Part shown: positions 1 to 64,000 of the stretch, piece after piece
Layout of the letters: every line of letters begins with the position of its first letter
Position numbering within the stretch: the first letter of the stretch is position 1
DNA from: Bradymonadia bacterium
GTDB taxonomy: Bacteria; Myxococcota_A; Bradymonadia; UBA7976; UBA1532
Assembly (NCBI GenBank): GCA_046290225.1
Contig: JBKAGE010000035.1
Span: 32,001-96,000 of the forward strand
DNA length: 64,000 nucleotides
Direction: 5' to 3'
Notes under the pieces: generated by a model
Told to the model about the DNA's origin: nothing
Databases searched by the model: none
Seen by the model: the letters and a program-made list of their open reading frames with translations, nothing else
Translations under genes and position numbers: made by a program

Positions 1-49
1 AGGCACGATCGTTCGAGGTGCCGAACATCTTGGTAAGGGCTTTGAGCAT
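1..49 (-). CDS. secA: Preprotein translocase SecA, N-terminal 16 codons (runs off the window)
   Basis: Reverse strand reads ATG at 49: MLKALTKMFGTSNDRA, matching the typical SecA start (L.K.FG..NDR); GGAG Shine-Dalgarno upstream. Not in the ORF track. Confidence 0.75.
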   Translation of the reverse strand, partial: MLKALTKMFGTSNDRA

Positions 50-274
50 CGAGAAGCTCCCTTATGGGGAGGTGGGCATGGGGCGGGTATTGTAAGGACG
101 CCCTTAGACAGCGCAAGGGCCCCACTCAACAAACGCCCCAAGGTATCCCTCAGAATGCCGGGGGACAACAGCCACCGCTCCGGGAACAAACCCATAGAGA
201 GGGCACCCTGCCGAGCGGCATCTACACGAAAGTCACCTGTAGAAACGCGCCGTCCACGCCGAAGGATTCTACGC

Positions 275-1084
275 ATGAACGCTGACACCCGAGAAAAATC
301 GACAGAGGCGGGTCGCTACAACCCGGGCCTCTTCGAAAATGCCCGCTGGGACGACGCGCCCTCAAAGTGGGAGCTCAAGCGTTTCGAACACACCCTGGCC
401 CTGATCCCCGAAGAGACCCACACGGTGCTCGACGTGGGCTGCGGTGGCGGCAACCTGACACATCGCATCGCCGAGCGCGGGCATCAGGTGATGGGCACCG
501 ACTACGCCTTCGAGGGTCTGGCCCGGCTGAGGGTGCCCGGAGTGCGGGCCTCCGCAGATGCGCTGCCGTTCCCAGATGACGCCTTCGACGTGGTGGTCTG
601 CTCCGAAGTGATCGAGCACCTGCCCTCACCGCTGTTCGAAGATGCCCTGAAGGAGCTCTGGCGCGTGGCCCGCCGCTCGGTGGTGATCACGGTGCCCTAC
701 CGGGAGACGCTCTCCGACGCCCACACGGCCTGCCCGAACTGCGGCGAGGTGTTCAACGCCCACGGGCACCTGCGCAGCTTCGAGCCTGCGGTGGTGGCCT
801 CGCTGCTCCCGGGGAACGTGCGCACTTCGGTGCTGGCGAAGCCGCGACGGTATTACGATCCGCGCCTGATGTGGGTGATGCAGAACGTGCTGCACCGCTA
901 CGGGTACATCGCCTGGGCGGTTTGTCCGTCGTGCGGCAACGACGATTTTTCGACGCTGAAGACAGATCTGGTACGCAAAGGGCTGATGGGCATCAACCAC
1001 GTACTGCACCGCGGAAAGATGGTCACTGGGGGCTGGATCCTCGCCCGCTTCGACAAGCCCGTCAGCGCCCGAGACGACGCTTGA
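275..1084 (+). CDS. Class I SAM-dependent methyltransferase with two CxxC motifs
   Basis: VLDVGCGGG motif I, LPFPDDAFDVVVCSEVIEHL; CPNC and CPSC; start moved to ATG 275. Confidence 0.85.
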   Translation: MNADTREKSTEAGRYNPGLFENARWDDAPSKWELKRFEHTLALIPEETHTVLDVGCGGGNLTHRIAERGHQVMGTDYAFEGLARLRVPGVRASADALPFPDDAFDVVVCSEVIEHLPSPLFEDALKELWRVARRSVVITVPYRETLSDAHTACPNCGEVFNAHGHLRSFEPAVVASLLPGNVRTSVLAKPRRYYDPRLMWVMQNVLHRYGYIAWAVCPSCGNDDFSTLKTDLVRKGLMGINHVLHRGKMVTGGWILARFDKPVSARDDA

Positions 1085-2531
1085 CGATCCCCACGAGCTG
1101 GCCCACCGATACGCGCCCCGTGACCTGATAAGCAACGAGCAACACCAGCCCGAACACGCCACCGGCGATCGACAGCCGCCAGAAGTCCCCCAGCTCGGAC
1201 CAGAATCCCAACTGAGACAGCCCCCAGCTCGGTGCCAGCGCCAGGGCCGCCAGTAACACCGTGAAGCCCACGTCGCCCCAGGCCACCACCTTCGCCGTCG
1301 GCGTCTCCATCAGACCGCCGATCACCCAGATGAAGCCGCCGATGATCAGATAGGTGCTGATCACCGTGGCCCAGGCCGCCCCCACCGGGCCCAGCCAGTG
1401 CACCAGCACCACTGACAAGAGCGCGTTCATCCCCAACAGGATCGCCGTGAGCACCGTGATCGTGCGGGTGCGCCCCGCCGCCATCAGCACTGCCCCGTAC
1501 ACCGCGGCGCGGCCTGGGAGCAGCAGCGCATACACACGGAACGGCTCCGCGCTGCCCTCGTAGGCGCTCGAGAACAGCACCCGCATGATCTCCGGGGCCA
1601 TGAGCAGCACGAAGACCATCGTCGGGGCCAGGATCAACATCGACTTGCCCATGGCCCGCTGCCAGAGCGCCACGATCTCCCCCCGCTGGCCGTCGCGATA
1701 CATCCGGGCCATGTCCGGCAGCAGGATCGCAGTGATGCTGCCGGTGATGGCCCCGATGAGGGGCAGCTCCATGGCCCCGTTGGCGTAGATCGCGTAGGCC
1801 TCCGTGCTCGCCGAGGACGACACGATGATCTGATCGAGCTTGCGGGACAGCATGCCGATCATGCTCGCCAGGCCCAGCGGCACCGCGTAACGCAGATGAT
1901 CGAGGCCGTTCGACAACGCAAAGGTGCTCTGCGTGCCCGCCGTCGATCGCCACATCAGCCAGAGGCCTGGGCCTGCGGTGAGGGCAGCCCCCACCACCAG
2001 CGCCGTAATCACCGCCACCGGGGTGGCCCAGATCACGCCTGCGGCGATGACCAGACCCAGAGAGACCACCTGGGAGATCACCGGGAACAGCGCCGACCAC
2101 TGCACCTGATCTCGGGCGATGAGGCAGGCCTGCAGCGCCGAGATCGGGAACATGAACAGCCCGTACGGGATCAAAATCAGCAACGTCAGCGACAGGATGG
2201 GCGTGTCGAAGGCCCAGGCGAGCAGATGATTGCCCCCAAGGGCGATGAGCACGGCGAAGAGGGCGCCGCCTAGGGTGAGGGTGAGCAGATGCTCCGTGAG
2301 CACCCCTCGGGCACGCTCCGGCTCTCGGGGCATGAAGTAGAGCAGGGCCTTGGGCAGGCCGAGCATCAGCAGCGGCGCCACCGTCTCGTACACGAGGCGC
2401 GTCTGTCTCCAGACGCCATAGTCTTCCTGGACGAGCACGCGGGAGAGCACGGCCCCCCCGGCGAGGCCCGCGAGGGCTGCCATGGTGCGGCCGATGGCGA
2501 GGGTGGCGGCTTTGAGGGCCCGTGAGGCCAC
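1062..2531 (-). CDS. Oligosaccharide flippase (Wzx/MOP superfamily)
   Basis: About 12-14 hydrophobic segments; SRVL...DYG start; LRYAVPLG and KLDQIIV..YAIY motifs typical of Wzx. Confidence 0.8.
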   Translation of the reverse strand: MASRALKAATLAIGRTMAALAGLAGGAVLSRVLVQEDYGVWRQTRLVYETVAPLLMLGLPKALLYFMPREPERARGVLTEHLLTLTLGGALFAVLIALGGNHLLAWAFDTPILSLTLLILIPYGLFMFPISALQACLIARDQVQWSALFPVISQVVSLGLVIAAGVIWATPVAVITALVVGAALTAGPGLWLMWRSTAGTQSTFALSNGLDHLRYAVPLGLASMIGMLSRKLDQIIVSSSASTEAYAIYANGAMELPLIGAITGSITAILLPDMARMYRDGQRGEIVALWQRAMGKSMLILAPTMVFVLLMAPEIMRVLFSSAYEGSAEPFRVYALLLPGRAAVYGAVLMAAGRTRTITVLTAILLGMNALLSVVLVHWLGPVGAAWATVISTYLIIGGFIWVIGGLMETPTAKVVAWGDVGFTVLLAALALAPSWGLSQLGFWSELGDFWRLSIAGGVFGLVLLVAYQVTGRVSVGQLVGIVKRRLGR

Positions 2532-2537
2532 GGCGAT

Positions 2538-3776
2538 CTACCAGCGCCAGGCGGCGCCGATCTCCAGAAGAAATCGGGTCGAAGTCACGGCGTCAGCCTC
2601 CAGATTGGTGTCCACGCCTTCCAGCTCTCCCGTGAGACCCGTGTCGTGGTGCAGCAATCCCAACAACGCGGTGATCTCGAAGGTGCTGCGACGCGCTCGG
2701 CGCAACTTGAAGGGCCAGGTGCCGCCGACGCCTGCGCCCCAGTGCCAGCCCCAGCCCGAGAGAGACGCGTCCCGCTCGCCGCCACCAGGGCGGGGCACCG
2801 CGAGCTCACCCGAAAGATGGCTGGGGCCCAACCATGTGGTGCCGTAGAGGCGTATCTTGCCCACAGGCAGCACATAGCGCGCCTCGGCGCCGAGATCGAA
2901 CAGCCGGGCCTGACCCGTGTCGCTCACGTCGCTCCGGGTCAAGACGTCGTCGTCGAGCTCGACCGCCGTCCAGCGCAGCCGGCCACCGACCCAGAGATCG
3001 GGCAACGCCTCGTAGAGCATTGCGCCGGTGAAGCCAAAGCCGATGCCCAGACCAGGATCTCCAGAGTCCACGGGAGAGCCTGCTCTGAGGTTGTCGGTCT
3101 CGAAGGTGCCGCCAAAGGTGAAGCTCACGGCGCCTTCGACCTGCAAATGATTCTTGAGCAAGGACCGTCGACGGACTGGCTTGATGAAGGGCTCGGGTTT
3201 GCCTTTCTTCGGGTCCGCCTTTGCCTGAGGTGTCTGGGCTTCTGTTTTTTGGGGCTCAGGCTTTTGAGCACCAGCTTTTTGAGGCCCTGATGCCTGACTC
3301 GCGGGGTTTTTCTCCAACTCAGCGATGCGGGCCTTCACCTCGGCCTCGTCCTCGGCCCCCTGATGACGGGCGAGATAGGCGTGGTAGTGCAGCACCGCCT
3401 TGTCTTTGTCGCCCGACAGCTCCACCGCCCGGGCCAAGTTGAAGAGCAGGTTCGGCGCCGGATCGAAGTTGTAGGCCCGCTGAAATCGATCCGCGGCCTC
3501 GGCGTACTCCCCCGTCTGGAACAGGGTGATGCCCTCTTCGTAATACCGCGACGCCGCCTGCTTCGGATCAGACGTCGCCCCGTCAGCAGGCTGAGCCTTC
3601 TCACCTGTAGGGGGCGGCATGCGCTGGGCATAAATTTCGGGGCTCACCGAGAGCCCGATGACCAGAGCCACAGCCCGGGCCCACGTCGACGACCGCCTCA
3701 CGTGCCTGTGGCCGGGCGGTTGCTCAAATGAAGAACTTTCTTGTGCGACGAAGCCCATGTGCCGTTTCTCGTTCAT
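2538..3776 (-). CDS. Secreted TPR protein with C-terminal outer-membrane beta-barrel
   Basis: Signal-like segment, TPR (YAEAADRFQRAYNFDPAPNLLFNLA), alternating beta-strands ending in aromatic WRW. True start may lie downstream of 3776. Confidence 0.7.
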   Translation of the reverse strand: MNEKRHMGFVAQESSSFEQPPGHRHVRRSSTWARAVALVIGLSVSPEIYAQRMPPPTGEKAQPADGATSDPKQAASRYYEEGITLFQTGEYAEAADRFQRAYNFDPAPNLLFNLARAVELSGDKDKAVLHYHAYLARHQGAEDEAEVKARIAELEKNPASQASGPQKAGAQKPEPQKTEAQTPQAKADPKKGKPEPFIKPVRRRSLLKNHLQVEGAVSFTFGGTFETDNLRAGSPVDSGDPGLGIGFGFTGAMLYEALPDLWVGGRLRWTAVELDDDVLTRSDVSDTGQARLFDLGAEARYVLPVGKIRLYGTTWLGPSHLSGELAVPRPGGGERDASLSGWGWHWGAGVGGTWPFKLRRARRSTFEITALLGLLHHDTGLTGELEGVDTNLEADAVTSTRFLLEIGAAWRW

Positions 3777-3909
3777 GAGTGCATTGGGCGCTCATCAAAG
3801 GTGGCCCATCAGGGCAACCTGCTTCAGAGGCCTCGCCCTCGAAAGCATGTTGTCCATTTTGAAACCGTGGGCCGTCGTCGGACGTATCGAAGAATAGAGA
3901 CCCCCGATC

Positions 3910-6900
3910 GTGTTGTCGGGGAAGCACCTTGGAAGTCGCGTTGTCGATGACGAGGTGTTCTCAGTAGACTCGATCGCGATCGGCCGCTCATCGCAGAGGA
4001 TGAGGTCGATCATCATGCAGCGCAAGTTTCCAGCACCCTCGACATCGCCTCAACTCGGGGGCACCGAGGGGTCTGGAGACACCGGTACCTGGAAGAGCCA
4101 GATGTCCAAATCTGCCGCCGCCCTCATCGCCCTGGTCTCTGCTTTCTACCTGAGCATCTCCGCCCACTATGGAGATCAGGGTTGGCAGGTACAGCTCGCA
4201 CCTCACGCCGCGCACGCCGCTGGCGGAGAAGCGGACGAGCAATATGATCTCACGCGACTCGACGTGCTCAACCGGGCGGTGATCCGCATCAAGGAGAACT
4301 ACGTCGACCCCGAGCGCATCGACGAGCGCAAGATGATCGGCGCCGCCATGCAGGCGATCCAGCGCGACGTGGCGGAGCTGCTCGTCGACGTCGAAAAGGA
4401 CGATGACGGTGCCCCGGTGAAGATCACCGTGCGCATCGCCGAGGCCAGCGAGAGCTTCGAGGTGGACGACGTCGACAACCTCTGGAAGCTGTCTTTCAAG
4501 TTCAAGGACATCTTCAAGTTCATCCAGGCCAACCTGAAACATCACAAGAAGCTGCGCGATGTCGAATATGCCGCCATCGACGGCATGCTCAGCACCCTCG
4601 ACCCCCACAGCGTGCTGCTGCGCCCGGAAGATCACCAGGAGATGAAGCTCTCTACCCGGGGCAAGTTCGGCGGACTCGGCATCGTGATCAGCGTGCGCGA
4701 GGGCCAGCTGGTGGTGGTGAACCCCATCGAAGACACCCCGGCGAGCCGCGCTGGGGTCAAGGCCGGTGACAAGCTGGTGCAGATCGGCCTCGACAGCACG
4801 GTGAACATGGCCTTGAGCGAGGCCGTGGACATGCTCCGGGGGCCGCCGAACACCAAGGCCGACATCTGGTTGATGCGGGAGGGCTGGAAGAAGCCCCGCA
4901 AGTTCACCCTCACCCGGGCGAACATCAAGGTGAAGAGCGTCACCTACAAGCCCCTCAAGAAGAAGATCGGCCTCGTACGCTTGCGCAGCTTCCAGGGCAC
5001 CACCGCTCAGGAGCTCAAGGTGGCCATCAAGAAGCTCAGCCGCGAGATGAAGGGCCTCGAGGGCCTGATCATCGATCTGCGGGGCAACCCCGGCGGGCTG
5101 CTCGACCAGGCCATCAAGGTCTCCGACATGTTCATCAAGAGCGGTACTTTGGTGACCACCGTGGGCGTCGGCGACAAGCTGCGCGAGCAGAAGGTGGCCA
5201 CCAAGGCCGAGACCCGGGCCGACCTGCCTCTGGCGGTGCTCATCAACGACGGCAGCGCCAGCGCCAGCGAGATCGTCGCCGGGGCGCTGAAGAACCACAA
5301 CCGGGCGGTGCTCGTTGGTCAGCGCAGCTTCGGCAAGGGCTCGGTGCAGGTCATCTACGACAACAAAGACGACAGCGCCATCAAGCTCACCATCGCCCAG
5401 TACCTCACCCCTGGTGACATCAGCATCCAGTCCGTGGGCGTGGCGCCGGACATTCAGGTGAAGCCCATCACGCTCACCGAGAACGACACCGACTTCTTCC
5501 GGAGCGAGGCCTTCAAGCGGGGCGAGGACGAGCTCGACATGCACCTCGAGCACAAGAGCAGCGAGATCTCGAAGGCCCAGCGGCCCACCCACCGCGTGCG
5601 CTACCTGCAAGACCCCGAGAAGGCCAAGGAGATCGCCGAGAGCCCCAACAAGATCATCGAAGACTTCGAGATCGAGATCGCCACGGCGCTGCTCTCGCAG
5701 ATCAAAGAGAGCCACCGGCCCACCTTCCTCGAGAAGGCTGGCGGGGTGGTGCAGCAGTTCGCCGATCGGGAGCAGGGCAAGATCGCTGATAACCTCGAAG
5801 CCCGCGGCGTGCAGTGGGCAGCGAAGCCCAAGGACTCTGGCAAGAACAAGGCCCAGGGCAGCGTGGCCCTCGAGCTGTCGACCCAGGAGCCCATCGGCGC
5901 CGGCGACGAGTTCACCTTCACCGCCACCATCACCAACACCGGCAAGACCCCCTTCCACCAGCTGCGGGCCTTCTCCCGTAGTCGGAACAGCTTCTTCGAC
6001 GGCCGCGAGTTCCTCTTCGGCACCGTGCCCCCTGGGGCCTCCCGCAGCTGGTCCCTCAAGCTGAAGATGCCCAAGAGCATCCTCACCCGCCGCGACGAGG
6101 TCTGGCTCGAGTTCCGAGACGCCTTCACCGGCGAGGTGGCCGTCAGCCGCACCCTCAAGAAGCCTGGCAAGGCCGTCGTCAAGGGCCTGCCCACGGCGCC
6201 GAGCATCAAGATCAGCACCGCGCAGCTGCCCCGGCCGCGCTTCGCCCTCACATGGCGGGTGGACGACTCCAAGCTGGGGAACAACGACGGCCTGCTGCAG
6301 CGTGGCGAGGAGGCCGAGCTGGTGGTCGGCATCACCAACGTCGGCGAGGGCCGCAGCTTCACCACCCTCGCCACCCTGCGCAACGACAAGGATCAGCCCG
6401 GTGGCCGCGCCGTCTTCATCAAACGCGGCCGGGTGAACCGCGACGACATGAAGCCCGGAGACGAAGGCACCGCCCGCTTCAGCTTCAAGGTCAAAGAAGG
6501 CCTCGATCAGCCCGAGGCGAAGATCGAGGTGAGCGTGATCGACGTCGACATCCGAGTCATCACCTCGGAAGAGGTCACGCTGCCGGTGTACCCCCAGGAG
6601 AAATCTCTCGACGCGTACACCGCTCACCTCGCCCCCCGACGCGGCGGTGAGATCACTCTGCGAGGTGTGGCCCTCGACGCCGCCCCTGCGGTGAAGGTGG
6701 CCCAGGGCCACGTGAAGGCCGACGCCCGCCTCGATGACTGGTACCGCGTGCCCCTCGAGGGTGGCGGCCACGGCTGGGTCTACTCCAAAGAGGTGGTGGA
6801 GGCCACCGCCCCGTCGAGCCCCGCAGCGGTGCGGGCGGCGACCCCCGCGGGCCCGCCGGTGATCAACCTCACAGACCGCTCTGCAGAGGTGGAGACCCAG

Positions 6901-7149
6901 GACGACGTGCTGGTGCTCAGCGGTGAAGCCCTGGGCCGCCGCCTCATCAAGGACATGCTCATCTTCGTGAACAACAAGAAGGTGTTCTTCAAGTCGAACC
7001 AGGGCCTCGGCGGCGACGAGCCCGGGCGCCTGCAGTTCAGCGCTCGGGTGCCCCTAGACAAGGGTGTGAACCGCATCACCCTCATCGCCCGTGAGGACGA
7101 GGAGCGAGCGAGCCAACGTACGGTCATCGTGAACCGCGCCGCCCCCTGA
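3910..7149 (+). CDS. S41 family carboxy-terminal protease (CtpA-like, long myxobacterial MXAN_5808-type)
   Basis: LDPHS, GGLGI PDZ, DLRGNPGG, SASASE catalytic Ser, GKGSVQ Lys; long C-terminal Ig-like extension. Start uncertain (3910-4102). Confidence 0.9.
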   Translation: MLSGKHLGSRVVDDEVFSVDSIAIGRSSQRMRSIIMQRKFPAPSTSPQLGGTEGSGDTGTWKSQMSKSAAALIALVSAFYLSISAHYGDQGWQVQLAPHAAHAAGGEADEQYDLTRLDVLNRAVIRIKENYVDPERIDERKMIGAAMQAIQRDVAELLVDVEKDDDGAPVKITVRIAEASESFEVDDVDNLWKLSFKFKDIFKFIQANLKHHKKLRDVEYAAIDGMLSTLDPHSVLLRPEDHQEMKLSTRGKFGGLGIVISVREGQLVVVNPIEDTPASRAGVKAGDKLVQIGLDSTVNMALSEAVDMLRGPPNTKADIWLMREGWKKPRKFTLTRANIKVKSVTYKPLKKKIGLVRLRSFQGTTAQELKVAIKKLSREMKGLEGLIIDLRGNPGGLLDQAIKVSDMFIKSGTLVTTVGVGDKLREQKVATKAETRADLPLAVLINDGSASASEIVAGALKNHNRAVLVGQRSFGKGSVQVIYDNKDDSAIKLTIAQYLTPGDISIQSVGVAPDIQVKPITLTENDTDFFRSEAFKRGEDELDMHLEHKSSEISKAQRPTHRVRYLQDPEKAKEIAESPNKIIEDFEIEIATALLSQIKESHRPTFLEKAGGVVQQFADREQGKIADNLEARGVQWAAKPKDSGKNKAQGSVALELSTQEPIGAGDEFTFTATITNTGKTPFHQLRAFSRSRNSFFDGREFLFGTVPPGASRSWSLKLKMPKSILTRRDEVWLEFRDAFTGEVAVSRTLKKPGKAVVKGLPTAPSIKISTAQLPRPRFALTWRVDDSKLGNNDGLLQRGEEAELVVGITNVGEGRSFTTLATLRNDKDQPGGRAVFIKRGRVNRDDMKPGDEGTARFSFKVKEGLDQPEAKIEVSVIDVDIRVITSEEVTLPVYPQEKSLDAYTAHLAPRRGGEITLRGVALDAAPAVKVAQGHVKADARLDDWYRVPLEGGGHGWVYSKEVVEATAPSSPAAVRAATPAGPPVINLTDRSAEVETQDDVLVLSGEALGRRLIKDMLIFVNNKKVFFKSNQGLGGDEPGRLQFSARVPLDKGVNRITLIAREDEERASQRTVIVNRAAP

Positions 7150-7190
7150 TCGCTCCCTGGTCGACGACGTGCTTACGCCCGAGCGGTCAC

Positions 7191-7964
7191 CTACTCGGGC
7201 GTTTCTGTATGTGCGGCGCCATGCAAGCGCTCGATGAAACGCTCAGCGAGCAGATAGGCGTCACCGGGCCACCGCCCCGAGACATAACGGCCGTCTTCCA
7301 CCACGAAGGCGGCGCGATGATCTGTGCGTGAGCCTCGAGCCATCAGGTGTATCGGTCCGCGCACAAATTGCGCCTTGGCATCTTCGAGGGCCTCTTTCAC
7401 CTCATCTTGCACATACGCCGGGTACGTTCGGTAATAGCGGCCCAGCTTCCAGGCGGTGAGCCAGTACGCGCTGCGCTCCATGTACTTTGGCAGGCAGGTG
7501 GTGCGCGCGCCGTGCAAGATCGATCGCCCACTCTCGGGATCGACGCTGCGGGCGAGGACCAGCACCCCATGGCAGATCGCTGCCACGGGCTTCTCGGTGC
7601 GCCAGAAGCTGGCCACGTGGCGCTGCAACTGCTCGCTGGCCAGATATTGCCGCATGCCCTGGGCGTGACCTCCAGGCAGCAAGAGGCCGTCGAAGTCGTC
7701 GAAGCTGCTCAGCGTCGACCACGCCAGAGGTGACGTGAAGCGCTCGTCGGTGCTCATCTGCTCATAGAACTGCTTGGGCTCGGGATCCGCGCCGAGTTGT
7801 CCGAAGATCACCCCTGACAGCAACAGCGGATCTGCAGCTGGGGTCTCTCCAGACTCTGTGGCGAAGACCACCTCGATGCCCGCGTCGGTGAGCAATCGCC
7901 ACGGCACGGAGACCTCAGTGACGTCGAAATCGCGATCCGGCAAGGGGCAAATCACGCGGCGCAT
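7191..7964 (-). CDS. DJ-1/PfpI (type 1 glutamine amidotransferase-like) protein
   Basis: DVTEV Glu, LLLPGGH, AAICHG nucleophile elbow. Confidence 0.85.
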   Translation of the reverse strand: MRRVICPLPDRDFDVTEVSVPWRLLTDAGIEVVFATESGETPAADPLLLSGVIFGQLGADPEPKQFYEQMSTDERFTSPLAWSTLSSFDDFDGLLLPGGHAQGMRQYLASEQLQRHVASFWRTEKPVAAICHGVLVLARSVDPESGRSILHGARTTCLPKYMERSAYWLTAWKLGRYYRTYPAYVQDEVKEALEDAKAQFVRGPIHLMARGSRTDHRAAFVVEDGRYVSGRWPGDAYLLAERFIERLHGAAHTETPE

Positions 7965-7981
7965 CGTCGTATCCTGTTCAT

Positions 7982-9313
7982 CAATGGCGCGGGAGACCCC
8001 TTCCTTTAGGGAGAGGATGGATAGCGCCGCTCCAAGTTGGTGAGTGGTGCAAGCCCTCTATACAGAGAACGAATGAGCAGGTAAATTAGGCAGGTGGACA
8101 TCAAGCGCGCATACCGATTCAGGTTCTACCCTGGCGACGAGCAGGCGAAGCAGCTTGCCCAGACGTTTGGGTGTGTGCGTTTCGTCTATAACTGGGCACT
8201 CAGGCTACGCAGTGACGCCTGGAAGCATCACCAAGAGAGCATCAGCTACGGCCAGTCCTCCGCAGCCCTCACGGCCCTCAAGAAGATCCCAGAGTATGCG
8301 TGGCTCAAAGACGTGAGCAGCGTGCCCTTGCAGCAGACGCTGCGCCATCTCAACACAGCCTTTGGCAACTTCTTCTCCAAGCGGGGGCGTTATCCGAGCT
8401 TCAAGCGCAAGCACGGGCCTCAACCAGCAGAGTACACCCCCAGCGCCTTCAAGTGGGATGGTCAAACCCTCAAGCTCGCCAAGATGAAGCATCCCCTCGA
8501 TGTTCGGTGGTCGCGTCAAGTGCCCAAGGGCGCTCGGGTAACCACGGTGACCGTCTCCAGAGACGCCGCGGGGCGCTATTTCGTGTCCATGCTCGTCGAC
8601 GACGCCGTAGCACCCTTGCCCAAAGTGAAGGGCCAAGTAGGCATCGACCTGGGGCTGACACACTTCGCCACGCTGTCTACTGGCGAGAAGGTGGACCCCG
8701 CCAACGTATTGAGAAAGCACGAGAAGAAGCTGGCTCGCCTACAGCGACTGTTGGCCAGGAAAAAGAAGGGCTCGAGCAACCGAGCGAAAGCCCGCACCAA
8801 GGTTGCCCGCTTACATGCCCGCATCGCAGACATACGCAGGGACTTCCTGCATCAACTCTCTACTCGGCTCGTGCGCGAGAACCAAGTGATTGCCGTGGAG
8901 AGCTTGTCTGTGAGCAACATGTTGCGCAACCACAGGCTCGCCAAATCAATCGCCGACGCCAGCTGGTCGGAATTCTTGAGACAGCTTCAATACAAATGCC
9001 TGTGGTACGGGCGCACCCTCGTTGCCATCGACCGCTGGTTGCCCTCCAGCAAGCGATGCTCAGAGTGTGGTTATACCCACAAGAAGATGCCGCTCCATGT
9101 CCGGTCTTGGCAGTGCTCCGAATGCGGCGCCGCCCACGACCGCGACATAAACGCAGCACGCAACGTTTTGGCCGCCGGGCTGGCGGTTTCTGCCTGTGGA
9201 GAGTCTGTAAGACCCATCTGCGCTTCCGCGTAGGGAGGCACGGCTTGTTGAAGCAGGAAGCTCCCCGAAGTGACTCGGGGAATCCCCGTCCTTTAGGGCG
9301 GGGAGGATGTCAA
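7982..9313 (+). mobile_element. IS200/IS605-family non-autonomous element (tnpB only, IS1341-like)
   Basis: Subterminal hairpins CCCCTTCC-TTTA-GGGAGAGG (7997-8016) and CCCCGTCC-TTTA-GGGCGGGG (9284-9303); right end closes with TCAA (9310-9313); no tnpA. Left boundary is inferred. Confidence 0.85.
8094..9233 (+). CDS. tnpB: RNA-guided endonuclease TnpB
   Basis: AYRFRFYP...FGCVRFVYN N-terminus; RuvC motifs GIDLG, AVESL, DRDINAA; zinc finger CSEC...CSEC. Confidence 0.97.
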   Translation: MDIKRAYRFRFYPGDEQAKQLAQTFGCVRFVYNWALRLRSDAWKHHQESISYGQSSAALTALKKIPEYAWLKDVSSVPLQQTLRHLNTAFGNFFSKRGRYPSFKRKHGPQPAEYTPSAFKWDGQTLKLAKMKHPLDVRWSRQVPKGARVTTVTVSRDAAGRYFVSMLVDDAVAPLPKVKGQVGIDLGLTHFATLSTGEKVDPANVLRKHEKKLARLQRLLARKKKGSSNRAKARTKVARLHARIADIRRDFLHQLSTRLVRENQVIAVESLSVSNMLRNHRLAKSIADASWSEFLRQLQYKCLWYGRTLVAIDRWLPSSKRCSECGYTHKKMPLHVRSWQCSECGAAHDRDINAARNVLAAGLAVSACGESVRPICASA

Positions 9314-9333
9314 TTGAGATGTTGTGACTCTGG
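9170..9333 (+). ncRNA. Putative TnpB omega/reRNA (scaffold overlapping tnpB 3' end and right end; guide from the 3' flank)
   Basis: Inferred from established TnpB biology plus hairpins at 9263-9281 and 9284-9303; 5' limit is a guess. Confidence 0.6.
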
Positions 9334-9407
9334 CCAGTGGAGCCGACGAGAGCAAGGCCTGAGGGGCCCGGGCACACCGCCCCATCATCTACGTCAAAAA
9401 AACCCCT

Positions 9408-9435
9408 TTCACCCTTCGAACAGGCATGCTAGACA
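9408..9435 (+). promoter_or_regulatory. Candidate sigma70-type promoter for the retron-like RNA
   Basis: TTCACC (9408-9413), 16 bp, TGc-TAGACA extended -10 (9427-9435); predicted +1 near 9441-9443 coincides with the first inverted-repeat arm. Confidence 0.4.
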
Positions 9436-9442
9436 CCTGTAC

Positions 9443-9696
9443 AGCTCTTTGAAGGCAGTCCAGGTCTAGCCATCTGGGCGGCGTTGCGCCGTCCTGGAGA
9501 ATGCTTGGTCATGCCACACGAGGAAGGCTATTTCAGAATGTCTCTGATCCCCGTCGCGCACTACTCGTCGGGGCGTCCTGAGGCAACTCCGCCAATCGCT
9601 GTTACGCACCCGACGAGTAGTGCGCGACGGGGGAGAATTCAGTGAGCCTTCCACGTCCCAGGTCTTGAAGTAGCGATTTGCTGCCCTTCGAGAGCT
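9443..9696 (+). ncRNA. Retron msr-msd-like non-coding RNA (Mx162-like), without adjacent reverse transcriptase
   Basis: Flanking inverted repeat 9443-9458/9681-9696; small stem-loops 9460-9477 and 9478-9492; long hairpin 9522-9652 with perfect 24-bp stem 9549-9572/9609-9632; motifs shared with Mx162 as recalled. Confidence 0.8.
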
Positions 9697-9734
9697 TGCC
9701 CAGCGCCGACTCAATCAGCACATGGGCATTTACG

Positions 9735-9775
9735 AAGCCGCTTTAGAGTTCACACTCCGAAGCGGCTTTTGTGTA
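9735..9775 (+). terminator. Candidate intrinsic terminator after the retron-like RNA
   Basis: AAGCCGCTTT (9735-9744) pairs with GAAGCGGCTT (9759-9768), inner GAGT/ACTC, running into TTTTGTGTATT. Confidence 0.55.
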
Positions 9776-9835
9776 TTACGGCTGCGAACATGCCCACATG
9801 GGCACTCCCAGAACAGCGGCCGGAGATCACCCACC

Positions 9836-10300
9836 ATGCATGACGACGACCAGCAGCTCTGCGCCGGGCCCCCAGAGGGCGAGACCGGTCGAGTGCTCGC
9901 CCTCGACATCGGCGAGCGCACCATGGGCATGGCCATCAGCGACGAGCAGCGCATCATCGCCCAGGGCCTCGACACCATCCGGCGCACTCGCATGGACAAA
10001 GATCTCGCCGCCCTCGCCGAGGTCATCCGTGAGCACGAGATCGTGCGCATCGTCGTCGGATGGCCTCTGCGGCTCAACGGCAAGCCCGGCATTCAGACCC
10101 AGAAGGTGGCCAAAGTGGCAGCCGCCATCGAAGCGCGCTTCGGGTTGCCCATCGACCGATGGGACGAGCGCCTCACCACCGTCGCCGCCCAGCGGGCCCT
10201 CATCGAAGGGAACGTGCGTCGGGAGAAGCGACGGCAGGTGGTGGACAAGGTGGCCGCCACCCTGATCTTGCAGGGCTACCTCGAAAGGCGCAGCACGTGA
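9836..10300 (+). CDS. yqgF: YqgF/RuvX family RNase H-fold nuclease (pre-16S rRNA processing)
   Basis: LALDIGERTMGMAISD, VVGWP, WDERLTT, VDKVAATLILQGYL; GGAG at 9822. Confidence 0.95.
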   Translation: MHDDDQQLCAGPPEGETGRVLALDIGERTMGMAISDEQRIIAQGLDTIRRTRMDKDLAALAEVIREHEIVRIVVGWPLRLNGKPGIQTQKVAKVAAAIEARFGLPIDRWDERLTTVAAQRALIEGNVRREKRRQVVDKVAATLILQGYLERRST

Positions 10301-11292
10301 TGCGCCTCATCAAGCGGCTGATTCTGCTCGCCCTCGTCGGCGGTATCGGCATCGGCGCCTATGGCTATGTGCGAGTCACCAACTACCTCGACACCGCCAT
10401 CGGTGCCGCAGGCACCATCGAGACCGTGAAGATCCCCAAAGGGATCACCTTCAAGCGCGCCGTGGCGCAACTCTCCGAGGCCGGCGTCGTCACCGATCCG
10501 ATGGTCTTCGAGTGGTACGCCCGCATGGTCGAGCAGACCGACGTCAAGGCCGGCACCTACGCCATCGACCTGGGCACCACCCCCCGCGATCTGCTCGAGC
10601 AGCTGGGCAAGGGCGGGCTGATCCCGCAGGTGAAGATCACCGTGCCCGAAGGTCTCAACAAGTGGGAGATCGCCGATCTGCTCAGCGAGAAAGGCCTCGT
10701 GGACCGGGCGAAGTTCCTGCAAAAAATCGACGCAGAGAAGCTCGAAGGCCGTTTGTTTCCGGACACCTACCAAATCAGGAACGATGCCACCCTCGACCAG
10801 ATCGTCGCTCGCCTCACAGGGCGCTTCGACGAGGTCTTCTCTGCCACCATCAAGGGCGAGCTGCCCGAAGGCATCGAGAGTCCCGAGGCGTTGCTGACGC
10901 TCGCCTCCCTCGTGGAGAAAGAAGCCCGGGTCGACGAGGAGCGCCCCATCATCGCCCGGGTGTTTCTGAACCGCATCGCCAAAGGCATGAAGCTGCAGAC
11001 TGATCCGACCTGCGTGTACGGCGCCGAGCTCTACACACAGAAGCCCCACCCCCGGTACTGCAAAGACCCGGCGAATCGCTACAGCACCTATGTCATCGAT
11101 GGTCTGCCGCCCTCACCCATCGCCAACCCTGGCGCTGCAGCCATCAAGGCCGCCATGCACCCTGCAGAAGACGATCGGGCGAAGACGCTGCTCTTCTTCG
11201 TGGCGAAGCAGGATGGCTCAGGCCGCCACGTGTTCACCGCGGACTACAAAGATCACGTGCGGGCGGTGAACCGATACCTGCGGGGCAAGTAG
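10300..11292 (+). CDS. mltG: Endolytic transglycosylase MltG
   Basis: N-terminal TM, ITVPEG, LEGRLFPDTY, LASLVEKE, LQTDPT, GLPPSPIANPG; start overlaps yqgF stop. Confidence 0.95.
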   Translation: MRLIKRLILLALVGGIGIGAYGYVRVTNYLDTAIGAAGTIETVKIPKGITFKRAVAQLSEAGVVTDPMVFEWYARMVEQTDVKAGTYAIDLGTTPRDLLEQLGKGGLIPQVKITVPEGLNKWEIADLLSEKGLVDRAKFLQKIDAEKLEGRLFPDTYQIRNDATLDQIVARLTGRFDEVFSATIKGELPEGIESPEALLTLASLVEKEARVDEERPIIARVFLNRIAKGMKLQTDPTCVYGAELYTQKPHPRYCKDPANRYSTYVIDGLPPSPIANPGAAAIKAAMHPAEDDRAKTLLFFVAKQDGSGRHVFTADYKDHVRAVNRYLRGK

Positions 11293-13961
11293 AGCAGCAC
11301 CAGCAGCCACAAAGCCCAGGGAGAGCCTGCCCCCGTGGCGCTGCACCCACCGGAGCCCCCCGAGAGGCTCTGGGCGTCGATCAAATCAGAGAAGCCATCG
11401 TCGTTGGAGTCGGGGTCGAGGGGATCGAGGCCCAAAGCCAGCTCGTCGGCATCTGAGAGGCCATCACCGTCATCATCCGTATCGAGGCCGTCACACACAC
11501 CGTCACTGTCGGTGTCGATGACGTTGCCTTCGTCATCGACCGTGCACGCATCGGGGATCTCCACCTCCGTGCCGTCGATCACGCCGTCACCGTCAGCATC
11601 TCTGTCGAGGGCATCACACACGCCGTCGCCATCGCTGTCGACGAACTCACCCCCACACGCCGCCTCGAGCTCATCATCGACGCCATTGCCGTCCGCGTCG
11701 TCGTCGAGCGGGTCGCACACGCCGTCGTCGTCGCTGTCGACGAAGGCGCCCCCACAAACCTCAACGAGGCCATCGTCGACGCCGTCACCGTCAGCGTCGT
11801 CGTCGAGGGGATCACACAGACCATCACCGTCGCTGTCGACGAACTCGCCTCCGCATGCGGCTTCAACAGCGTCTTCCACACCGTTGCCGTCCGCGTCGCT
11901 GTCGAATCGATCGCAGGTGCCATCGTTGTCGGTGTCGACGAACACCCCACCACAGGCTTGCTCCACCGAATCGTCGACGCCATTGCCGTCCGCATCGCTG
12001 TCGAGCGGATCACAGGTGCCATCGCCATCGTCATCGAAGAACTCACCCCCGCAGGCCACCTCGATCATGTCGTCGACGCCATCGCCGTCCGCATCTGCAT
12101 CAAGGGGATCGCAGATGCCGTCACGATCTGTGTCCACGATGAAGCCCCCACAGGCAGCGGCGAGATCATCGTCGACACCATCACCATTCGCGTCCTCGTC
12201 GAGGGGATCACAGATGCCGTCACCGTCGAGATCGTTGAAGCCACCACCACACGCCTGCTCCAACGCATCGTCGGTGCCATCGCCATCCGCGTCATCATCG
12301 AGGGCGTCGCACAGACCATCTTCATCGGTGTCGACGAACGCTCCGCCACAGGCAGAGATGAGGGCGTCCTCAGTGCCATCCCCGTCCACATCTGGATCAA
12401 GCGCGTCGCACACCCCATCTTCATCGGTGTCGACCAGCTCGCCCCCACAGGCTTCCACCAGGGCGTCGCTGACGCCATCACCGTCTGCGTCACCATCGAG
12501 GGGATCACACACCCCATCACCATCTGTGTCGACGAACTCGCCCCCACAGGCCGCCGCCACCCCATCATCGACGCCGTCACCGTCAGCGTCGCTGTCGAGC
12601 ACGTCGCACACGCCGTCGTCATCGGCATCTGCAGGGGTGTCGTCGGGTGCCGCAGGATCAGAGCCACAGATGCGCTCCAGCTCGTCGGAGGCGCCGTCTT
12701 GATCACCGTCGAAGGTGATGCACAGCGAAGGCTCGTCCATACAGTTCCAGCCCATCTCGACCGCGCACAGGTTAGAGCAGCCATCGCCTGCATCCAGATC
12801 CCCGTCGTCGCACCGCTCCAGGCCCTCTATGCGGCCGTCACCACAAGCGCTGTCGGACTGCAGCGCCCCGATGTCGCAGAAGGGTGTCGGCCGCGGGGTG
12901 CCGACCTGATCACTGACGATGCGCTCTCCCGTGGCATCGCGACAGTCGCTGGCGCTGCGGGCGGGGCTGTCTGCCCGCAGCGGGTAGCCCCGCACGCCCT
13001 CGATGCTCTCGTACGCCCCGATGCCGATGCTGAAGGTGAGGATGTCGGCCCCGACGGTGGGGCAGTTGGTGGTGGCCAGGAACATGTTCTGGCCCAGAGA
13101 GTCGATCCCGCCCACACAGGCGTCGGGGTTGCCTCCGGTGTAGTTGCCCACCAGGCGCACGGTAGAAGACACCCCAGCAGGGCTCTGGTGCACCAGCGCG
13201 CCGCCATCAGGCCCGGCGGTGTTGCCCACGAAGGTATTGTGGGACACCCGCACCTCCACAGGGCTCGCGGCGTCGGTGAAGATGGCCCCGCCGCCGACAT
13301 CGGCGGCGTTCTCGGAGAATGTGCTGTTGACGACGTGTGTGATGCCCCCGCTGGCGGCGACAGCAGCGCCGTTCGTGGCGCGGTTGCGGCGCAGGGTGGT
13401 GTTGCTGATCTCGAGGCGAGAGAGGCCTCCTGAGATGGCCAGTGCACCGCCCACCTCGGCGCGGTTGCCCACCAGGAAGCAGTCGGTCATACGCACGTTG
13501 CCGTTGTTGACGGCCACAGCGCCGCCGCGATCCGCCCCCTCGGCCCAAGGGTCACCTTGGGTCAGGGTGAGTTGCTCGAAGCTCACCTGGGCGTCATGAA
13601 CCTCCACGATGCGGCTCAAGCCCTCACCGGAGATCGACACACCCGGACCGCCCCGGATCGTCAGCTCGTCCCGAACGTCGAGATCGCCACGCAACGCGTC
13701 ATCATCAGATCCCTGGAGCGCGATGACATAGGTCCCCTCGGAGAGCAGGATTGTGTCGGCGCCCGATCCTGCAGGGCACTCACCTTCGTCGACTCCGATG
13801 GGGGCGTCGGCGTTGGCGGCGATGACGGCCTCTCTCAAAGAGCACATGCCATCCTGGCCGTTGAGCACGTCTGCGGTGGTGGTCACCTCGATGTCCAGGG
13901 CCAGGGCGGCCTGGGGTGCGCACACGGCGCCGAGGAGGATGAAGCGCTTGATCGAAGGCAT
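11253..13961 (-). CDS. CSLREA-domain surface protein with Asp-rich Ca-binding repeats and MYXO-CTERM-like tail
   Basis: Signal peptide, CSLREA, beta-helix region ending CDIGA, CGDG..EG.E.CDDG Cys repeat, 33-aa DxDxDG.CD repeats, GGCS...WALWLLVLL..RRR tail. Confidence 0.85.
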   Translation of the reverse strand: MPSIKRFILLGAVCAPQAALALDIEVTTTADVLNGQDGMCSLREAVIAANADAPIGVDEGECPAGSGADTILLSEGTYVIALQGSDDDALRGDLDVRDELTIRGGPGVSISGEGLSRIVEVHDAQVSFEQLTLTQGDPWAEGADRGGAVAVNNGNVRMTDCFLVGNRAEVGGALAISGGLSRLEISNTTLRRNRATNGAAVAASGGITHVVNSTFSENAADVGGGAIFTDAASPVEVRVSHNTFVGNTAGPDGGALVHQSPAGVSSTVRLVGNYTGGNPDACVGGIDSLGQNMFLATTNCPTVGADILTFSIGIGAYESIEGVRGYPLRADSPARSASDCRDATGERIVSDQVGTPRPTPFCDIGALQSDSACGDGRIEGLERCDDGDLDAGDGCSNLCAVEMGWNCMDEPSLCITFDGDQDGASDELERICGSDPAAPDDTPADADDDGVCDVLDSDADGDGVDDGVAAACGGEFVDTDGDGVCDPLDGDADGDGVSDALVEACGGELVDTDEDGVCDALDPDVDGDGTEDALISACGGAFVDTDEDGLCDALDDDADGDGTDDALEQACGGGFNDLDGDGICDPLDEDANGDGVDDDLAAACGGFIVDTDRDGICDPLDADADGDGVDDMIEVACGGEFFDDDGDGTCDPLDSDADGNGVDDSVEQACGGVFVDTDNDGTCDRFDSDADGNGVEDAVEAACGGEFVDSDGDGLCDPLDDDADGDGVDDGLVEVCGGAFVDSDDDGVCDPLDDDADGNGVDDELEAACGGEFVDSDGDGVCDALDRDADGDGVIDGTEVEIPDACTVDDEGNVIDTDSDGVCDGLDTDDDGDGLSDADELALGLDPLDPDSNDDGFSDLIDAQSLSGGSGGCSATGAGSPWALWLLVLLYLPRRYRFTART

Positions 13962-13993
13962 GGGGCCTCTCCGAGTTCGAAGTCAGGCATCTA

Positions 13994-14154
13994 AGAGCTC
14001 CTAACACAACGGCTCCCATCGCCAGGAATACGATGCACTTCGCGAGAGTCCCGAAGCCATCCTCGACGGGCCATTGGGCTCGCCTGCGGGTGCTTCGGAC
14101 CTCTCACTCGTGCCTCGCGTCCCTGTCTCGGTCCGCCGTTGTGTTAGAACCTCT
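13994..14154. repeat. 161-bp MITE-like structured element, copy 1
   Basis: Terminal inverted repeats AGAGCTCCTAACACAACGGC / GCCGTTGTGTTAGAACCTCT; nested stems; homologous to 17603-17763. Confidence 0.8.
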
Positions 14155-14229
14155 GAATGTTCGAGTGATTGACAGTCCAACCCATTGGCCGGCAGCCTGT
14201 GGTCCACACACATTCGGGCTGGAGTCTAT

Positions 14230-16188
14230 ATGGCTGGCGACGAGATCAACAGACGACGGTTTCTGGTATACGGCGCCGGCGCCCTGAGCGCTCTGGGGCT
14301 CGTAGGTTGTGATGACGACAGCGCAGGGGCCGAAGCGTCCGGCGGCGCTGGTGGTATGGGGGGAGAGACCTCTGGTGGTGCAGGCGGCGCTGGCGGCATG
14401 GGGGGCGAGGTGGCCTCACCGCCCCTCGCCGACACGGGCCCCGCCCTCGCTGACCGGATCCCCCACAACATCACCTTTGCCAGCAGAGATGAGCTCGATC
14501 TCACGCTCAACCTGATCAGTGGCCACCTGCCCGAGGGGCTCTCCGGCCACGCCTTCGTTGTGGCCCCGGTGCCATACGACGACGTCCGGGCCACCAAGCT
14601 CAACGGCGACGGCATGCTCTACCGCTTCGACCTCTCCCCCGAGGGGGTGAAGCTGAAGAGCGCCCTGCTCAAGACCCCCTGCTATTACGCCGACGAGGCC
14701 ACGGCGGGCACCGCCCACGCCTTCCGGAACTCCGCCATCACCCGCAGCAGCCCCGCCCTGGGCTTCCGAAACCAGCTCAACACCGCCCTGGTGAACATGG
14801 ACGACCGCCTGCTGGCCACCTTCGACGCCGGCCGACCGTGGGAGGTCGATCCTGTGTCGTTGCAGCTCGTGGGCCCCGTGGGGGCGATCCCCGAGTGGCG
14901 GGAGTCAGTGCCGGTCCTCGACGGGGTGTTCCCGCTCTTCACCTCGACGGCGCACCCGGTCTACGACCACCACACGAAAGAGCTGCTGCTGGTGAACTAC
15001 GGCTACGGCGCCGGAGGCCAGTACAGCGACGTGATGATCTGGCGAGGCGAAGGCGCAGTGCACAGCTGGACGCTGGTGGACGACGCTGGCGAGCAGCTGG
15101 CCCTCGACCAGCTGCCCCATCAGCTGGCCCTCACGGAGAACCACCTCATCGTGGTGGAGGCGGCCTTCCTCGTCGAGACGGAGCAGGTCTTCAACCCCGA
15201 CGCCCCTGGGCGCCCTCAGAAGCCGTTCTGCAGGCTGCTCATCGTGCCCCGCTCGGCTCTGGTCGAAGGCGTCGAGCAAGTCACCGCCGTGGTGGCGGAG
15301 CTGCCCATGGAGGCCGCCCACCTCACCGCGGACTACCACGAGCCCGACGGCAACATCGTACTGCACGTGGGCCACATCCCCGGCACCGACCCTTCGGAGT
15401 GGCTCCGCACCGACGATGTGCTGGCCCATGGCGGTGATCCGATCCGTGAGGATCTCGTGGGCTGGCTCGTGGCCAGCAGCGACATCGGCACCTTGGGCCG
15501 CCACGTCGTCGACCCCACCACCGGCGCCGTGGTGGATCACACCCTCACCCAGGACGACGAATGGTCCTGGGGGCTCTCACTGCTCACCCACAACAACTTC
15601 CCGGGGTTGCCTCCAGAGGGTCGCCACCAGGACATCTTCTGGGTGGCCGGCGGCCTCACCGCCGAGGCGCTGTCGGCACGGGTGCTCGATCTCTACGCCG
15701 AGCACCCCCACCGCACGATCCCCGTGGCCGATCTGCCCCTTGAAGAGGGCCGCCCGGCCAACCTGCTCCGCCTCGACGTGGAGACGATGGCCATCGCCGA
15801 CACCTATGCCATGCCCGCAGGGCGCGCGCCCATGTCGCCACAGTTCGTGCCCAAGTCGGGTTCGAGCGATCCCCGTGAGGGCTTCTTGCTGTGCATGATG
15901 TCGTCTGATGACGACCAGACTGAAGGTTCGAGCGGCCAGGAGCTCTGGATCTTCGACGCCCAGAACCTCAGCCAGGGGCCCCTGGCCCGGCTGGGCCACA
16001 CCGACATCAACGTGGCGTTCACGCTGCACACCACCTGGCTGCCAACGCTGAAGGCAGCGAGCCGCACGGACCACCCCGTGGCCCGGGACGAGTACATGCC
16101 CCGTATCGAGGCAATCGAAGACGACGCTGAGCGCGCCGAGATCCTGGCTCTGTTCGAAGCTTCGGTGTTCCCCCACTTCGAGGGCTGA
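14230..16188 (+). CDS. Carotenoid oxygenase (RPE65/CCD) family protein, predicted Tat-exported lipoprotein
   Basis: NRRRFL twin-arginine and LVGC lipobox; NGDGM, DAGRPWEVDP; four Fe-ligand His candidates (TAHP, LPHQ, AAHL, TLHT). Confidence 0.85.
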   Translation: MAGDEINRRRFLVYGAGALSALGLVGCDDDSAGAEASGGAGGMGGETSGGAGGAGGMGGEVASPPLADTGPALADRIPHNITFASRDELDLTLNLISGHLPEGLSGHAFVVAPVPYDDVRATKLNGDGMLYRFDLSPEGVKLKSALLKTPCYYADEATAGTAHAFRNSAITRSSPALGFRNQLNTALVNMDDRLLATFDAGRPWEVDPVSLQLVGPVGAIPEWRESVPVLDGVFPLFTSTAHPVYDHHTKELLLVNYGYGAGGQYSDVMIWRGEGAVHSWTLVDDAGEQLALDQLPHQLALTENHLIVVEAAFLVETEQVFNPDAPGRPQKPFCRLLIVPRSALVEGVEQVTAVVAELPMEAAHLTADYHEPDGNIVLHVGHIPGTDPSEWLRTDDVLAHGGDPIREDLVGWLVASSDIGTLGRHVVDPTTGAVVDHTLTQDDEWSWGLSLLTHNNFPGLPPEGRHQDIFWVAGGLTAEALSARVLDLYAEHPHRTIPVADLPLEEGRPANLLRLDVETMAIADTYAMPAGRAPMSPQFVPKSGSSDPREGFLLCMMSSDDDQTEGSSGQELWIFDAQNLSQGPLARLGHTDINVAFTLHTTWLPTLKAASRTDHPVARDEYMPRIEAIEDDAERAEILALFEASVFPHFEG

Positions 16189-16190
16189 GC

Positions 16191-16721
16191 TCACTTTTTG
16201 TGGGCCACCATCACCGCCAGCTGCAGGGGCACGCTGCGATCAGGATCATCAGGGTGATAGATCACCGGCACTTCTGAGTGCGCGGGCAGGCGATCTCGCA
16301 CGCAGCTGCAGATCAGCACCTTGCCTCGGCGCATCTGCCCGTCGGGCCCTGGATACTCGTAGTGCAACACCCCCGTGCGCTCATGAGCAGGCTTGAGCAG
16401 CTCGTGCAACATGACCACGGGCTGTAAATGCCCCAGCCGCCCCTGCACCCGGGGGCCGCACTGCACCAGCTCTGCCCAGCGCTGATAGGCCCTGTTGCCC
16501 CCGATCATCGCCGCAAGGGCACCTGCACCGGCGAGCACACCACCGGCGACGAGTCCGAGGCTCTGGCCTGTGGCGAAGCCGAGGGCCCCGAGGGCCCCAC
16601 CGATGAGCACGCACTCCACGCCCACCCGCACCGCGGCGGGGCGCCATGGTCGATCCCGGCGGGCATCTCTGGCGCTGTACGTACGGGGTGGATCTTCGGA
16701 GAGCTTCTTGCCCGCGCCCAT
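16191..16721 (-). CDS. Two-TM membrane protein (DUF3592-like)
   Basis: Two TM helices then beta region ending VPVIYHPDDPDRS. Confidence 0.55.
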   Translation of the reverse strand: MGAGKKLSEDPPRTYSARDARRDRPWRPAAVRVGVECVLIGGALGALGFATGQSLGLVAGGVLAGAGALAAMIGGNRAYQRWAELVQCGPRVQGRLGHLQPVVMLHELLKPAHERTGVLHYEYPGPDGQMRRGKVLICSCVRDRLPAHSEVPVIYHPDDPDRSVPLQLAVMVAHKK

Positions 16722-16724
16722 CGC

Positions 16725-17033
16725 TCAGCCCTCGTCGGTGGGCTCAGGGTGGATGCGGTCGAGGGTGGCTTCGAGACGATCGAGGGCGCCAGACAGGCCC
16801 TGCACCCGATCGCCGAGACGGGCCACCTCTTCAGTGAGGCCCGCCATATCGGCGCCAGAGGCTGCGCCCACACTCGCCAAGCCCTCGACGACGGCCTCGA
16901 CGGCGGATCGTCCCAGGCGGGCCCTGACATCTGTGCCCCGGACCACCGCCATGAGCACACGGGGATCTCCGGCCACCCGCAGGAGCACGTCGAGGCCCAG
17001 TCGCTTGAGCTTGCCGGAGATGGGGTTGGCCAT
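16725..17033 (-). CDS. Small coiled-coil hypothetical protein
   Basis: Fits operon spacing between flanking genes; heptad C-terminus (LTEEVARLGDRVQGLSGALDRLE). Confidence 0.55.
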   Translation of the reverse strand: MANPISGKLKRLGLDVLLRVAGDPRVLMAVVRGTDVRARLGRSAVEAVVEGLASVGAASGADMAGLTEEVARLGDRVQGLSGALDRLEATLDRIHPEPTDEG

Positions 17034-17035
17034 GG

Positions 17036-17554
17036 CTACTTCAACTTCTTCTTCGACGTCTTCTTGAAGGTCTCGCCGGCCTCGGTGAGCGCTGCGAAGC
17101 GTTGATTGGGCGTGTGACAGTGGCTGCAGTCCACTTTTTGCTCCAAAGAGATCGCCCACATCTGCTTCGAGGTCTCCCCCATGGGGGTGTAGGCGTCGCG
17201 CCCGGCGTGACAATCCTTGCAGGCGACGCCGTGGGTCTTGGAGACGTGCATCATCTGCTGACTCACCAGCTTCAAGCGGGCGTCGGGGTAGCTCTTGAAG
17301 TCTTTGCTGTGACAGTGCTTGCAGGGCCGCTTGAGGGCCTTGGTGAACTGCTTCATCTCGCGGCGGCGCATCTTCGGATCTTCGTTTTCGAACCAGGCCT
17401 CGGCCCGGGCATCCCAGTCTACCCCTTCAATCTCGAGGGGCGTCGTGGGCTTGGGCTCCGCAGGTGGCTGAATCGGATCTGCAGCCATCAGCAGCCCGAG
17501 GGCGAGAAAGCCCATGATCAGCGGGGGCATCCAGCGGGTGAGCGACTTCTTCAT
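17036..17554 (-). CDS. Periplasmic triheme c-type cytochrome
   Basis: Signal peptide; CKHCH, CKDCH, CSHCH. Confidence 0.85.
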   Translation of the reverse strand: MKKSLTRWMPPLIMGFLALGLLMAADPIQPPAEPKPTTPLEIEGVDWDARAEAWFENEDPKMRRREMKQFTKALKRPCKHCHSKDFKSYPDARLKLVSQQMMHVSKTHGVACKDCHAGRDAYTPMGETSKQMWAISLEQKVDCSHCHTPNQRFAALTEAGETFKKTSKKKLK

Positions 17555-17602
17555 CGGCCGGCCTTTACGTGTCTGTTCTGCTCAGATACAGCAGTTTGGC
17601 TT

Positions 17603-17763
17603 TGAGGTCCCAACAAAACAGCTCCCGTCGCCAGGGCCGCGATGCACTTCGCGAGACAGCCAAAACCGTCCTCGACGATGCTTCGGCATCGCCTGCGGGT
17701 GTTTTGGATGTCTCACTTGCACCTCACGACCTTGGCTCGGTCCGCTGTGTTGTTAGGACCTCT
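17603..17763. repeat. 161-bp MITE-like structured element, copy 2
   Basis: TGAGGTCCCAACAAAACAGC / GCTGTGTTGTTAGGACCTCT ends; same length and core as 13994-14154. Confidence 0.8.
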
Positions 17764-17966
17764 TCATCTTGAACCTTTGGGTCTCGAACTCTTGGGAACC
17801 TGCGGCCCACATCGACCATCTCTGGTCATCGGAGATTCATTGCAGGCCCACGTGCACATGAAACAGAGGCCCCGTCGAGGGTTTCTTCCACGTGCCTGTG
17901 CCGTAAGCTTTCGCCCGAGCGCTTTGCCGTAGACCCTGGCAGCCCACACCACTCGAGAGGACCACA

Positions 17967-18905
17967 ATGCGCGTACTCGTCATCATGGACCCCATCCACA
18001 CGGTCCACCCTGACAAGGACACATCCTTCGGCTTCATCCTCGCCGCCCAGGCCCGGGGTCACGAGGTCTTCTACTGCCAGGCGGAAGATCTCTACATCAC
18101 CCCCGGCGAGGGGGCCGGAGCACGCTGCGCAGCGCTCACCGTCCGGCATCAGCTCACCGACTTCTTCGATCTTGGAGAGTGGTCTGGCCGCCCCCTGAGC
18201 GACTTCCACACCATCTGGATGCGGAAAGATCCCCCTGTGGACTGGGTCTACCTGCACGCCACCTACATCCTCGATCAGGCCCCGGCGAGCACCCTGGTGG
18301 TGAACCGCCCCTCGGCCACCCGAGGCGCAAACGAGAAGCTCTACGCCCTCAACTGGCCAGAGTTCTGCCCCGAGACCCTGGTGACCCGCGACGCCGCCCG
18401 CATCACCGCCTGGCTGGCCCAGGGGCAGCCTCTCATCGCCAAGCCCGTGGACGGCCACGGCGGCGCGGGCATCTTCTTGCTCTCCCCCGGTGATCGCAAC
18501 GTACCCAGCATCATCGAGACCCTCACCGAGGAGGGCCGCCGCTGGATCATCGTGCAGGCCTACCTCCCGGCGGCTCGAGAGGGCGACAAGCGCATCATCC
18601 TCATCAACGGCGAGCCCATGGGGGCGATCCTCCGAGTGCCTCAAGACTCGGACCACCGCGGCAACATGCACGTGGGCGGCAGCGCCGTGGCCGTCGACGT
18701 CACGGACGACGAGCGGAAGATGTGCGCCACGCTGGCGCCGAAGCTGCGAGAGGACGGGCTCTACTTCGTGGGCCTCGACGTGATCGGCGGCAAGATGACC
18801 GAGATCAACGTCACGAGCCCCACGGGTATCCGTGAGATCCAATCTCTGGGTGGGCCGGATTTGGGTGATGCGTATGTGAAGTGGATCGAAGGCGTGGTGG
18901 GCTGA
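17967..18905 (+). CDS. gshB: Glutathione synthase
   Basis: MDP...KDTS, MRKDPP, NEKL, KPVDGHGG, GDKRI, RGNMHVGG, EINVTSPTG. Confidence 0.97.
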   Translation: MRVLVIMDPIHTVHPDKDTSFGFILAAQARGHEVFYCQAEDLYITPGEGAGARCAALTVRHQLTDFFDLGEWSGRPLSDFHTIWMRKDPPVDWVYLHATYILDQAPASTLVVNRPSATRGANEKLYALNWPEFCPETLVTRDAARITAWLAQGQPLIAKPVDGHGGAGIFLLSPGDRNVPSIIETLTEEGRRWIIVQAYLPAAREGDKRIILINGEPMGAILRVPQDSDHRGNMHVGGSAVAVDVTDDERKMCATLAPKLREDGLYFVGLDVIGGKMTEINVTSPTGIREIQSLGGPDLGDAYVKWIEGVVG

Positions 18906-18922
18906 GGGGAGCGGTCGCCCGC

Positions 18923-19459
18923 TCAGTACTCCGGCGTACCCATGCCGCTGCGGTCCGGCGGCCCGTCGAAGCCCAGGCGCTCCCACAGCTTCTGGGACTT
19001 CAGCCCCCACAACGCCTTGAGCGTGTCGGCGTAGGCCTGCTGATCGAACTGGGGCCGACCATCAGGGCCAGGGTTCTGCGCCGCCCAGGCGAGGTGCCGT
19101 TGGAACACGTTGAGCATCATGTGAATGATGTCGTGTGGGTGATCCTTCTTGCGCAGTCGCATGCGGTAGAAGGTCTGGGCCTCGGGGGGGTTCTGGTTGA
19201 AGATCTGCGAGCCGATGATGATGTGAAACGTGAGGTGCATGAAGGGGTTGCTGCCGTCGGGCAGCTCATCTTCGCCACCGAGCACGTCCATGGTCTCAAA
19301 GATCGGGAACCAGTCGGGGTGATCGGCCATGGACCGCCCGATGAAGGCCTCTTGCCCCTTGAGCTCGATGCCCTGACGCATCTTCTGCCAGATATGGGCG
19401 AGGGTGGGTCGATCCACCCCCTGAAGCTCGAGCACCACCTTGCCATCGTCAGCCATCAC
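18923..19459 (-). CDS. DUF1841-like protein
   Basis: HPDW and NPFMHLTFH...QI...NPPE pattern of DUF1841. Confidence 0.7.
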   Translation of the reverse strand: MMADDGKVVLELQGVDRPTLAHIWQKMRQGIELKGQEAFIGRSMADHPDWFPIFETMDVLGGEDELPDGSNPFMHLTFHIIIGSQIFNQNPPEAQTFYRMRLRKKDHPHDIIHMMLNVFQRHLAWAAQNPGPDGRPQFDQQAYADTLKALWGLKSQKLWERLGFDGPPDRSGMGTPEY

Positions 19460-19627
19460 GATCTCTCAACACTGTGCGGCAATTGCCGCTTTACACCACA
19501 GCGCGGTCACCACCGCTTTGATGTGTGAAATTATCGATGGCGCAGTGTGGGTGCAAGGCGTGTGGTGTTCTACCCCCTGGTCACCCACCTTCTTTTTGAA
19601 GGCGGGCTGGAGTGAAGTGAAGCCAGC

Positions 19628-20536
19628 TCAGCCCTCTTCAAAATAGTCGAGATCAACACGAACAACGCGAAACACCTCTTGGGCGCTCACCCCCACTTCA
19701 TACTCGATCATCAAATCTGCCAACTGGCTACCATCCACGAGCACGATACTTCCTGGGACTTGCCGTGCGTAACTGTAGGCCCCTTTGCTGAAAGTGCTGG
19801 TCGTGATGAAGACCCCTCGTGTCGCAGTTTGCCCAGCCAGGGCACCAAAGAACTTCTGTATCTCAGGCCGCCCCACGGTACCCTTTGTCCACCGTTTCGC
19901 TTGGATATAGACCTTCTCCAAGCCAAGCCGGTCCAATGTAATGACTCCATCAATCCCCTCATCAGCAGAGGACTGTGTTCTAACCAGATCGTCGCTGGTA
20001 GCTCCGTACCCCATGGCATGGAGCACATCCAATACAAGGGTTTCGAAGAAATCCGGGCTGGTGCTCTTGACCAATTCCAGCAACTCAACACGCAGGCTCT
20101 CTCTCATCTCCTTCATCGCTTCATGAAGGCGCTCAAGAGGACTCTTGGACTCCATCACGGGTGGAATCAGCGCCTCAGCATGCACTGCTGCCTTACTGTC
20201 CTGCTTGTTGATTTTGCAAAGAGACTGAAGCGTGTCAGCATCAAAACCATCAGGGTTATCCGTGAGTGCTTTCACCCCCAATGGAGTAATACGCCAGAAG
20301 CCACGTTTAGCTGACTCGGAGAAACCTGACCTCTTCAATCGATCTTGAGCCCACCCTACTCGGTTCTTGTACACATGCTGTTTCCCACTGGGCAGCATTT
20401 GCCGACGGTCATCATCGGTCAGCTGGAAATGCTCAGCGACAGCAACATATACATCCCTACTTCGAGCGCCATCGGTGGTCGCTGCAAGGATCTGGAGTAG
20501 CGGGTAAATCATCTCATCATAGGTTGGTATAGCCAT
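19628..20536 (-). CDS. mrr: Mrr-family (type IV) restriction endonuclease
   Basis: MAIPTY Mrr_N wHTH (NRVGWA..L...G), FETLVLDVL..MGYG, DEGIDG, IQAKRW, GVFITTSTF. Confidence 0.93.
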   Translation of the reverse strand: MAIPTYDEMIYPLLQILAATTDGARSRDVYVAVAEHFQLTDDDRRQMLPSGKQHVYKNRVGWAQDRLKRSGFSESAKRGFWRITPLGVKALTDNPDGFDADTLQSLCKINKQDSKAAVHAEALIPPVMESKSPLERLHEAMKEMRESLRVELLELVKSTSPDFFETLVLDVLHAMGYGATSDDLVRTQSSADEGIDGVITLDRLGLEKVYIQAKRWTKGTVGRPEIQKFFGALAGQTATRGVFITTSTFSKGAYSYARQVPGSIVLVDGSQLADLMIEYEVGVSAQEVFRVVRVDLDYFEEG

Positions 20537-20672
20537 TCTGTCCCTGCTTCTGTGACTGGCTGCCAACCTACCGAAATCAGCCACCTTCCACACCCACCAT
20601 TGGCCCTCGTGCCTCGAGGTTGCTACCCTCCTGCGTCTTTCAGATCGACCCTTGAATCGCGAGGAGCCCACC

Positions 20673-21401
20673 GTGAGCATCTTCACCGGCACCGCCGCCT
20701 ACTTCGGCGCCCTCGGCCTCATGGCCAAGCATCCCAAGCTCGTCGGCTACGCGTTGATCCCCGCCGCAGTGACCTTCGGTCTATCTCTCGCCGGGGGCTG
20801 GCTCGTGAGCAGCTACATGGACGAGCTCATCGTCTCGTGGCTGGGCAGCGAAGGCGCCTCGGGCTTCTTCGGCACGATCCTCGGGTGGATCGCCGGGGCG
20901 CTCTCGTGGCTCTCCGTGCTCTTCATCACCCCGTGGCTGGTGATGCTCATCGCCTTGCCGCTGTGTGATCCGCTCATCGGCGCCACCGAGGCCGTCATCG
21001 GCGGCAAAGAAGTGGAGGTGGGCATCATCGAGGGCATTGTCAGCGCCCTCAAGAGTACAATCCTGGTGCTACTCGTAGGCCTCGCGGGCTCGATCATCTT
21101 CGGCATGCTGGGGGTGTTGCCAGGCATCGGGCTCATCATCGCCCCCCTGGTCATGTTCGGCTGGACCCCGCTGTTTCTGGCCTTCGATCTCTACGATGGC
21201 TCTCTGAGCCGCAGGAACCTGAGCCCCAAGGGCAAGATCAAGGCGGTCTTCGGCCGCCCCGCCACCGCCTGGGGCCTGGGCATCATCGCCTCGATCCTGG
21301 TGTCGATCCCCATGCTCAACCTCATCGGGCTGCCCCTGAGCGTGGTGGCGGCAGTGCTGGTGGTCTACAAGCTTGAGCAGAAGGGCAAGCTGCCCGCGTG
21401 A
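20673..21401 (+). CDS. EI24/CysZ-like membrane protein
   Basis: ALIP motif, IALPLCDPL, IPMLNL..LP; GAGGAG RBS before GTG. Confidence 0.75.
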   Translation: MSIFTGTAAYFGALGLMAKHPKLVGYALIPAAVTFGLSLAGGWLVSSYMDELIVSWLGSEGASGFFGTILGWIAGALSWLSVLFITPWLVMLIALPLCDPLIGATEAVIGGKEVEVGIIEGIVSALKSTILVLLVGLAGSIIFGMLGVLPGIGLIIAPLVMFGWTPLFLAFDLYDGSLSRRNLSPKGKIKAVFGRPATAWGLGIIASILVSIPMLNLIGLPLSVVAAVLVVYKLEQKGKLPA

Positions 21402-22556
21402 TCACTCACTGGGCTGGAAGATGAAGCGCGCCTCGATCGTGCACTGATGAGAGCCACCATCGAGGGGCTTGGGCACCGGGTCGAACCTCAGCCGCCGCAT
21501 CTTGCTCGCCAAACAGCTGACGATGGACGCCTCACCAAGGCTCTCTTCCGTGACGCGGGCTTCGGAGACCCGCCCGTCGGCGCTGATGATCCACTGCAGC
21601 ACGACATCGCCACGGAGATGAGGGTTACGCCTGAGGCTGCGCTCATAACAATACTGCAGCTGGACAGCTTGCCGCGTCAGCGCCTGCTTCACCGACTCGA
21701 TGTCGCAGGGTCCTTGAAGCACCCGAAAACCTGGGCCGCCCTTCTTCTGAGGTCGCTTCTCTACCTTCTCGAGGCCGGGTCGCCCCCCCTCGGGCCGGGC
21801 CACGGCCACGACAGCGGTGGGCACCTTCGTCCGCGACTTCAGCTGCACCTTGCCCTTTGGCCACTGCGCGAACATCTGTGCTGAAGGCCCACCATCGACC
21901 ATCACCCCGAACTGAGCCCCCAAACCGCCTTCCTTGGCAGACTTCGCCATAAAGCCTGCCAGAGCATTCGACTCCAACGCTGCCCCTCGGGTGCAGAGCA
22001 TGATCACCCGCCCCTGAGCATCGATGGCCAACGCCGCTCGGTGTGCCGACTGCGCTTTCAACTTCAGCGGCTTGCCATCGACGACAGTGCGCGGACCCAC
22101 CTGAATGGCAAATTCGATGTCATCTGATGCCACGAAGTCACGGGTGTGCACCAGGTGCGCCTGGCCCTTCTGTACATAGAACACACCCCAATCCGCCTGC
22201 CGAATCGGGTAGAGCTGCTGGCCGCGATCAATCAACAGCCCCAACGGTGTCGACATCTCATCGAAGAAGTTGCCGTTGACGCCGACGCTCCCCCTCACCC
22301 ATCTCACCATGTCATCCACCGACTCCGCCGAGTGTCCGATCCCCGTCCGGCCCCGCATCCCCGCCGCTGACACGCCTCGAAGCTCAAAGTCAGCCAACTC
22401 AAGCCGCACAGCCTGCACCAAAGTGCCGTCGATGCCTCCAATCCGAAACGTGCGGCTCTCCATCCCCGCAGCCCGCTGACGCCACTCAGAGCCAGCAAAC
22501 GCCAGCCCCGGCAAACACACACACGCCAGCCAAATCACAAAACGCATCAATCGCAC
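21402..22556 (-). CDS. Phosphodiester glycosidase (NAGPA-like) domain fused to AgmX/PglI (TonB-C-like) C-terminal domain
   Basis: VNGNFF, GP..V.DG, RAALA, DGGPS; then LQYCYERSLRRNPHLRGDV...I..DGRV...C. Confidence 0.75.
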   Translation of the reverse strand: MRLMRFVIWLACVCLPGLAFAGSEWRQRAAGMESRTFRIGGIDGTLVQAVRLELADFELRGVSAAGMRGRTGIGHSAESVDDMVRWVRGSVGVNGNFFDEMSTPLGLLIDRGQQLYPIRQADWGVFYVQKGQAHLVHTRDFVASDDIEFAIQVGPRTVVDGKPLKLKAQSAHRAALAIDAQGRVIMLCTRGAALESNALAGFMAKSAKEGGLGAQFGVMVDGGPSAQMFAQWPKGKVQLKSRTKVPTAVVAVARPEGGRPGLEKVEKRPQKKGGPGFRVLQGPCDIESVKQALTRQAVQLQYCYERSLRRNPHLRGDVVLQWIISADGRVSEARVTEESLGEASIVSCLASKMRRLRFDPVPKPLDGGSHQCTIEARFIFQPSE

Positions 22557-22700
22557 CTCTCCAGCAAAGCTCCCAAAGAGACACCCACCCTCAACACAAT
22601 GTTCTCAAGCGAAAAAAGACCACCCCCACCAAGGATCCCCAACGCCCCCCAACACAGCCGCCATTCAAGTCAGAAAAATGTCATGCACGTGCCCCGAGGA

Positions 22701-22868
22701 GGCGCGGAGGTGGCGGCAGTCGTTGTGAGGTCGGTGAGTTTGCGTGCAGGTGGGGTGGCCCAACCGCAGGGGTAGCGAAGGCATTTGCCAGCGCTACCCC
22801 GAGGATTGGAACGCCACACCTGTGCGTGAAATCGCCGGCGTCACGACGGCTGACGCCGCCGCAGCGCC
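22701..22868. repeat. 168-bp long imperfect hairpin element (REP/MITE-like)
   Basis: Nested arms GGCGC/GCGCC, CAGTCGTTGTGA/TCACGACGGCTG, CAGGTG/CACCTG, GGTAGCG/CGCTACC. Confidence 0.7.
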
Positions 22869-22875
22869 GGAGCTC

Positions 22876-24324
22876 CTAGAACAAGCCGCAGGTGGCCTCG
22901 GGGTAGAGGGGGCCGGCGAGGCACATGATGCGCTGGGCCGCAGCGCGGAGCGCCTGCACACCGGCAGCGTTGGGCTCACCACCTGCATCGATGATGCGGT
23001 TCACAGCCTGCAAATCACCCTCGAGCAGGCTGCGGCTGCGGGCGGAGAGGCTCAGGTAGTCGATCAGGCCGTCGTCGGCGAGGGCCGCCTCGAGGAGCAG
23101 CTTCATCGTCGCCGCGTCGCGGGGGTAATCCGTGCCGTTCACCACCGTGGGGTTCGGATCCCGATCCGCGTTGCCCAGGTTGGTGAGCATGCCCACGAGG
23201 TAGTGCGTCTCGAGCACGATCTTGGGGAAGTTGAGCGTGGCCAGCTCATCGGTGGGCTGGTGGTAGTGCTTCGTCTGGCCGTTGGCGATGAACAGCACCG
23301 GAAGGCCCTCGTTGCGGAAGGCGTCGTAGTCACTCCAGGGCTGGTGGCCCAGAGCTGTCTCCTCGATGAGGTGCAGACCACCCGTGTGGATGATCAGGCC
23401 ATCAGGCACCGGGGTCGCGTCCACAGCGTCGGCCACCTGGGGGCTCGTCTCCACCCCGAGGACCACCTGGAAGGGGTAGGAAGGCCACAGATCACCACCG
23501 ACGAGATCGAGGGCGATCATCACGTCGGTCTGCGACAGGGGGTGAATCGGGTGCTCCGCGTAGAAGCGGGAGCCCATCTCCGGCGACAAGAAGGTGGGGG
23601 GCTCCTCTGCATCCCACGAGGCGATGATGATCGACCGCGCCGGGGGGTTCTTCGCCAGCTCGCATGCAGCGGCGACCATGATGGCCACCCCAGCAGCGTT
23701 GTCGTCGGCGCCGTTGCAGATGCCGTTGCAGTCGATGTGATCGTAGTGGGCGCTCACGAGGATGGCGCGATCCGCCTGAGCGGGATCACTGCCTGGGATC
23801 CGACCGATGATGTTCACACCGGGGCTGCCGGTGATCACCTGGTGGTAGGGGTTGTCACCCTGAGGATCGTCACCAAACGGCTCGATGCCGCACTTCTCGT
23901 ACTCTTCGATGATGTAGTTGCGTGCGGCGATGCCACCAGGGCTGCCCTCGTCGCGGCCGGCGCGCTCGTCATCGGCGAGCCACGCGATCATGCGGGTGAG
24001 GTTCTCCTCGTTGATGTGCTCACTGGGCCCAGCACCGCCGGCACCGCCGACCATGCCACCGGCACCCGCCTGGCCACCCGCACCGGCCTCACCGCCAGCG
24101 CCAGCCTGGCCCCCGGCACCGGCCTGACCACCAGCACCGGCTTGACCCCCGGCACCAGCCTGGCCACCGGCGCCAGCCTGGCCACCAGAGCCACCCACGG
24201 CTCCACCAGCGCCAGCTGCGGCGTCGGGGGTGATGTCGGTGGGGGAGGAAGAGTCATCAGAATCACACCCGGCGATCGCCAGAGCGCCGATGAGACCCAG
24301 AGAAGCCAAATGGGTGACGCGCAT
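22876..24324 (-). CDS. M28 family metallopeptidase, lipoprotein with (GGQAGA)n linker
   Basis: IAGC lipobox; SAHYDH, GADDNAAG, DAEE, SDY..F, YHQPTD. Confidence 0.9.
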   Translation of the reverse strand: MRVTHLASLGLIGALAIAGCDSDDSSSPTDITPDAAAGAGGAVGGSGGQAGAGGQAGAGGQAGAGGQAGAGGQAGAGGEAGAGGQAGAGGMVGGAGGAGPSEHINEENLTRMIAWLADDERAGRDEGSPGGIAARNYIIEEYEKCGIEPFGDDPQGDNPYHQVITGSPGVNIIGRIPGSDPAQADRAILVSAHYDHIDCNGICNGADDNAAGVAIMVAAACELAKNPPARSIIIASWDAEEPPTFLSPEMGSRFYAEHPIHPLSQTDVMIALDLVGGDLWPSYPFQVVLGVETSPQVADAVDATPVPDGLIIHTGGLHLIEETALGHQPWSDYDAFRNEGLPVLFIANGQTKHYHQPTDELATLNFPKIVLETHYLVGMLTNLGNADRDPNPTVVNGTDYPRDAATMKLLLEAALADDGLIDYLSLSARSRSLLEGDLQAVNRIIDAGGEPNAAGVQALRAAAQRIMCLAGPLYPEATCGLF

Positions 24325-24485
24325 GTTTCATCTCCGCTTGAGAAGGCGGGGATGAGAGCAAATCACCGACTGATTTGGAAGAGTGTTACTCCAACAGATA
24401 ATGCAAGCTGGTTGTAATTCAGAAGTATCGTGTTGATGAGACGGGGGTATGTACGCACATCCTCGTGGCAAGCGGAGCTGGGGTG

Positions 24486-25160
24486 TCAGCCGCCCTTCAG
24501 CGCATTCGGGAAGCCATCTGGATAGTTGATCTCGGCATCAGAGCGGCGCACGTATCGTGGCTCCAGGGTGCCCACCGGGGCCGGAGATGAAGCATCGATC
24601 CAGCCATACAGCAAGGCCGCTCGGGGCACGTGCAGCGCCGCCGAAGACGGCACCTTGCAATCAGGGATCAGCTCAGGCCAGCGATCCCGATATTTCACCG
24701 CGCCCGAGCCCAGGAGCACCGGGGGCTCACCTGCAGGGAGGTGTGACGACACCTGCTCTGGCGCGATCACCAGCGGCTCGTCGATGCCTGCCCCTGCAGC
24801 GTAGACCTCGCCACGACCCGCATCCACCAGAGCCAGCACCCGATCGTGGGGCAGCGCCGCCACCAGGGCCTTCCAGGTCTGCACGCCGTAGAGCGGCAAG
24901 TCATGAGCCATCGCCAGGCCCTTCAAGGTGGCCAGGGCGATGCGCAGGCCGGTGAAGCTGCCCGGACCGAGGCCGCAGATCAGGCCGTCGAGATCCGTGA
25001 GCGTCTTGCCCGCCTCGGCGAGCAGGGCGTCGATGGCGCCCAATACCGTGGGGCCATGACCGCGGCGATGGAGCGCCATGCGCTCACCCAGCAACACATC
25101 GTCTTCGAGGAGGGCCACCGACTCGTAGGGTGTGGCCGTCTCAGCGGCGAGATACAGCAT
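24486..25160 (-). CDS. tsaB: tRNA t6A modification protein TsaB
   Basis: LAAETAT, GLGPGSFTGLRI, DAGRGEVY, LEPRYVR. Confidence 0.93.
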   Translation of the reverse strand: MLYLAAETATPYESVALLEDDVLLGERMALHRRGHGPTVLGAIDALLAEAGKTLTDLDGLICGLGPGSFTGLRIALATLKGLAMAHDLPLYGVQTWKALVAALPHDRVLALVDAGRGEVYAAGAGIDEPLVIAPEQVSSHLPAGEPPVLLGSGAVKYRDRWPELIPDCKVPSSAALHVPRAALLYGWIDASSPAPVGTLEPRYVRRSDAEINYPDGFPNALKGG

Positions 25161-25202
25161 GCAGAAAACTCGGTAGCAGATGCTCGATGATGGGGATTCA
25201 GA

Positions 25203-26915
25203 TCAGCCCGACCAGAGTCTGAACTGTTTGAGAAGATCATTGCCCAGGGCGAAGAAGATCAGCCCGATCAACATCACCCCACCCACGACCTGGATGCCCT
25301 GCTGCACCTTGATGGGCAACGGACGGCGGATGATCATCTCGATCGAGGCCACCAGGATGTGGCCGCCGTCGAGGGCGGGGATGGGCATGAGGTTGATGAG
25401 GGCGAGGCTCAGCGAGACCACCACCATCAAATGCAAGAAGCTCTCGAAGCCTGCCTTGGCGTACTCACCGGCCAGGTAACCGATGGTGATGGGCCCCGAC
25501 AGCTGCTGAGGGCTCACCTGACCCGAGAACATGCCGCCGATGCTGCGCACGGTGTTCGTCACCTGACGCTCCACCATGCGGTTGGCCTCGTACCAGGCGT
25601 AACCGAGGCGATCGACGTTGTCGACGGGGGCACCCTTCACCTGACGGGCTTGATCGGGCAGCCAGCTGAGCCCCATGCGCCACTGCTTGATCTCGCCGGC
25701 GAGGGGATCCTCGAACTTCACCTGCTCGAGGGCCAGGGTGAAGTCGAGCAGCTGGCCATTACGACGCACCGTGAGCTTCTTGGCCTGCTGAGGCTGGTGC
25801 GTCAGGCGGGCGTACATCGAGTACCAGAGGCTCAGAGCCTTGCCGTCGATGGCGGTGATGCAGTCGCCGGGCTTCAGGCCCGGGCCGGCGCTGTGGCCCA
25901 CCGCAGGGGCCTTCGCCGCAGGGCCGCCGGCGTCGACGGTGGTCACACAGGTCTCCACGGCGCCGAGACCCAGAGATTCTGGCGTTCGGGCTGCGGTGGA
26001 CGGCGGCAGCGTGATCTGCACCTTCTTCTTGGCGAAGAGCGACTCGAGTTGCAGGCCCGAGGCCTTCAGCGGCGTGGCCCGCTCCACCTCGAGGACGAGG
26101 GGTGCGTCGGCCGGCGCCTGAATCAGCGCGCTCATCAGCGTCACGTAGTGATCGATCTCTCGATCCCCCACCTTCACGATGCGGTCGAAGGTGGTCAGGC
26201 CTGCCTGGCCCCCGCCCTTTTCCGGATCGACGATGGAGATCGTGGGCGACTTGAAGCGGGCGCTGTACCCGATGCGGTACTGCTTGTGCTCGAAGCCCAT
26301 CACGTCGGTGTAGTTGATCTCTTCCGGGTGGATCTCCAGAGCGATGGGCTCAGCTACGCCAGGGCGCTCCACCTTGAGACGCATGGGGCCCTGATCGGCA
26401 GAGTACTCGTCGACGTGCTTCACCACCTGCCAGAAGGTCGACACGGACTCGCCATCGATCTCGATGATGGCGTCGCCCTCCCGCAGGCCCTCTTGATACG
26501 CAGGTCGCCCAGTGTCGAGGGCCCCCACCACATTGCCCTCGACCTGATCATATTTGCCGCTCAGGCTGAAGAGGGGCACCAGGATGATGAAGGGCAGCAC
26601 GAGGTTCATCACCGGGCCGCCGAGGTAGATCAGGATCCGGATCCAGGGGGGCTTGTCCTGCAGGGTGCGGCCCACCTCTTCAGGCTCGGGGGCTTCACCA
26701 GGCTCGGCGCCGGCGAGGCGCACATAGCCCCCGACGGGCAGCTTGCTGATGCGGTATTCGGTCTCGCCCCGCGTCCAGCTGACGAGGGTGGGCCCCATAC
26801 CGATGGAGAAGACCCTCACCCGCACGTTCGACAGCTTGGCCACGATGTAGTGACCGAACTCGTGGATGGTGATGAGGACCCCAAGGAGAACGACTGTGGC
26901 CAGCAGGGTGATCAT
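25203..26915 (-). CDS. rseP: RIP metalloprotease RseP (M50) with three PDZ domains
   Basis: HEFGH, FSIGMG, GGYV, SGPITI, NLMPIPALDGG. Confidence 0.95.
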   Translation of the reverse strand: MITLLATVVLLGVLITIHEFGHYIVAKLSNVRVRVFSIGMGPTLVSWTRGETEYRISKLPVGGYVRLAGAEPGEAPEPEEVGRTLQDKPPWIRILIYLGGPVMNLVLPFIILVPLFSLSGKYDQVEGNVVGALDTGRPAYQEGLREGDAIIEIDGESVSTFWQVVKHVDEYSADQGPMRLKVERPGVAEPIALEIHPEEINYTDVMGFEHKQYRIGYSARFKSPTISIVDPEKGGGQAGLTTFDRIVKVGDREIDHYVTLMSALIQAPADAPLVLEVERATPLKASGLQLESLFAKKKVQITLPPSTAARTPESLGLGAVETCVTTVDAGGPAAKAPAVGHSAGPGLKPGDCITAIDGKALSLWYSMYARLTHQPQQAKKLTVRRNGQLLDFTLALEQVKFEDPLAGEIKQWRMGLSWLPDQARQVKGAPVDNVDRLGYAWYEANRMVERQVTNTVRSIGGMFSGQVSPQQLSGPITIGYLAGEYAKAGFESFLHLMVVVSLSLALINLMPIPALDGGHILVASIEMIIRRPLPIKVQQGIQVVGGVMLIGLIFFALGNDLLKQFRLWSG

Positions 26916-26919
26916 GGCC

Positions 26920-27738
26920 TCACCTTAGCGCGCCCAGATACACATAGGCGAACGGCAAGATGAAAATGAAGCCGTCCAGCCGGTCGAGGGCGCCCCCGTG
27001 ACCGGGGATCCAGTTGCCGGAGTCTTTGACGTCGTAGGCGCGCTTCATCATCGACTCCACCAAATCACCCACCACACCGAGCAGGGCACCTGCGGTCCCA
27101 AGGATGATGCAGTCCACGATGGTCAGGTAGCTGTGACCCGGGAAGATCTGGCTGCCCACCCAGGCGAGTAGGATGCCCGCGAAGACACCGCCGACCACAC
27201 CCTCGATGGTCTTCTTGGGGCTGATGAGCGGGTAGAGCTTGTGCTTGCCCAGGAACCGGCCCGCGAAGTAGGCCCCAGTGTCGGAGCCGAAGGCGATGGC
27301 CATGACCAGAATCAGCGCCCACTCACCGTGGGGCAGCCGGCGCACCATGTACACATAGGGGAACAGCGTGCCGAGGTAGATCACCCCGAACATGCGCAGG
27401 GCCAGGCGCTGAATGCTGGTCTCGATGGGGGCGGGGTTGCTCAGCCGATGGAACGACATGAGGATCAAACCCAGCGTCATGGCCACCCCATGGCTGTAGC
27501 CACGCCAGAGGTACTCGTAGACCAGGGGCCACATCACCACCAGCAACGTGGCCACGGTGAACATCACCCGGCCCCCAGTGCTCGCCGGCTCGGCCTTGTG
27601 GGTGATGTTGAGGTACTCACCGCAGGCCGCCAGGGTCACCAGGAACAGCGCCACCGCAAGGCCCCAAGGGGGCAGGTAGAGCAGAATCAGAACAATGCTG
27701 GTGGCCATCACCAGCCCGGAGATGATGCGCGCTAACAC
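26920..27738 (-). CDS. cdsA: Phosphatidate cytidylyltransferase
   Basis: DTGAYFAG, ISPKKTIEG, KDSG..IPGHGG.LDRLD. Confidence 0.95.
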   Translation of the reverse strand: MLARIISGLVMATSIVLILLYLPPWGLAVALFLVTLAACGEYLNITHKAEPASTGGRVMFTVATLLVVMWPLVYEYLWRGYSHGVAMTLGLILMSFHRLSNPAPIETSIQRLALRMFGVIYLGTLFPYVYMVRRLPHGEWALILVMAIAFGSDTGAYFAGRFLGKHKLYPLISPKKTIEGVVGGVFAGILLAWVGSQIFPGHSYLTIVDCIILGTAGALLGVVGDLVESMMKRAYDVKDSGNWIPGHGGALDRLDGFIFILPFAYVYLGALR

Positions 27739-28481
27739 TTCGCCGTCCTCTTCACCTGCACCTGCTCACCTGTGAGCCCGAACCGTCGCTGCCGCCCGTT
27801 GAACACCTCGAGGGCCTCTTGAAGGTGGGCGCGATCGAACTCCGGCCAGGGCACCGGGCTGAAGTACAGCTCGGCGTAGGCGGCCTGCCACAGCAGGAAG
27901 TTGCTCAGGCGCTCTTCACCGCTGGTGCGGATGATCAGGTCTGGATCGGGCGTATCAGCGGTGTAGAGCTGTCGAGCCAGGGTGCCCTCGTCGATCTCGT
28001 CGGCCTTGAGCGTGCCCGCAGCCACCTGCTGGGCCACGGCCCGAGCAGCCCGGGCGATCTCTTCGCGACCGCCGTAGCTCAGCGCGAGGGTGAGCACCAT
28101 GCCGGTGTTCTTGCTGCTCGCCCGCATCAGCTCGTAAAGCGGCAGCCGCACAAAGGCCGGCAGCCGCTTCGTCTCGCCGATGGTGGTGAGCCTGATGTTG
28201 TTGTCCAGGATCTCGCGCCGTTGCCCTCGCACATAGTCGAGCAGCAGGCCCATCAGACCGTTCACCTCAGAGGTGGGTCGTTGCCAGTTCTGCTCGCTGA
28301 AGGCGTAAAGGGTCAGGTAGCCGATGCCGATCTCACGACACATGCGCACGATACGATTCACCGCCTCTGCCCCTGCCCGGTGGCCTTCGATGCGGGGCAT
28401 GCCCTGTTGACGGGCCCAGCGACCGTTGCCGTCCATGATGATGGCGATGTGTGCAGGTGAGGGTGGAGTCGGGTGATTCAT
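27732..28481 (-). CDS. uppS: Undecaprenyl diphosphate synthase
   Basis: HIAIIMDGNGRWA, YAFSEQNW.RP, YGGREEI, IRTSGE.RLSNFLLWQ. Confidence 0.97.
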   Translation of the reverse strand: MNHPTPPSPAHIAIIMDGNGRWARQQGMPRIEGHRAGAEAVNRIVRMCREIGIGYLTLYAFSEQNWQRPTSEVNGLMGLLLDYVRGQRREILDNNIRLTTIGETKRLPAFVRLPLYELMRASSKNTGMVLTLALSYGGREEIARAARAVAQQVAAGTLKADEIDEGTLARQLYTADTPDPDLIIRTSGEERLSNFLLWQAAYAELYFSPVPWPEFDRAHLQEALEVFNGRQRRFGLTGEQVQVKRTAKC

Positions 28482-28656
28482 AATACGGTGTGTCAATGAT
28501 TGCGATCAGCAAACCTATCGGCGCGAGAACGCGGCATCCTAAACGCCTTCGGGTCAGTTCGGTAGGCGTATTTTTCGTGACGGTGCGCCGCATTGAGCCA
28601 CCCATGTGAGTGAGAGAGGGTCGACGACGAGTATGCGGTGTGGTTATGTGCGAGCT

Positions 28657-29679
28657 ATGAGTGTGGCCCCCGAAGAACTCCTGACAGCCTATCCCATCGG
28701 GACCATTCGTCAGGTGATCCCCATCAGCAAAGGGCTGATGCACACCACCCTCGATGTGAACGCCGAGGCCGGCCGTTTCATCTTCCAGCGGCTGCACCAC
28801 AAGCTCAGCACCCCAGAGATCGTCAACGATTACGCTGCTGTGACGGCCCACCTCGCCGCCAGAGGTGCCGTGAGCCCTCGTCTGGTGACCGCCACGGACG
28901 GGCGGCTGGTCGTCGAAGACGACCAGGGTCGCTGGTGGCGACTGTCCACCTTCATCGAAGGCGACACCCCCACCCGAGTAGATCGACCGGAGCAGGCCCT
29001 CGAGGGGGCCCGTGCCCTTGGGCGGTTCCACACCGTCATGGCCGACATTCCCCACACGTTTGGCTCTCAGCACCCCCTGCACGACATGGAAGGTCACCTG
29101 CGGCGCCTCGAGCAAGCTGCCGCCCGCCCCGAATACCGAGAGGCCCTCGTCGACATCCGCGACGAGGTCGAAGAGGTCGCGGGCAAGCTCTCTGAGGTGC
29201 TGCTCCCCAAGGGGCTGCCTCAGCGGGTGGTCCACGGTGATCCCAAGATCAGCAACATCATGTTCAAGGGTGATCGAGCTGTGGCCATGATCGATCTCGA
29301 CACGTGCATGCGCCACAGCGTGCTCGTCGACCTCGGTGATGCGGTGCGGTCGTGGTGCAAGGGGGGCACCGAAGATGTGAAGCAGGCGTTTCAGCTCGAT
29401 CGGTTCGAGGCCCTCGTGGAAGGTTACGCCGAGACCGGGCCACCCCTCACCGAGGCAGAGCTCGATTTGCTGCCCGAGGCGGGTCGCATGATCACCTTGG
29501 AACTGGCCTCACGGTTTTTGCGGGATGTGCTTGAGGACGAGTACTTCGCCTGGGACGCCGACGCCTATCCGGATCGACGCAGCCACAACCGGGCCCGGGG
29601 TCGGGCCATGCTGCACCTCGCCAACGACATGCAGGCGAAACGCGTTCAGATCGACGCAGTGGTTCAGCGGCTCCGCTGA
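28657..29679 (+). CDS. Aminoglycoside phosphotransferase / N-acetylhexosamine kinase-like protein
   Basis: HGDPKISN catalytic loop, IDLDT, DLGDAVRS. Confidence 0.85.
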   Translation: MSVAPEELLTAYPIGTIRQVIPISKGLMHTTLDVNAEAGRFIFQRLHHKLSTPEIVNDYAAVTAHLAARGAVSPRLVTATDGRLVVEDDQGRWWRLSTFIEGDTPTRVDRPEQALEGARALGRFHTVMADIPHTFGSQHPLHDMEGHLRRLEQAAARPEYREALVDIRDEVEEVAGKLSEVLLPKGLPQRVVHGDPKISNIMFKGDRAVAMIDLDTCMRHSVLVDLGDAVRSWCKGGTEDVKQAFQLDRFEALVEGYAETGPPLTEAELDLLPEAGRMITLELASRFLRDVLEDEYFAWDADAYPDRRSHNRARGRAMLHLANDMQAKRVQIDAVVQRLR

Positions 29680-29706
29680 CCTGCGCCCACCTCTCAGAGA
29701 AATCTC

Positions 29707-30867
29707 TCAGTAACCCGCCTCTGCGAGCTCCGCCGCCATCGTGCGGTAGAAGCGCACTGCGTCGAAGCCGGTGTCGGCGTCAGCCCCTTCGTTCTTGACC
29801 TGGCCCACCTCGTCGAGGTGATCAGCGGGGATGCAGCCTCGGAAGGCGCCCCACTTGGCACTTTCCACGGTGACCATGCCATCGTTGGGGGTCAGATCGA
29901 AGCCACCGGCGGTGATACCCGCCAGCGGGGCCAGCGTGACGTGCATGCGATCAGAGGTGCCCTTGTGGCGCAGATCGAGATCGCCACAGGCCTCCGCCTC
30001 GCGGCGGGTGTTGGGCAGGCCCAGCACGCTCGAGACCCCGGCCCAGCTCTGATACATCACCCGATCGTCGTCGGCGTGCTCTGCGTTGAAGGCCGCCACG
30101 CCCTCAGTGCTGATGGCGTAGAGCGCCGCCCGAAGATCAGCATCCTCGGAGACCTCGCTGTAGGTACGGCCCCAGAGGGCTGCAAGAGCGTTGAGCTTGC
30201 GATCGAAGACGTCGGGCAGCACCTTCAGGGCGAAGTCGGCCACCGCGGAGCCCTGGTGGGGGCTGGAGATGGTGGTGAGCGTGGCCACCCGGTCGCCGTA
30301 GCCCAGGGCGCTGATCACATAGCGCCCGTCGAGGCCACCCATAGAATGGGCGATGAGGTTCACCTTCTCGGCGCCGGTCTCTTCGAGCACGGCGTCGATG
30401 TAAGGAGCAAGGTGAGCCGCCCGGGTCTCGATGCTGTGATAGGGCGGCACCTCGGCGATGTAGACCGCGTGGCCATCGGCGGCGAGGGCCTCGGGCACCA
30501 GGTAGAAGCCCCAGCGGTTCGAGGGGCTGGCGTCGAAGCCATGGGCCAGCACGATGGGGTAATGGGTTGCCTTGATGTCTGCCGGAGGCTCGAAGAGAGG
30601 CTCGGCGTCGCAATCGGTGTCGTGATCCCAGCAGTACCAGTCACACGAGCCGTCGCCGTACCAGCCCCACCAGTCACAGGGGTCCACCGACCAGTCGGCC
30701 TTGCCGTTGATCGTCGAGTCGGCGGCCTCGGCCTTGGTCGAGGGCAAGCCCTGGGGCGCCTCTGATGCGCCGGGCTGCTCCGGGGCGTCGGTGTCGTTTT
30801 CAGTGCCGCAGGCCACAAGAGCCGTGGTCAGGCAGAGCACACCCGTAACGCGGGCCAGAACATGCAT
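29707..30867 (-). CDS. Triacylglycerol lipase family lipoprotein
   Basis: LVAC lipobox; PIVLAHG, AHSMGG, NDGMV, DHLDEVG. Confidence 0.9.
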   Translation of the reverse strand: MHVLARVTGVLCLTTALVACGTENDTDAPEQPGASEAPQGLPSTKAEAADSTINGKADWSVDPCDWWGWYGDGSCDWYCWDHDTDCDAEPLFEPPADIKATHYPIVLAHGFDASPSNRWGFYLVPEALAADGHAVYIAEVPPYHSIETRAAHLAPYIDAVLEETGAEKVNLIAHSMGGLDGRYVISALGYGDRVATLTTISSPHQGSAVADFALKVLPDVFDRKLNALAALWGRTYSEVSEDADLRAALYAISTEGVAAFNAEHADDDRVMYQSWAGVSSVLGLPNTRREAEACGDLDLRHKGTSDRMHVTLAPLAGITAGGFDLTPNDGMVTVESAKWGAFRGCIPADHLDEVGQVKNEGADADTGFDAVRFYRTMAAELAEAGY

Positions 30868-30945
30868 CGTTCACCTCCGTGAATGGTGAACTGAGCATAT
30901 GAGCAAATCACAGGCCAGACTTCGAAATGTACATGTAGGCTGATT

Positions 30946-32133
30946 TCAGGGCATCGGAGGGGGCATGACGACCTCTCCAGTGGTCACTGGATCAGCCACC
31001 GCCTCAGCGAGCACCCTGTGTATCGCGGCCTGGAAGGCTGCGACGTCGAGGCTGGGCGTCTCGTGACACCACGAGAAGCGCATCGCGCCATCGGCCACCT
31101 CGGGGGCGACCCCCATGGCCAGCAGCGCCGGGCTGGTCTGTGGTTGCCCTGCGCTGCAGGCCGGCCCTGCGGAGATGGACACCACAGGGGAGAGCAGCTC
31201 CACCGCCAGAGGGGCATCGAGATGGGGAAAGGCCACCGTGCGCACGTGAGGTACGCGGTACTGCCCATCACCGAAGACCACCGGCTGGAAGGGTGCCATC
31301 GCCTCATCGAACCGCACACCCCAAGCCCGAGACATCACCGAGCGATCAGCCGACTCGGAGACCACCAGCTCCACGGCGTGACCCATGGCGGCCACGAGGG
31401 CCACCGGTGGGGTCCCTGAGCGAAATCCCCCCTCCTGCCCACCGCCATACGTGCGCGGCGCCAGGATCTGCGGGTGCGTCGCCCGACCTTTGATGATCAG
31501 GGCGCCGACGCCTTGGGGGCCGTACATCTTGTGGGCGCTGAGGCTGACGAGATCGACCGCCGGGTGAGCCAGGGGACCATGATCGTGGGCGAACCCCTGA
31601 GCAGCATCGACATGGAAGATCAGCTGTCGATCAGCGACGGCCTCGGCGATGGCTTCGATGGGCTGGATGATCCCCGTCTCACCTTGCACGTGTACCACCG
31701 AGATCAGGCACGTGTCGGGTCGCACCCGGGCAGCGATCTCTGCCGGGTCGACCCGACCAGAGGGACCCACTGGGACCGTCTCGACGTCATACCCCGCCCA
31801 GGAGAGGTACTGCAGCGGCGCCTTCACCGAGCTGTGCTCGAGGGGGGTGGTCAGGATGTGAGAGCGGGTACGCCCTGATACACCACCGGCTACGCCGAAG
31901 AGCGCCATGTTGTTGCTCTCGGTGGCCCCGCTCGTGAAGACCACCCCATCAGGAGGACAGCCCACTGCGGCGGCGAGGGTGGCCCGAGCCTGCTCGATGG
32001 CATACCGCGCACGACGGCCTGCAGGGTGGCGGGTGTTGCCGGGGTTGCCCGGTTGGGCGAGCCAGGTGAGCAAAGTCTCCTGCACCCGATCGTCGATGGG
32101 GGTCGAGGCGTTACAGTCGAGGTACAGACTCAT
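30946..32133 (-). CDS. Cysteine desulfurase (IscS/NifS/DndA-like)
   Basis: YLDCNAST, FTSGATESNN, HVDAAQ, SAHKMYGP (PLP Lys), RSGT, SAGPAC (catalytic Cys). Confidence 0.9.
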   Translation of the reverse strand: MSLYLDCNASTPIDDRVQETLLTWLAQPGNPGNTRHPAGRRARYAIEQARATLAAAVGCPPDGVVFTSGATESNNMALFGVAGGVSGRTRSHILTTPLEHSSVKAPLQYLSWAGYDVETVPVGPSGRVDPAEIAARVRPDTCLISVVHVQGETGIIQPIEAIAEAVADRQLIFHVDAAQGFAHDHGPLAHPAVDLVSLSAHKMYGPQGVGALIIKGRATHPQILAPRTYGGGQEGGFRSGTPPVALVAAMGHAVELVVSESADRSVMSRAWGVRFDEAMAPFQPVVFGDGQYRVPHVRTVAFPHLDAPLAVELLSPVVSISAGPACSAGQPQTSPALLAMGVAPEVADGAMRFSWCHETPSLDVAAFQAAIHRVLAEAVADPVTTGEVVMPPPMP

Positions 32134-32443
32134 CAGGGGCCTCCAGCTGATCGAGGGCCTGTTCCACGCGTTGATGGATTTGCGCCCGGAGCTCCAGAGA
32201 GGTACGGCTGCGGTGATAGAGACTCACCTCACCAGGACGCTCCCCGATGCGGAGTTCGAGCACATGAGGCACCGTGAGGCGCACCACAGCGCCCCCAGGC
32301 CAGGGCTCGTCCACTCGACAGGCCTGAGGCCACAAGGGCGAGAGCGCCTCTACGAGATCTGAAGTCGGCCGTGGGGGGTCGAGCCTGTAGAAGAAGTGCA
32401 GCCCCCGCATGCAGCGAGGGCTCTGAGTGAGGGTCCACGACAT
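32111..32443 (-). CDS. Hypothetical protein
   Basis: Fills the gap between V4R and desulfurase genes with tight spacing and overlap. Confidence 0.55.
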   Translation of the reverse strand: MSWTLTQSPRCMRGLHFFYRLDPPRPTSDLVEALSPLWPQACRVDEPWPGGAVVRLTVPHVLELRIGERPGEVSLYHRSRTSLELRAQIHQRVEQALDQLEAPDESVPRL

Positions 32444-32450
32444 GACCGGC

Positions 32451-33677
32451 TCAACGCCAGGCGACGATCTCGGTGTAATCGTCGCCCATGGCCATGCATT
32501 TGGTCTCTTCGACCTTGAAGCCGTCGGGAGACTCGAAGACCTTCACGAAGAAGTCGCGATCGAGGGTGGGCTTGCTGGCGATGTCGCCCACGTGCACCAG
32601 GTTCATGGTGCCCACGACGCCCGCTCGGGCGAGGTAGCAAATCGGACGATCCGCAGTGCCGTACAGACCCACATATCCGCGACTCTCATAGTCGTCGTAG
32701 ATGCGGACCACCAGCTTGTCATCGCTGATCTCTGCCACTCGCCAGGTGCCCCAGCCCAGGGCGTTCACCGTGGCCACCATGCCGTGCACCCAGTCGGCCT
32801 TCGTCTGGCACTGGGGCTTGATGACCGCGTCCCACTCGGCGCTGGTCATGATGCCGCCGAAGGTGTTGAACGCGCAGTGGTAGCCAGCGTTCACCAGCAA
32901 GTCTTCCGCAGCCTCGAGCAGGCCCATCTCGCTCATACGGTGCACGAACTCGAAAGAGATGCGGTTGTAGAAGTTGGCAAAGTGGCGCGTGAGCACCACC
33001 CCGAAGCGGGGAATAAAGCCCTCTTCGTTGCCGCTGAAGTCGAGGCCCGACAAGGCCTCGAGGGTCTTCCCCTCGTCCACCGAGGTGTCGCCATAGGGCG
33101 GCGGCGCCACGTCGCCCGAGCCGAAGCCGTTGGCGGCGCTGCGGTAGAGGCGATCTTCGAGGTGCTCGTGCTTTGACAACTCGATGCGGCCCTCGCTGTC
33201 ACCCACTGAGAGGCAGCTCACGGCCTTGGCGGCGAACTGGCGGGCGGGCAACCCATGGATCGCCGCCAGAGCACCAGCGGCATAGCCCTGATCAAAGAAG
33301 CTCTGCTGGGTCGAGTGGTTGGTGCCGGGCTCTTCACGGGCCAGCTTGGTCATCTGGCCATAGTGAGAGGTGGGGGTCACCACGACGCCACCCTCGGCCG
33401 TGGCCTTCGAGAAGTCGATGGTGCCAAAGCCCAGCTCCGCAAAGGTGTCGGCGGCCACCTTGGCCCGGGCCTCGGGGGTGTCGCCGGCCTTGGAGATCGC
33501 CGCATAGGCCACCGAAGCAGCGGCGTCGCGGATCACCTCTTCCATGCCGATGTCGGGCAGCAGCAAGGTCTGCTGCAAATGGTGGTTGTAGTGGTTGCAG
33601 TGGAAGATGAGCGGCTCGCGGCCATACAGGGCACGGCCATGACTCGCAGCAACGTTGGGCAACAGTGAACGTGACAT
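32451..33677 (-). CDS. Tandem V4R (4-vinyl reductase)-domain protein
   Basis: Two repeats of LG(F/W)G...G..AG...C.(S/A).GD; second has PICYL and ETKCMAMGD; AAGGAG RBS. Confidence 0.75.
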   Translation of the reverse strand: MSRSLLPNVAASHGRALYGREPLIFHCNHYNHHLQQTLLLPDIGMEEVIRDAAASVAYAAISKAGDTPEARAKVAADTFAELGFGTIDFSKATAEGGVVVTPTSHYGQMTKLAREEPGTNHSTQQSFFDQGYAAGALAAIHGLPARQFAAKAVSCLSVGDSEGRIELSKHEHLEDRLYRSAANGFGSGDVAPPPYGDTSVDEGKTLEALSGLDFSGNEEGFIPRFGVVLTRHFANFYNRISFEFVHRMSEMGLLEAAEDLLVNAGYHCAFNTFGGIMTSAEWDAVIKPQCQTKADWVHGMVATVNALGWGTWRVAEISDDKLVVRIYDDYESRGYVGLYGTADRPICYLARAGVVGTMNLVHVGDIASKPTLDRDFFVKVFESPDGFKVEETKCMAMGDDYTEIVAWR

Positions 33678-33696
33678 CTACATGACTCCTTGTGGC

Positions 33697-33867
33697 TCAG
33701 CGTCGATCGAGCTGTTGGATGGCGCCGCGGACTTCCCGCTCCAAATCAGCAGGCAGCGGGGTGTTTGGGTCCATCTTCCCGATGGCGGGCTTGCGCAGCA
33801 TCAAGATGACACGGGCCATCTTCATCCGGCCCATGTTGCCGGGAAACAGTTCTGAGAGCGTGGTCAT
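33697..33867 (-). CDS. 56-aa small protein (absent from ORF track)
   Basis: MTTLSELFPGNMGRMKMARVILMLRKPAIGKMDPNTPLPADLEREVRGAIQQLDRR; GAGGTGGAG RBS; stops 19 bp before the V4R start. Confidence 0.7.
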   Translation of the reverse strand: MTTLSELFPGNMGRMKMARVILMLRKPAIGKMDPNTPLPADLEREVRGAIQQLDRR

Positions 33868-33964
33868 GACTCACTCCACCTCATAACAGTCAAAAGCATT
33901 GTGTATTGCGGTAACGTTTGCATCGGAGAGTCACGTACCGCACTTGAACCAGAGTATTGTTTTT

Positions 33965-36115
33965 TCAGCTGTGGGCTTGCGCCACAGAGTCGCGCACCGA
34001 GGTGTTGATCTGATCTTTCAAGATCACCATCTGCTCCTCGAGCATCTTCGCTGACATGTCGAAGGCCTCGGCGGTGTCAGCCACAGCGGAGGCCTCGCTG
34101 GAGACCTGGGAGATACGATCGGTGACCTCGCGACTGCCTGCGGCGGCCTGACCCACGTTCCGAGCGATCTCGTTGGTGGCCGCAGACTGCTCTTCCACTG
34201 CGGCAGCGATCGAGGTGTTGATCTGATTCACCTCGTCGATGGTGCTGGCGATTTGGTTGATGGCCTCCACCGCCTCCTGCGTGATGTTGTTCATCGACTG
34301 CAGCTGATGGGCGATCTGCTCTGTGGAGCTCGCAGTCTGGTTGGCGAGGCTCTTGACCTCGTCGGCGACTACGGCGAAGCCCTTGCCTGCGTCACCGGCC
34401 CGGGCGGCCTCGATGGTGGCGTTCAAAGCCAGCAGGTTCGTCTGCTCCGCGATCTCCGAGATCAGGCTCACCACCTCACCGGCCTGATCTGCGGCGGCCT
34501 TGAGGCTCTGGACCACATCTTGAGTATTCCGGGCCTGATCGCTCGCGCCGGCGGCGGTGCGGGCTGCGTGGTTCACCTGGGACGAGATCTCAGTGATCGA
34601 AGCGGACAGCTCTTCTGCAGAGGCGGCGACAGTCTCTGTGTTCGCCAATGTCTGCTGGGCCGCAGCAGCCACAGCCTGGGCGTCTCCCTGCACTCGAGTC
34701 GAGGTGCCCACCAGATCGGTGGCCACGCTGCACATCATCTCTGTGGTCTCGGCGATCCCACTGACGGCGCTCTCGGTCTGGCCATGAATAAAGGTGGCCA
34801 TCTTCTCGAGCACCCGATCACGCTCCTGGGCGGCGGCGACGCGAGCAGCCTCTTGCTCAGCGAGCAGGTTTTGTCGCTCCTGCTCGCCTTGCCTCAAGAT
34901 GTCGAGGGCCATGGCGATCCGGCCAATCTCGTCGTGGCGATCTCGATGGGGCACCTCAATGCTGGTGTCGGCCTGCGCCAATCGGGTCATCAGATCGGTG
35001 AGGGTGACGATGGGCGTGGACACTCGGTTGCCAGCAACCCACCCGACGAAGTTGAGCACCCCGCCGAGCACCAGCACCCCGATGAGCAACGTCCAGGTCA
35101 TGGCGGTCACAGGCGCCAGAATCTCTGCTTCGTCCTGCAGCGTGAGCACTGCCCAACGCGCGCCATGAAAATCAAAGGACCCATAGGCGATCTTCTGCAT
35201 GGTGTCGCCGATGGTGGTGCACCCCACCCCCGACTCACCATTGAGCGCCTGCTTCGCCATCTCGATGTCCATCTTCGTCTTCAGGATGGTGGGCTCTTTG
35301 GTGAGCCGATCCTGATTGCGCAGCATGTAGTCTGCCCCGACGATGAGGCTACGACCGGTCTCGCCGAGGCCGTTGGTGTCGGCCATGATGCTGTTGAGTC
35401 GATCGATGGGCATCTGAAACGCGAGCACCCCGATGGGCTTGCCGTCGGCGCCGATCACCGGCGTAGAGATGAAGCTCGCCGGGGCGCCGTGGCTGGGGCC
35501 ATAGGGTTTGAAGTCTTTGAAGGTGACGGCCCCCTTCTGCCCTGACTCGAAGGCCCCTCGGAACACGTTGGCGAGATCAGTGTCCTTCCACTCGCCGGTG
35601 TTCATGTTGGTGGCGTAATCGAGCTCTTTGAACACCGTGTAGATGAGATCACCCTCGGTGTTGAACAAGAAGATGTCGTAGTACCCCTGAGTCCGCAGCA
35701 AGTTGCGAAACCATGGGTGCAGCCGCTGGTGCACAGCACTGTACTCAGAGCCGTCAGGAGCGAAGTCGAGCTCTTCTTTTTTACCCGTGGGGTTCGGGTT
35801 CTCGGTGATGTACAGACGCTGCAGCGTCTTCTCGGGGCCCTCGAGCTTCTGCCATGCCGCACCGAACTCGTTGATCGCTTGTTTGATCAACGGGCTGTCG
35901 GCGTTGATGAGCAGCTCGTTCTCGATGGCCTTCAGGTAATCTTTGAGCTGTTTTTGCCGGGCCTTCCCTACAGTGTCGAGGTGGGCCTCCGCCTGCTCGA
36001 TGGCGGCACTGGTGGCCGTCGAATACCCGATGAGACCACTCAATACAGTGCCGACGAGGCCCGCACCGATGATCAGCCACGTAATGCGGCCTTTCAATGA
36101 CAACTGACGTTTCAT
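33965..36115 (-). CDS. Methyl-accepting chemotaxis protein (dCache-HAMP-MA)
   Basis: TM, YYDIFL...YTVFKELDY dCache, TM, HAMP (DEIG), [30 protein letters not shown]. Confidence 0.95.
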
Positions 36116-36273
36116 TTCCCCTACTCCGACATCTCTGCGCACTTCTGTACGCGCAACGACCCCCCGATCGTATGGCCCGACTTCACAACACATAACGAAC
36201 ATGATGCAGAAGCGTTGAAGGAGAGGGTCAACGCGTACACTGACCCAAAGCAGGGTATTCGGAGGCGGGCAGG

Positions 36274-38328
36274 TCAGTCGTCGAGGAGCAGAACCATCAC
36301 TTTGTCTTCGAGGCCATCGGCAGAATAAGTCCGCGAGAAAGCAAGGCCCAACGCATTGTCGATGGTCGTGTGGGCACCGGCGCCCACAGCACGATGGCGG
36401 TTGCGGAACTGACCCAGGCGGCGCCAGTGGGCCAACAATGCAGGATCGTACTCATCCCAGTTCATGTCGGAGCGCGTGCTCTGCTCTTCGTCGCTGAGAA
36501 TCGGCCCCACAGGGCGTGCGGTCTCGTCGCCGTAGAAGATCTGCACGCCCCCAGGCATGAGCATCATGGCGGTGCCCACGTCGTACTGGGCCCCCATGTC
36601 GCCACCGGTCATGTGGAAGAAGAGATCAGTGTCGTGACTCGAGATGTAGGTGAGCACGTTGAAGGTGGGGTCGATGTTGATGCTGCCAGCATAGCTGGCG
36701 TACAGCGCGTCGAGCTGATCATGATCAGCGATCACCTGCTCGGCAACATCCTGGAAGTCGAAGTTGAGGACCGAATCGAAGCCGTTGTCGAAGTACTCGG
36801 TGCGCACCACGCTGTGGGGGAACACCTCGCCCGTCATCCAGAAGCCTGCGTCGTCGACGGCTTTCTCGGGGTTGGCGGCCTTCCACTCTGCGAGGGCTGC
36901 GGTGGAGGCATCTTTGAGGGCCTGCCACGAGGCGAACTCCACGTGCTTCGCCGTGTCGCAGCGGAACCCGTCGATGCCGAAGTTGCGCACCCAGTCGCTC
37001 TGCCACTTCACCAGGTAATCGCGAACCTTGTAGCCCTCGATGCGCTCAGCACGCGTATCGGCCTTGCGCTGCAGGAACACCGGGATGTCTTCGAGCGTGC
37101 GGAAGTCTTCGGTGATGAAGTCGGGCAAGAAGGCCAGCGAGCTGTTGAGATCGCTCATGCCCGGGCGGTTGTGCCCGGGGAAACCCGCCCTGATCCAGCG
37201 AGAGCCCCACCAGTTCTCCCAGGCGTCGCTCTCGTAATCCATGAAAACGTCGTTCCAGTCGTGCCACGTGCCGTTGGCCTCTGGGCGCCAGCCGTCGAGA
37301 CCGTCCGTGGTGCGAACCACCTCCGGCACGTATTCGGCCATGTCGTCGGCCGATGCATACCCCGGGTGGTTGATCACCACATCGAAGATCACCCGGATAC
37401 CGCGCTCGTGTGCGGCGTCGACGAAGGCTCTCAGCTCGTCTTCCGTACCGATGTTGGCGTCCATCTTGGTGAAGTCGAGGGCCCAGTACCCGTGATAGCC
37501 ATAGTGGGGGAAGTCGCCGCTGCCGCCACCCACCCAGCCGTGGATCTGCTCCACCGGTGAGGTCATCCAGATGGCGTTCACCCCCAGCTGCTCGAAGTAA
37601 TCGAGGCGATCCATGAGGCCCTGCACGTCGCCGCCGTGCCAGGTCCCCGAGCGCTCCTCAGCGGTGAAGCCTTCAGTGATCCGGCCATAGCTGTTGTCGT
37701 TGCTGGGATCACCATTCTCGAATCGATCGGTGATCACGAAGTAGACCGTGGCGTTGTCCCAGCTGAAGGGCAACGGCTCGGCCTCGGCCTCTTCGAGCAA
37801 CACCACCCCGCTCGGATCAGCGATGAGCGTCACGTTGCCGTCGTCACCCACAGTGGCCGTGCGGCCGGTGTAGGCGTCACGGATCTCGTCGCCCGCATCG
37901 AATGTGCTCGACACATCGACGGTGATCTCGGTGCCCTCCGGGGTACCTCCAGCGCCTCCAGCGCCGCCTGGATCTCCACCCATACCGGCGGCACCACCGG
38001 CGCCACCCGGGTCACCTCCGGCGCCGGCTTCACCGCCAGCGCCACCTGCACCACCAGGATCACCACCGGCTCCGCCAGCGCCGCCAGGTTCGCCACCGGC
38101 ACCAGCCGCACCGCCGGCGCCAGCACCTCCACCGGCGCCAGCGCCTCCGCCAGCGCCACCGGGCTCACCCGCAACACCGCCAGCTCCGGCTTCTCCACCG
38201 GCGCCTGCTTCGCCGCCCGCCTGCCCCCCGGTGTAGGGGTTGCCGGCGTTGTCGTAGTCATCATCTTCACAACCGTTAAAGCCCAGAGCTGCAACGGCAA
38301 CCAGGGCAGAGATCGAGAGTGATTTCAT
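36274..38328 (-). CDS. GH13 alpha-amylase (MalS-like) lipoprotein with Gly/Ala linker
   Basis: FNGC lipobox; [35 protein letters not shown]. Confidence 0.92.
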
Positions 38329-38343
38329 GTGGTGCGATCTCCT

Positions 38344-39417
38344 TCAGGGCGTGGGGAATGGCAGGAGGGGGGCACCGGGCTCGCCGATGGCCACCCTGTA
38401 CACTGCGCTGCCGAAGAGTTGGGTCACGTAAACTGAGCACGGATCAAAGCCCTCACCGGCCCCGAAAGCGAGGCTGGCGGGGTTTCGAGCCCCTTCGGCG
38501 AAGAGCGCAGCCTCGAATGGTGCGCCGGCTTCGCCTGGGGTGAGCTTCCACAGGGCATGCTTGACGTTGGCGGCGACATACACCGCACCGCTGGCACCTA
38601 CGGCGACACCATCAAGGGTGAAGCCAGCACCGAGCGCGGCGATCTCGCTGCGATCATCGGCGAGAGGTAGACCGTCTGCGTCTACGGCAAACCGTGTCAC
38701 CTGCCCTTCGGGTGTAAAGGTCGACGCCACGTACAGCGCATCCCCCTCGGGGCTGTACGCCATGCCATTGGGTGAGGGCACGTCACCAATGACTTCGGAG
38801 ACAGACCCATCAGTGGCCACGCGTATGATGCGGGTGCTGCTGGCATCGGACACGAGGGCGCTGCCATCGGGCATCATGGCCACGAAGTTGGGGTTGAACA
38901 GGTCGGTGGCCAGGGGGGTCACCTCGCCGGCAGCAGAGACGCTGTAAACCACACCATCAGTGACGTCTTCAGCACTGCTCGGTCCAAAGCTCGCCACGAC
39001 AAAGCCATCCCCTGCAGGGGCAAAGCCGATGAGATCAGGCACTTCAGCAAAGGCCTCGGGCTCACCCCCATCAGGCCCGAAGGCCCAGAGCGTACCCGCG
39101 CTGCCCACGTACAGGCGACCATCAGCACCGAAAGAGACGCCCTCGGAGCCCCCCTCGATGCCCGTAGGGAACCCGTCATAGAAGATCTCGACCTCGCCAG
39201 GACTCAAATCGTCCCAGCAACCATCACCGGGCGCTTCAGCATCCGGTATGGCCGCATCATCGGCCACCGCAGCGTCTGCCATCGCCATATCGGCCATCGG
39301 CATCGCATCAGCCGCCACGGCAGCATCAGGGGCACCAGAAGCCTCCTCGCCATCATCGCAGCCAGTACACCACACAGCAGCCAGGGCCACGCACCCATAC
39401 ACGACACGCGTGTTCAT
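38344..39417 (-). CDS. SMP-30/gluconolactonase-like beta-propeller lipoprotein
   Basis: SEGV, PNGMAYSP, LDGVAV, SLAFG. Confidence 0.8.
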   Translation of the reverse strand: MNTRVVYGCVALAAVWCTGCDDGEEASGAPDAAVAADAMPMADMAMADAAVADDAAIPDAEAPGDGCWDDLSPGEVEIFYDGFPTGIEGGSEGVSFGADGRLYVGSAGTLWAFGPDGGEPEAFAEVPDLIGFAPAGDGFVVASFGPSSAEDVTDGVVYSVSAAGEVTPLATDLFNPNFVAMMPDGSALVSDASSTRIIRVATDGSVSEVIGDVPSPNGMAYSPEGDALYVASTFTPEGQVTRFAVDADGLPLADDRSEIAALGAGFTLDGVAVGASGAVYVAANVKHALWKLTPGEAGAPFEAALFAEGARNPASLAFGAGEGFDPCSVYVTQLFGSAVYRVAIGEPGAPLLPFPTP

Positions 39418-39531
39418 CAGTCTCCTCGAATGTGTTGGCGCCCATGGGATACGGACCGCCTGTTCGCAGGAGCATACAAATCATGGTGGGTGTACCGCCA
39501 GCAAGAGGCCTGCCTGTTTTCGGCATGGGAC

Positions 39532-39984
39532 TCAGGGGGCTTTGGGGTACAGAATCGTCGAGTCGGCCACGAGCTGCCACCGGCCCTCGATCCTCACCAG
39601 CGTGAACACCTGCTCGAAGCGGCCATCTGCCCGCGTACTCGTGGCCCTGATCTGTGCCATGTCCTCTGCCACCAGGCTGTGATGCCAGATGGGGCTCATT
39701 GGCTTGCCGCCGATCTTGCCGGCCTTCATCAAGCCCAGGTAACCCGCTCGATCGAGCACGGTGACACCGGGCTTGCCCACAATGTTGAAGACCACCCTGA
39801 AGTCGGCGTGGAGCATTTTCTCGAGGGCACCCACATCCCGCGACGCACCAGCGTCCATGAAGGCCTGAAGGGTCGCCTTGGGTTGATCAGGCGCCGCAGC
39901 CGGAGCGGGCGCCCACAAGGCCGGTACGAGGAGCACGGTCAGGATCCAGAGGGCGGGGTGAACGACGGTCAAAAAATGACGCAT
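39532..39984 (-). CDS. Secreted NTF2-like (lumazine-binding/DUF4440-like) protein
   Basis: Signal peptide; D..AL..MLH.DF, FTLVR.EGRWQLV; GGAGA RBS. Confidence 0.75.
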   Translation of the reverse strand: MRHFLTVVHPALWILTVLLVPALWAPAPAAAPDQPKATLQAFMDAGASRDVGALEKMLHADFRVVFNIVGKPGVTVLDRAGYLGLMKAGKIGGKPMSPIWHHSLVAEDMAQIRATSTRADGRFEQVFTLVRIEGRWQLVADSTILYPKAP

Positions 39985-40000
39985 GGTCGATGTCTCCATT

Positions 40001-40014
40001 GTTGCCCAGGCAAC
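40001..40014. promoter_or_regulatory. Candidate MarR operator GTTGCC-CA-GGCAAC
   Basis: Palindrome 16 bp upstream of the NTF2-like gene; identical copy at 40596. Confidence 0.8.
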
Positions 40015-40087
40015 TATCGGGTCGAACTGGGCGGTTGTGCTCAGGCGTCGTGACGGCCTGAGGGGTGTTGATGATCTCTGTGTAGGG

Positions 40088-40570
40088 TTACCCCTGGCCC
40101 GAGAGTTTGCGCTCGAGGGTGACGAGGGTGTCGTAAGTCGTCGCCAGCGCTTCTGGGCTGAAATCTCCGAGCAGCGCACCGCGAGCATCATGAATCGAGG
40201 CGCTGAACTGATCGTGTACGGCCCTGCCCTCTTCTGAGAGGAACACCAGGGTGCGACGCCCGTCTTCGGGATCTTTGCGGCGCTCGATCCAGCCTCGACG
40301 CTCCATACTGGCCAACATGCGGGTCAGACTCGGGCGATCGTTGAAGAGGTCATCGCCCAGCTCTGATTGCGCCTGCCCTGACTGCCGGCGCAATCGGTTG
40401 ATGACGAACCACTGCTCCTGGGTCAGCTCTATCCCTGCCTGTGTACCGAGGCTGGCGAAGTGACGTCGGAGCAGTCGCGCCGCGCGATAGATGTGATAGG
40501 CCACCGAGTCTTCGATGTCGACGATCTGACTGTCGTCGAGGCTGCGCTGAATGATGTCTCGGGTACTCAC
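40088..40570 (-). CDS. MarR family transcriptional regulator
   Basis: LTQEQW, QSEL, SLTRML..MERRGWI.R..D..D.R; AGGAG RBS before GTG. Confidence 0.93.
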   Translation of the reverse strand: MSTRDIIQRSLDDSQIVDIEDSVAYHIYRAARLLRRHFASLGTQAGIELTQEQWFVINRLRRQSGQAQSELGDDLFNDRPSLTRMLASMERRGWIERRKDPEDGRRTLVFLSEEGRAVHDQFSASIHDARGALLGDFSPEALATTYDTLVTLERKLSGQG

Positions 40571-40595
40571 GGTGGCTCCTATGGATGGCAACTTG

Positions 40596-40609
40596 GTTGC
40601 CCAGGCAAC
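40596..40609. promoter_or_regulatory. Candidate MarR operator (autoregulatory)
   Basis: Same 14-bp palindrome upstream of the MarR gene, at the -10 position of a promoter with TTGACT -35 (40636-40631, minus strand). Confidence 0.8.
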
Positions 40610-40683
40610 AATCCTCAATACGGTGCAGAAAGTCAAGCCATCACCTTGGGTGCAGCATTCCGCGACTGTGCAGCGGCGGACGC

Positions 40684-42321
40684 TCAGTAGAGTTCGACGA
40701 ACTCCACTGCCACCTTCCGCAAGGTGCGGCCACCCACCTCGAAGGTCTCCATGGGCATACGGCTCACTTCGCGGCCCTCGAAGATGTAGGGCCGGGCCAC
40801 GAAGGACTCCACCTCCGCCTCGGGCACCGCAAAGTAGAGCGTCACTGACTGCTCTTCGAGGTGCCGGCCGTGCAGGTACATGATCAAGGCGTGCTCGGTG
40901 GAGTGATAGCCATTCTTCCACTGATTGCACTTCGCCGTGTCGGTGGCAGGCCAGGCGAAGACCTTCTGACCATCGCGGCGGATGCCAGAGATGACCTCTC
41001 CGAAGGTGGCATCGACATAATCGCTCAGCCAGTGCTGGCCGGTTTGGGAGAGCAGCCGGGTGTAGCGGTGATCCAAGAGGTTGAGGGTGGCGGTGATCTG
41101 GTCAGCCTCGGCGTAGATCCACCAGTCTGATCCGTACTCCACTGTTGCGGGGCCCGTGGGGCGCTTGGCCCAACGATCCCCTTCGACGTCGTAGGCACGG
41201 ATCACCCAATCGTGTACGTGGTCGAAGAGGAACGACTGGAAGGGATGACCCTCCAACCGCTTGTCGATCTGCAGAATCATCCAATACGTCTTGAGGGTGT
41301 GGCCGAAATCCACGTGGCGGCCGCCGTATTGGCCCTGCTGGTTGTGGATGCCCCAGAAGATGCCGTCGGACCAGAATGCATCGATCATGGTCTGAGCGAG
41401 GGTCTGCATGTCGTCGAGGAACTGATCTTGTCGTGATGCCTCTGAGAGGACGGGCTGGGTAAGCAGCATGAAGGCGTTGATCGGATCGAGCTGGGCCACC
41501 AGCTCCCAGCCCCCGTCGCTGCCCTGATCGACCTCGGTGGTCAAATCAGGGCTCATGGCGTCTCTGATCCGCTGATTGTCGGCGTCCCAGTAAGTGCCCT
41601 CGTCGAAGAGCAGATCTCGGCCTGCGAGCACAGCAGCCTCGGCCACGGGATCTCGGGCGACGAAGTACCAGGCCCCGAGCCCCAGGATCACATATGCCGT
41701 GTCCTGGGCGTATTTGGCGTCGTCACCCTGAGGCCCTCCATTGCCATTGAGCAGTGTGTGCCATCCACCGCGGGCCTCGTCCCGGGCATGCTCGAGAATC
41801 CAACTCGAGCCAGCGTGGGCGAGCTCGAGCAGCTCGGTGTCACCGGTGAGCAGATAGCCCATGGCATAGGCATAGGTCTGGCGCCCGAGCATGCGCGGCC
41901 GGCGCTCTCTGCTGCCCTGGATCGTGCCGTTCATCCCTCGGAAGGTGGGGAAGTTGCCCAAAGGCTCACCGCGGGCCTCGTCCATCGTCCAATAGGGCAA
42001 CACCTCGTCGAGATAGTGCCGACGCCACACCTCACTGGAGAGGGACTCGGGGACCTCACCAGAGGGCGGTGAGTAGGCATATGGGCCAGTCCCATCAACG
42101 ACAGCATCCGCGGGCAAAGGCGCAGCATCAGCGGCCACAGCATCTGTGAGATCGCTGTCGGGCTGTTCCAGGGCTGTGTCGGCTTCAGCCGCTGCATCTA
42201 GAGGGCTGGCGTCCGGGCCGGCGTCGGGCTGCAGGTAGGGATTGAAGGCTCCGGGATCATCTTCATCAACGCAGCCCACCATCAGAGTCAGCAGGCAGGT
42301 CAGCGAGATCAGGGTGCGCAC
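40684..42321 (-). CDS. AGE/N-acylglucosamine 2-epimerase family lipoprotein
   Basis: MVGC lipobox; RQTYAYA, DFGH, WWIYAE, YH catalytic-type motifs. Confidence 0.75.
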   Translation of the reverse strand: MRTLISLTCLLTLMVGCVDEDDPGAFNPYLQPDAGPDASPLDAAAEADTALEQPDSDLTDAVAADAAPLPADAVVDGTGPYAYSPPSGEVPESLSSEVWRRHYLDEVLPYWTMDEARGEPLGNFPTFRGMNGTIQGSRERRPRMLGRQTYAYAMGYLLTGDTELLELAHAGSSWILEHARDEARGGWHTLLNGNGGPQGDDAKYAQDTAYVILGLGAWYFVARDPVAEAAVLAGRDLLFDEGTYWDADNQRIRDAMSPDLTTEVDQGSDGGWELVAQLDPINAFMLLTQPVLSEASRQDQFLDDMQTLAQTMIDAFWSDGIFWGIHNQQGQYGGRHVDFGHTLKTYWMILQIDKRLEGHPFQSFLFDHVHDWVIRAYDVEGDRWAKRPTGPATVEYGSDWWIYAEADQITATLNLLDHRYTRLLSQTGQHWLSDYVDATFGEVISGIRRDGQKVFAWPATDTAKCNQWKNGYHSTEHALIMYLHGRHLEEQSVTLYFAVPEAEVESFVARPYIFEGREVSRMPMETFEVGGRTLRKVAVEFVELY

Positions 42322-42392
42322 GTGGATCCTCACGGGTGAAGCGATGGTGAGGCAGGATAACGAGGGTGGGGCTTCAGATGCGAGGTTCGCCA

Positions 42393-42968
42393 TCAGGTTG
42401 ATGGTGCAGTCCTACCCTTACGCGTCAGCCACACCATCACAGCGAGGCAAATCAACATCACCAGACCCACCACCGGGCTGGCGAGGAGCGGGAAGACATA
42501 GAGGACGCCCAGGCCACCGATGAAGTCTTCGCTGAGAGGCACGATGAGCGGCCAGCCCATCAGCACCACCGAAGCCACAGTCGCCGCAGACAGCGCAGAT
42601 TGTGGTGACCGACCTCCAGCGGCGATGCGCCACGTGATCATGGACACCAGCCACCAGCCTGGCGCGAGGGCGATGAACCCTGCCCCTGGAGTCCAGCGCG
42701 TGCGGATCTCTTCGCTCAACGCCGCACCCAGCACTGACAGGACCACGCTCACGGCAAGGACAACGAAGAACACAGTGGAGTTCGCCGGAGGGCTCTCGGG
42801 GTGATTGCGGCGCCACCGCCCGTTCAGCCACTTGCACAACGCCCCTCCGACCAACACCACCAGGGGGGACTCGAGGAGCACCGAGGGGCCCGCTGTGTTG
42901 GCCACGAGGCCGAGTCCGGGGAAAGCCGACACGTTGCACTCCTTCTCTTCGAGGCCATGGTACACCAT
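42393..42968 (-). CDS. Hypothetical membrane protein
   Basis: About five hydrophobic segments; start uncertain. Confidence 0.5.
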   Translation of the reverse strand: MVYHGLEEKECNVSAFPGLGLVANTAGPSVLLESPLVVLVGGALCKWLNGRWRRNHPESPPANSTVFFVVLAVSVVLSVLGAALSEEIRTRWTPGAGFIALAPGWWLVSMITWRIAAGGRSPQSALSAATVASVVLMGWPLIVPLSEDFIGGLGVLYVFPLLASPVVGLVMLICLAVMVWLTRKGRTAPST

Positions 42969-42973
42969 GCACC

Positions 42974-43315
42974 ATGAGCCAGCTCGAAGCCCATTGCCTC
43001 ACCCTTGTGCTCGAGGCCCTCGCCTGCACCCTGGTGATCACGATCACACGATGGGCGCCGACGTTGAGACGCTGGCTGCTGGTCTGCGCCTGCGCCTCAT
43101 TGCTCACACACCCCTTCGCCTGGTGGGCAAACCATGCGCTGCCCTGGCCGCCGTGGCCGCGCGTCGCTGTCATCGAAGGCATCGTCGTCGCAACGGAAGC
43201 CCTGATCTACTGGCGCCTCGCCCCCACATCGGCGCTGCGCGGGCTGATGATGAGCGTGATGGCCAATGGTGCCTCCTTCGGGCTCGGGCTGGTCATCCTG
43301 CTCTGGCTGTGGTGA
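42974..43315 (+). CDS. Small four-TM hypothetical protein
   Basis: LT..LE, SLLTHP..W, E..V...EA, AN.AS pattern of a conserved small membrane family. Confidence 0.6.
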   Translation: MSQLEAHCLTLVLEALACTLVITITRWAPTLRRWLLVCACASLLTHPFAWWANHALPWPPWPRVAVIEGIVVATEALIYWRLAPTSALRGLMMSVMANGASFGLGLVILLWLW

Positions 43316-44234
43316 GCCGCTCGGCCCCGAGCAACGCTGCGAGCAGCAGCGGCACTTCGATCCAAGCGTGCACGGCGGCGATGACGCCATAGAGGCGCCT
43401 GCTGGTGCCAAAATCCCCCATGAAGGCCACCAGCGTCACCACGCCCAGAGCGGCGATGATCATAGAGAAACGGCGATCCAGACCTCCAGGTACGAGCCGC
43501 GGCAACCCGTGAATCACCACGGCGTAGTGCATGCACTGAGCGAAGACAAAGGCGGTGAACAGATGCACGGCCCACGACGTGTCGATGGCCGCAGCAGGCA
43601 CGTAGACCGGCAAATGGTCCGAGAGCGTGCCGGCGCCGAGCGGGGACCACTCCAGCGCTGTGATGCCCAGAGGCGCGAGGGCCTGATACGGCCACCCGGT
43701 GGCGATCAGGGCGGGCAACGCCAGGAACACGATCACGGCCCCAGTGACCCATCGCCGACGGGATGTCTCGGGGGCCCCCTCGGCGATGAAGCCCACCGGT
43801 GTGAGGTTGTGGAGCCCAGCGAGGACGACGGCCGTCGTGACGGGCGCCACCTGAGTGCCCCATGCAACGGCGACGACAAGACCAAGGCCTGCTGCGGCCC
43901 TCAACATGCTACGGGCCCACAACGCTGGCAGGCTCACGGCGACGAGCAGGGCCACGAGGCTCAGCTCCACCGTACGGCCCTGAGCGCTGGTGATGACATC
44001 GAGCATGCTGAGCACTCGGGCGCTCACGACACCGGCGAGCAACACCCCAACAACTGCGACGACGGTGGTGGACCACCGACCGCCGAAGCGCTGGCCGACG
44101 TACCTCAACTCAGCGATGACGTGGGGCAGGCCAAAAAGGCCCAGGGTGAAGGTATAGAGCGCCAGGGGCCACGCGACGCAGGCCGCGAAGGTGAGCCCCA
44201 AACCAGCCCCCAGAGCCAGGGGGGCCGGACTCAC
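43293..44234 (-). CDS. Polytopic membrane protein with His motifs
   Basis: GLPHV, GLHNLTP, QCMHY, AVHAWIE in or near TM helices. Confidence 0.65.
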   Translation of the reverse strand: MSPAPLALGAGLGLTFAACVAWPLALYTFTLGLFGLPHVIAELRYVGQRFGGRWSTTVVAVVGVLLAGVVSARVLSMLDVITSAQGRTVELSLVALLVAVSLPALWARSMLRAAAGLGLVVAVAWGTQVAPVTTAVVLAGLHNLTPVGFIAEGAPETSRRRWVTGAVIVFLALPALIATGWPYQALAPLGITALEWSPLGAGTLSDHLPVYVPAAAIDTSWAVHLFTAFVFAQCMHYAVVIHGLPRLVPGGLDRRFSMIIAALGVVTLVAFMGDFGTSRRLYGVIAAVHAWIEVPLLLAALLGAERLTTARAG

Positions 44235-44806
44235 CGGCGAGTGCGACGCAGGGTGCCAGCGAGCAACAGGCCGGCGAAGAGGGCGCCGAGGCCCCAGCTG
44301 CCCGGCGCGCCGGGGCCAGCGAAGCAGCCAGCGCTCTCCTTGGGCGCGGGCGTGCTCGCGGTCTCGGCCGCCTTGCCTGCAGCTTTATCCGCGGGCTTCT
44401 CTGCAGCTTTCTCGGTGGGCTTCTCTGCAGGCTTCGGCGCCACCTTCTCGGGAGCCTTCTCAGCGGGCTTGGGCTCGACAGCAGGCTTTGCCGGCTCGGG
44501 CTTGGCCACGGGCTTTGCCCCATCAGGCATTGCAGGATCGACAGCGGGCTTGGCGGGCTCGGGCTTGGGTGCCTCGCCGGGCTTGCACTTCAGGCAGTCG
44601 TTACACACCGTCTTCGGTGGCGTGCCCTGGCTGTAATCATTCCGACAACACTGAGCGGTCTGGCAGGTACCCTTGGTCCCGTACCCCTCGCACACGTCCC
44701 CCTTGGACTTGCCGTTGCACAGCCCCTCTCTGGGATCGATGACGTCAGCGCTCGCCACTGACACCCCGAAGCACCACCCGAACATCAACAAGAGCCAAAT
44801 ACGCAT
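44231..44806 (-). CDS. Small Cys-rich secreted protein with Pro/Lys stalk and MYXO-CTERM-like tail
   Basis: Signal peptide, eight-Cys domain, KPAEK repeats, SAGC...TM...RRTRR. Confidence 0.75.
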   Translation of the reverse strand: MRIWLLLMFGWCFGVSVASADVIDPREGLCNGKSKGDVCEGYGTKGTCQTAQCCRNDYSQGTPPKTVCNDCLKCKPGEAPKPEPAKPAVDPAMPDGAKPVAKPEPAKPAVEPKPAEKAPEKVAPKPAEKPTEKAAEKPADKAAGKAAETASTPAPKESAGCFAGPGAPGSWGLGALFAGLLLAGTLRRTRR

Positions 44807-44930
44807 CACACCTCCAAAAAACAGCCTGGGGGCAGTTATGGCACCTCGTCTCGGCAAGGGCAATTCACATCAAACAACCCACCGAAACGATCAGCTGATC
44901 AGGCTCGCGTGATTGTTTATAGTCCCCACC

Positions 44931-45701
44931 ATGCGTATCCCCACCGCCTGCATCATCACCGCCTCTGCCCTGATTTTGGGTCAGGGCTGCCTGCTCGACA
45001 CCGAAACCTGCGGGCCAGGCTTCACTGAAGAGGCCGGGCGCTGTGTGCCGCGGAGCGCACCGCCCCCCTTCCCGGGCACGACCGATGGTGGTTTTGCTCT
45101 CCCTGATCGTGGTGTGGGGCCAGAGTTCGACATGGGACTCGTCCCCGACACGGGGGTGGGCTTCGAAGATGCCGGCTTCCCCGACGCCGACGTCGTGCCC
45201 GAGAACCCATGGGCACAGTACGACAGCGTCTTGATCGTCGATCGCACCGAACAATTCATCGCTGAAGAATGGCCCTTCAGCCCCGGCGTCGACTTTGCCG
45301 GCGTGAACATCCAACGGGTTTTCGACGACGGCGGCCTCGAGGTCAGCGGTGTGGCGAGCATTCTCGGGGCCATCATCAATGATCCCTTTGGCCAGAGTGA
45401 GTTCACCGATCCGCAGGTCCTCGTCGGCTTTGGTGGTGCAGCCCCTGTCTCTCTCGGTGGCAACGGTGGCTTTGTCTGGGCCTTGCTGCAGCCCGGCGTG
45501 CGGCCTCTCCAGGCTGGCGACGAGCTGATCCTCGATGCCTACTTGTTCGACGGCCCCGGCGAGATCTACGACGCCTACCTCTGCCCCTCCGACGCCGTGG
45601 AGTCGGAGCTGCCTGACGGCTTGCTGCCCCAGGTCGGTGCCTGTCGACTGCTCAACTCTGCCCTCGAAGGCGCGTTCTTCTACGTCTTGCCTGATCTGTG
45701 A
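44931..45701 (+). CDS. Hypothetical acidic lipoprotein
   Basis: GQGC lipobox, Cys pair, acidic linker; overlaps next start. Confidence 0.65.
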   Translation: MRIPTACIITASALILGQGCLLDTETCGPGFTEEAGRCVPRSAPPPFPGTTDGGFALPDRGVGPEFDMGLVPDTGVGFEDAGFPDADVVPENPWAQYDSVLIVDRTEQFIAEEWPFSPGVDFAGVNIQRVFDDGGLEVSGVASILGAIINDPFGQSEFTDPQVLVGFGGAAPVSLGGNGGFVWALLQPGVRPLQAGDELILDAYLFDGPGEIYDAYLCPSDAVESELPDGLLPQVGACRLLNSALEGAFFYVLPDL

Positions 45702-46651
45702 AGCATCTACTCTGCACGCTCACAGGGCTGGCCTTGTGGGCGTGGGCACTCTCGGCACATGCCATCACGCTGCAATACGACGAAGAGGCCGACGTGCGAG
45801 GCTGCCCGGGGGCGCAGCGGCTGACGAGACGCATCGAGTCTCTGCTCGCCTCGCCTCAGCGCCATGCCAGCGCCACGATCAGTGTGCACGTGAGCCGAGA
45901 TCGACGAACGCTCTTCGCCGACATCACCGACGACGAGGGCGGACAACGTCGGCTCGCCGAGCCCTCAGGCCGCTGCCGACTGCTCAATGAGGCGGTGGCT
46001 GTGGCTGTGGCTGCGGCCCTCGAGCCCATCACCCTCCCAGCACCTCCAGTCATCAACCGGCCCACCATCGGTGTGCCGACGCTTGGCGAGCGCATCCCCT
46101 CCAGTGATCTTGTGGGCATCCAGGCACTCCCGGAACGCATCGGTGTCGGCCGCTCGTCTCCACCACGACAATGGTGGCTCAGTGGGGGCGGTGGCATCTT
46201 CACCGGGGTCGCCCCTGGTACCGCCCCGGGGCTCATGGGCACGGTGGGGATGAGCCGCCGGCCGTGGTCCTTCGCCTTGGAAGGCCGGCTCATGCGCAGC
46301 TTCAGCCGAGACACCAACGGCGGCCGCATCGAGAGCGACAGCGCCCTCGGTGGTGCCTGGGGCTGTCGCATGTGGGGCTTGCTGAGAGCGTGTGCTGGCG
46401 GTGTGGCTGGGGTGATCTTCGCTCGAGGAGAAGGCTTCGTCTCGTCCAGCGAGGTCACCGCGCCGTTTCTCGCCCCTGGTCTAAGGGGCGCCTTCAGGTG
46501 GCCTCGGAGCGGGCCCATCGCCCTCGATCTCTGGGCTGAAGGTCTGGTGCCCCTCTCTCGCGTCAGGCTGAGCGTCGACGACGCCCAAGCCTGGGAGAGC
46601 GCCCCAGCGACCTTTGGCGCCGGCCTCGAAGCCGTGCTGCGTTTTTTCTGA
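45698..46651 (+). CDS. Secreted protein with probable C-terminal beta-barrel
   Basis: Signal peptide, CP..., C...AVA.A segment, amphipathic strands ending FF; precedes ECF pair. Confidence 0.65.
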   Translation: MKHLLCTLTGLALWAWALSAHAITLQYDEEADVRGCPGAQRLTRRIESLLASPQRHASATISVHVSRDRRTLFADITDDEGGQRRLAEPSGRCRLLNEAVAVAVAAALEPITLPAPPVINRPTIGVPTLGERIPSSDLVGIQALPERIGVGRSSPPRQWWLSGGGGIFTGVAPGTAPGLMGTVGMSRRPWSFALEGRLMRSFSRDTNGGRIESDSALGGAWGCRMWGLLRACAGGVAGVIFARGEGFVSSSEVTAPFLAPGLRGAFRWPRSGPIALDLWAEGLVPLSRVRLSVDDAQAWESAPATFGAGLEAVLRFF

Positions 46652-46679
46652 CAAAACCCCGGTGGTGGTCCCAATCTAC
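46643..46679 (+). promoter_or_regulatory. Candidate ECF promoter, copy 1
   Basis: TTTTTCTGACAAAACC...AATCTAC immediately before the sigma start; repeated at 48163. Confidence 0.6.
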
Positions 46680-46682
46680 TTG

Positions 46683-47249
46683 ATGATGTCCAGCACGACG
46701 GCCGCCACTGTTGACGATCCGCCTTGTGTGCCCGCCTCGACGCCGGCCTTCGCGACGATCTATCGAGATCACGTCGGTCACGTCTGGCGCACCTTGCGAC
46801 GCCTCGGTGTGGTGGAGCGAGATCTCGAGGATGCGACCCACGAGGTGTTCCTGGTGGTTCATCGCCGTCTCGACACCTACGATCCACAACGCCCGCTCAG
46901 ACCATGGCTGACGGGGATCGCGTGGCGGGTGGCCGCTGACGAACGCCGAAAGGCGCGCCACACTCGGGAGCAGATGAATGGCGGTGAAGGCCTCGCCGCC
47001 CATGCTGATCCCGGAGTAGGCCCTGAGGGTCACCTGGCCAAAGCGGAAGCCCGAGCGATGGTGGCTCGAGGCCTCGAAGCCCTCGATCTCGATCGTCGAG
47101 TGGTCTTCGTCATGTACGAGATCGACGGGTCCACCGGCAGGGAGATCGCCGAAGCCCTGGAGATCCCATTGTTCACGGTGTTCTCTCGACTGCGCTCGGC
47201 CCGCAGCCGGTTCAAGAAGGCGATCAAGGCCATGGAGCGAGGATCATGA
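46683..47249 (+). CDS. ECF sigma factor
   Basis: LEDATHEVFL, RPWLTGIA, EIAEALEIP..TVFSRL..AR. Confidence 0.92.
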   Translation: MMSSTTAATVDDPPCVPASTPAFATIYRDHVGHVWRTLRRLGVVERDLEDATHEVFLVVHRRLDTYDPQRPLRPWLTGIAWRVAADERRKARHTREQMNGGEGLAAHADPGVGPEGHLAKAEARAMVARGLEALDLDRRVVFVMYEIDGSTGREIAEALEIPLFTVFSRLRSARSRFKKAIKAMERGS

Positions 47250-48160
47250 GCGAGCAGCAACCGCCTGATCTCGACCCGATGTTGTCGGCTCTGATCGACG
47301 CAGAGCGCGACGCCCCGGGGCCCGACGATGACACCGTCGACCGCATGTACGGACGCCTCGCTGCGGCTCTGCCCATCGCCGCAGGCGCCATCGCCGCCTC
47401 AACAGCTGCGACGAGCACCACCTCCGCAGCCTCTGCGGCGAGCACGGCGGCCACGAGCGCGTCGACCTCAGGGATCGGCCTCACAGCAGCCGGCAGCGCA
47501 GGTGCCACCACAGCCACCACCCTGGGCCTCAAGGGCTGGCTGCTCACCGCCAGCCTCGCCCTCGCAGGTGGTGGAGGCGGTTGGTGGCTCGCAGCCACGG
47601 TCACAGCACCAGAGATGAAAGACGAATCAGGCATCGAACACCCCTCCACGACACGGCAGAGCATCTCAGAGCAGCGTGCTACAAAGCCGCGTATTGTGCC
47701 TGACCAGGCGCTCACCCAACCCGTCATCGAACCACCTGCAGCCGAGCAGCCCTCGGCTGAGCCTCAATCTGCGGAGCAGGGCACCCTCGAGCCCGCTGTG
47801 ATCGAGCCATCCAAGGCAGCCCATACGCTGAGCGCCGACGCAGCTCTGAGCGAGGTGAACCCTTCCAAGGCGCCCAGTCGGCCCTCCGAAGCCCGGCTGC
47901 TCACACGGGCCATCAAGGCGCTCAAGCAACAGCAGCCCGAGAAAGCGTGGCGGGTGCTCGAGCACCACCGGCGTCTCTACCCAGGCGGTCAGCAAGCCGA
48001 GGAGCGTGATCGGCTCGCCATCAAGACACTGCTGACGCTGGGTCGAGTCTCCGCAGCTCGGCGACGCTACGACACCTTCGCTCGGCGGCATCCCCGTGCT
48101 CTGCATCTCGACCGACTCGGGGCACAAATCACTGCAGCCGAGAAAAATTCTGCCAAATGA
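47246..48160 (+). CDS. Putative anti-sigma factor (TM, Pro-rich linker, C-terminal TPR-like domain)
   Basis: Overlaps sigma stop; single TM; H.R.YP.G...EER C-terminus. Confidence 0.7.
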   Translation: MSEQQPPDLDPMLSALIDAERDAPGPDDDTVDRMYGRLAAALPIAAGAIAASTAATSTTSAASAASTAATSASTSGIGLTAAGSAGATTATTLGLKGWLLTASLALAGGGGGWWLAATVTAPEMKDESGIEHPSTTRQSISEQRATKPRIVPDQALTQPVIEPPAAEQPSAEPQSAEQGTLEPAVIEPSKAAHTLSADAALSEVNPSKAPSRPSEARLLTRAIKALKQQQPEKAWRVLEHHRRLYPGGQQAEERDRLAIKTLLTLGRVSAARRRYDTFARRHPRALHLDRLGAQITAAEKNSAK

Positions 48161-48162
48161 TA

Positions 48163-48200
48163 TTTTTCTGACAAAAACCAGAGGGGCTCCCCAAATCCAC
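48163..48200 (+). promoter_or_regulatory. Candidate ECF promoter, copy 2
   Basis: TTTTTCTGACAAAAACC...AATCCAC upstream of the Cys-rich lipoprotein. Confidence 0.6.
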
Positions 48201-48285
48201 AGTGAGGGTCATATTAGACCTGAGTGGGAGAGACCCGACTAAGGGCCTCATGAGACTTCTTCTGACAGATGTTGGAGTATGTGTG

Positions 48286-49866
48286 ATGCATTCCACAGTA
48301 CGCACCGGTTTACTTTTGCTGTGTTTCACGGGGCTCACCGGTTGTGTCGTCGAGACCGCAGAGGAGATCGGGAGCAACGCCCAGAATGGTGAGGGCGGTG
48401 AGCACGACAGCGGCCTGAGTGGCGAGGGTGGCAGCGGGGGCGGCGCCGGCGGGCCAGGGGCCTACATCTGCCAAGCCAACAACGACTGTGAAGCCAATCA
48501 GGTCTGTGTCGACGGCATCTGTACCGCTCCACGGCCGAACACCCCTTCGGAGATCTGCGACCAGCTCGACAACGATCAAGATGGCACCATCGACGAAGGG
48601 GTCTGTGATCCCAACGTCGAATGCCAGTCGAGCGATGATTGCCCTCCGGATCTACGCTGTGTGCAGGGCGTGTGTGTTGAGATGATGGTGGCGCAGAACG
48701 AAGCCTGCGACGGCATCGACAACGACGGCGACGGCACGGTGGACGAGCAGCCTGTGCCCACGTTTTGCGCCGTGGCCATCGGCGAGTGTCGGGCAGAAGG
48801 CATCATCCTGTGTGAGCAGGGGGTCGAGACATGCAGCGCGCAGCCTGCCGATCCCGATCCCGAAGAATGCAACGCCCTCGATGATGATTGTGACGGCCTC
48901 GTCGACGAAGGTGTGTGCGGGCCTGATGTGGAGTGCCGCTCGAGCGATGATTGCCCACCTGGCTTGATCTGCGTCGACAACGTCTGTGCGCAGGATCCGG
49001 ACGATCCTTGTGGCGCCGACTTCGACCAGGACGCCATTGGCGAGCAGTGCGACAACTGTCCTCAGACATTCAATCCGGATCAGACCGATACAGACGGTGA
49101 TGGCATCGGCGACGCGTGTGATGACGATCCTCAGCCCGAGATCTGCGACGGCATCGACAATGACCTGGATGGTGTCGTCGACGAAGGCGCTCAGGGCGAG
49201 GTGGAGCTGTGTGGCGATCAAATCGACAACGACTGTGATGGCATCGTCGACGAGTACCTCAATGGCCGCTTCAGCGACTTCCTTGGTGAGGAATGCAGCG
49301 TGGGCACTGGCGCATGCTTTGCCGAGGGGCAAATCGTGTGCAGTGATGATGGCGCCAATGTGGTGTGTGGTGCGGTCGCAGGTGAACCGGCTCCTCACGA
49401 TCAGAGCTGCGATGGCATCGATGACGATTGCGATGGTGTAAACGACGAGAACTACTCGGATGTCGCACCACTCGAGCAATGCGGCATAGGTGCATGCGTC
49501 GCAACAGCGCCCTTCATCTGCGTCGCCGGTGAGCCAAACAACGCATGCCGCATCGCCGAGCCAGCCCCCGATGACGCCACCTGCGACATCGTCGATGATG
49601 ACTGCGACGGCGCCGTCGACGAGGACTTCCCCTTCACCAACACCTCATGTGGGGTCGGTGAGTGCGTGAGCAGCGGCGTTCAGCTGTGCAACGGGGGCCG
49701 GGTCATCGACAGCTGTGTGCCGGGCCAGCCGGCCATCAATGACGCAAACTGCAACGGCCTCGACGACGACTGTGATGGTCAAGCCGATGAGGACTGTGAG
49801 GTTGAATGTCAGGGTGCCGCCGACTGTGGCCCCAACGAGCAATGTGTGCAGGGCATCTGTCAGTAA
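48286..49866 (+). CDS. Cys/Asp-rich lipoprotein with MopE-related (CDGxDxDCDG) and thrombospondin-3-like repeats
   Basis: LTGC lipobox; repeated E.CDG.D.DCDG..DE; CDNCP..FNPDQ.D.DGDG.GDAC. Confidence 0.85.
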   Translation: MHSTVRTGLLLLCFTGLTGCVVETAEEIGSNAQNGEGGEHDSGLSGEGGSGGGAGGPGAYICQANNDCEANQVCVDGICTAPRPNTPSEICDQLDNDQDGTIDEGVCDPNVECQSSDDCPPDLRCVQGVCVEMMVAQNEACDGIDNDGDGTVDEQPVPTFCAVAIGECRAEGIILCEQGVETCSAQPADPDPEECNALDDDCDGLVDEGVCGPDVECRSSDDCPPGLICVDNVCAQDPDDPCGADFDQDAIGEQCDNCPQTFNPDQTDTDGDGIGDACDDDPQPEICDGIDNDLDGVVDEGAQGEVELCGDQIDNDCDGIVDEYLNGRFSDFLGEECSVGTGACFAEGQIVCSDDGANVVCGAVAGEPAPHDQSCDGIDDDCDGVNDENYSDVAPLEQCGIGACVATAPFICVAGEPNNACRIAEPAPDDATCDIVDDDCDGAVDEDFPFTNTSCGVGECVSSGVQLCNGGRVIDSCVPGQPAINDANCNGLDDDCDGQADEDCEVECQGAADCGPNEQCVQGICQ

Positions 49867-49888
49867 CCCCACCTCTACCTCTTCAGCA

Positions 49889-52204
49889 TCAGCCCTTCTT
49901 GCCGTACTTCGGCAGCCCCATCGAGATCACCGGGATGGGATCCTTCCCGTTTTCACCGTACAGCGCCGAATAGATGATCCAGCTGCCCACCACGGAGCGG
50001 GTGTACCAGCGGGTCTCCTCGAAGGGGATCAGCTCCACCCACATGTCGAGGGGCAGCTTGCCCCGGGCTTTGAGCCAGCGCTTGAGCGCCCCCGGGCCCG
50101 CGTTGTACCCCGAAGGCAACAAGGGCAGCGTGTCGCGGACACGATCACCGATGTGGGCGAGGTAGCGGGTGCCCAGGCGCACGTTCACTTCGGGATCCCG
50201 CAGCGAGGTTCGGGTGATGGCCTTCTCTCCCTTTTTCCGCATCGACTTCGCCGTGGGCATGATCAACTGCATCAGGCCGAAGGCGTTGGCGAAGGACTGC
50301 ACCGCGGGGTTGAAGCCGCTCTCTTCTCGCATGATGGCCCACACGAAGAACGGATCGATGCCCACCTCTTTGGCGGCTTTCTGTACCAGGGGCCCGAAGG
50401 CCTGGGGGTAGCCCATCTCCCAGTGCTGGCGGAACGGCCCTGCCGGTGACACGCGCTGCCAGGCGTTCAGCTGGCGCCGCAAGATGTTGTGGCTGATGCG
50501 CCATGCACCTGCGCTGTGGAGCACCTTGGCGCTGAACCACAACATGTTGTCACCCTTGGCTTCACCCTTGAGGGCGCTCCAGGCGAGCTCTGCGAGGCCC
50601 AGGCGGGCGAGGAGCACGGCCCGCTGCGCCACCTGCGGATCGAGCCCAGCGGGGATCTCCACACCACCCGGGGCGCCCTTCACGGGACGCACGCCTGGGA
50701 GACCTGCCGGCGCACGTTTCACAGCCCTCAGGGCATCGCGCATGGTGCGGCGGGCCTTTGTCTTGCCGAGGGCACGCAGCCGGCTATAGGCCAGGGCGCC
50801 GTACCAGCTCAGCGGGTAGTCCTGGATGACCGCGGAGTAGCCCTCGGTGGCGGCTTTACGGTTGCCCTTGAGCTGCTGCACCCGCGCCCACCAGTACTTC
50901 GCCCGGCCGGCCACGCCGTGCTTGTGGGTGGGCTCTGGGGGCAAACGCTCCTGCAGCGCCAGCAGGCTGAGGGCGTCGTCGTAGGCTTTGCGCTTGATGG
51001 CGCTCATCACCGTGAAGAACAGCGCCTCGGAGACCATGTCCCCCTCAGGGAACCGCGCCACCAGGCGCCGGGCCACCCGCTCGGCGGCCTCGGGATCCTT
51101 CTTGTCGTCGAGCAGGTGCTTCACCAGATAGAAGCCGCCGTCGTCGCCGAGGCGATGATCAGGGTGCTTCTCCATCAGCGCCTTGAAGCTGTTGCCCGCC
51201 TCGTCTTCCTTGGCCATACGCTCTTCGAGGAGCGCCAGCCGATAGCGGGACCACGGCAGCAGATCGCTCTCGGCGGCGGCGCAGCTCTTCACCGCGGCGG
51301 TGAACTGCGGCAGGGCCTCGCTGTACTTGCGCAGCTTCCGCAAAGCCCGGCCGAGGGTGTACTGCACCTGACAGGCGGTCTCGTCGGTGAGGGCTTTGGG
51401 CGACAAGCCCGCGAGGGCCTCCACCACCTCGGTGTTCCGGTGCACCTTGAGCAGCTTCTCACCACGCTTCAACCGCTCGTTGGGCTCGAGCCGGTTCCAG
51501 TCCGGAGCCAGATCAGGCCGGGCGGTGATGATGCGCTCGGCGATCTGTGCGCCTTCCTTTGCTGCCCAGTGGGTGGAGTGCTCCACGTGCAGGCGCCGCA
51601 GGTGGGGGATCGCGTCTTCTGGCAGCTCTTCGTCGGAGAAGACCATGGCCTTTCCGAGCAAACCCACTGCCTGATCACCCCCGCGGCCGCCCTCGATGAG
51701 GGTGTCGTAGACCTGGTGGGCCTCTTCGTAACGCTCCAGCTTCCGCAGTGCCTTGGCCATGTAGCGACGGGCCATCCAGCGGAATGGCCCCCCAGGGCTC
51801 ACCTTCTTCGCCGTGGCGAGAGCACGCTCGTAATCGTTGAGGGCGGTGTAGGCCTGGGTCTGCCAGAGCCGGGCCTGATCCGCGAGAGCGGGCAGAGCCT
51901 CGGGCACCCCCTCGAGGGCCTTCAGCGCCCGCTCGTGGGCCCGCGCCTCGAGCCAGAGCCAGCCCTGAGCCGCCCGGGGGCCCGGGCCCTTGGCGGTGAT
52001 CTTGCGCGCCGCCTCGGCGTATTGCTGCCGGGCGATGAGATCGCGCACCTCGGCGTCTTTGGGCCCCAGACTGATGGGGGCGAGCTCGGCGGCGGTGAGC
52101 ACGCGCTTCGGCGGTGCGGCGTGGGCACCGCAGGCGGAGAGCCCTACGACAAAGGCCAGAGCGCTCAGCGCGACGAGAGGACGGCGTACAGCAGAAATAC
52201 GCAT
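49889..52204 (-). CDS. slt: Soluble lytic transglycosylase (Slt70-like) lipoprotein with TPRs
   Basis: LSAC lipobox; REES.FNP, GLMQL, YNAGPG, IPFEETR.Y. Confidence 0.9.
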   Translation of the reverse strand: MRISAVRRPLVALSALAFVVGLSACGAHAAPPKRVLTAAELAPISLGPKDAEVRDLIARQQYAEAARKITAKGPGPRAAQGWLWLEARAHERALKALEGVPEALPALADQARLWQTQAYTALNDYERALATAKKVSPGGPFRWMARRYMAKALRKLERYEEAHQVYDTLIEGGRGGDQAVGLLGKAMVFSDEELPEDAIPHLRRLHVEHSTHWAAKEGAQIAERIITARPDLAPDWNRLEPNERLKRGEKLLKVHRNTEVVEALAGLSPKALTDETACQVQYTLGRALRKLRKYSEALPQFTAAVKSCAAAESDLLPWSRYRLALLEERMAKEDEAGNSFKALMEKHPDHRLGDDGGFYLVKHLLDDKKDPEAAERVARRLVARFPEGDMVSEALFFTVMSAIKRKAYDDALSLLALQERLPPEPTHKHGVAGRAKYWWARVQQLKGNRKAATEGYSAVIQDYPLSWYGALAYSRLRALGKTKARRTMRDALRAVKRAPAGLPGVRPVKGAPGGVEIPAGLDPQVAQRAVLLARLGLAELAWSALKGEAKGDNMLWFSAKVLHSAGAWRISHNILRRQLNAWQRVSPAGPFRQHWEMGYPQAFGPLVQKAAKEVGIDPFFVWAIMREESGFNPAVQSFANAFGLMQLIMPTAKSMRKKGEKAITRTSLRDPEVNVRLGTRYLAHIGDRVRDTLPLLPSGYNAGPGALKRWLKARGKLPLDMWVELIPFEETRWYTRSVVGSWIIYSALYGENGKDPIPVISMGLPKYGKKG

Positions 52205-52221
52205 GTCGGAGCCTGTCTTGT

Positions 52222-53292
52222 TCAGCGCAGCCGGGCTGCGTGGTGGGCGCCGAGCTGCATGTGTCGATGTGTGTTGTGGGCGATGTGCTGGGCCATGCGC
52301 TCGGCACCGGTCCAGCTCTGTGCCACCGCCTCCAACAGGTCGACGAGGGTGTGGTAGTCCGCGAGGTGTACTCGATCGACCTGCAGATGGGCCTCGAGGC
52401 CCGCCTGTCGGTGGATCGGCAACATGATCGCCCCTGTAGGGTGACCGTGGGCCCGGAACACCTGAGCCTCGCCGTCGACATCTTCGATCAAGGCGCGCTG
52501 CCAGTCATATTCTGGGGATCGATCTGCGAGATGACGGGCGCAACGCTCCAGGTGCTGGGTCACCGCAGCGTCCATGAGGCCCGCCCCGTCACCGGCGAGG
52601 ATCACGGGCCCCATACCCGGGCTGACCGCGGGGGGCGTCGGCCGCCCGCACAGATTGACCACAGGCTGGCCATATTGCAGCAGCCCCTGACGCACGGCCC
52701 CCACGGCGCCAGCGCTCGACAACACCGAGCCTCGGGTGAAGACCGCGCAAATATGGGTCTGAGGCTGTCGGGCCTGCAGCCGATCGAAGAGCTCGAGGAT
52801 GGCCGCGGCGGTCACCAGACCATGGGCCGCCCGGGTGATGATCCATGCCCCTTCTCTCAAATACGCCGGCGCCGTCGGCAAGCCGAAGTCACCGATCTGC
52901 CCCGGGCCTTCGATTTGGATCAGCACGCGCTCCGGCGAACCATCGGCGGTGTGGGTGTACGAGATCACGCGACCGTCATAGGATCCGAGGGCGCCGAACA
53001 GGTTGATGATCTGACCACTGGCCAGCCCCGTGCTCTGTGGCCCGTGCCACAACCCCTCTGCCGTGTCACCCGACACCGAGATCACCTCGAGGCCTGGCTG
53101 ATCGATGGGGCTCTGGATGCACAGCGCCGGCTGCACCTCACCCCCACCGTCATAGGTGATCATGAGGTTCTGGTGAGCGTCCCGAGAGAGCACGAGGCCA
53201 TTTTCTACGGCGTACTGCTCCACATAGCGCATGATCTCGCCTTCGCAGAACGGACCGGTGGGGCAATCAAGAACAGCGTCGAGGTGGCTCAC
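52222..53292 (-). CDS. M20/M42 peptidase-fold protein with degenerate metal site
   Basis: P...F.E, D...NL, DQPG, FTR, G.GP.I..GD layout; canonical ligands appear substituted. Confidence 0.6.
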   Translation of the reverse strand: MSHLDAVLDCPTGPFCEGEIMRYVEQYAVENGLVLSRDAHQNLMITYDGGGEVQPALCIQSPIDQPGLEVISVSGDTAEGLWHGPQSTGLASGQIINLFGALGSYDGRVISYTHTADGSPERVLIQIEGPGQIGDFGLPTAPAYLREGAWIITRAAHGLVTAAAILELFDRLQARQPQTHICAVFTRGSVLSSAGAVGAVRQGLLQYGQPVVNLCGRPTPPAVSPGMGPVILAGDGAGLMDAAVTQHLERCARHLADRSPEYDWQRALIEDVDGEAQVFRAHGHPTGAIMLPIHRQAGLEAHLQVDRVHLADYHTLVDLLEAVAQSWTGAERMAQHIAHNTHRHMQLGAHHAARLR

Positions 53293-53506
53293 AGAGGCTC
53301 CACAAAAGGCCTGAGATGACAGGCCACTCGGAGGTTCGCTCTTTTACGAGGATCTCCTGGACCTAGACATGGACAGGGTAGGCCGCTCGGGGCAAGGTCG
53401 GCAACAATGGGAACGTCTTGAGGCTGTCGTTGTCCGAAGGTGTGCAGGCTGCGAGGATGCACACGTGATCGACGAGAGACCCCGGCAACGCACCGGCGGA
53501 GCACGG

Positions 53507-54100
53507 ATGGATGGTGGCAGTGACGAGCGGAGACTGATCAGGCGCCTCAAGCGTCGCGATGAAGCTGCGTTCGTCGAACTGGTGGCGGCCTACCAGGGGC
53601 GCATCTACAACCTGTGCTACCGCATGCTCGGCTCCTCAGAAGAGGCCGAGGAGCTGGCGCAGGAAGTTTTTTTCAAGTGCTTCCAGGCGGTGGGGTCCTT
53701 TCGCGGTGACTCGGCCATCGGCACCTGGCTGTACCGCATCGCCATGAACCTTTGTAAGAACCGCCTCAAATATCTCGGGCGCCGCCATCACGGCCAAACT
53801 CGCGATGTTTCAGATGTTTCTGAGCAGCAATGGTCGAGCCGCACCTCGGAGAGTACCCTCGGTGAGGCGCCGCCGCGGCCTGATCAAATCTATGAAGGCC
53901 GCGCCGCAGAGCGACGGGTTCAGCAGGCGCTGGCGAGCATCGACACAGAATTTCGGGAACTTCTCGTGCTGCGAGATGTCCAAGGTCTCTCATACGCCGA
54001 GGTCGTGCGCATCACCGGCCTCGCCGAGGGCACAGTGAAGTCCAGGCTTCACCGCGCCCGAGCGGCGCTCAAGCGCGCCTTTGATGCACTCGAGGGATGA
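53507..54100 (+). CDS. ECF sigma factor (RpoE/SigW-like)
   Basis: AEELAQEVF, TWLYRIAMN, GLSY.EV...G...GTVKSRLHRAR; GGAG RBS. Confidence 0.93.
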   Translation: MDGGSDERRLIRRLKRRDEAAFVELVAAYQGRIYNLCYRMLGSSEEAEELAQEVFFKCFQAVGSFRGDSAIGTWLYRIAMNLCKNRLKYLGRRHHGQTRDVSDVSEQQWSSRTSESTLGEAPPRPDQIYEGRAAERRVQQALASIDTEFRELLVLRDVQGLSYAEVVRITGLAEGTVKSRLHRARAALKRAFDALEG

Positions 54101-54147
54101 ATGGGCCGAGCACGCACGATGTCGGACTCGACCCGAGGAGGTGAAAC

Positions 54148-54612
54148 ATGAGCCCGGAACGGCTGAGTGAAGATCAAGAGGCCCGCCTCACCGATCTGCT
54201 CGACGGGGCCCTCGACGATGCCTCGCAAGCAGAGATGACGGCCTTGCTGCAGTCGGCCCCCGATCAGCAAGAGGCCCTCGACGACGCACGGGCGGCGATG
54301 CAGCTGCTGCAACACCTGCCCGCCCACGCGCCCTCACCCGATTTCGCCCGCAAGGTCCGGCGTCGGGTGCGCCGCACGAACGTGCATCGGGGCTACGAGC
54401 CCGCCACCGATCTGCTGGGCTTCAAGCTCGGCGTCGAGGTCTTCACGGTGATCGCAGCGGCAGTGCTGGCGGCTTTCTACATTTTCGGAGAGACGACCCG
54501 TCAGATGCCGGGTCCGCTGAAATCGGTCTCTGCGGCCCCTACGCAGACAGCCCCCGGTGATGCGGCGCCCACGGGGGCCACCATCAAAACGCCCACCAAG
54601 GCAACCCCCTGA
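54148..54612 (+). CDS. Putative anti-sigma factor
   Basis: L..LLDG.L anti-sigma-like helix, P.PDF, single TM; GAGGAGG RBS. Confidence 0.75.
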   Translation: MSPERLSEDQEARLTDLLDGALDDASQAEMTALLQSAPDQQEALDDARAAMQLLQHLPAHAPSPDFARKVRRRVRRTNVHRGYEPATDLLGFKLGVEVFTVIAAAVLAAFYIFGETTRQMPGPLKSVSAAPTQTAPGDAAPTGATIKTPTKATP

Positions 54613-54621
54613 TCTAGAGGG

Positions 54622-55692
54622 TTATGAGCCGAAGGGCATCACGCCCTGGGCCAAGGCCCCCGAGGCCATCGCCTCCATCACCTCTTCACCGAGGGCGTTC
54701 GCCGCCTCGGTGACCTTCCACCAGGCTTTGATTCGATCCGCGTTGCCCAACTCGGAGAAATCCTTGCGGCTCGGGATCCGCCCGTGGGGCAGCTTCTGCA
54801 CGAAGTCCGCGCTCGGATACAGCAGCACCCGTCGATCGAGGTACTTCGCCTTGCGCCACGGGATGCTCTGATCGAACCACCCGGGGACCACCCGATCGAA
54901 GAAGTGGGGCTGAAACACGAGGCCCCCTTCGTCGGCCACGGGCAAATCGAGGTGGTAATCGACGAGGCCGCCGTCTCGATATCGCCCCCGGCGGGCGCCC
55001 GGTGGGTCGTCCACGCCGGACATGAGCCCAGGAATCGACGACGAGGCCATGAGGGCCCCGTGGATGTTCTCCGCAGAGAGCGGCGTACGATCGATGGGCA
55101 GTCCACGGCGCTTCTCGATGGGCGCCGCGTGCCTCGGATCGTGAAACACGGTCTGCCGAAACATGAGCCCGGCCCCCCGCCTCGCCACGAGGTTGGCGCT
55201 GATCGACGCCACCATGCCCGCAGCGAGCAATGGCCGCGCCTCGGGTCGAGTGAGCCCCCGACTCCGCACAGCGAGCACCCCAAGGCGCGCGGTGGGGTGC
55301 TCCAGAGGCATCGCGGGACCACCGCCGGCCTTGAGGAACGCGTCGAGCACGCCCTTCACGCCTGCATCGACCTCGGCCAGCGAGGGCTTCTCGCTGTATT
55401 GTTGCTCGATGTAGTGGTGCTCGAAGGCGTTGATGGCCGCCACAGGATCAGGCTGGGCATAGCACGCGAACCGCCAGCTGCTGATGCTGGCGCCGATCAA
55501 GTGCAGCGGTCGCGCTCGCTGGGCGAACAACGCCGGCGCCAACAGCCGATCGAGACCAGAAAGCACGAGCCATTTGGGGCCCCCAGCAGCGCCGAGCAGG
55601 GTATCGACGTCATCGAGTCGAAAACCCTGTTCACGAATTCGGGCGAATGCGGTGGGGCCGGCACGGAGTTCAAAGTGGCGGAATGCGCTCAA
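54622..55692 (-). CDS. Patatin-like phospholipase family protein
   Basis: GAAGGPKW, GASIS, ASSSIP, DGG. Confidence 0.8.
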   Translation of the reverse strand: MSAFRHFELRAGPTAFARIREQGFRLDDVDTLLGAAGGPKWLVLSGLDRLLAPALFAQRARPLHLIGASISSWRFACYAQPDPVAAINAFEHHYIEQQYSEKPSLAEVDAGVKGVLDAFLKAGGGPAMPLEHPTARLGVLAVRSRGLTRPEARPLLAAGMVASISANLVARRGAGLMFRQTVFHDPRHAAPIEKRRGLPIDRTPLSAENIHGALMASSSIPGLMSGVDDPPGARRGRYRDGGLVDYHLDLPVADEGGLVFQPHFFDRVVPGWFDQSIPWRKAKYLDRRVLLYPSADFVQKLPHGRIPSRKDFSELGNADRIKAWWKVTEAANALGEEVMEAMASGALAQGVMPFGS

Positions 55693-55724
55693 GAGCGGTC
55701 CTCTTCACAGAACGAGACCCGCGG

Positions 55725-56173
55725 ATGATCCACCCATTTCACGGCCCGACACAAGGCCGGTGGACGATCCGTCACTGGATGAGCGGTTCACCAAAGCTGG
55801 TTTGAAGCGCGCCCTCACCGAGGTGCTCCGCAGGAGCGGTGTCAAAGGCAAACCTCTCAAGGCCGACTGCGCGGAATACCCGTGCCTTATCTCCACCACG
55901 ATCCGCGTCCCCAGCATGGCGCAACATGGGCAGGACAGCACTGATGTCGTGCTCAAGCGCACCCTCAAAGACATGTTCCGAGGTCAGAACGCGCGCACTT
56001 TCTTCCGCATCAAATTCAAGCGCTCAGGCAAGAAGAAGAGGCTGTATTTCAACATCCACTTCTCCGCATGGCCCAAAGACGACTACACACCTGACGACAA
56101 CAAGAAGCTCAAGCAACGCCTGCGATTTCGCAGGCGACAGCAGTTCCGTAACAAAGGCCAGAAGAAGCGGTGA
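55725..56173 (+). CDS. Hypothetical protein or truncated paralogue of the 57687-58514 C-terminal domain
   Basis: DCAEYPCLI and RLRFR match DCSEFPCIV and RLRFR; no clear start codon, left coordinate approximate. Confidence 0.5.
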
Positions 56174-56231
56174 GCTTCGCCCTCAACACACCCGAACAAT
56201 GGGTGTGACTTGGGGTATTTGAAGAAATTCG

Positions 56232-56256
56232 GGAACCCTTCTTCTCGGCCTGCGTG
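56232..56256 (+). promoter_or_regulatory. Candidate ECF promoter GGAAC-N16-CGTG
   Basis: Classic ECF -35/-10 pattern directly upstream of the sigma gene. Confidence 0.6.
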
Positions 56257-56265
56257 AAACAGAGT

Positions 56266-56841
56266 GTGTACCTCGCATTGACCCAGAACCAGCCCGAGAC
56301 CGAGCTGCTCACCGCCGTCGCCGCGGGTGATCGTAAAGCCACTGTCGCGCTGGTGAAACGATTCGAGCGCCCAGTCTTCGCGTTGCTGTCTCGCATGTTG
56401 GGCACGGCTGATCCGCACCGACTCGAAGACATCGCTCAGGAAGTGTTCCTGAAGGTCTTCCGGGCGCTGCCCAACTTCGATCCGAAGGGCAAAGCCCAGC
56501 TGTCGACCTGGGTGCTCACGATCGCCACCCGCGTAGCGATCGACGAGCTGCGTCGACGCCCAGCAGATGTGCCCACGGGAGAGCTGCCAGAGCCCACGGT
56601 GGTGCCTCAGGTGGAGCAGGTGATCGACCGCGCCCGGCTGGGTCAGGCGATCGAGCAAGCGGCGCTCTCGCTCCCTGAAGGGCAACGGGCGGCTTTTGTG
56701 CTCCGGGTCTACCACGAGCTTGGCTACCCGGAGATCGCCGAGGCCCTGGGCGTGGACGTGGGCACAGTGAAATCACGCATCTCCCGGGCGAGAGCCGCCC
56801 TCAAACGCGCTCTCAGGCACACCGGATGGGAGGATCTCTGA
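56266..56841 (+). CDS. ECF sigma factor
   Basis: LEDIAQEVFL, STWVLTIA, Y.EIAEALG...GTVKSRISRAR. Confidence 0.93.
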   Translation: MYLALTQNQPETELLTAVAAGDRKATVALVKRFERPVFALLSRMLGTADPHRLEDIAQEVFLKVFRALPNFDPKGKAQLSTWVLTIATRVAIDELRRRPADVPTGELPEPTVVPQVEQVIDRARLGQAIEQAALSLPEGQRAAFVLRVYHELGYPEIAEALGVDVGTVKSRISRARAALKRALRHTGWEDL

Positions 56842-57659
56842 TGACTGACCATCAACACGAGCAGCCTCTGTCCTCAGAGGCACGGAAGAGCTGGCCTGCG
56901 GCTGAGCCCCCTGCGGGGTTTGCCGATCGCATGGCCAGCGCATGGCTCGATGAACAAGCAATCACACAATCACCCGCCGCAGTCACGATGCCTGCGACGA
57001 GGCGCTGGAGGTTTTGGATGTTTGGTGGTTTGGCTGCTGTGACAGCGCTGATCTTGTTGTGGGTGAACCCATTTGCCCCTCGAACTGTACAAGTGAACGA
57101 ACCGGGGACTGTTGAAGCGCCCATCGCGCCTCAGCCTGGTCCACTGACCACCCATCATATCGAGCAGCAAAAACCAGCCTCAGAAACCCCCGAACCTGAG
57201 CCACGGGAGCGCAAAATCGCCGTTCAAGTCGAGGCGCTGCTCGAGCAGCTCAAAATCGTGAATGAAAGAATAGGGGCCACCGAGATTCGGCTTGGCTCTG
57301 TTTATAGCGAATTCAATGCAGTTCTGGCTGAACCCCACACCCCAATGACATCTAGACTCGAGCCGCTCATGCTGGAACTGGCCGACGCGAGAACAAATCT
57401 CCGGAATCTGTCCAAGCAGTACACATCGAGCCACCCGGATGTGGTTGCCGCGAGGAGCAAGGTCAAAGTCATCATGAGAAAAATCGAAATTTTCGAAAAC
57501 ACGTACGACCCTCAACACATCGTCAAAAGACGATATGACCCGAGGACTTCACCTCTACGGTCGAAGATCGCAGCTGAGAGGGGCGCACTCAAACGTCTCA
57601 AGCGCCGACGCGCCGCTTTGGAGCGCAAACTCAAGGCGGTTGAGGCATCATTGCCGTGA
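56841..57659 (+). CDS. Putative anti-sigma factor with coiled-coil extracytoplasmic domain
   Basis: W....PP.GFADR N-terminus, single TM, coiled coil with YTSSHPDV. Confidence 0.65.
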   Translation: MTDHQHEQPLSSEARKSWPAAEPPAGFADRMASAWLDEQAITQSPAAVTMPATRRWRFWMFGGLAAVTALILLWVNPFAPRTVQVNEPGTVEAPIAPQPGPLTTHHIEQQKPASETPEPEPRERKIAVQVEALLEQLKIVNERIGATEIRLGSVYSEFNAVLAEPHTPMTSRLEPLMLELADARTNLRNLSKQYTSSHPDVVAARSKVKVIMRKIEIFENTYDPQHIVKRRYDPRTSPLRSKIAAERGALKRLKRRRAALERKLKAVEASLP

Positions 57660-57686
57660 ATCCCCCTCTGATGGAGCGCCTTCTCG

Positions 57687-58514
57687 ATGAGTTCAAACAT
57701 CAAACAGCTGATGCTGGCTGCCCTCAGCGGCGCAGCAGTGAGCGCAGCAGTCGTCGTCCTGATCTATGAGGGCCGCACACCCGAGACCCAGGTGACAGCC
57801 AACCCCACCTCCTCAGCTCAAGAGACACCTCCGGCTGCCCCCTCACTGGAATCCACAGCGCTCTCGCCTTACGCCAAGCGGACCATCGACGCCATCACCG
57901 AAGAGAAGGACGCCCTGCTCACACGGGTCGACACCCTCGAGAAAGATCTGGCCCTGGCCAGATCGGTGACGCTCGCCGGGGCCGTGAAGGCGGACCCCGA
58001 GGTGGCCCAGCTCAAACGACAGATCGAGTTGCTGCAGCAGGCTCTCGACGAAGAGCACGCTCAGCAGGCTGTGCGTGAGGGTGAGGCGCTGCCGTTTCCC
58101 GACGATCTGCCCGAGGCCTACACCGAGGCGGGCTTGCGTCAGGCCTTCACCGACATGCTCGCCGCCCAGGGCATCCACGGAGAGATCTCCGAGATCGATT
58201 GCTCGGAGTTCCCCTGCATCGTGCACGGTGAGGCAGAAGATCGAAGCGCTGATCGCAACACCATCAACCAGAAGTTCGACGCCCTCAACGACATGATCGA
58301 CGAGCGTTACCCCAAAGACGAGGCCAGCCACAGCGCCTCGATCTGGGGCTCGACTACCAAGGACGAGCAGGGCGAGCCGCTCCACAAGAACAGCTTCAGC
58401 TTCTCGGTCTATCCCAAGGCCGATCAGTCTGAAGAAGACCAGACAGCGATCCGCAAACGGCTACGGTTCCGCAACCAGCAACGCCGCGACCTGATGGAGC
58501 AAGAGAAGCAGTAA
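57687..58514 (+). CDS. Membrane-anchored coiled-coil hypothetical protein with CxxxPC domain
   Basis: N-terminal TM, coiled coil, DCSEFPC. Confidence 0.7.
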   Translation: MSSNIKQLMLAALSGAAVSAAVVVLIYEGRTPETQVTANPTSSAQETPPAAPSLESTALSPYAKRTIDAITEEKDALLTRVDTLEKDLALARSVTLAGAVKADPEVAQLKRQIELLQQALDEEHAQQAVREGEALPFPDDLPEAYTEAGLRQAFTDMLAAQGIHGEISEIDCSEFPCIVHGEAEDRSADRNTINQKFDALNDMIDERYPKDEASHSASIWGSTTKDEQGEPLHKNSFSFSVYPKADQSEEDQTAIRKRLRFRNQQRRDLMEQEKQ

Positions 58515-58569
58515 GAGGTCCTATGAGTTTCTGCTTGCGCTGATCCGACTCCGCTGACACACAACAGTC

Positions 58570-59493
58570 ATGCGCACTCATCTTCACACGGCTCTGTTGT
58601 TCGCAGGGTTTCTCGCGACTCAGCTCTGCCCCCTCAGCGCTCAAAGCCGCCCCTGGTACGATCTCGACACCAAAAACCTGCGCGTCGACGCCCGCCTCGA
58701 CCTGCCCCTGATGCTGGGGCCGGGGCTGGTCGCTGGTATGACGCTCATCTCGCCTCTGTCGGCGGATTACACCCATGACTGGGCGGAGGCCTTTGGCGAA
58801 GAGGGTGTACGGGAGAACTTCTCTCTCGACGCCAAGCGCAACAGCGACATCCTCGGTGGGCTGAGCGTGACCCTGCCGCTGGCGATCCTCACTGCGGACG
58901 ACATTGATGGTCGTGCCCGAGAGGGCGCAGCCCACATGCTGCTCTACGGGCAAGCACTCTCGGTGAGCCTCGCTCTCAACCAGCTCACGAAGCAGACGGT
59001 GCGACGCCGACGACCCTACACCTACAACCCTGCAGCCAAAGCCCACATGGCCGATCAGGGTGACGACGCGTACTACAGCTTCTACTCAGGGCACTCGAGC
59101 CACACCTTCGCCGGAGCCGTCGCAGGCTCCTACCTCTTCAGTTTGTCCTCTGACGTACACGGCCTGCGGGCCGCGGTCTGGGGATCAGAGCTGGCGCTGG
59201 CGGCAGCGACGGCGACGCTGCGTGTGCGGGCGGGCAAGCATTATTGGTCCGACATCATCACCGGCGCCGCGGTGGGCAGCGCCATCGGCTTTGGCCTGCC
59301 TCACCTGCACCGCCGCGATGGCACCTCCATCGACATGCAATGGTACGAGTGGGCTGCGATCCCCACGGGGGTCGCAGCCGGGGTGGTGCTGGGCTACCTG
59401 CTCGACGGCGAGCAGCTGAGCGAGGCGCCGGTGGCGCTCATGCCCCACAGCGTGCCGGGGGGCGCCGGGGTGCTGGCCACGGGATCTTTCTAG
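58570..59493 (+). CDS. PAP2 family phosphatase
   Basis: K....R.RP, SFYSGHSS, RV.AGKHYWSD. Confidence 0.9.
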   Translation: MRTHLHTALLFAGFLATQLCPLSAQSRPWYDLDTKNLRVDARLDLPLMLGPGLVAGMTLISPLSADYTHDWAEAFGEEGVRENFSLDAKRNSDILGGLSVTLPLAILTADDIDGRAREGAAHMLLYGQALSVSLALNQLTKQTVRRRRPYTYNPAAKAHMADQGDDAYYSFYSGHSSHTFAGAVAGSYLFSLSSDVHGLRAAVWGSELALAAATATLRVRAGKHYWSDIITGAAVGSAIGFGLPHLHRRDGTSIDMQWYEWAAIPTGVAAGVVLGYLLDGEQLSEAPVALMPHSVPGGAGVLATGSF

Positions 59494-59521
59494 CTTGAGC
59501 GGACGGCCGTCCGCTCAAGCT
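59492..59521. terminator. Perfect 30-bp palindrome between convergent genes
   Basis: AGCTTGAGCGGACGGCCGTCCGCTCAAGCT equals its own reverse complement; no U-tract. Confidence 0.55.
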
Positions 59522-60030
59522 CACAGCAGCCTCAGCGTTCGAGCCGCACCGCTGACCTCCGCCTCGTGATCCAACAGCCAGCGTTTTGCTCGAAGACCGC
59601 CAGCGTAACCCGTCAGGCTGCCATCAGCGCCGATCACACGGTGGCACGGTACGATGATCGAGATCGGGTTGCGGGCGTTGGCTCCAGCCACGGCGCGGAT
59701 CGATGTCTCCGCCATGCCCAGAGTCGTCGTCAGCGCGCTGTAGGTGGTCGTCTCGCCATAGGGCACCTGCAGCAACGCCGCCCAGACCTGCTGCTGAAAG
59801 TCTGTGCCCACCAGCCGAATTGGCACGGTGAACGTCGTCAACTTACCTGAGAGCCATGACTCTATCTGGGTGGCAGCCTCATCGAGGACCGGGTGCTCGG
59901 CGCGGGCCTCTGGCTGAGGGCCTGGCGCCCGCGGATGGTTGGGGAAATACACCCCCAACAAAGCGTCATCATCAGCCACCAGCCGAAGCTGGCCCATTGA
60001 ACTCTCGAGCGTGCGCTGAACCCCGCTCAC
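59521..60030 (-). CDS. ogt: Methylated-DNA--protein-cysteine methyltransferase
   Basis: [35 protein letters not shown] before GTG. Confidence 0.93.
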   Translation of the reverse strand: MSGVQRTLESSMGQLRLVADDDALLGVYFPNHPRAPGPQPEARAEHPVLDEAATQIESWLSGKLTTFTVPIRLVGTDFQQQVWAALLQVPYGETTTYSALTTTLGMAETSIRAVAGANARNPISIIVPCHRVIGADGSLTGYAGGLRAKRWLLDHEAEVSGAARTLRLL

Positions 60031-61544
60031 CCGTCCCTCCTCAGAGCGATGTGGGCGGCGTTCCAGCCGCACATGCCGTGCACTCCACCACCAGGGTGGG
60101 CATAGCTCGAGCAGAGGTACAGCCCCTTCACCGGTGTGGCGTAACGGAAATATGGGAAGGCCGGCCGGAAGATGAGCTGGTTGTGCCACGCGTTCGACCC
60201 CCCGCCCAGATCGCCGCCGACGAGGTTGGCGTCCATCGCCTGTAGATCAGGGGGCGTCACGATACGGCGGGCGAGGATCCGCTGCTTGAACCCAGGCGCC
60301 AGCCCCTCGATGCGGTCTTCGACACGATCACAGAACGCCTCTGCGTGGGCGGCCCAGCCCTCTGGCATTGTGTTGGGCACCCGGGAGTAGGCCCAGAGCG
60401 TGTGACACCCTCGAGGTGCCCGGGTGGGATCAGCGAGGCTCTGTTGACCGATGACCAGATAGGGGTCGTCAGGCAGCTCACCTCGGCGCACCTGATCGGT
60501 GAAGCGCGAGAGATCGGCGAGATCTTCGCCGGTGTGCACCACCGCAGCCCGGGTCGATGGCTCGGTCACCCATGGCACGGCGTTGTTGAGGGCCCAGTCG
60601 ACCTTGAAGGTGCCCCAGCCCCACTCGAACCGCTTCATGGCCTTCTCGAGCCGGCCGGGGATCGCGCTCTGGCCCTGGAGCAGATCGAGGTAGAGCGATG
60701 GTGCCGCGGTGTTGGCCAGGACCGCCCGCCGCACGGCGATCTCTTCACCATCGGCGGTGATCACGGCGCGGGCGCGCCCGTCAGCGACTTTGATGCGCTC
60801 TACTCGGGCGCCGAGCTGGACGGCGCCGCCATGCTCTTCGAGACGTCGCACGAGGGCGTCAGCGAGTGACTGAGCGCCTCCTTCGGGCACCACGAAGCCC
60901 CCTGTGGCCCCCGTGAGGGCCAACATGAAGCCCAAGGCGGCGCCAAAGCGATCGTCAGGGCCTACGTCGACGTGTAGCGCCAGGGCCGGCAGAATACGCT
61001 GGGCTGCGTCGGTGCTGAACCAACGGCGGGCGAGACCGGCGCCGGTGGAGAGCGCCACAGCGGCAAACCGGGCAGCATTGACGGGGCCGAGGCGCGCTGT
61101 AGGCCCCAGGGCCCCCACAGGGCTGAGCAGCACCGAGAGCAACCGCTCCTGGTTTTTGCGAAACCACCCTTCGACCCGACGCCATCGCGCGCCATCCACA
61201 CCCAGAAGGCGGGCGGTCTCACCGGGGTTGGTGGTGAAGGCCCCGATGGATCCGTCGAGGGCCGGGTGGGCGCTCTGCACCGCGGCCTCACGCCACCGCA
61301 ACCCCACACCGGGTAAATCGAGGGCCTGAAAGGCCGGGCTCAGGTGGGCAAAGGGAAAGAAAGCTGCCCCGACATCGTGCACGAAGCCCGGCAAAGTAGC
61401 CTGCTCTGATCCTACGGCGCCGCCGAAACGGCTCGGGTGTGCTTCGAGCACCCGGACCGACCACCCTGCCCGGGCGAGGGCACAGGCCGCAGCAAGGCCG
61501 TTGGGCCCTGCACCGATGATCACCGCGTCGAGATCGCTCACCAA
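60027..61544 (-). CDS. Phytoene dehydrogenase-like FAD oxidoreductase
   Basis: IIGAGPNGL, GG...L..AL, LYLCS...PGGGVHG.CG. Confidence 0.88.
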   Translation of the reverse strand: MVSDLDAVIIGAGPNGLAAACALARAGWSVRVLEAHPSRFGGAVGSEQATLPGFVHDVGAAFFPFAHLSPAFQALDLPGVGLRWREAAVQSAHPALDGSIGAFTTNPGETARLLGVDGARWRRVEGWFRKNQERLLSVLLSPVGALGPTARLGPVNAARFAAVALSTGAGLARRWFSTDAAQRILPALALHVDVGPDDRFGAALGFMLALTGATGGFVVPEGGAQSLADALVRRLEEHGGAVQLGARVERIKVADGRARAVITADGEEIAVRRAVLANTAAPSLYLDLLQGQSAIPGRLEKAMKRFEWGWGTFKVDWALNNAVPWVTEPSTRAAVVHTGEDLADLSRFTDQVRRGELPDDPYLVIGQQSLADPTRAPRGCHTLWAYSRVPNTMPEGWAAHAEAFCDRVEDRIEGLAPGFKQRILARRIVTPPDLQAMDANLVGGDLGGGSNAWHNQLIFRPAFPYFRYATPVKGLYLCSSYAHPGGGVHGMCGWNAAHIALRRDG

Positions 61545-61551
61545 TCAGCCC

Positions 61552-62976
61552 TCATCGAGATCTCACCGTCTCAGGTGCGGGGCTGGAGACGCTCAGCTGC
61601 ACCGAGGTCACAGGGAAGATGGACAACTCGCGCTTCGAGCCGATCTCCCGGGCGCTCCACGAGAGCACCCCGTCTGGATCGACGCTGAACTGTGCCTCGA
61701 CCTCCACCTCTCCTGCCGGAGCTGCGCGCAAGCCCTCACAGCACAGCCATCGAGGCTCTCCGTGGCCGAGCACGAGCGGAATGTCGAGGCGTCGCTGATC
61801 ATCGCGCCATGTAGAGAATCGCTTGGTACAGCTCGCCGGCAGCGCCGCACACTTGGGGATCAGCACCTCCACGGTGCCGTCGACGGACTCGAGCCCCAGA
61901 GACCAGGGCGCGCCCTCGATGACGAGGGGGTGCCGCTCGAGGGTCTTGATGACGCTCGACATCTCGGGACCCGACATCAGATCGGCCTGAATTGCCGCGC
62001 CGAGGGCCACCACCGAGTCGAGATCGGATCCTCGCCGAGGCTGAAGCTGGAACACGTCGCGGGCGAGGACCTGCAAACACGGTGTCTGCGCGAGGCCGCC
62101 GATGAGCAACACGTCGTCGAGGGTGCTGGGGCGCACGTCGGCCTGCAGCATGGCCTCGCGACAAGGCCCCTTGACCCGATCGAGCAGGCCGAAGAGGGCC
62201 GACTCCATCTGATCTCGGCTCACGGGGTGACGGATGGGGGATCCCGTGTCGAGTACGCAGGAGAACTGGGCGACATATCGATCGCTGAGCTGCTCCCGGG
62301 CTCGCCGGGCACCTGCAGCAGCTCTAGATTTTGACCCTTCGGAAAGATCGGCCCAGCGGGCGCCGGTGTCGTGGACCAGGACCTCGGCAAAGGCTCGATC
62401 GAGATCGACGCCGCCCAAGTGGTTGTCACCCTCAGCAGAGAGCACGCTGAGGGCATCGTCCTCGACCTGATAAATGGCCACATCGAACCGGCTGGCGCCG
62501 AGGTCGAGCACACCGAACACACCGGCATCGGGGGTCCGGGCGACGTGACTCAGCGCAGCGGCGGTGCACTCGGGCATGAGCCGGATGATCTCGACGCCGA
62601 CCTGCTGACCTGCACGCCGCAACAGCCGGCGCCCAGGGCCATCGAGATCAGCGGGGATGGTGACGACGGCTTCGTCGATGGTCCGACCGAGGGCCTTGCC
62701 GGCCCATCGAGCCATTTCGCCGATGAGGGCGGCGACTGCCTGCTCGGTGCCCGCGGCGTCGACGAGGTGATCCCCCCGCTTGAGCGGCCACAGCGGATAA
62801 TGAGCCCCCGCCATCCGCTCGGCGTCGTGGCCACAGACGAGCCCATCGGGACCCTCGGCCACGACTGCGGGCATGGTCTGACGCCCTCGCTCGTCGCTGA
62901 GCAGAGTGGGCTTGCCTTCTTTGACTGCGGCCACTCGACACACACTGGCGCCGAGATCGATGCCGATGGCGCTCAT
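61552..62976 (-). CDS. Divergent Hsp70 (HscA-like) protein lacking the lid
   Basis: GIDLG, AVVTIPA, E.TAAA, DLGA..FDV, GD..LGG.D.D, VALGAAIQA, SLGLE. Confidence 0.85.
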   Translation of the reverse strand: MSAIGIDLGASVCRVAAVKEGKPTLLSDERGRQTMPAVVAEGPDGLVCGHDAERMAGAHYPLWPLKRGDHLVDAAGTEQAVAALIGEMARWAGKALGRTIDEAVVTIPADLDGPGRRLLRRAGQQVGVEIIRLMPECTAAALSHVARTPDAGVFGVLDLGASRFDVAIYQVEDDALSVLSAEGDNHLGGVDLDRAFAEVLVHDTGARWADLSEGSKSRAAAGARRAREQLSDRYVAQFSCVLDTGSPIRHPVSRDQMESALFGLLDRVKGPCREAMLQADVRPSTLDDVLLIGGLAQTPCLQVLARDVFQLQPRRGSDLDSVVALGAAIQADLMSGPEMSSVIKTLERHPLVIEGAPWSLGLESVDGTVEVLIPKCAALPASCTKRFSTWRDDQRRLDIPLVLGHGEPRWLCCEGLRAAPAGEVEVEAQFSVDPDGVLSWSAREIGSKRELSIFPVTSVQLSVSSPAPETVRSR

Positions 62977-63620
62977 GGTGCTGCGACTCCAAAAGGAAAC
63001 TCGGCGTCGAGGTGAACCAGCAAGGCCCGCAAACTGCGCAGCCTGCTGACGGCGGCCTGCCACACGGCCGCCTGGCCATCGAGCTTCAACGCCGCGAGCT
63101 CAGCATCGAGCCGCTGCCCGGACTGCTCGAGCGCCCGGGCATAACGATGGGCGATCTGACGCCCGAGGCCGGTGCGCTCGGTGTGGGCGTCGACACCATC
63201 GAGCTCGGAGAGGGCGGAGTCGAGCTCAGCCATCTCCACCCGATGGATCGGATCCATGGCGGTCATGCCGCTGGGGTCGAGGCTGTCTGCAGGCAACTGG
63301 GCACCATGGAGCGTGAGCAGGTACTCGAACCGCTGCTGCGGATCGGCGAGGCCACGCCACGCGTTGTTGATGGCGGTGGCGTGGGCGACGGCATGGCTCC
63401 ACGCCTGGGCACCTTCGCCGTGGAACAAGTCAGGGTGAAAAATACGCAGCTGGGCCCGATGGCTCGCTGCGATCTCACTCCGCTCATAAGCAAACCTGGG
63501 CTCGAGCCCGAGCCGGGCGAAGTGATCGAGATCGGGCGCTGGCGCCTGAAGGGCATGACACGTGCCACAGAACGCACCGCCCCCGAGGTCAACCTCACTC
63601 CCACACCGCCAGCATTTCAT
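62973..63620 (-). CDS. hscB: HscB-like J-domain co-chaperone with N-terminal CxxC/CxxC
   Basis: CWRC...FCGTC..LQ, DHF..LGL, FHPD, INNAW..L.DP..R.EYLL.L.G. Confidence 0.75.
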   Translation of the reverse strand: MKCWRCGSEVDLGGGAFCGTCHALQAPAPDLDHFARLGLEPRFAYERSEIAASHRAQLRIFHPDLFHGEGAQAWSHAVAHATAINNAWRGLADPQQRFEYLLTLHGAQLPADSLDPSGMTAMDPIHRVEMAELDSALSELDGVDAHTERTGLGRQIAHRYARALEQSGQRLDAELAALKLDGQAAVWQAAVSRLRSLRALLVHLDAEFPFGVAAP

Positions 63621-63719
63621 CTTTGCTCCGCCGTTACGGCGGCGTCAGCCGCCCTTTGCTTCGCCGCTACGGCGGCGCCAGCCGCCCTTTGCTTCGCCGC
63701 TACGGCGGCGCCAGCCGCC
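63621..63719. repeat. Three tandem 33-bp REP-like units
   Basis: CTTTGCTYCGCCGYTACGGCGGCGYCAGCCGCC at 63621, 63654, 63687, each with CGCCG/CGGCG hairpin. Confidence 0.9.
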
Positions 63720-64000
63720 GTGAGGCCCCCGATCCTCCGCACAGACGGCGCGAAAAACCGGTCGCCGTAGCCTCCGGCTACGACTCTCGATTTTTCACGA
63801 CGTCTGCACGAAGGCTCGTGAACCTCACGACGACTGCCACCACCTCCACGGCTCCGCGGGGCACGTGCACGACGCTTCTCCGGCTTTGGAGGCGTGATGT
63901 TGTGGGGTGAAGTGATGAGGTACGAAGGCGTTTGGTGAGGGGGTTGGGTGGTGTCCATCATGGCCGCAGGTTTGATTCGTTGGAGGGATCGTTACGCTGC

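Follow-up and report, generated by a model that had tools for sequence, protein, structure and literature searches.

A detached template RNA of the type XIII retron type and the distant reverse transcriptase that probably uses it in a Bradymonadia bacterium

Retrons have been defined as contiguous cassettes of a non-coding RNA (ncRNA) with a reverse transcriptase (RT) (PMC7736814; PMC10849725), and a recent survey of these systems covered the 10 kb at either side of the RT (PMC13712802). In the classification of Mestre et al. (2020, PMC7736814), type XIII retrons combine an RT of clade 10 with SWIM/DEDE and WGR/HEAT-ARM partners, and the members named are Mxa1/Mx162, Mxa2/Mx65, Sau1/Sa163 and Nex2/Ne144. 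A review of retron elements gives TAGC as the commonest priming context and describes Mx162 as an msDNA of 162 nt with a CAGC priming context (PMC6868368). The same review covers Retron-Nex1 (Ne160) of Nannocystis exedens (Lampson and Rice 1997, as cited there), several msr/msd repeats that have no RT closer than a kilobase. It presents them as copies that arose by duplication and insertion, and a distant RT has been suggested for them (PMC6868368). In engineered retron arrays, the so-called multitrons, one RT uses arrayed ncRNAs and the msr also works when provided in trans (10.1101/2023.07.17.549397), so that use of a template RNA in trans is feasible. In the literature surveyed, as far as its text was accessible, no trigger or defence role for type XIII retrons was found. 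The full-text literature, in which few subscription or older papers are covered, likewise yielded no description of a natural, clade-wide, detached and multi-copy type XIII RNA; some of the RNAs studied here may appear in the supplement of PMC7736814.

The RNA described here is encoded in a window of 64,000 nucleotides from a Bradymonadia bacterium, in which an msr-msd gene of the type XIII retron type lies at about 9442-9700 (Table 1). It resembles type XIII retron RNAs by its a1 and a2 arms, short msr hairpin(s), long msd stem and TAGC motif, and the RNA model built in this analysis also recognises RNAs adjacent to type XIII RTs. It differs from them in that RNA and RT are located on separate contigs, that it has a predicted promoter and terminator of its own, and that the RNA is present in several copies with different stems.

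Table 1. Features of the template RNA gene and its neighbours (window coordinates).
Feature	Position	Strand	Basis or details
IS200/IS605 tnpB (379 aa), neighbour	8094..~9313-9333	+	Pfam OrfB_IS605, Cas12f1-like
Predicted sigma70-type promoter	9407..9435	+	-35 9407-9412, 17-nt spacer, extended -10 9427-9435, +1 near 9442
a1 arm, outer inverted repeat	9442..9468	+	pairs with 9671-9696; different yet complementary in copy B and relatives
Predicted branching (priming) guanosine in TAGC	9469	+	motif conservation, known priming context
msr: short hairpin 9476-9494 and linker	9470..9510	+	invariant pairs, RT-adjacent relatives
msd, predicted to be reverse-transcribed into about 160-170 nt of DNA	9503..9670	-	from template G9670, start inferred from the a1/a2 register; 3' end approximate
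Hypervariable 24-bp stem and conserved 36-nt loop region	9549..9632	.	arms 9549-9572/9609-9632, a perfect inverted repeat
a2 arm, outer inverted repeat	9671..9699	+	pairing with a1
Predicted intrinsic terminator: hairpin 9735-9768 and U-rich tail	9735..9777	+	inverted repeat, T run
yqgF (RuvX) 9839-10300 and mltG (YceG) 10300-11292, neighbours	9839..11292	+	Pfam

The original prediction of a retron-like RNA, made from the letters of this DNA, was borne out. The region of the element folds with z = -8.3, with none of 100 shuffled sequences equally stable, and the perfect 24-bp repeat sits within a longer stem, which as DNA folds at about -55 kcal/mol. The outer inverted repeat, 9443-9468 with 9671-9696, forms a duplex of -27.2 kcal/mol (z = -4.0 compared to shuffles). 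For the window copy, the minimum free energy structure is an alternative fold that competes with the canonical a1/a2 fold and is 1.9 kcal/mol more stable; in the wider family the a1/a2 duplex has z < -2 in 41 of the 67 copies that could be anchored, 37 further copies not being anchored. Among 13 aligned copies, two-sided changes were found at 36 of the 59 pairs, a number reached in none of 500 shuffles, and the covariation score is 0.50, compared to 0.15 for shuffled alignments and 0.10-0.13 for slid partners, for a structure that was derived from the same 13-copy alignment. A search of the element in Rfam gave no match at the gathering threshold, and the matches listed by E-value were rejected as generic hairpins or the end of a tnpB-associated RNA.

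In the msr hairpin, all seven pairs are unchanged throughout the 13 aligned copies, and a hairpin of this type is also found in RT-adjacent type XIII RNAs. The TAGC motif at 9467-9470 is kept in most copies, with those of G015 and G023 departing from this priming context. At these two loci (L010 and L012) the bases around the priming site are altered on both arms with retention of the pairing, and A replaces G at the next base, which possibly reflects a shifted or adenosine branch point. In another relative (L009 in G013) the copy is intact and contains a further msr hairpin, which the window copy lacks. A9468 pairs with T9671, and in some planctomycete copies a TCA/TGA compensation occurs at the same spot; copying is therefore predicted to start at G9670, giving a product of about 160-170 nt. 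This predicted msDNA length is similar to that of Mx162 (Retron-Mxa1 of Myxococcus xanthus) as described in the review. The element has its own candidate expression signals. The original prediction had proposed both a promoter and a terminator: a -35 and an extended -10 are indeed present, with the spacing of the homologues (TTG..17 nt..TGnTA, upstream of a1), but the match is weak, and the proposed hairpin with its U-rich tail exists as well, but a consensus scanner called neither a promoter nor a terminator at the window locus. Among the 59 non-operon copies, a loosely matching promoter pattern is found ahead of 41 and a terminator-like GC hairpin with a T run behind 28, both counted without a shuffle control.

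The genome contains a second copy, which the original reading, limited to the window, had overlooked. This copy B has a 217-nt core at C35:465068-465284, 424 kb from the window copy (copy A), and neither a profile search nor a covariance search found a third. The cores of A and B differ at 21 positions, 20 of which are in compensated base pairs: 16 form eight compensated pairs of the 24-bp stem, four form two compensated pairs of the lower stem (9537/9639 and 9543/9634), and the remaining one is located in the loop. The flanks of the two copies are wholly different, yet within either copy the 5' and 3' flanks pair with each other, the a1/a2 duplex of copy B having z = -3.7 compared to shuffles. 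Like the other detached copies, copy B is found at an unrelated intergenic site with unrelated neighbour genes.

Downstream of the window copy lie yqgF and then mltG, as originally described. It had also been suggested that the vicinity of YqgF might matter, msDNA maturation requiring RNase H activity. The two genes are adjacent and on the same strand, but at the window locus only, since YqgF neighbours just this one of the 100 RNA loci examined, the other detached copies have different neighbours, and a terminator-like hairpin separates the RNA from yqgF. In the relatives, the RNA is not conserved upstream of yqgF: five of the five yqgF loci checked carry neither the RNA nor an RT. That the RNA is coupled to YqgF as an RNase H-like maturase is thus hardly credible. 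On the far side of mltG, a 902-aa ORF on the minus strand (window 11253-13961), with many acidic DxDxDG-type repeats, converges on this gene.

Upstream of the RNA gene, the first description had missed the IS605 tnpB element. Its right end lies at about 9313, 94 nt 5' of the predicted promoter, and no tnpA was seen beside it; tnpB-type ends are also present at C35:144137 and C64:12894, the common sequence extending only up to 9313. The genome holds other small elements. About 29 of its 62 listed long hairpins are MITE-like elements of about 175 nt with terminal inverted repeats of 19-25 nt, spread over many contigs (e.g., C41:18675-18966 and C71:56956-57132). There are two dense tRNA arrays (C20:227-1226 and C37:77269-79067), a tRNA called by ARAGORN with a CUA anticodon (pyrrolysine-type) (C14:27995-28067) and a selenocysteine tRNA (C75:162683-162772).

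An IS605 element at some 100 nt distance, and the fact that there is no same-genus genome to compare, leave some room for a local accident, either the recent loss of an RT gene that had separated msd from yqgF or a misassembled junction. Several results oppose this. Positions 9599-9840 and 9795-9980 are represented, with 5 and 2 substitutions respectively, in contigs of two other sequencing runs, whose overlap across the junction of RNA and yqgF argues against a misjoin; the yqgF loci of the relatives are free of any RT; a second RT-less copy exists in the genome; and detachment recurs throughout the family. An accident at this locus is therefore highly improbable. Each of six sequencing runs contains at most 10% of the sequence words. 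From an RNA run (X6), a 296-nt contig matches both ends of the RNA of a relative, and a 241-nt contig (depth 2.6) is near-identical; in one metatranscriptome there are two short contigs on this stretch. Such contigs are strandless, come without a DNA control and may be DNA, and they are therefore no evidence of expression. Assemblies can lose the RNA gene, as seen in G009, in which the hairpin is collapsed (L151), and in G065, in which contig C124:1-59 begins inside it. Carriage by phages or plasmids was not apparent, as no match to the RNA was obtained in viral contigs, 72,556 plasmids and 50,697 phages.

The genome (8.58 Mb, 99.4% complete) encodes two RTs in all according to Pfam RVT_1, both on contig C79. 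There is none near copy B and none in the window, in agreement with what had been concluded from the open reading frames. Both are assigned to RT_XIII by PADLOC, with SWIM_XIII and WGR/HEAT-ARM_XIII neighbours, and they belong to two complete type XIII operons that converge tail to tail (C79:170952-193017; L004 and L234). The first operon has the order WGR-WGR/HEAT-SWIM-RNA-RT1, and the 537-nt gap upstream of RT1 (C79:178175-179797) contains a structured RNA that scores 38.6 bits to the RNA model, on the basis of which RT1's RNA and the window RNA are considered homologous. The second operon consists of a 1076-aa head gene without a Pfam match, a 2145-aa HEAT/ARM gene (HEAT-ARM_XIII), a SWIM gene (SWIM_XIII, E 1.1e-179) and, directly behind and overlapped at its start by the latter, RT2 (C79:180081-181442). 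RT2 is intact, with NAxxH, LPQG, YADD and VTG all present, and matches PADLOC RT_XIII with E 1.6e-170. Neither this operon nor its head matches the RNA model. The genome-wide search for a retron RT without its own msr-msd, proposed at the outset, has thus produced RT2. The window RNA and RT2 presumably resemble Mx162 in the msr hairpin, the ends of the msd and the RT N-terminus. The Mx162 RNA is contiguous with its RT.

Of the 21 RT2-type loci of the class, 17 have the SWIM stop between -13 and +7 nt of the position at which the RT is estimated to start. Larger SWIM-RT gaps in six RT2-type loci were considered as a location for the RNA and rejected, a profile search being negative and the gaps containing repeats or unrelated hairpins. 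The operon heads of the genome studied (G000) and of G013, G021, G015, G023 and G029 do not match the RNA model either, and each of the latter five genomes has one RNA copy, located away from the operon head. In the genome studied, a structured gap of 330 nt with hairpins precedes the first gene of the RT2 operon (C79:193017-193349) and is longer than in four relatives, in which a promoter-like site abuts the start; a hidden RNA in this gap was rejected, as no match to the RNA model was obtained. A different kind of connection was seen between the window stem-loop and RT2, 9563-9585 being antisense to C79:180589-180611 with 21 of 23 matches to the LPQG codons. In other genomes tested, such an antisense match to the own RT was not reproduced, and it is treated as probably due to chance.

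The RNA family and the RT2 clade occur together. In a phylum sample of 151 genomes, the RNA was found in 10 and RT2 (E <= 1e-100) in nine, all nine of which have the RNA, six of the 10 RNA-positive genomes having been used in training the RNA model. Class-wide, 112 genomes gave an RT2-type RT in 21, the RNA in 20 and both in 17. The three genomes with only the RNA are one with an RT2 fragment at a contig end, G266, in which the match is weak (44.8 bits) and no SWIM or RT2-type match was obtained, and G166. The last of these, which is also the tenth RNA-positive genome of the phylum sample, was rejected as an RT-free counter-example, as HEAT-HEAT-SWIM genes lie downstream of its RNA and the contig ends 5 nt after the SWIM match. 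In 34 genomes from other lineages, taken from named records, 15 of the 16 RT2-type genomes have an RNA match (one partial). From the other 18, one had an RNA match and then proved to carry an RT2-type RT, one with an RT2-clade RT was matched only in a deeper search, and 16 were without a match. These wide searches scored 16-72 candidates per genome, and the counts include non-independent kin. The RNA was not found, deeper searches included, in the RT2-type genomes G014, G028, G070, G232 and G382; in the first two the operon head lies off the contig, which is not an explanation for the other three.

The RNA could be functional without being the template of RT2, by serving RT1 as a template, by titrating an RT as a decoy or through an RT-independent role. 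The recognition of RT1's RNA by the RNA model and the weak match in G266, which is without RT2, would fit such a role. It is nevertheless unlikely: RT1-type RTs have their own RNA in cis, five class genomes with an RT1-like RT as the sole strong match have no genome-wide match to the RNA model, and the RNA is present in genomes in which the sole strong match is RT2-type (e.g., G136 and G022). Moreover, wherever the RNA has a cis partner in other genomes, this partner is the RT2 operon. RT1 may conceivably make some use of the RNA alongside RT2.

Several arrangements in cis are found in these lineages. In G355, a member of the RNA family is located directly 5' of an RT2-clade RT (127.7 bits); for the RNAs seen 5' of 14 other type XIII RTs, among 28 loci examined, the scores are 26-59 bits. 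Secondly, the RNA heads a HEAT-HEAT-SWIM-RT operon in 13 genomes, among them those of Desulfosarcina variabilis and Gemmata algarum, and its distance to the RT downstream is about 12 kb where both are on one contig. Three more class genomes likewise have it at the head of the RT2 operon. Thirdly, in G022 and at a metagenome locus (L194) it lies just downstream of the RT. Of 46 metagenome loci, five have the RNA at the operon head, one has it after the RT and 40 are without an operon gene in the available DNA, as are nine of the 11 metagenome loci with full 6-kb flanks. In a quick tree, the RT2-type RTs fall into a single clade (41 rows, SH-aLRT 100). In the family of the genome studied the RNA is fully detached, and several relatives have exactly one detected copy.

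Detached copies might also be inert or selfish duplicates of a retron RNA that was once in cis, similar to Retron-Nex1/Ne160, which would leave RT2 effectively orphaned. Such RT-less msr/msd repeats are known and have been read as the result of duplication or of insertion by a distant RT (PMC6868368), the detached copies are scattered over unrelated intergenic sites, and the genome is rich in small repeat elements. The copies studied here, however, carry the msr, the a1 and a2 arms kept with compensation and the priming motif, often together with promoter- and terminator-like signals. A retrotransposed origin from the msd only does not fit, because cDNA of the msd alone could not carry a1, a2 and a promoter. 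In addition, 20 of the 21 differences between A and B are compensated, RT2 is intact and no other candidate RNA was found for it, and the single detected copy of several relatives is a detached one. Inert duplication is accordingly very unlikely. As far as the review's description allows a comparison, the likeness to Ne160 lies in the several RT-less msr/msd repeats, while the copies here differ in being complete, compensated and associated, in different phyla, with one particular RT clade and its operon; in this family, detached copies are moreover the only RNA found for the RT2-type RT.

The reading that is favoured, as it was among the possibilities raised originally, is that of a split retron: the window RNA, a detached type XIII template RNA, is probably used in trans by RT2 of contig C79. 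The observations on which it is founded are the structure of the element and its compensated changes, an intact RT2 lacking an RNA of its own, the co-occurrence of the RNA with the RT2 clade, and their linkage in cis in other lineages. By its RT operon this retron is a member of type XIII and by its RNA it departs from the contiguity with the RT; it appears as a split, often multi-template retron. As judged from the sequences, the RNA would be transcribed alone from its own predicted promoter, from about 9442 to the terminator. The a1 and a2 arms would pair, with priming at G9469 and copying from G9670, and the RNA would be bound by RT2 made from the distant operon, resulting in a branched hairpin msDNA of a predicted 160-170 nt. 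The complex of RT2 and msDNA may then be loaded into the HEAT-HEAT-SWIM machine that is encoded upstream of RT2, in which the double-stranded stem could function as a sensor, by analogy with other retrons. In the likely history, an RNA that stood at the operon head gained independence as a transcription unit, and this unit was then moved and duplicated at the DNA level.

The number of RNA copies varies. There are 15 in G. algarum, another genome has 17, and three more have 9, 6 and 6; some copies stand in tandem as pairs or triplets. Arrays of three RNAs are present at L006 (G004), L197, L209, L214 and L224, with copies about 260-380 nt apart and stems that are all different. The 24-bp segment is Watson-Crick paired in 2439 of 2472 pairs (98.7%; 103 of 104 distinct copies) in the register picked for best pairing, the remaining pairs being 4 G.U, 11 A.C and 18 other. 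The a1/a2 duplexes, counted in the 67 anchored copies with 37 left unanchored, include 95 G.U among 1310 pairs, and the scarcity of G.U in the stem compared to these duplexes is as expected of a DNA hairpin. The sequence of the stem is hypervariable: between copies, stem arms are on average 36% alike. The stems of G. algarum, for which 12 of the 15 copies were parsed, are 34% alike and the flanks 77-78%; among the 9 copies of G075 these values are 29% and 90-93%. Copies of G075 and G076 that adjoin the same decarboxylase gene have different stems as well, and one cross-genome pair shares 92%. In 66 dereplicated stem arms, GTAC occurs 15 times compared to 3.9 expected, to which shared ancestry could contribute, and AGTA/TAGT are enriched, other palindromes not clearly so. 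With regard to a CRISPR-like store of spacers, in which the variable segment would match phage DNA, one of about 100 stems, that of the window, was compared with 2.9 million viral contigs, and none of them contained it exactly.

For Retron-Eco1 (Ec86), a short sequence in the msDNA stem has been described as the sensor for a phage DNA methyltransferase (10.1101/2023.08.16.553469), and by extension different stems of fixed length could be different baits, although Ec86 has another retron type and effector than type XIII. It can tentatively be proposed, with somewhat more doubt than confidence, that one RT-HEAT-SWIM machine is combined with several msDNAs, each with a different fast-changing 24-bp stem, as a library of baits comprising two in this genome and up to 15-17 in planctomycetes. 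Each stem would then plausibly detect a different invader protein that binds, cuts or methylates DNA. Neutral turnover of a stem selected for pairing only, together with template switching, would give a similar appearance. Template switching during replication also yields perfect stems, without msDNA. The multitrons mentioned above share with such a library one RT and several msr-msd units with different payloads; they are synthetic editing constructs, whereas the copies here are natural, dispersed or in tandem (two to three), with a variable stem of fixed length. A natural RT that takes several templates, with a stem of fixed length that can be exchanged, is of interest to the design of multiplexed retron tools.

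Searches for contiguous cassettes would miss the detached copies as well as the copies at operon heads about 12 kb away, and free-standing template genes explain RTs that seemingly have no RNA. In the same way, the RT-less Ne160 repeats gain a testable reading. Lastly, the natural variants of the stem offer a way to investigate what type XIII msDNA senses.

Follow-up and report, generated by a model that had tools for sequence, protein, structure and literature searches.

Retrons are defined as contiguous cassettes of an RNA and its reverse transcriptase (RT) in the relevant passages of PMC7736814, and surveys look for the RNA no further from the RT than 500 bp (PMC10849725) or 10 kb (PMC13712802). 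So narrow a survey range means that free-standing RNA genes would be missed and that their RTs would look RNA-less. The question arises at positions 9443–9696 of the window (the whole 64,000-nt stretch analysed here, from a Bradymonadia bacterium), in the gap between an IS200/IS605 tnpB gene and ruvX–mltG, where an earlier note had claimed a retron msr-msd RNA of the Mx162 family on a contig (C35) that carries neither an RT nor a type XIII protein gene. Is this a retron template RNA and, if so, which RT would copy it? We consider it quite probable that the window RNA is an intact msr-msd gene, transcribed on its own, that serves a type XIII retron with its protein genes at another place in the genome. 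The features on which the argument draws are:

8094..9313, + strand: IS200/IS605-family tnpB gene (8094–9233) and right end, upstream of and outside the element; three copies in the genome
9408..9435, + strand: promoter-like site, TTCACC (9408–9413), a 16-nt spacer and TG-n-TAGACA (extended −10 like)
9443..9468, + strand: a2 arm, 5′ half of the closing helix, with the outer arm (9443–9458) and three pairs (9466–9468) by the branch point
9469, + strand: predicted branching guanosine in TAGC, facing G9670 (alignment, covariation)
9469..9511, + strand: msr part with stem-loop 9476–9494 (five invariant inner pairs; alignment)
9504..9670, + strand: msd template, its 3′ stop placed provisionally from the Myxococcaceae alignment and the 8-base overlap described in an excerpt of PMC6868368
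9549..9632, + strand: variable long stem of 24 perfect pairs (9549–9572/9609–9632) with a conserved apical part
9671..9696, + strand: a1 arm, 3′ half of the closing helix (pairing with a2)
9735..9774, + strand: terminator-like hairpin, then TTGTGT (9697–9800 folds with z −4.5)
9836..10300, + strand: ruvX, then mltG, downstream of and outside the element

Anatomy and family of the RNA

Most of the anatomy claimed earlier is present. The outer inverted repeat (9443–9458/9681–9696) is 75% complementary, and its arms pair at −26.4 kcal/mol vs −13.7 ± 3.2 with shuffled partners (0/500), so that terminal inverted repeats of the a1/a2 kind, copy-specific and complementary, enclose the element. The 24-bp stem at 9549–9572/9609–9632 is perfect, the helix at 9522–9529/9645–9652 extends to 9518–9529/9645–9656, and the GCGGCG-TTG-CGCCG stem-loop stands where it had been placed. 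The proposed first small hairpin (CCAGGT/ATCTGG) fails, with a pair probability of 0.08 and a 3′ arm lacking conservation; the first msr hairpin of most relatives is absent from the window copy, an absence that the alignment shows to be common to G004 and G006. One msr stem-loop and one long msd hairpin are left, within the layout of retron RNAs (one to three short msr hairpins plus one long msd hairpin). The RNA as a whole folds at −136.9 kcal/mol (z −7.0), a value that none of 200 shuffles equalled, as the folding check suggested in the earlier note would have it. Across 39 distinct aligned rows, the proposed structure pairs 84% of cells vs 67% when shuffled and at most 50% when slid, and 37 of 50 pairs have changed on both sides—figures that are not probabilities, as the rows are related—and the five inner pairs of the msr stem-loop are invariant.

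Kinship with the Mx162 family was judged via the cis RNAs of Corallococcus and Archangium rather than the named Mx162 RNA sequence. A profile built from 12 copies (this genome and related ones) finds, among the matches listed, RNAs ~190–230 bp upstream of retron RT matches in Archangium, Corallococcus and others, mostly with a SWIM gene upstream. The claimed Mx162-family membership holds up in an end-to-end alignment with these cis RNAs, to which identity outside the long stem is 55–58%, and a model built without the Corallococcus and Archangium RNAs recovers them at E 1e-6 to 1e-8. The Corallococcus RT is 81% identical to a 485-aa Myxococcus xanthus RT, which we take to be the Mx162 RT. Ten more RT-adjacent RNA loci emerged among 12 examined from a family search of 61 genomes. 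The five short motifs attributed to Mx162 msDNA do occur on the minus strand in the claimed order (one of them searched as CTCCCC, not TCTCCCC); as evidence of kinship, GCACTAC/GTAGTGC counts for little, since it lies in the hypervariable stem and is absent from the second copy of the RNA in this genome. Taken together, homology and structure indicate that 9443–9696 is an msr-msd RNA gene of the type XIII (Mx162) retron family.

Where would reverse transcription be primed? The earlier choice, G9458, has no conserved counterpart; the conserved TA[G]C motif (9467–9470) puts the G at 9469, opposite G9670, and we rejected branching at G9458 because the conserved register and covariation favour G9469, which is most likely the branch G. 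In Myxococcaceae RNAs the aligned motif is CA[G]C, its G likewise opposite a G, and an excerpt of PMC6868368 gives TAGC as the commonest branch context and CAGC as that of Mx162; the predicted G9469 is, like the priming G of retron RNAs, at the end of the a1/a2 helix in such a context. Of 88 distinct copies, 80 have G facing G in register, 2 have A facing A, and 6 are unparsed or off register. The two bases 5′ of the branch G pair with the two 3′ of G9670 and covary (TA/TA, CA/TG, TG/CA), and all 39 distinct rows retain the three inner pairs by the branch point, with changes that compensate each other. It is covariation by itself that argues for these three pairs (9466–9468), which have a pair probability of 0.0 in the single-sequence ensemble and cost ~7 kcal/mol to force. 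The predicted product would be a branched msDNA of ~167 nt, a minus-strand copy of 9670 to ~9504, in agreement with the estimate made before (165–170 nt, from ~9670 to 9503); folded as DNA, the minus strand (168 nt) scores z −9.7.

Two side observations concern the branch point. The repeat CCAGGTCT occurs at 9460–9467, just 5′ of the branch G, and at 9658–9665, near the template start; a similar direct repeat at L145 varies in step between copies, and the 5′ end of the msDNA could pair with the a2 arm of the RNA. In G015 (L016:1491–1719) and G023 (L018:1493–1721), A stands opposite A at the branch position and the flanking pairs are compensated; an A-primed retron or a shifted register is possible there.

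The position of the RNA between an IS605 end and ruvX could suggest something other than a retron, i.e., 6S, SRP or another known RNA, a MITE, a ruvX leader or the IS605 end itself. We find this scarcely credible. The check for 6S, SRP and other rival families that the earlier note called for gave no Rfam match in the window at the gathering threshold, only sub-threshold hairpin matches; homologues adjoin retron RT genes; and no conserved link ties the RNA to ruvX or tnpB. More generally, 28 related loci hold no ruvX, mltG, tnpB or nitrilase match beside the RNA, and a link of the RNA to any of these genes was rejected on that ground.

The reverse transcriptases and their co-occurrence with the RNA

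The genome assembly (99% complete, 83 contigs) contains only two RVT_1 genes, both on contig C79 and both called RT_XIII by PADLOC. They belong to two complete type XIII operons that converge tail to tail at C79:172510–193017 (G000; L041, L042): WGR-ARM, SWIM and RT1 in one, and an intact ARM-BRCT, WD40/HEAT, SWIM and RT2 in the other. Both RTs carry NAxxH, YADD and VTG, as type XIII (clade 10) enzymes do, and are 44–46% identical to each other; RT2 matches RT_XIII at E 1.6e-170 and shows 52% identity with the M. xanthus RT (RT1, 44%). The linked SWIM and HEAT/ARM proteins characteristic of the type are present in the RT2 operon as SWIM_XIII and two HEAT-ARM_XIII genes.

The two operons differ in their RNAs. 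RT1 has a long structured cis RNA just upstream (~C79:177730–178065) with long CA/GT-rich outer arms, a different family that 13 of the 21 further loci tested around RT1-like genes also have and that has only a weak likeness to the window RNA family in the msr stem-loop (6.4 bits). The RT2 gene directly adjoins the SWIM gene, and the operon, its head included, has no RNA of its own and no window-RNA copy near it. In a FastTree phylogeny, RT2 groups with the RTs that have window-type RNA in cis, apart from the RT1 clade (0.91, 0.999). The window RNA lies at least ~129 kb from the RT2 operon even if C35 and C79 are adjacent. As a point against the pairing, C35 and C79 stand further apart in tetranucleotide profile (0.0072) than the median contig pair (0.0047; maximum 0.0090). 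The RNA does not form the one contiguous cassette with an RT that the definition in PMC7736814 calls for, and this non-contiguity lowers the case for a canonical retron cassette, not that for a retron template RNA.

The distribution of RNA and enzyme across genomes points to RT2. An RT2-type gene occurs in 14 of 61 related genomes (11 orthologues at ≥61% identity and 3 relatives at 53–54%), and the RNA was found in 12 of these 14: 10 of the 11 orthologue carriers and, as divergent copies with 50-bp stems, 2 of the 3 relatives. The other 47 genomes gave no convincing RNA copy; weak model matches in G033, G038 and G044 were dropped, as they lack the long perfect stem. The two carriers of an RT2-type gene in which no RNA was found (G014 and G028) are 89% and 91% complete. 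Among 151 genomes of the phylum (≥90% completeness; 15 RNA candidates scored per genome), 9 have the full RNA and 8 a full-length RT2-type match, and all 8 are among the 9 (G162, with a weak partial match at E 8.8e-4, was left out of the count); in the ninth, G144, the RNA lies 1.6 kb before ARM-BRCT and HEAT genes in an operon that runs toward the contig end. An RT2-type gene is likewise present in each of the 15 genomes to which named RNA loci led. As the genomes are related, these co-occurrence counts are not statistically independent. With that in mind, the window-type RNA family tracks RT2 orthologues across genomes.

Could RT1, or both RTs, use the window RNA instead? The two enzymes are both type XIII and 44–46% identical, and the 6.4-bit stem-loop likeness joins their RNA families. 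Such use is nevertheless very improbable: a conserved RNA of its own stands in cis to RT1, window-type RNA is lacking where all RTs of a genome are RT1-like or more distant, and G022 and G116 have the RNA and RT2 with no RT1 match.

Placement of the RNA relative to the operon varies among relatives. It lies near the RT in only one of the 12 carriers (G022, 0.9 kb behind it), 101 kb off in G029 and on another contig in ten, with adjacency possible in G009 and G030, whose contigs are small. More broadly, the RNA is found at the operon head (G062, G063, G064, G065, G197, G144), behind the RT (G022 and, as four in tandem, G069), between the SWIM and RT genes (Myxococcaceae), or away from a visible, RNA-free operon head (G000, G013, G015, G021, G023, G061, G067, G116). 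The contig pattern scan listed at least 120 loci, of which 24 scored with the RNA profile (2 of them duplicates of loci in the set), and is not a census. Sequence comparison shows retron RNA anatomy, membership in an Mx162-like family, an intact RNA-less RT2 operon and co-occurrence of the two.

Copies, probable transcription units and stems

A profile search found exactly two full copies of the RNA in the genome, both on C35 and 424 kb apart. They are identical at 162 of 167 positions (97%) outside the long stem and at 32 of 48 (67%) inside it; both stems have 24 perfect pairs, eight of which have been replaced on both sides between the copies. The outer arms of the two copies show no sequence relation, but within each copy a2 and a1 pair (−26.4 and −28.9 kcal/mol), vs −13.5 and −13.9 kcal/mol for arms crossed between copies and about −14 for shuffles. 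Because all stem changes are compensated and each a2 matches its own a1 only, the copy differences are those of selection on structure, neither of a recent duplicate nor of decay.

These data bear on whether the RNA is a stranded relic, split from its operon and out of use. The contig has no RT, one msr hairpin is absent, and the G009 copy (L020:1285–1434) retains the scaffold with most of the long stem deleted, all of which would fit such a relic. We hold it quite improbable, as both window-type copies keep perfect 24-bp stems with eight compensated pairs, their own complementary arms and a scaffold that is 97% identical, the RT2 operon is intact, and the missing hairpin is common to G004 and G006.

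The copies also look like separate transcription units. The promoter-like site at 9408–9435 would place a transcription start at ~9442–9443; TGnTA occurs upstream of 15 of 25 homologous copies vs 0 control stretches (one control stretch empty), and a −10-like hexamer (TA[CGT]A[AC][CT]) upstream of 33 of 36 planctomycete copies vs 1 of 36 controls. Downstream of the window RNA is the terminator-like hairpin, and the second copy likewise has a hairpin, then TTTGTGTAT; scans with strict consensus models called neither a promoter nor a terminator at the window RNA. Metatranscriptome contigs of 181–185 nt from two studies match the RNA only, one of them with compensated stem changes; these matches are relatives, in assembled contigs that could derive from DNA, and are no proof of transcription, and missing transcriptome cover over the flanking genes carries no evidential weight. 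Between the RNA and ruvX, 9697–9804 holds a direct repeat, CACATGGGCA (9719–9728 and 9795–9804), and nested hairpins. One seawater transcriptome contig spans 9599–9840 at ~98% identity.

An alternative is that the copies are selfish, SINE-like repeats, spread by the retron RT through retrotransposition and without a role. Neighbours differ in every lineage, copy number spans 1 to 25, and an excerpt of PMC6868368 describes Retron-Nex1 msr-msd repeats without an RT within a kilobase. We regard this as improbable, given that the planctomycete copies include the upstream −10-like hexamer, which a retrocopy would lack; that each copy has a perfect yet different stem and matched outer arms; that most carrier genomes hold only 1–4 copies; and that direct repeats at the flanks show no excess (mean of the longest 7.2 own vs 6.8 crossed), although old insertions could have lost their duplications.

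Relatives extend the two-copy case. In G063 (a 13.7-Mb Planctomycetota assembly, contamination unstated), there are 32 RNA matches, with at least 25 full copies on 7 contigs and 22 different stems (from 21 regions); 8 of the 25 lie on the contig holding the RT2 operon, and one RT2 orthologue stands among 12 RVT_1 matches. G071 has 22 RNA matches and one RT2 orthologue. Relatives thus appear to keep 1 to ~25 free-standing RNA genes, mostly with different central stems, per single RT2-type enzyme. Nearly all copies in G063 (L267–L285) and G071 (L304–L316) have the −10-like hexamer and a downstream hairpin. Tandem arrays of 2–4 copies with different stems occur at L012, L145, L345, L057, L059, L088 and L131. 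Divergent members in G030 (L235) and G029 (L237) have perfect stems of ~50 bp, so stem length is not fixed.

Where do the stems come from? Several G071 stems are built of an 8-base repeat abundant elsewhere in G063 and G071, which suggests that stems can be acquired from host hairpin repeats. As a tandem repeat it has 65 pattern matches in G063 and 221 in G071. Host hairpin repeats replace some msd stems (L280:2097–2335, L309–L315), and a repeat-like insert is also present in L286. Stems are enriched in 8-mer palindromes (29 vs 13.0 ± 3.2 expected in 60 arms), an excess that is centred in G063 (14 vs 1.7), does not reach significance in the group holding the window RNA (3 vs 1.5, p 0.2) and may stem from template-switch mutation. 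Wobble polarity (7 G-U vs 2 A-C, p 0.18) gives no sign of stem selection as DNA. A reading of the stems as CRISPR-like spacers was rejected, as nothing else in the genome matches the window stem with 4 mismatches or fewer. One planctomycete stem that was searched matched itself only. In viral contigs, the RNA family pattern was not found, stem 1 gave one exact 17-mer, non-extending and taken as chance, and stem 2 gave none.

A proposed trans-acting type XIII retron and its known counterparts

We propose that the window RNA would be transcribed from its own promoter, that its outer arms would close a helix ending at G9469, and that RT2 would prime in trans from the 2′-OH of this G and copy 9670 to ~9504. 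The product would be the ~167-nt branched msDNA, and the second copy would give a second msDNA with another stem. There is precedent for trans action in Eco1, for which split msr and msd work in trans (PMC8989520, in excerpt). Less firmly, the msDNA may stay complexed with the RT2 operon proteins. The SWIM protein of that operon (L041:13443–15350; model pLDDT 81.6) is predicted to have, in its N-terminal half, the two-domain fold of a PCNA-like sliding clamp: in the predicted structure, residues 55–370 match PCNA with Z 15.6 and rmsd 2.8 over 212 aligned positions. This half might hold the duplex stem regardless of sequence; pairing would be kept and stem sequence left free because a clamp-like grip would ignore sequence, and under such a grip differences between stems could be neutral. 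No domain of a toxic effector was identified. By analogy with other retrons, we see an even chance that the complex senses disturbance of its msDNA; a host housekeeping role is possible.

A bolder version, which we put forward as tentative and rather unlikely, is that one type XIII RT complex serves an expandable, dispersed repertoire of template RNAs, in which stems are exchangeable cassettes, new ones arise from palindromes or host hairpin repeats, and the msDNA library acts as baits. If true, this would be a natural multiplexed retron working in trans, with 2 msDNA duplexes here and up to 22 in a planctomycete, and its library would bait many DNA-binding or DNA-modifying proteins.

RNA homology, RT clade and partner genes place the system with the type XIII retrons, minus the contiguous cassette. 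Its likeness to type XIII, RT clade 10, as excerpted from Mestre et al. 2020 (PMC7736814; Retron-Mxa1 Mx162, Retron-Sau1 Sa163), lies in the RNA family and in the layout shared with Mx162 and Sa163 (a2, branch G, GGCG-TTG-CGCC stem-loop, long msd hairpin, a1), and with the type in general it shares a similar predicted msDNA size, an RT N-terminal extension, and SWIM and HEAT/ARM partner genes. Unlike Mx162 and Sa163, the window RNA lies at least ~129 kb from the RT on another contig and exists as two copies with different stems; compared with Mx162, it has TAGC in place of CAGC around the branch G and lacks one msr hairpin, and RT2 shares only 52% identity with the M. xanthus RT. In the literature searched, no function was found for type XIII, the family of Mx162.

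What appears new, and went unremarked in the earlier note, is the absence of an RT beside the RNA (the likely one lying on another contig) and the dispersed copies tied to RT2, for which the Ne160 repeats and the UG27 arrays are precedents. Retron-Nex1 (Ne160) of the myxobacterium Nannocystis exedens has, by its description in an excerpt of PMC6868368, a duplicated msr-msd without an RT within a kilobase, like the window RNA; its repeats have been read as possible retrotransposition (Lampson and Rice 1997, cited in PMC6868368), whereas the copies here have the look of complete transcription units and go with a single RT clade. Nannocystis records, among the matches listed, show tandem RNA pairs with no RT within up to 10 kb retrieved. 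The ncRNA arrays of UG27 RTs, as described in part of 10.64898/2026.09.22.753630, likewise combine one RT with several RNAs in which a conserved frame surrounds a central hairpin that varies, and each RNA yields a short hairpin DNA of 50–100 nt; however, UG27 is a phage-borne Unknown Group RT with its arrays in cis, and here we deal with a chromosomal retron with a1/a2 arms, a branch G and dispersed RNA genes. Retron-Sen2, triggered by msDNA methylation according to an excerpt of 10.64898/2026.10.13.758329, offers a model for an msDNA stem as bait for DNA-acting proteins, but it is of a different type, with the effector RcaT, and no such effector or trigger is known here. The open-licence literature searched held no account of type XIII RNA genes that are dispersed and go with a single RT clade, nor of a clamp fold in the SWIM protein.

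With two RTs, three RNAs and a constant scaffold around a variable stem, the genome lends itself to direct tests of RT–RNA specificity and of what the stem does, and it offers a natural model for multiplexed msDNA production.

Further observations concern the surroundings of the RNA. The genome holds two further tnpB element copies at ~88% identity, and the tnpB element gives, at its 3′ end (9193–9259), a sub-threshold RAGATH-18 match. Downstream, 11253–13961 encodes a protein of 902 aa that has a long repeat array rich in Asp, Gly and Cys and a C-terminal tail that is presumably sorting-like.
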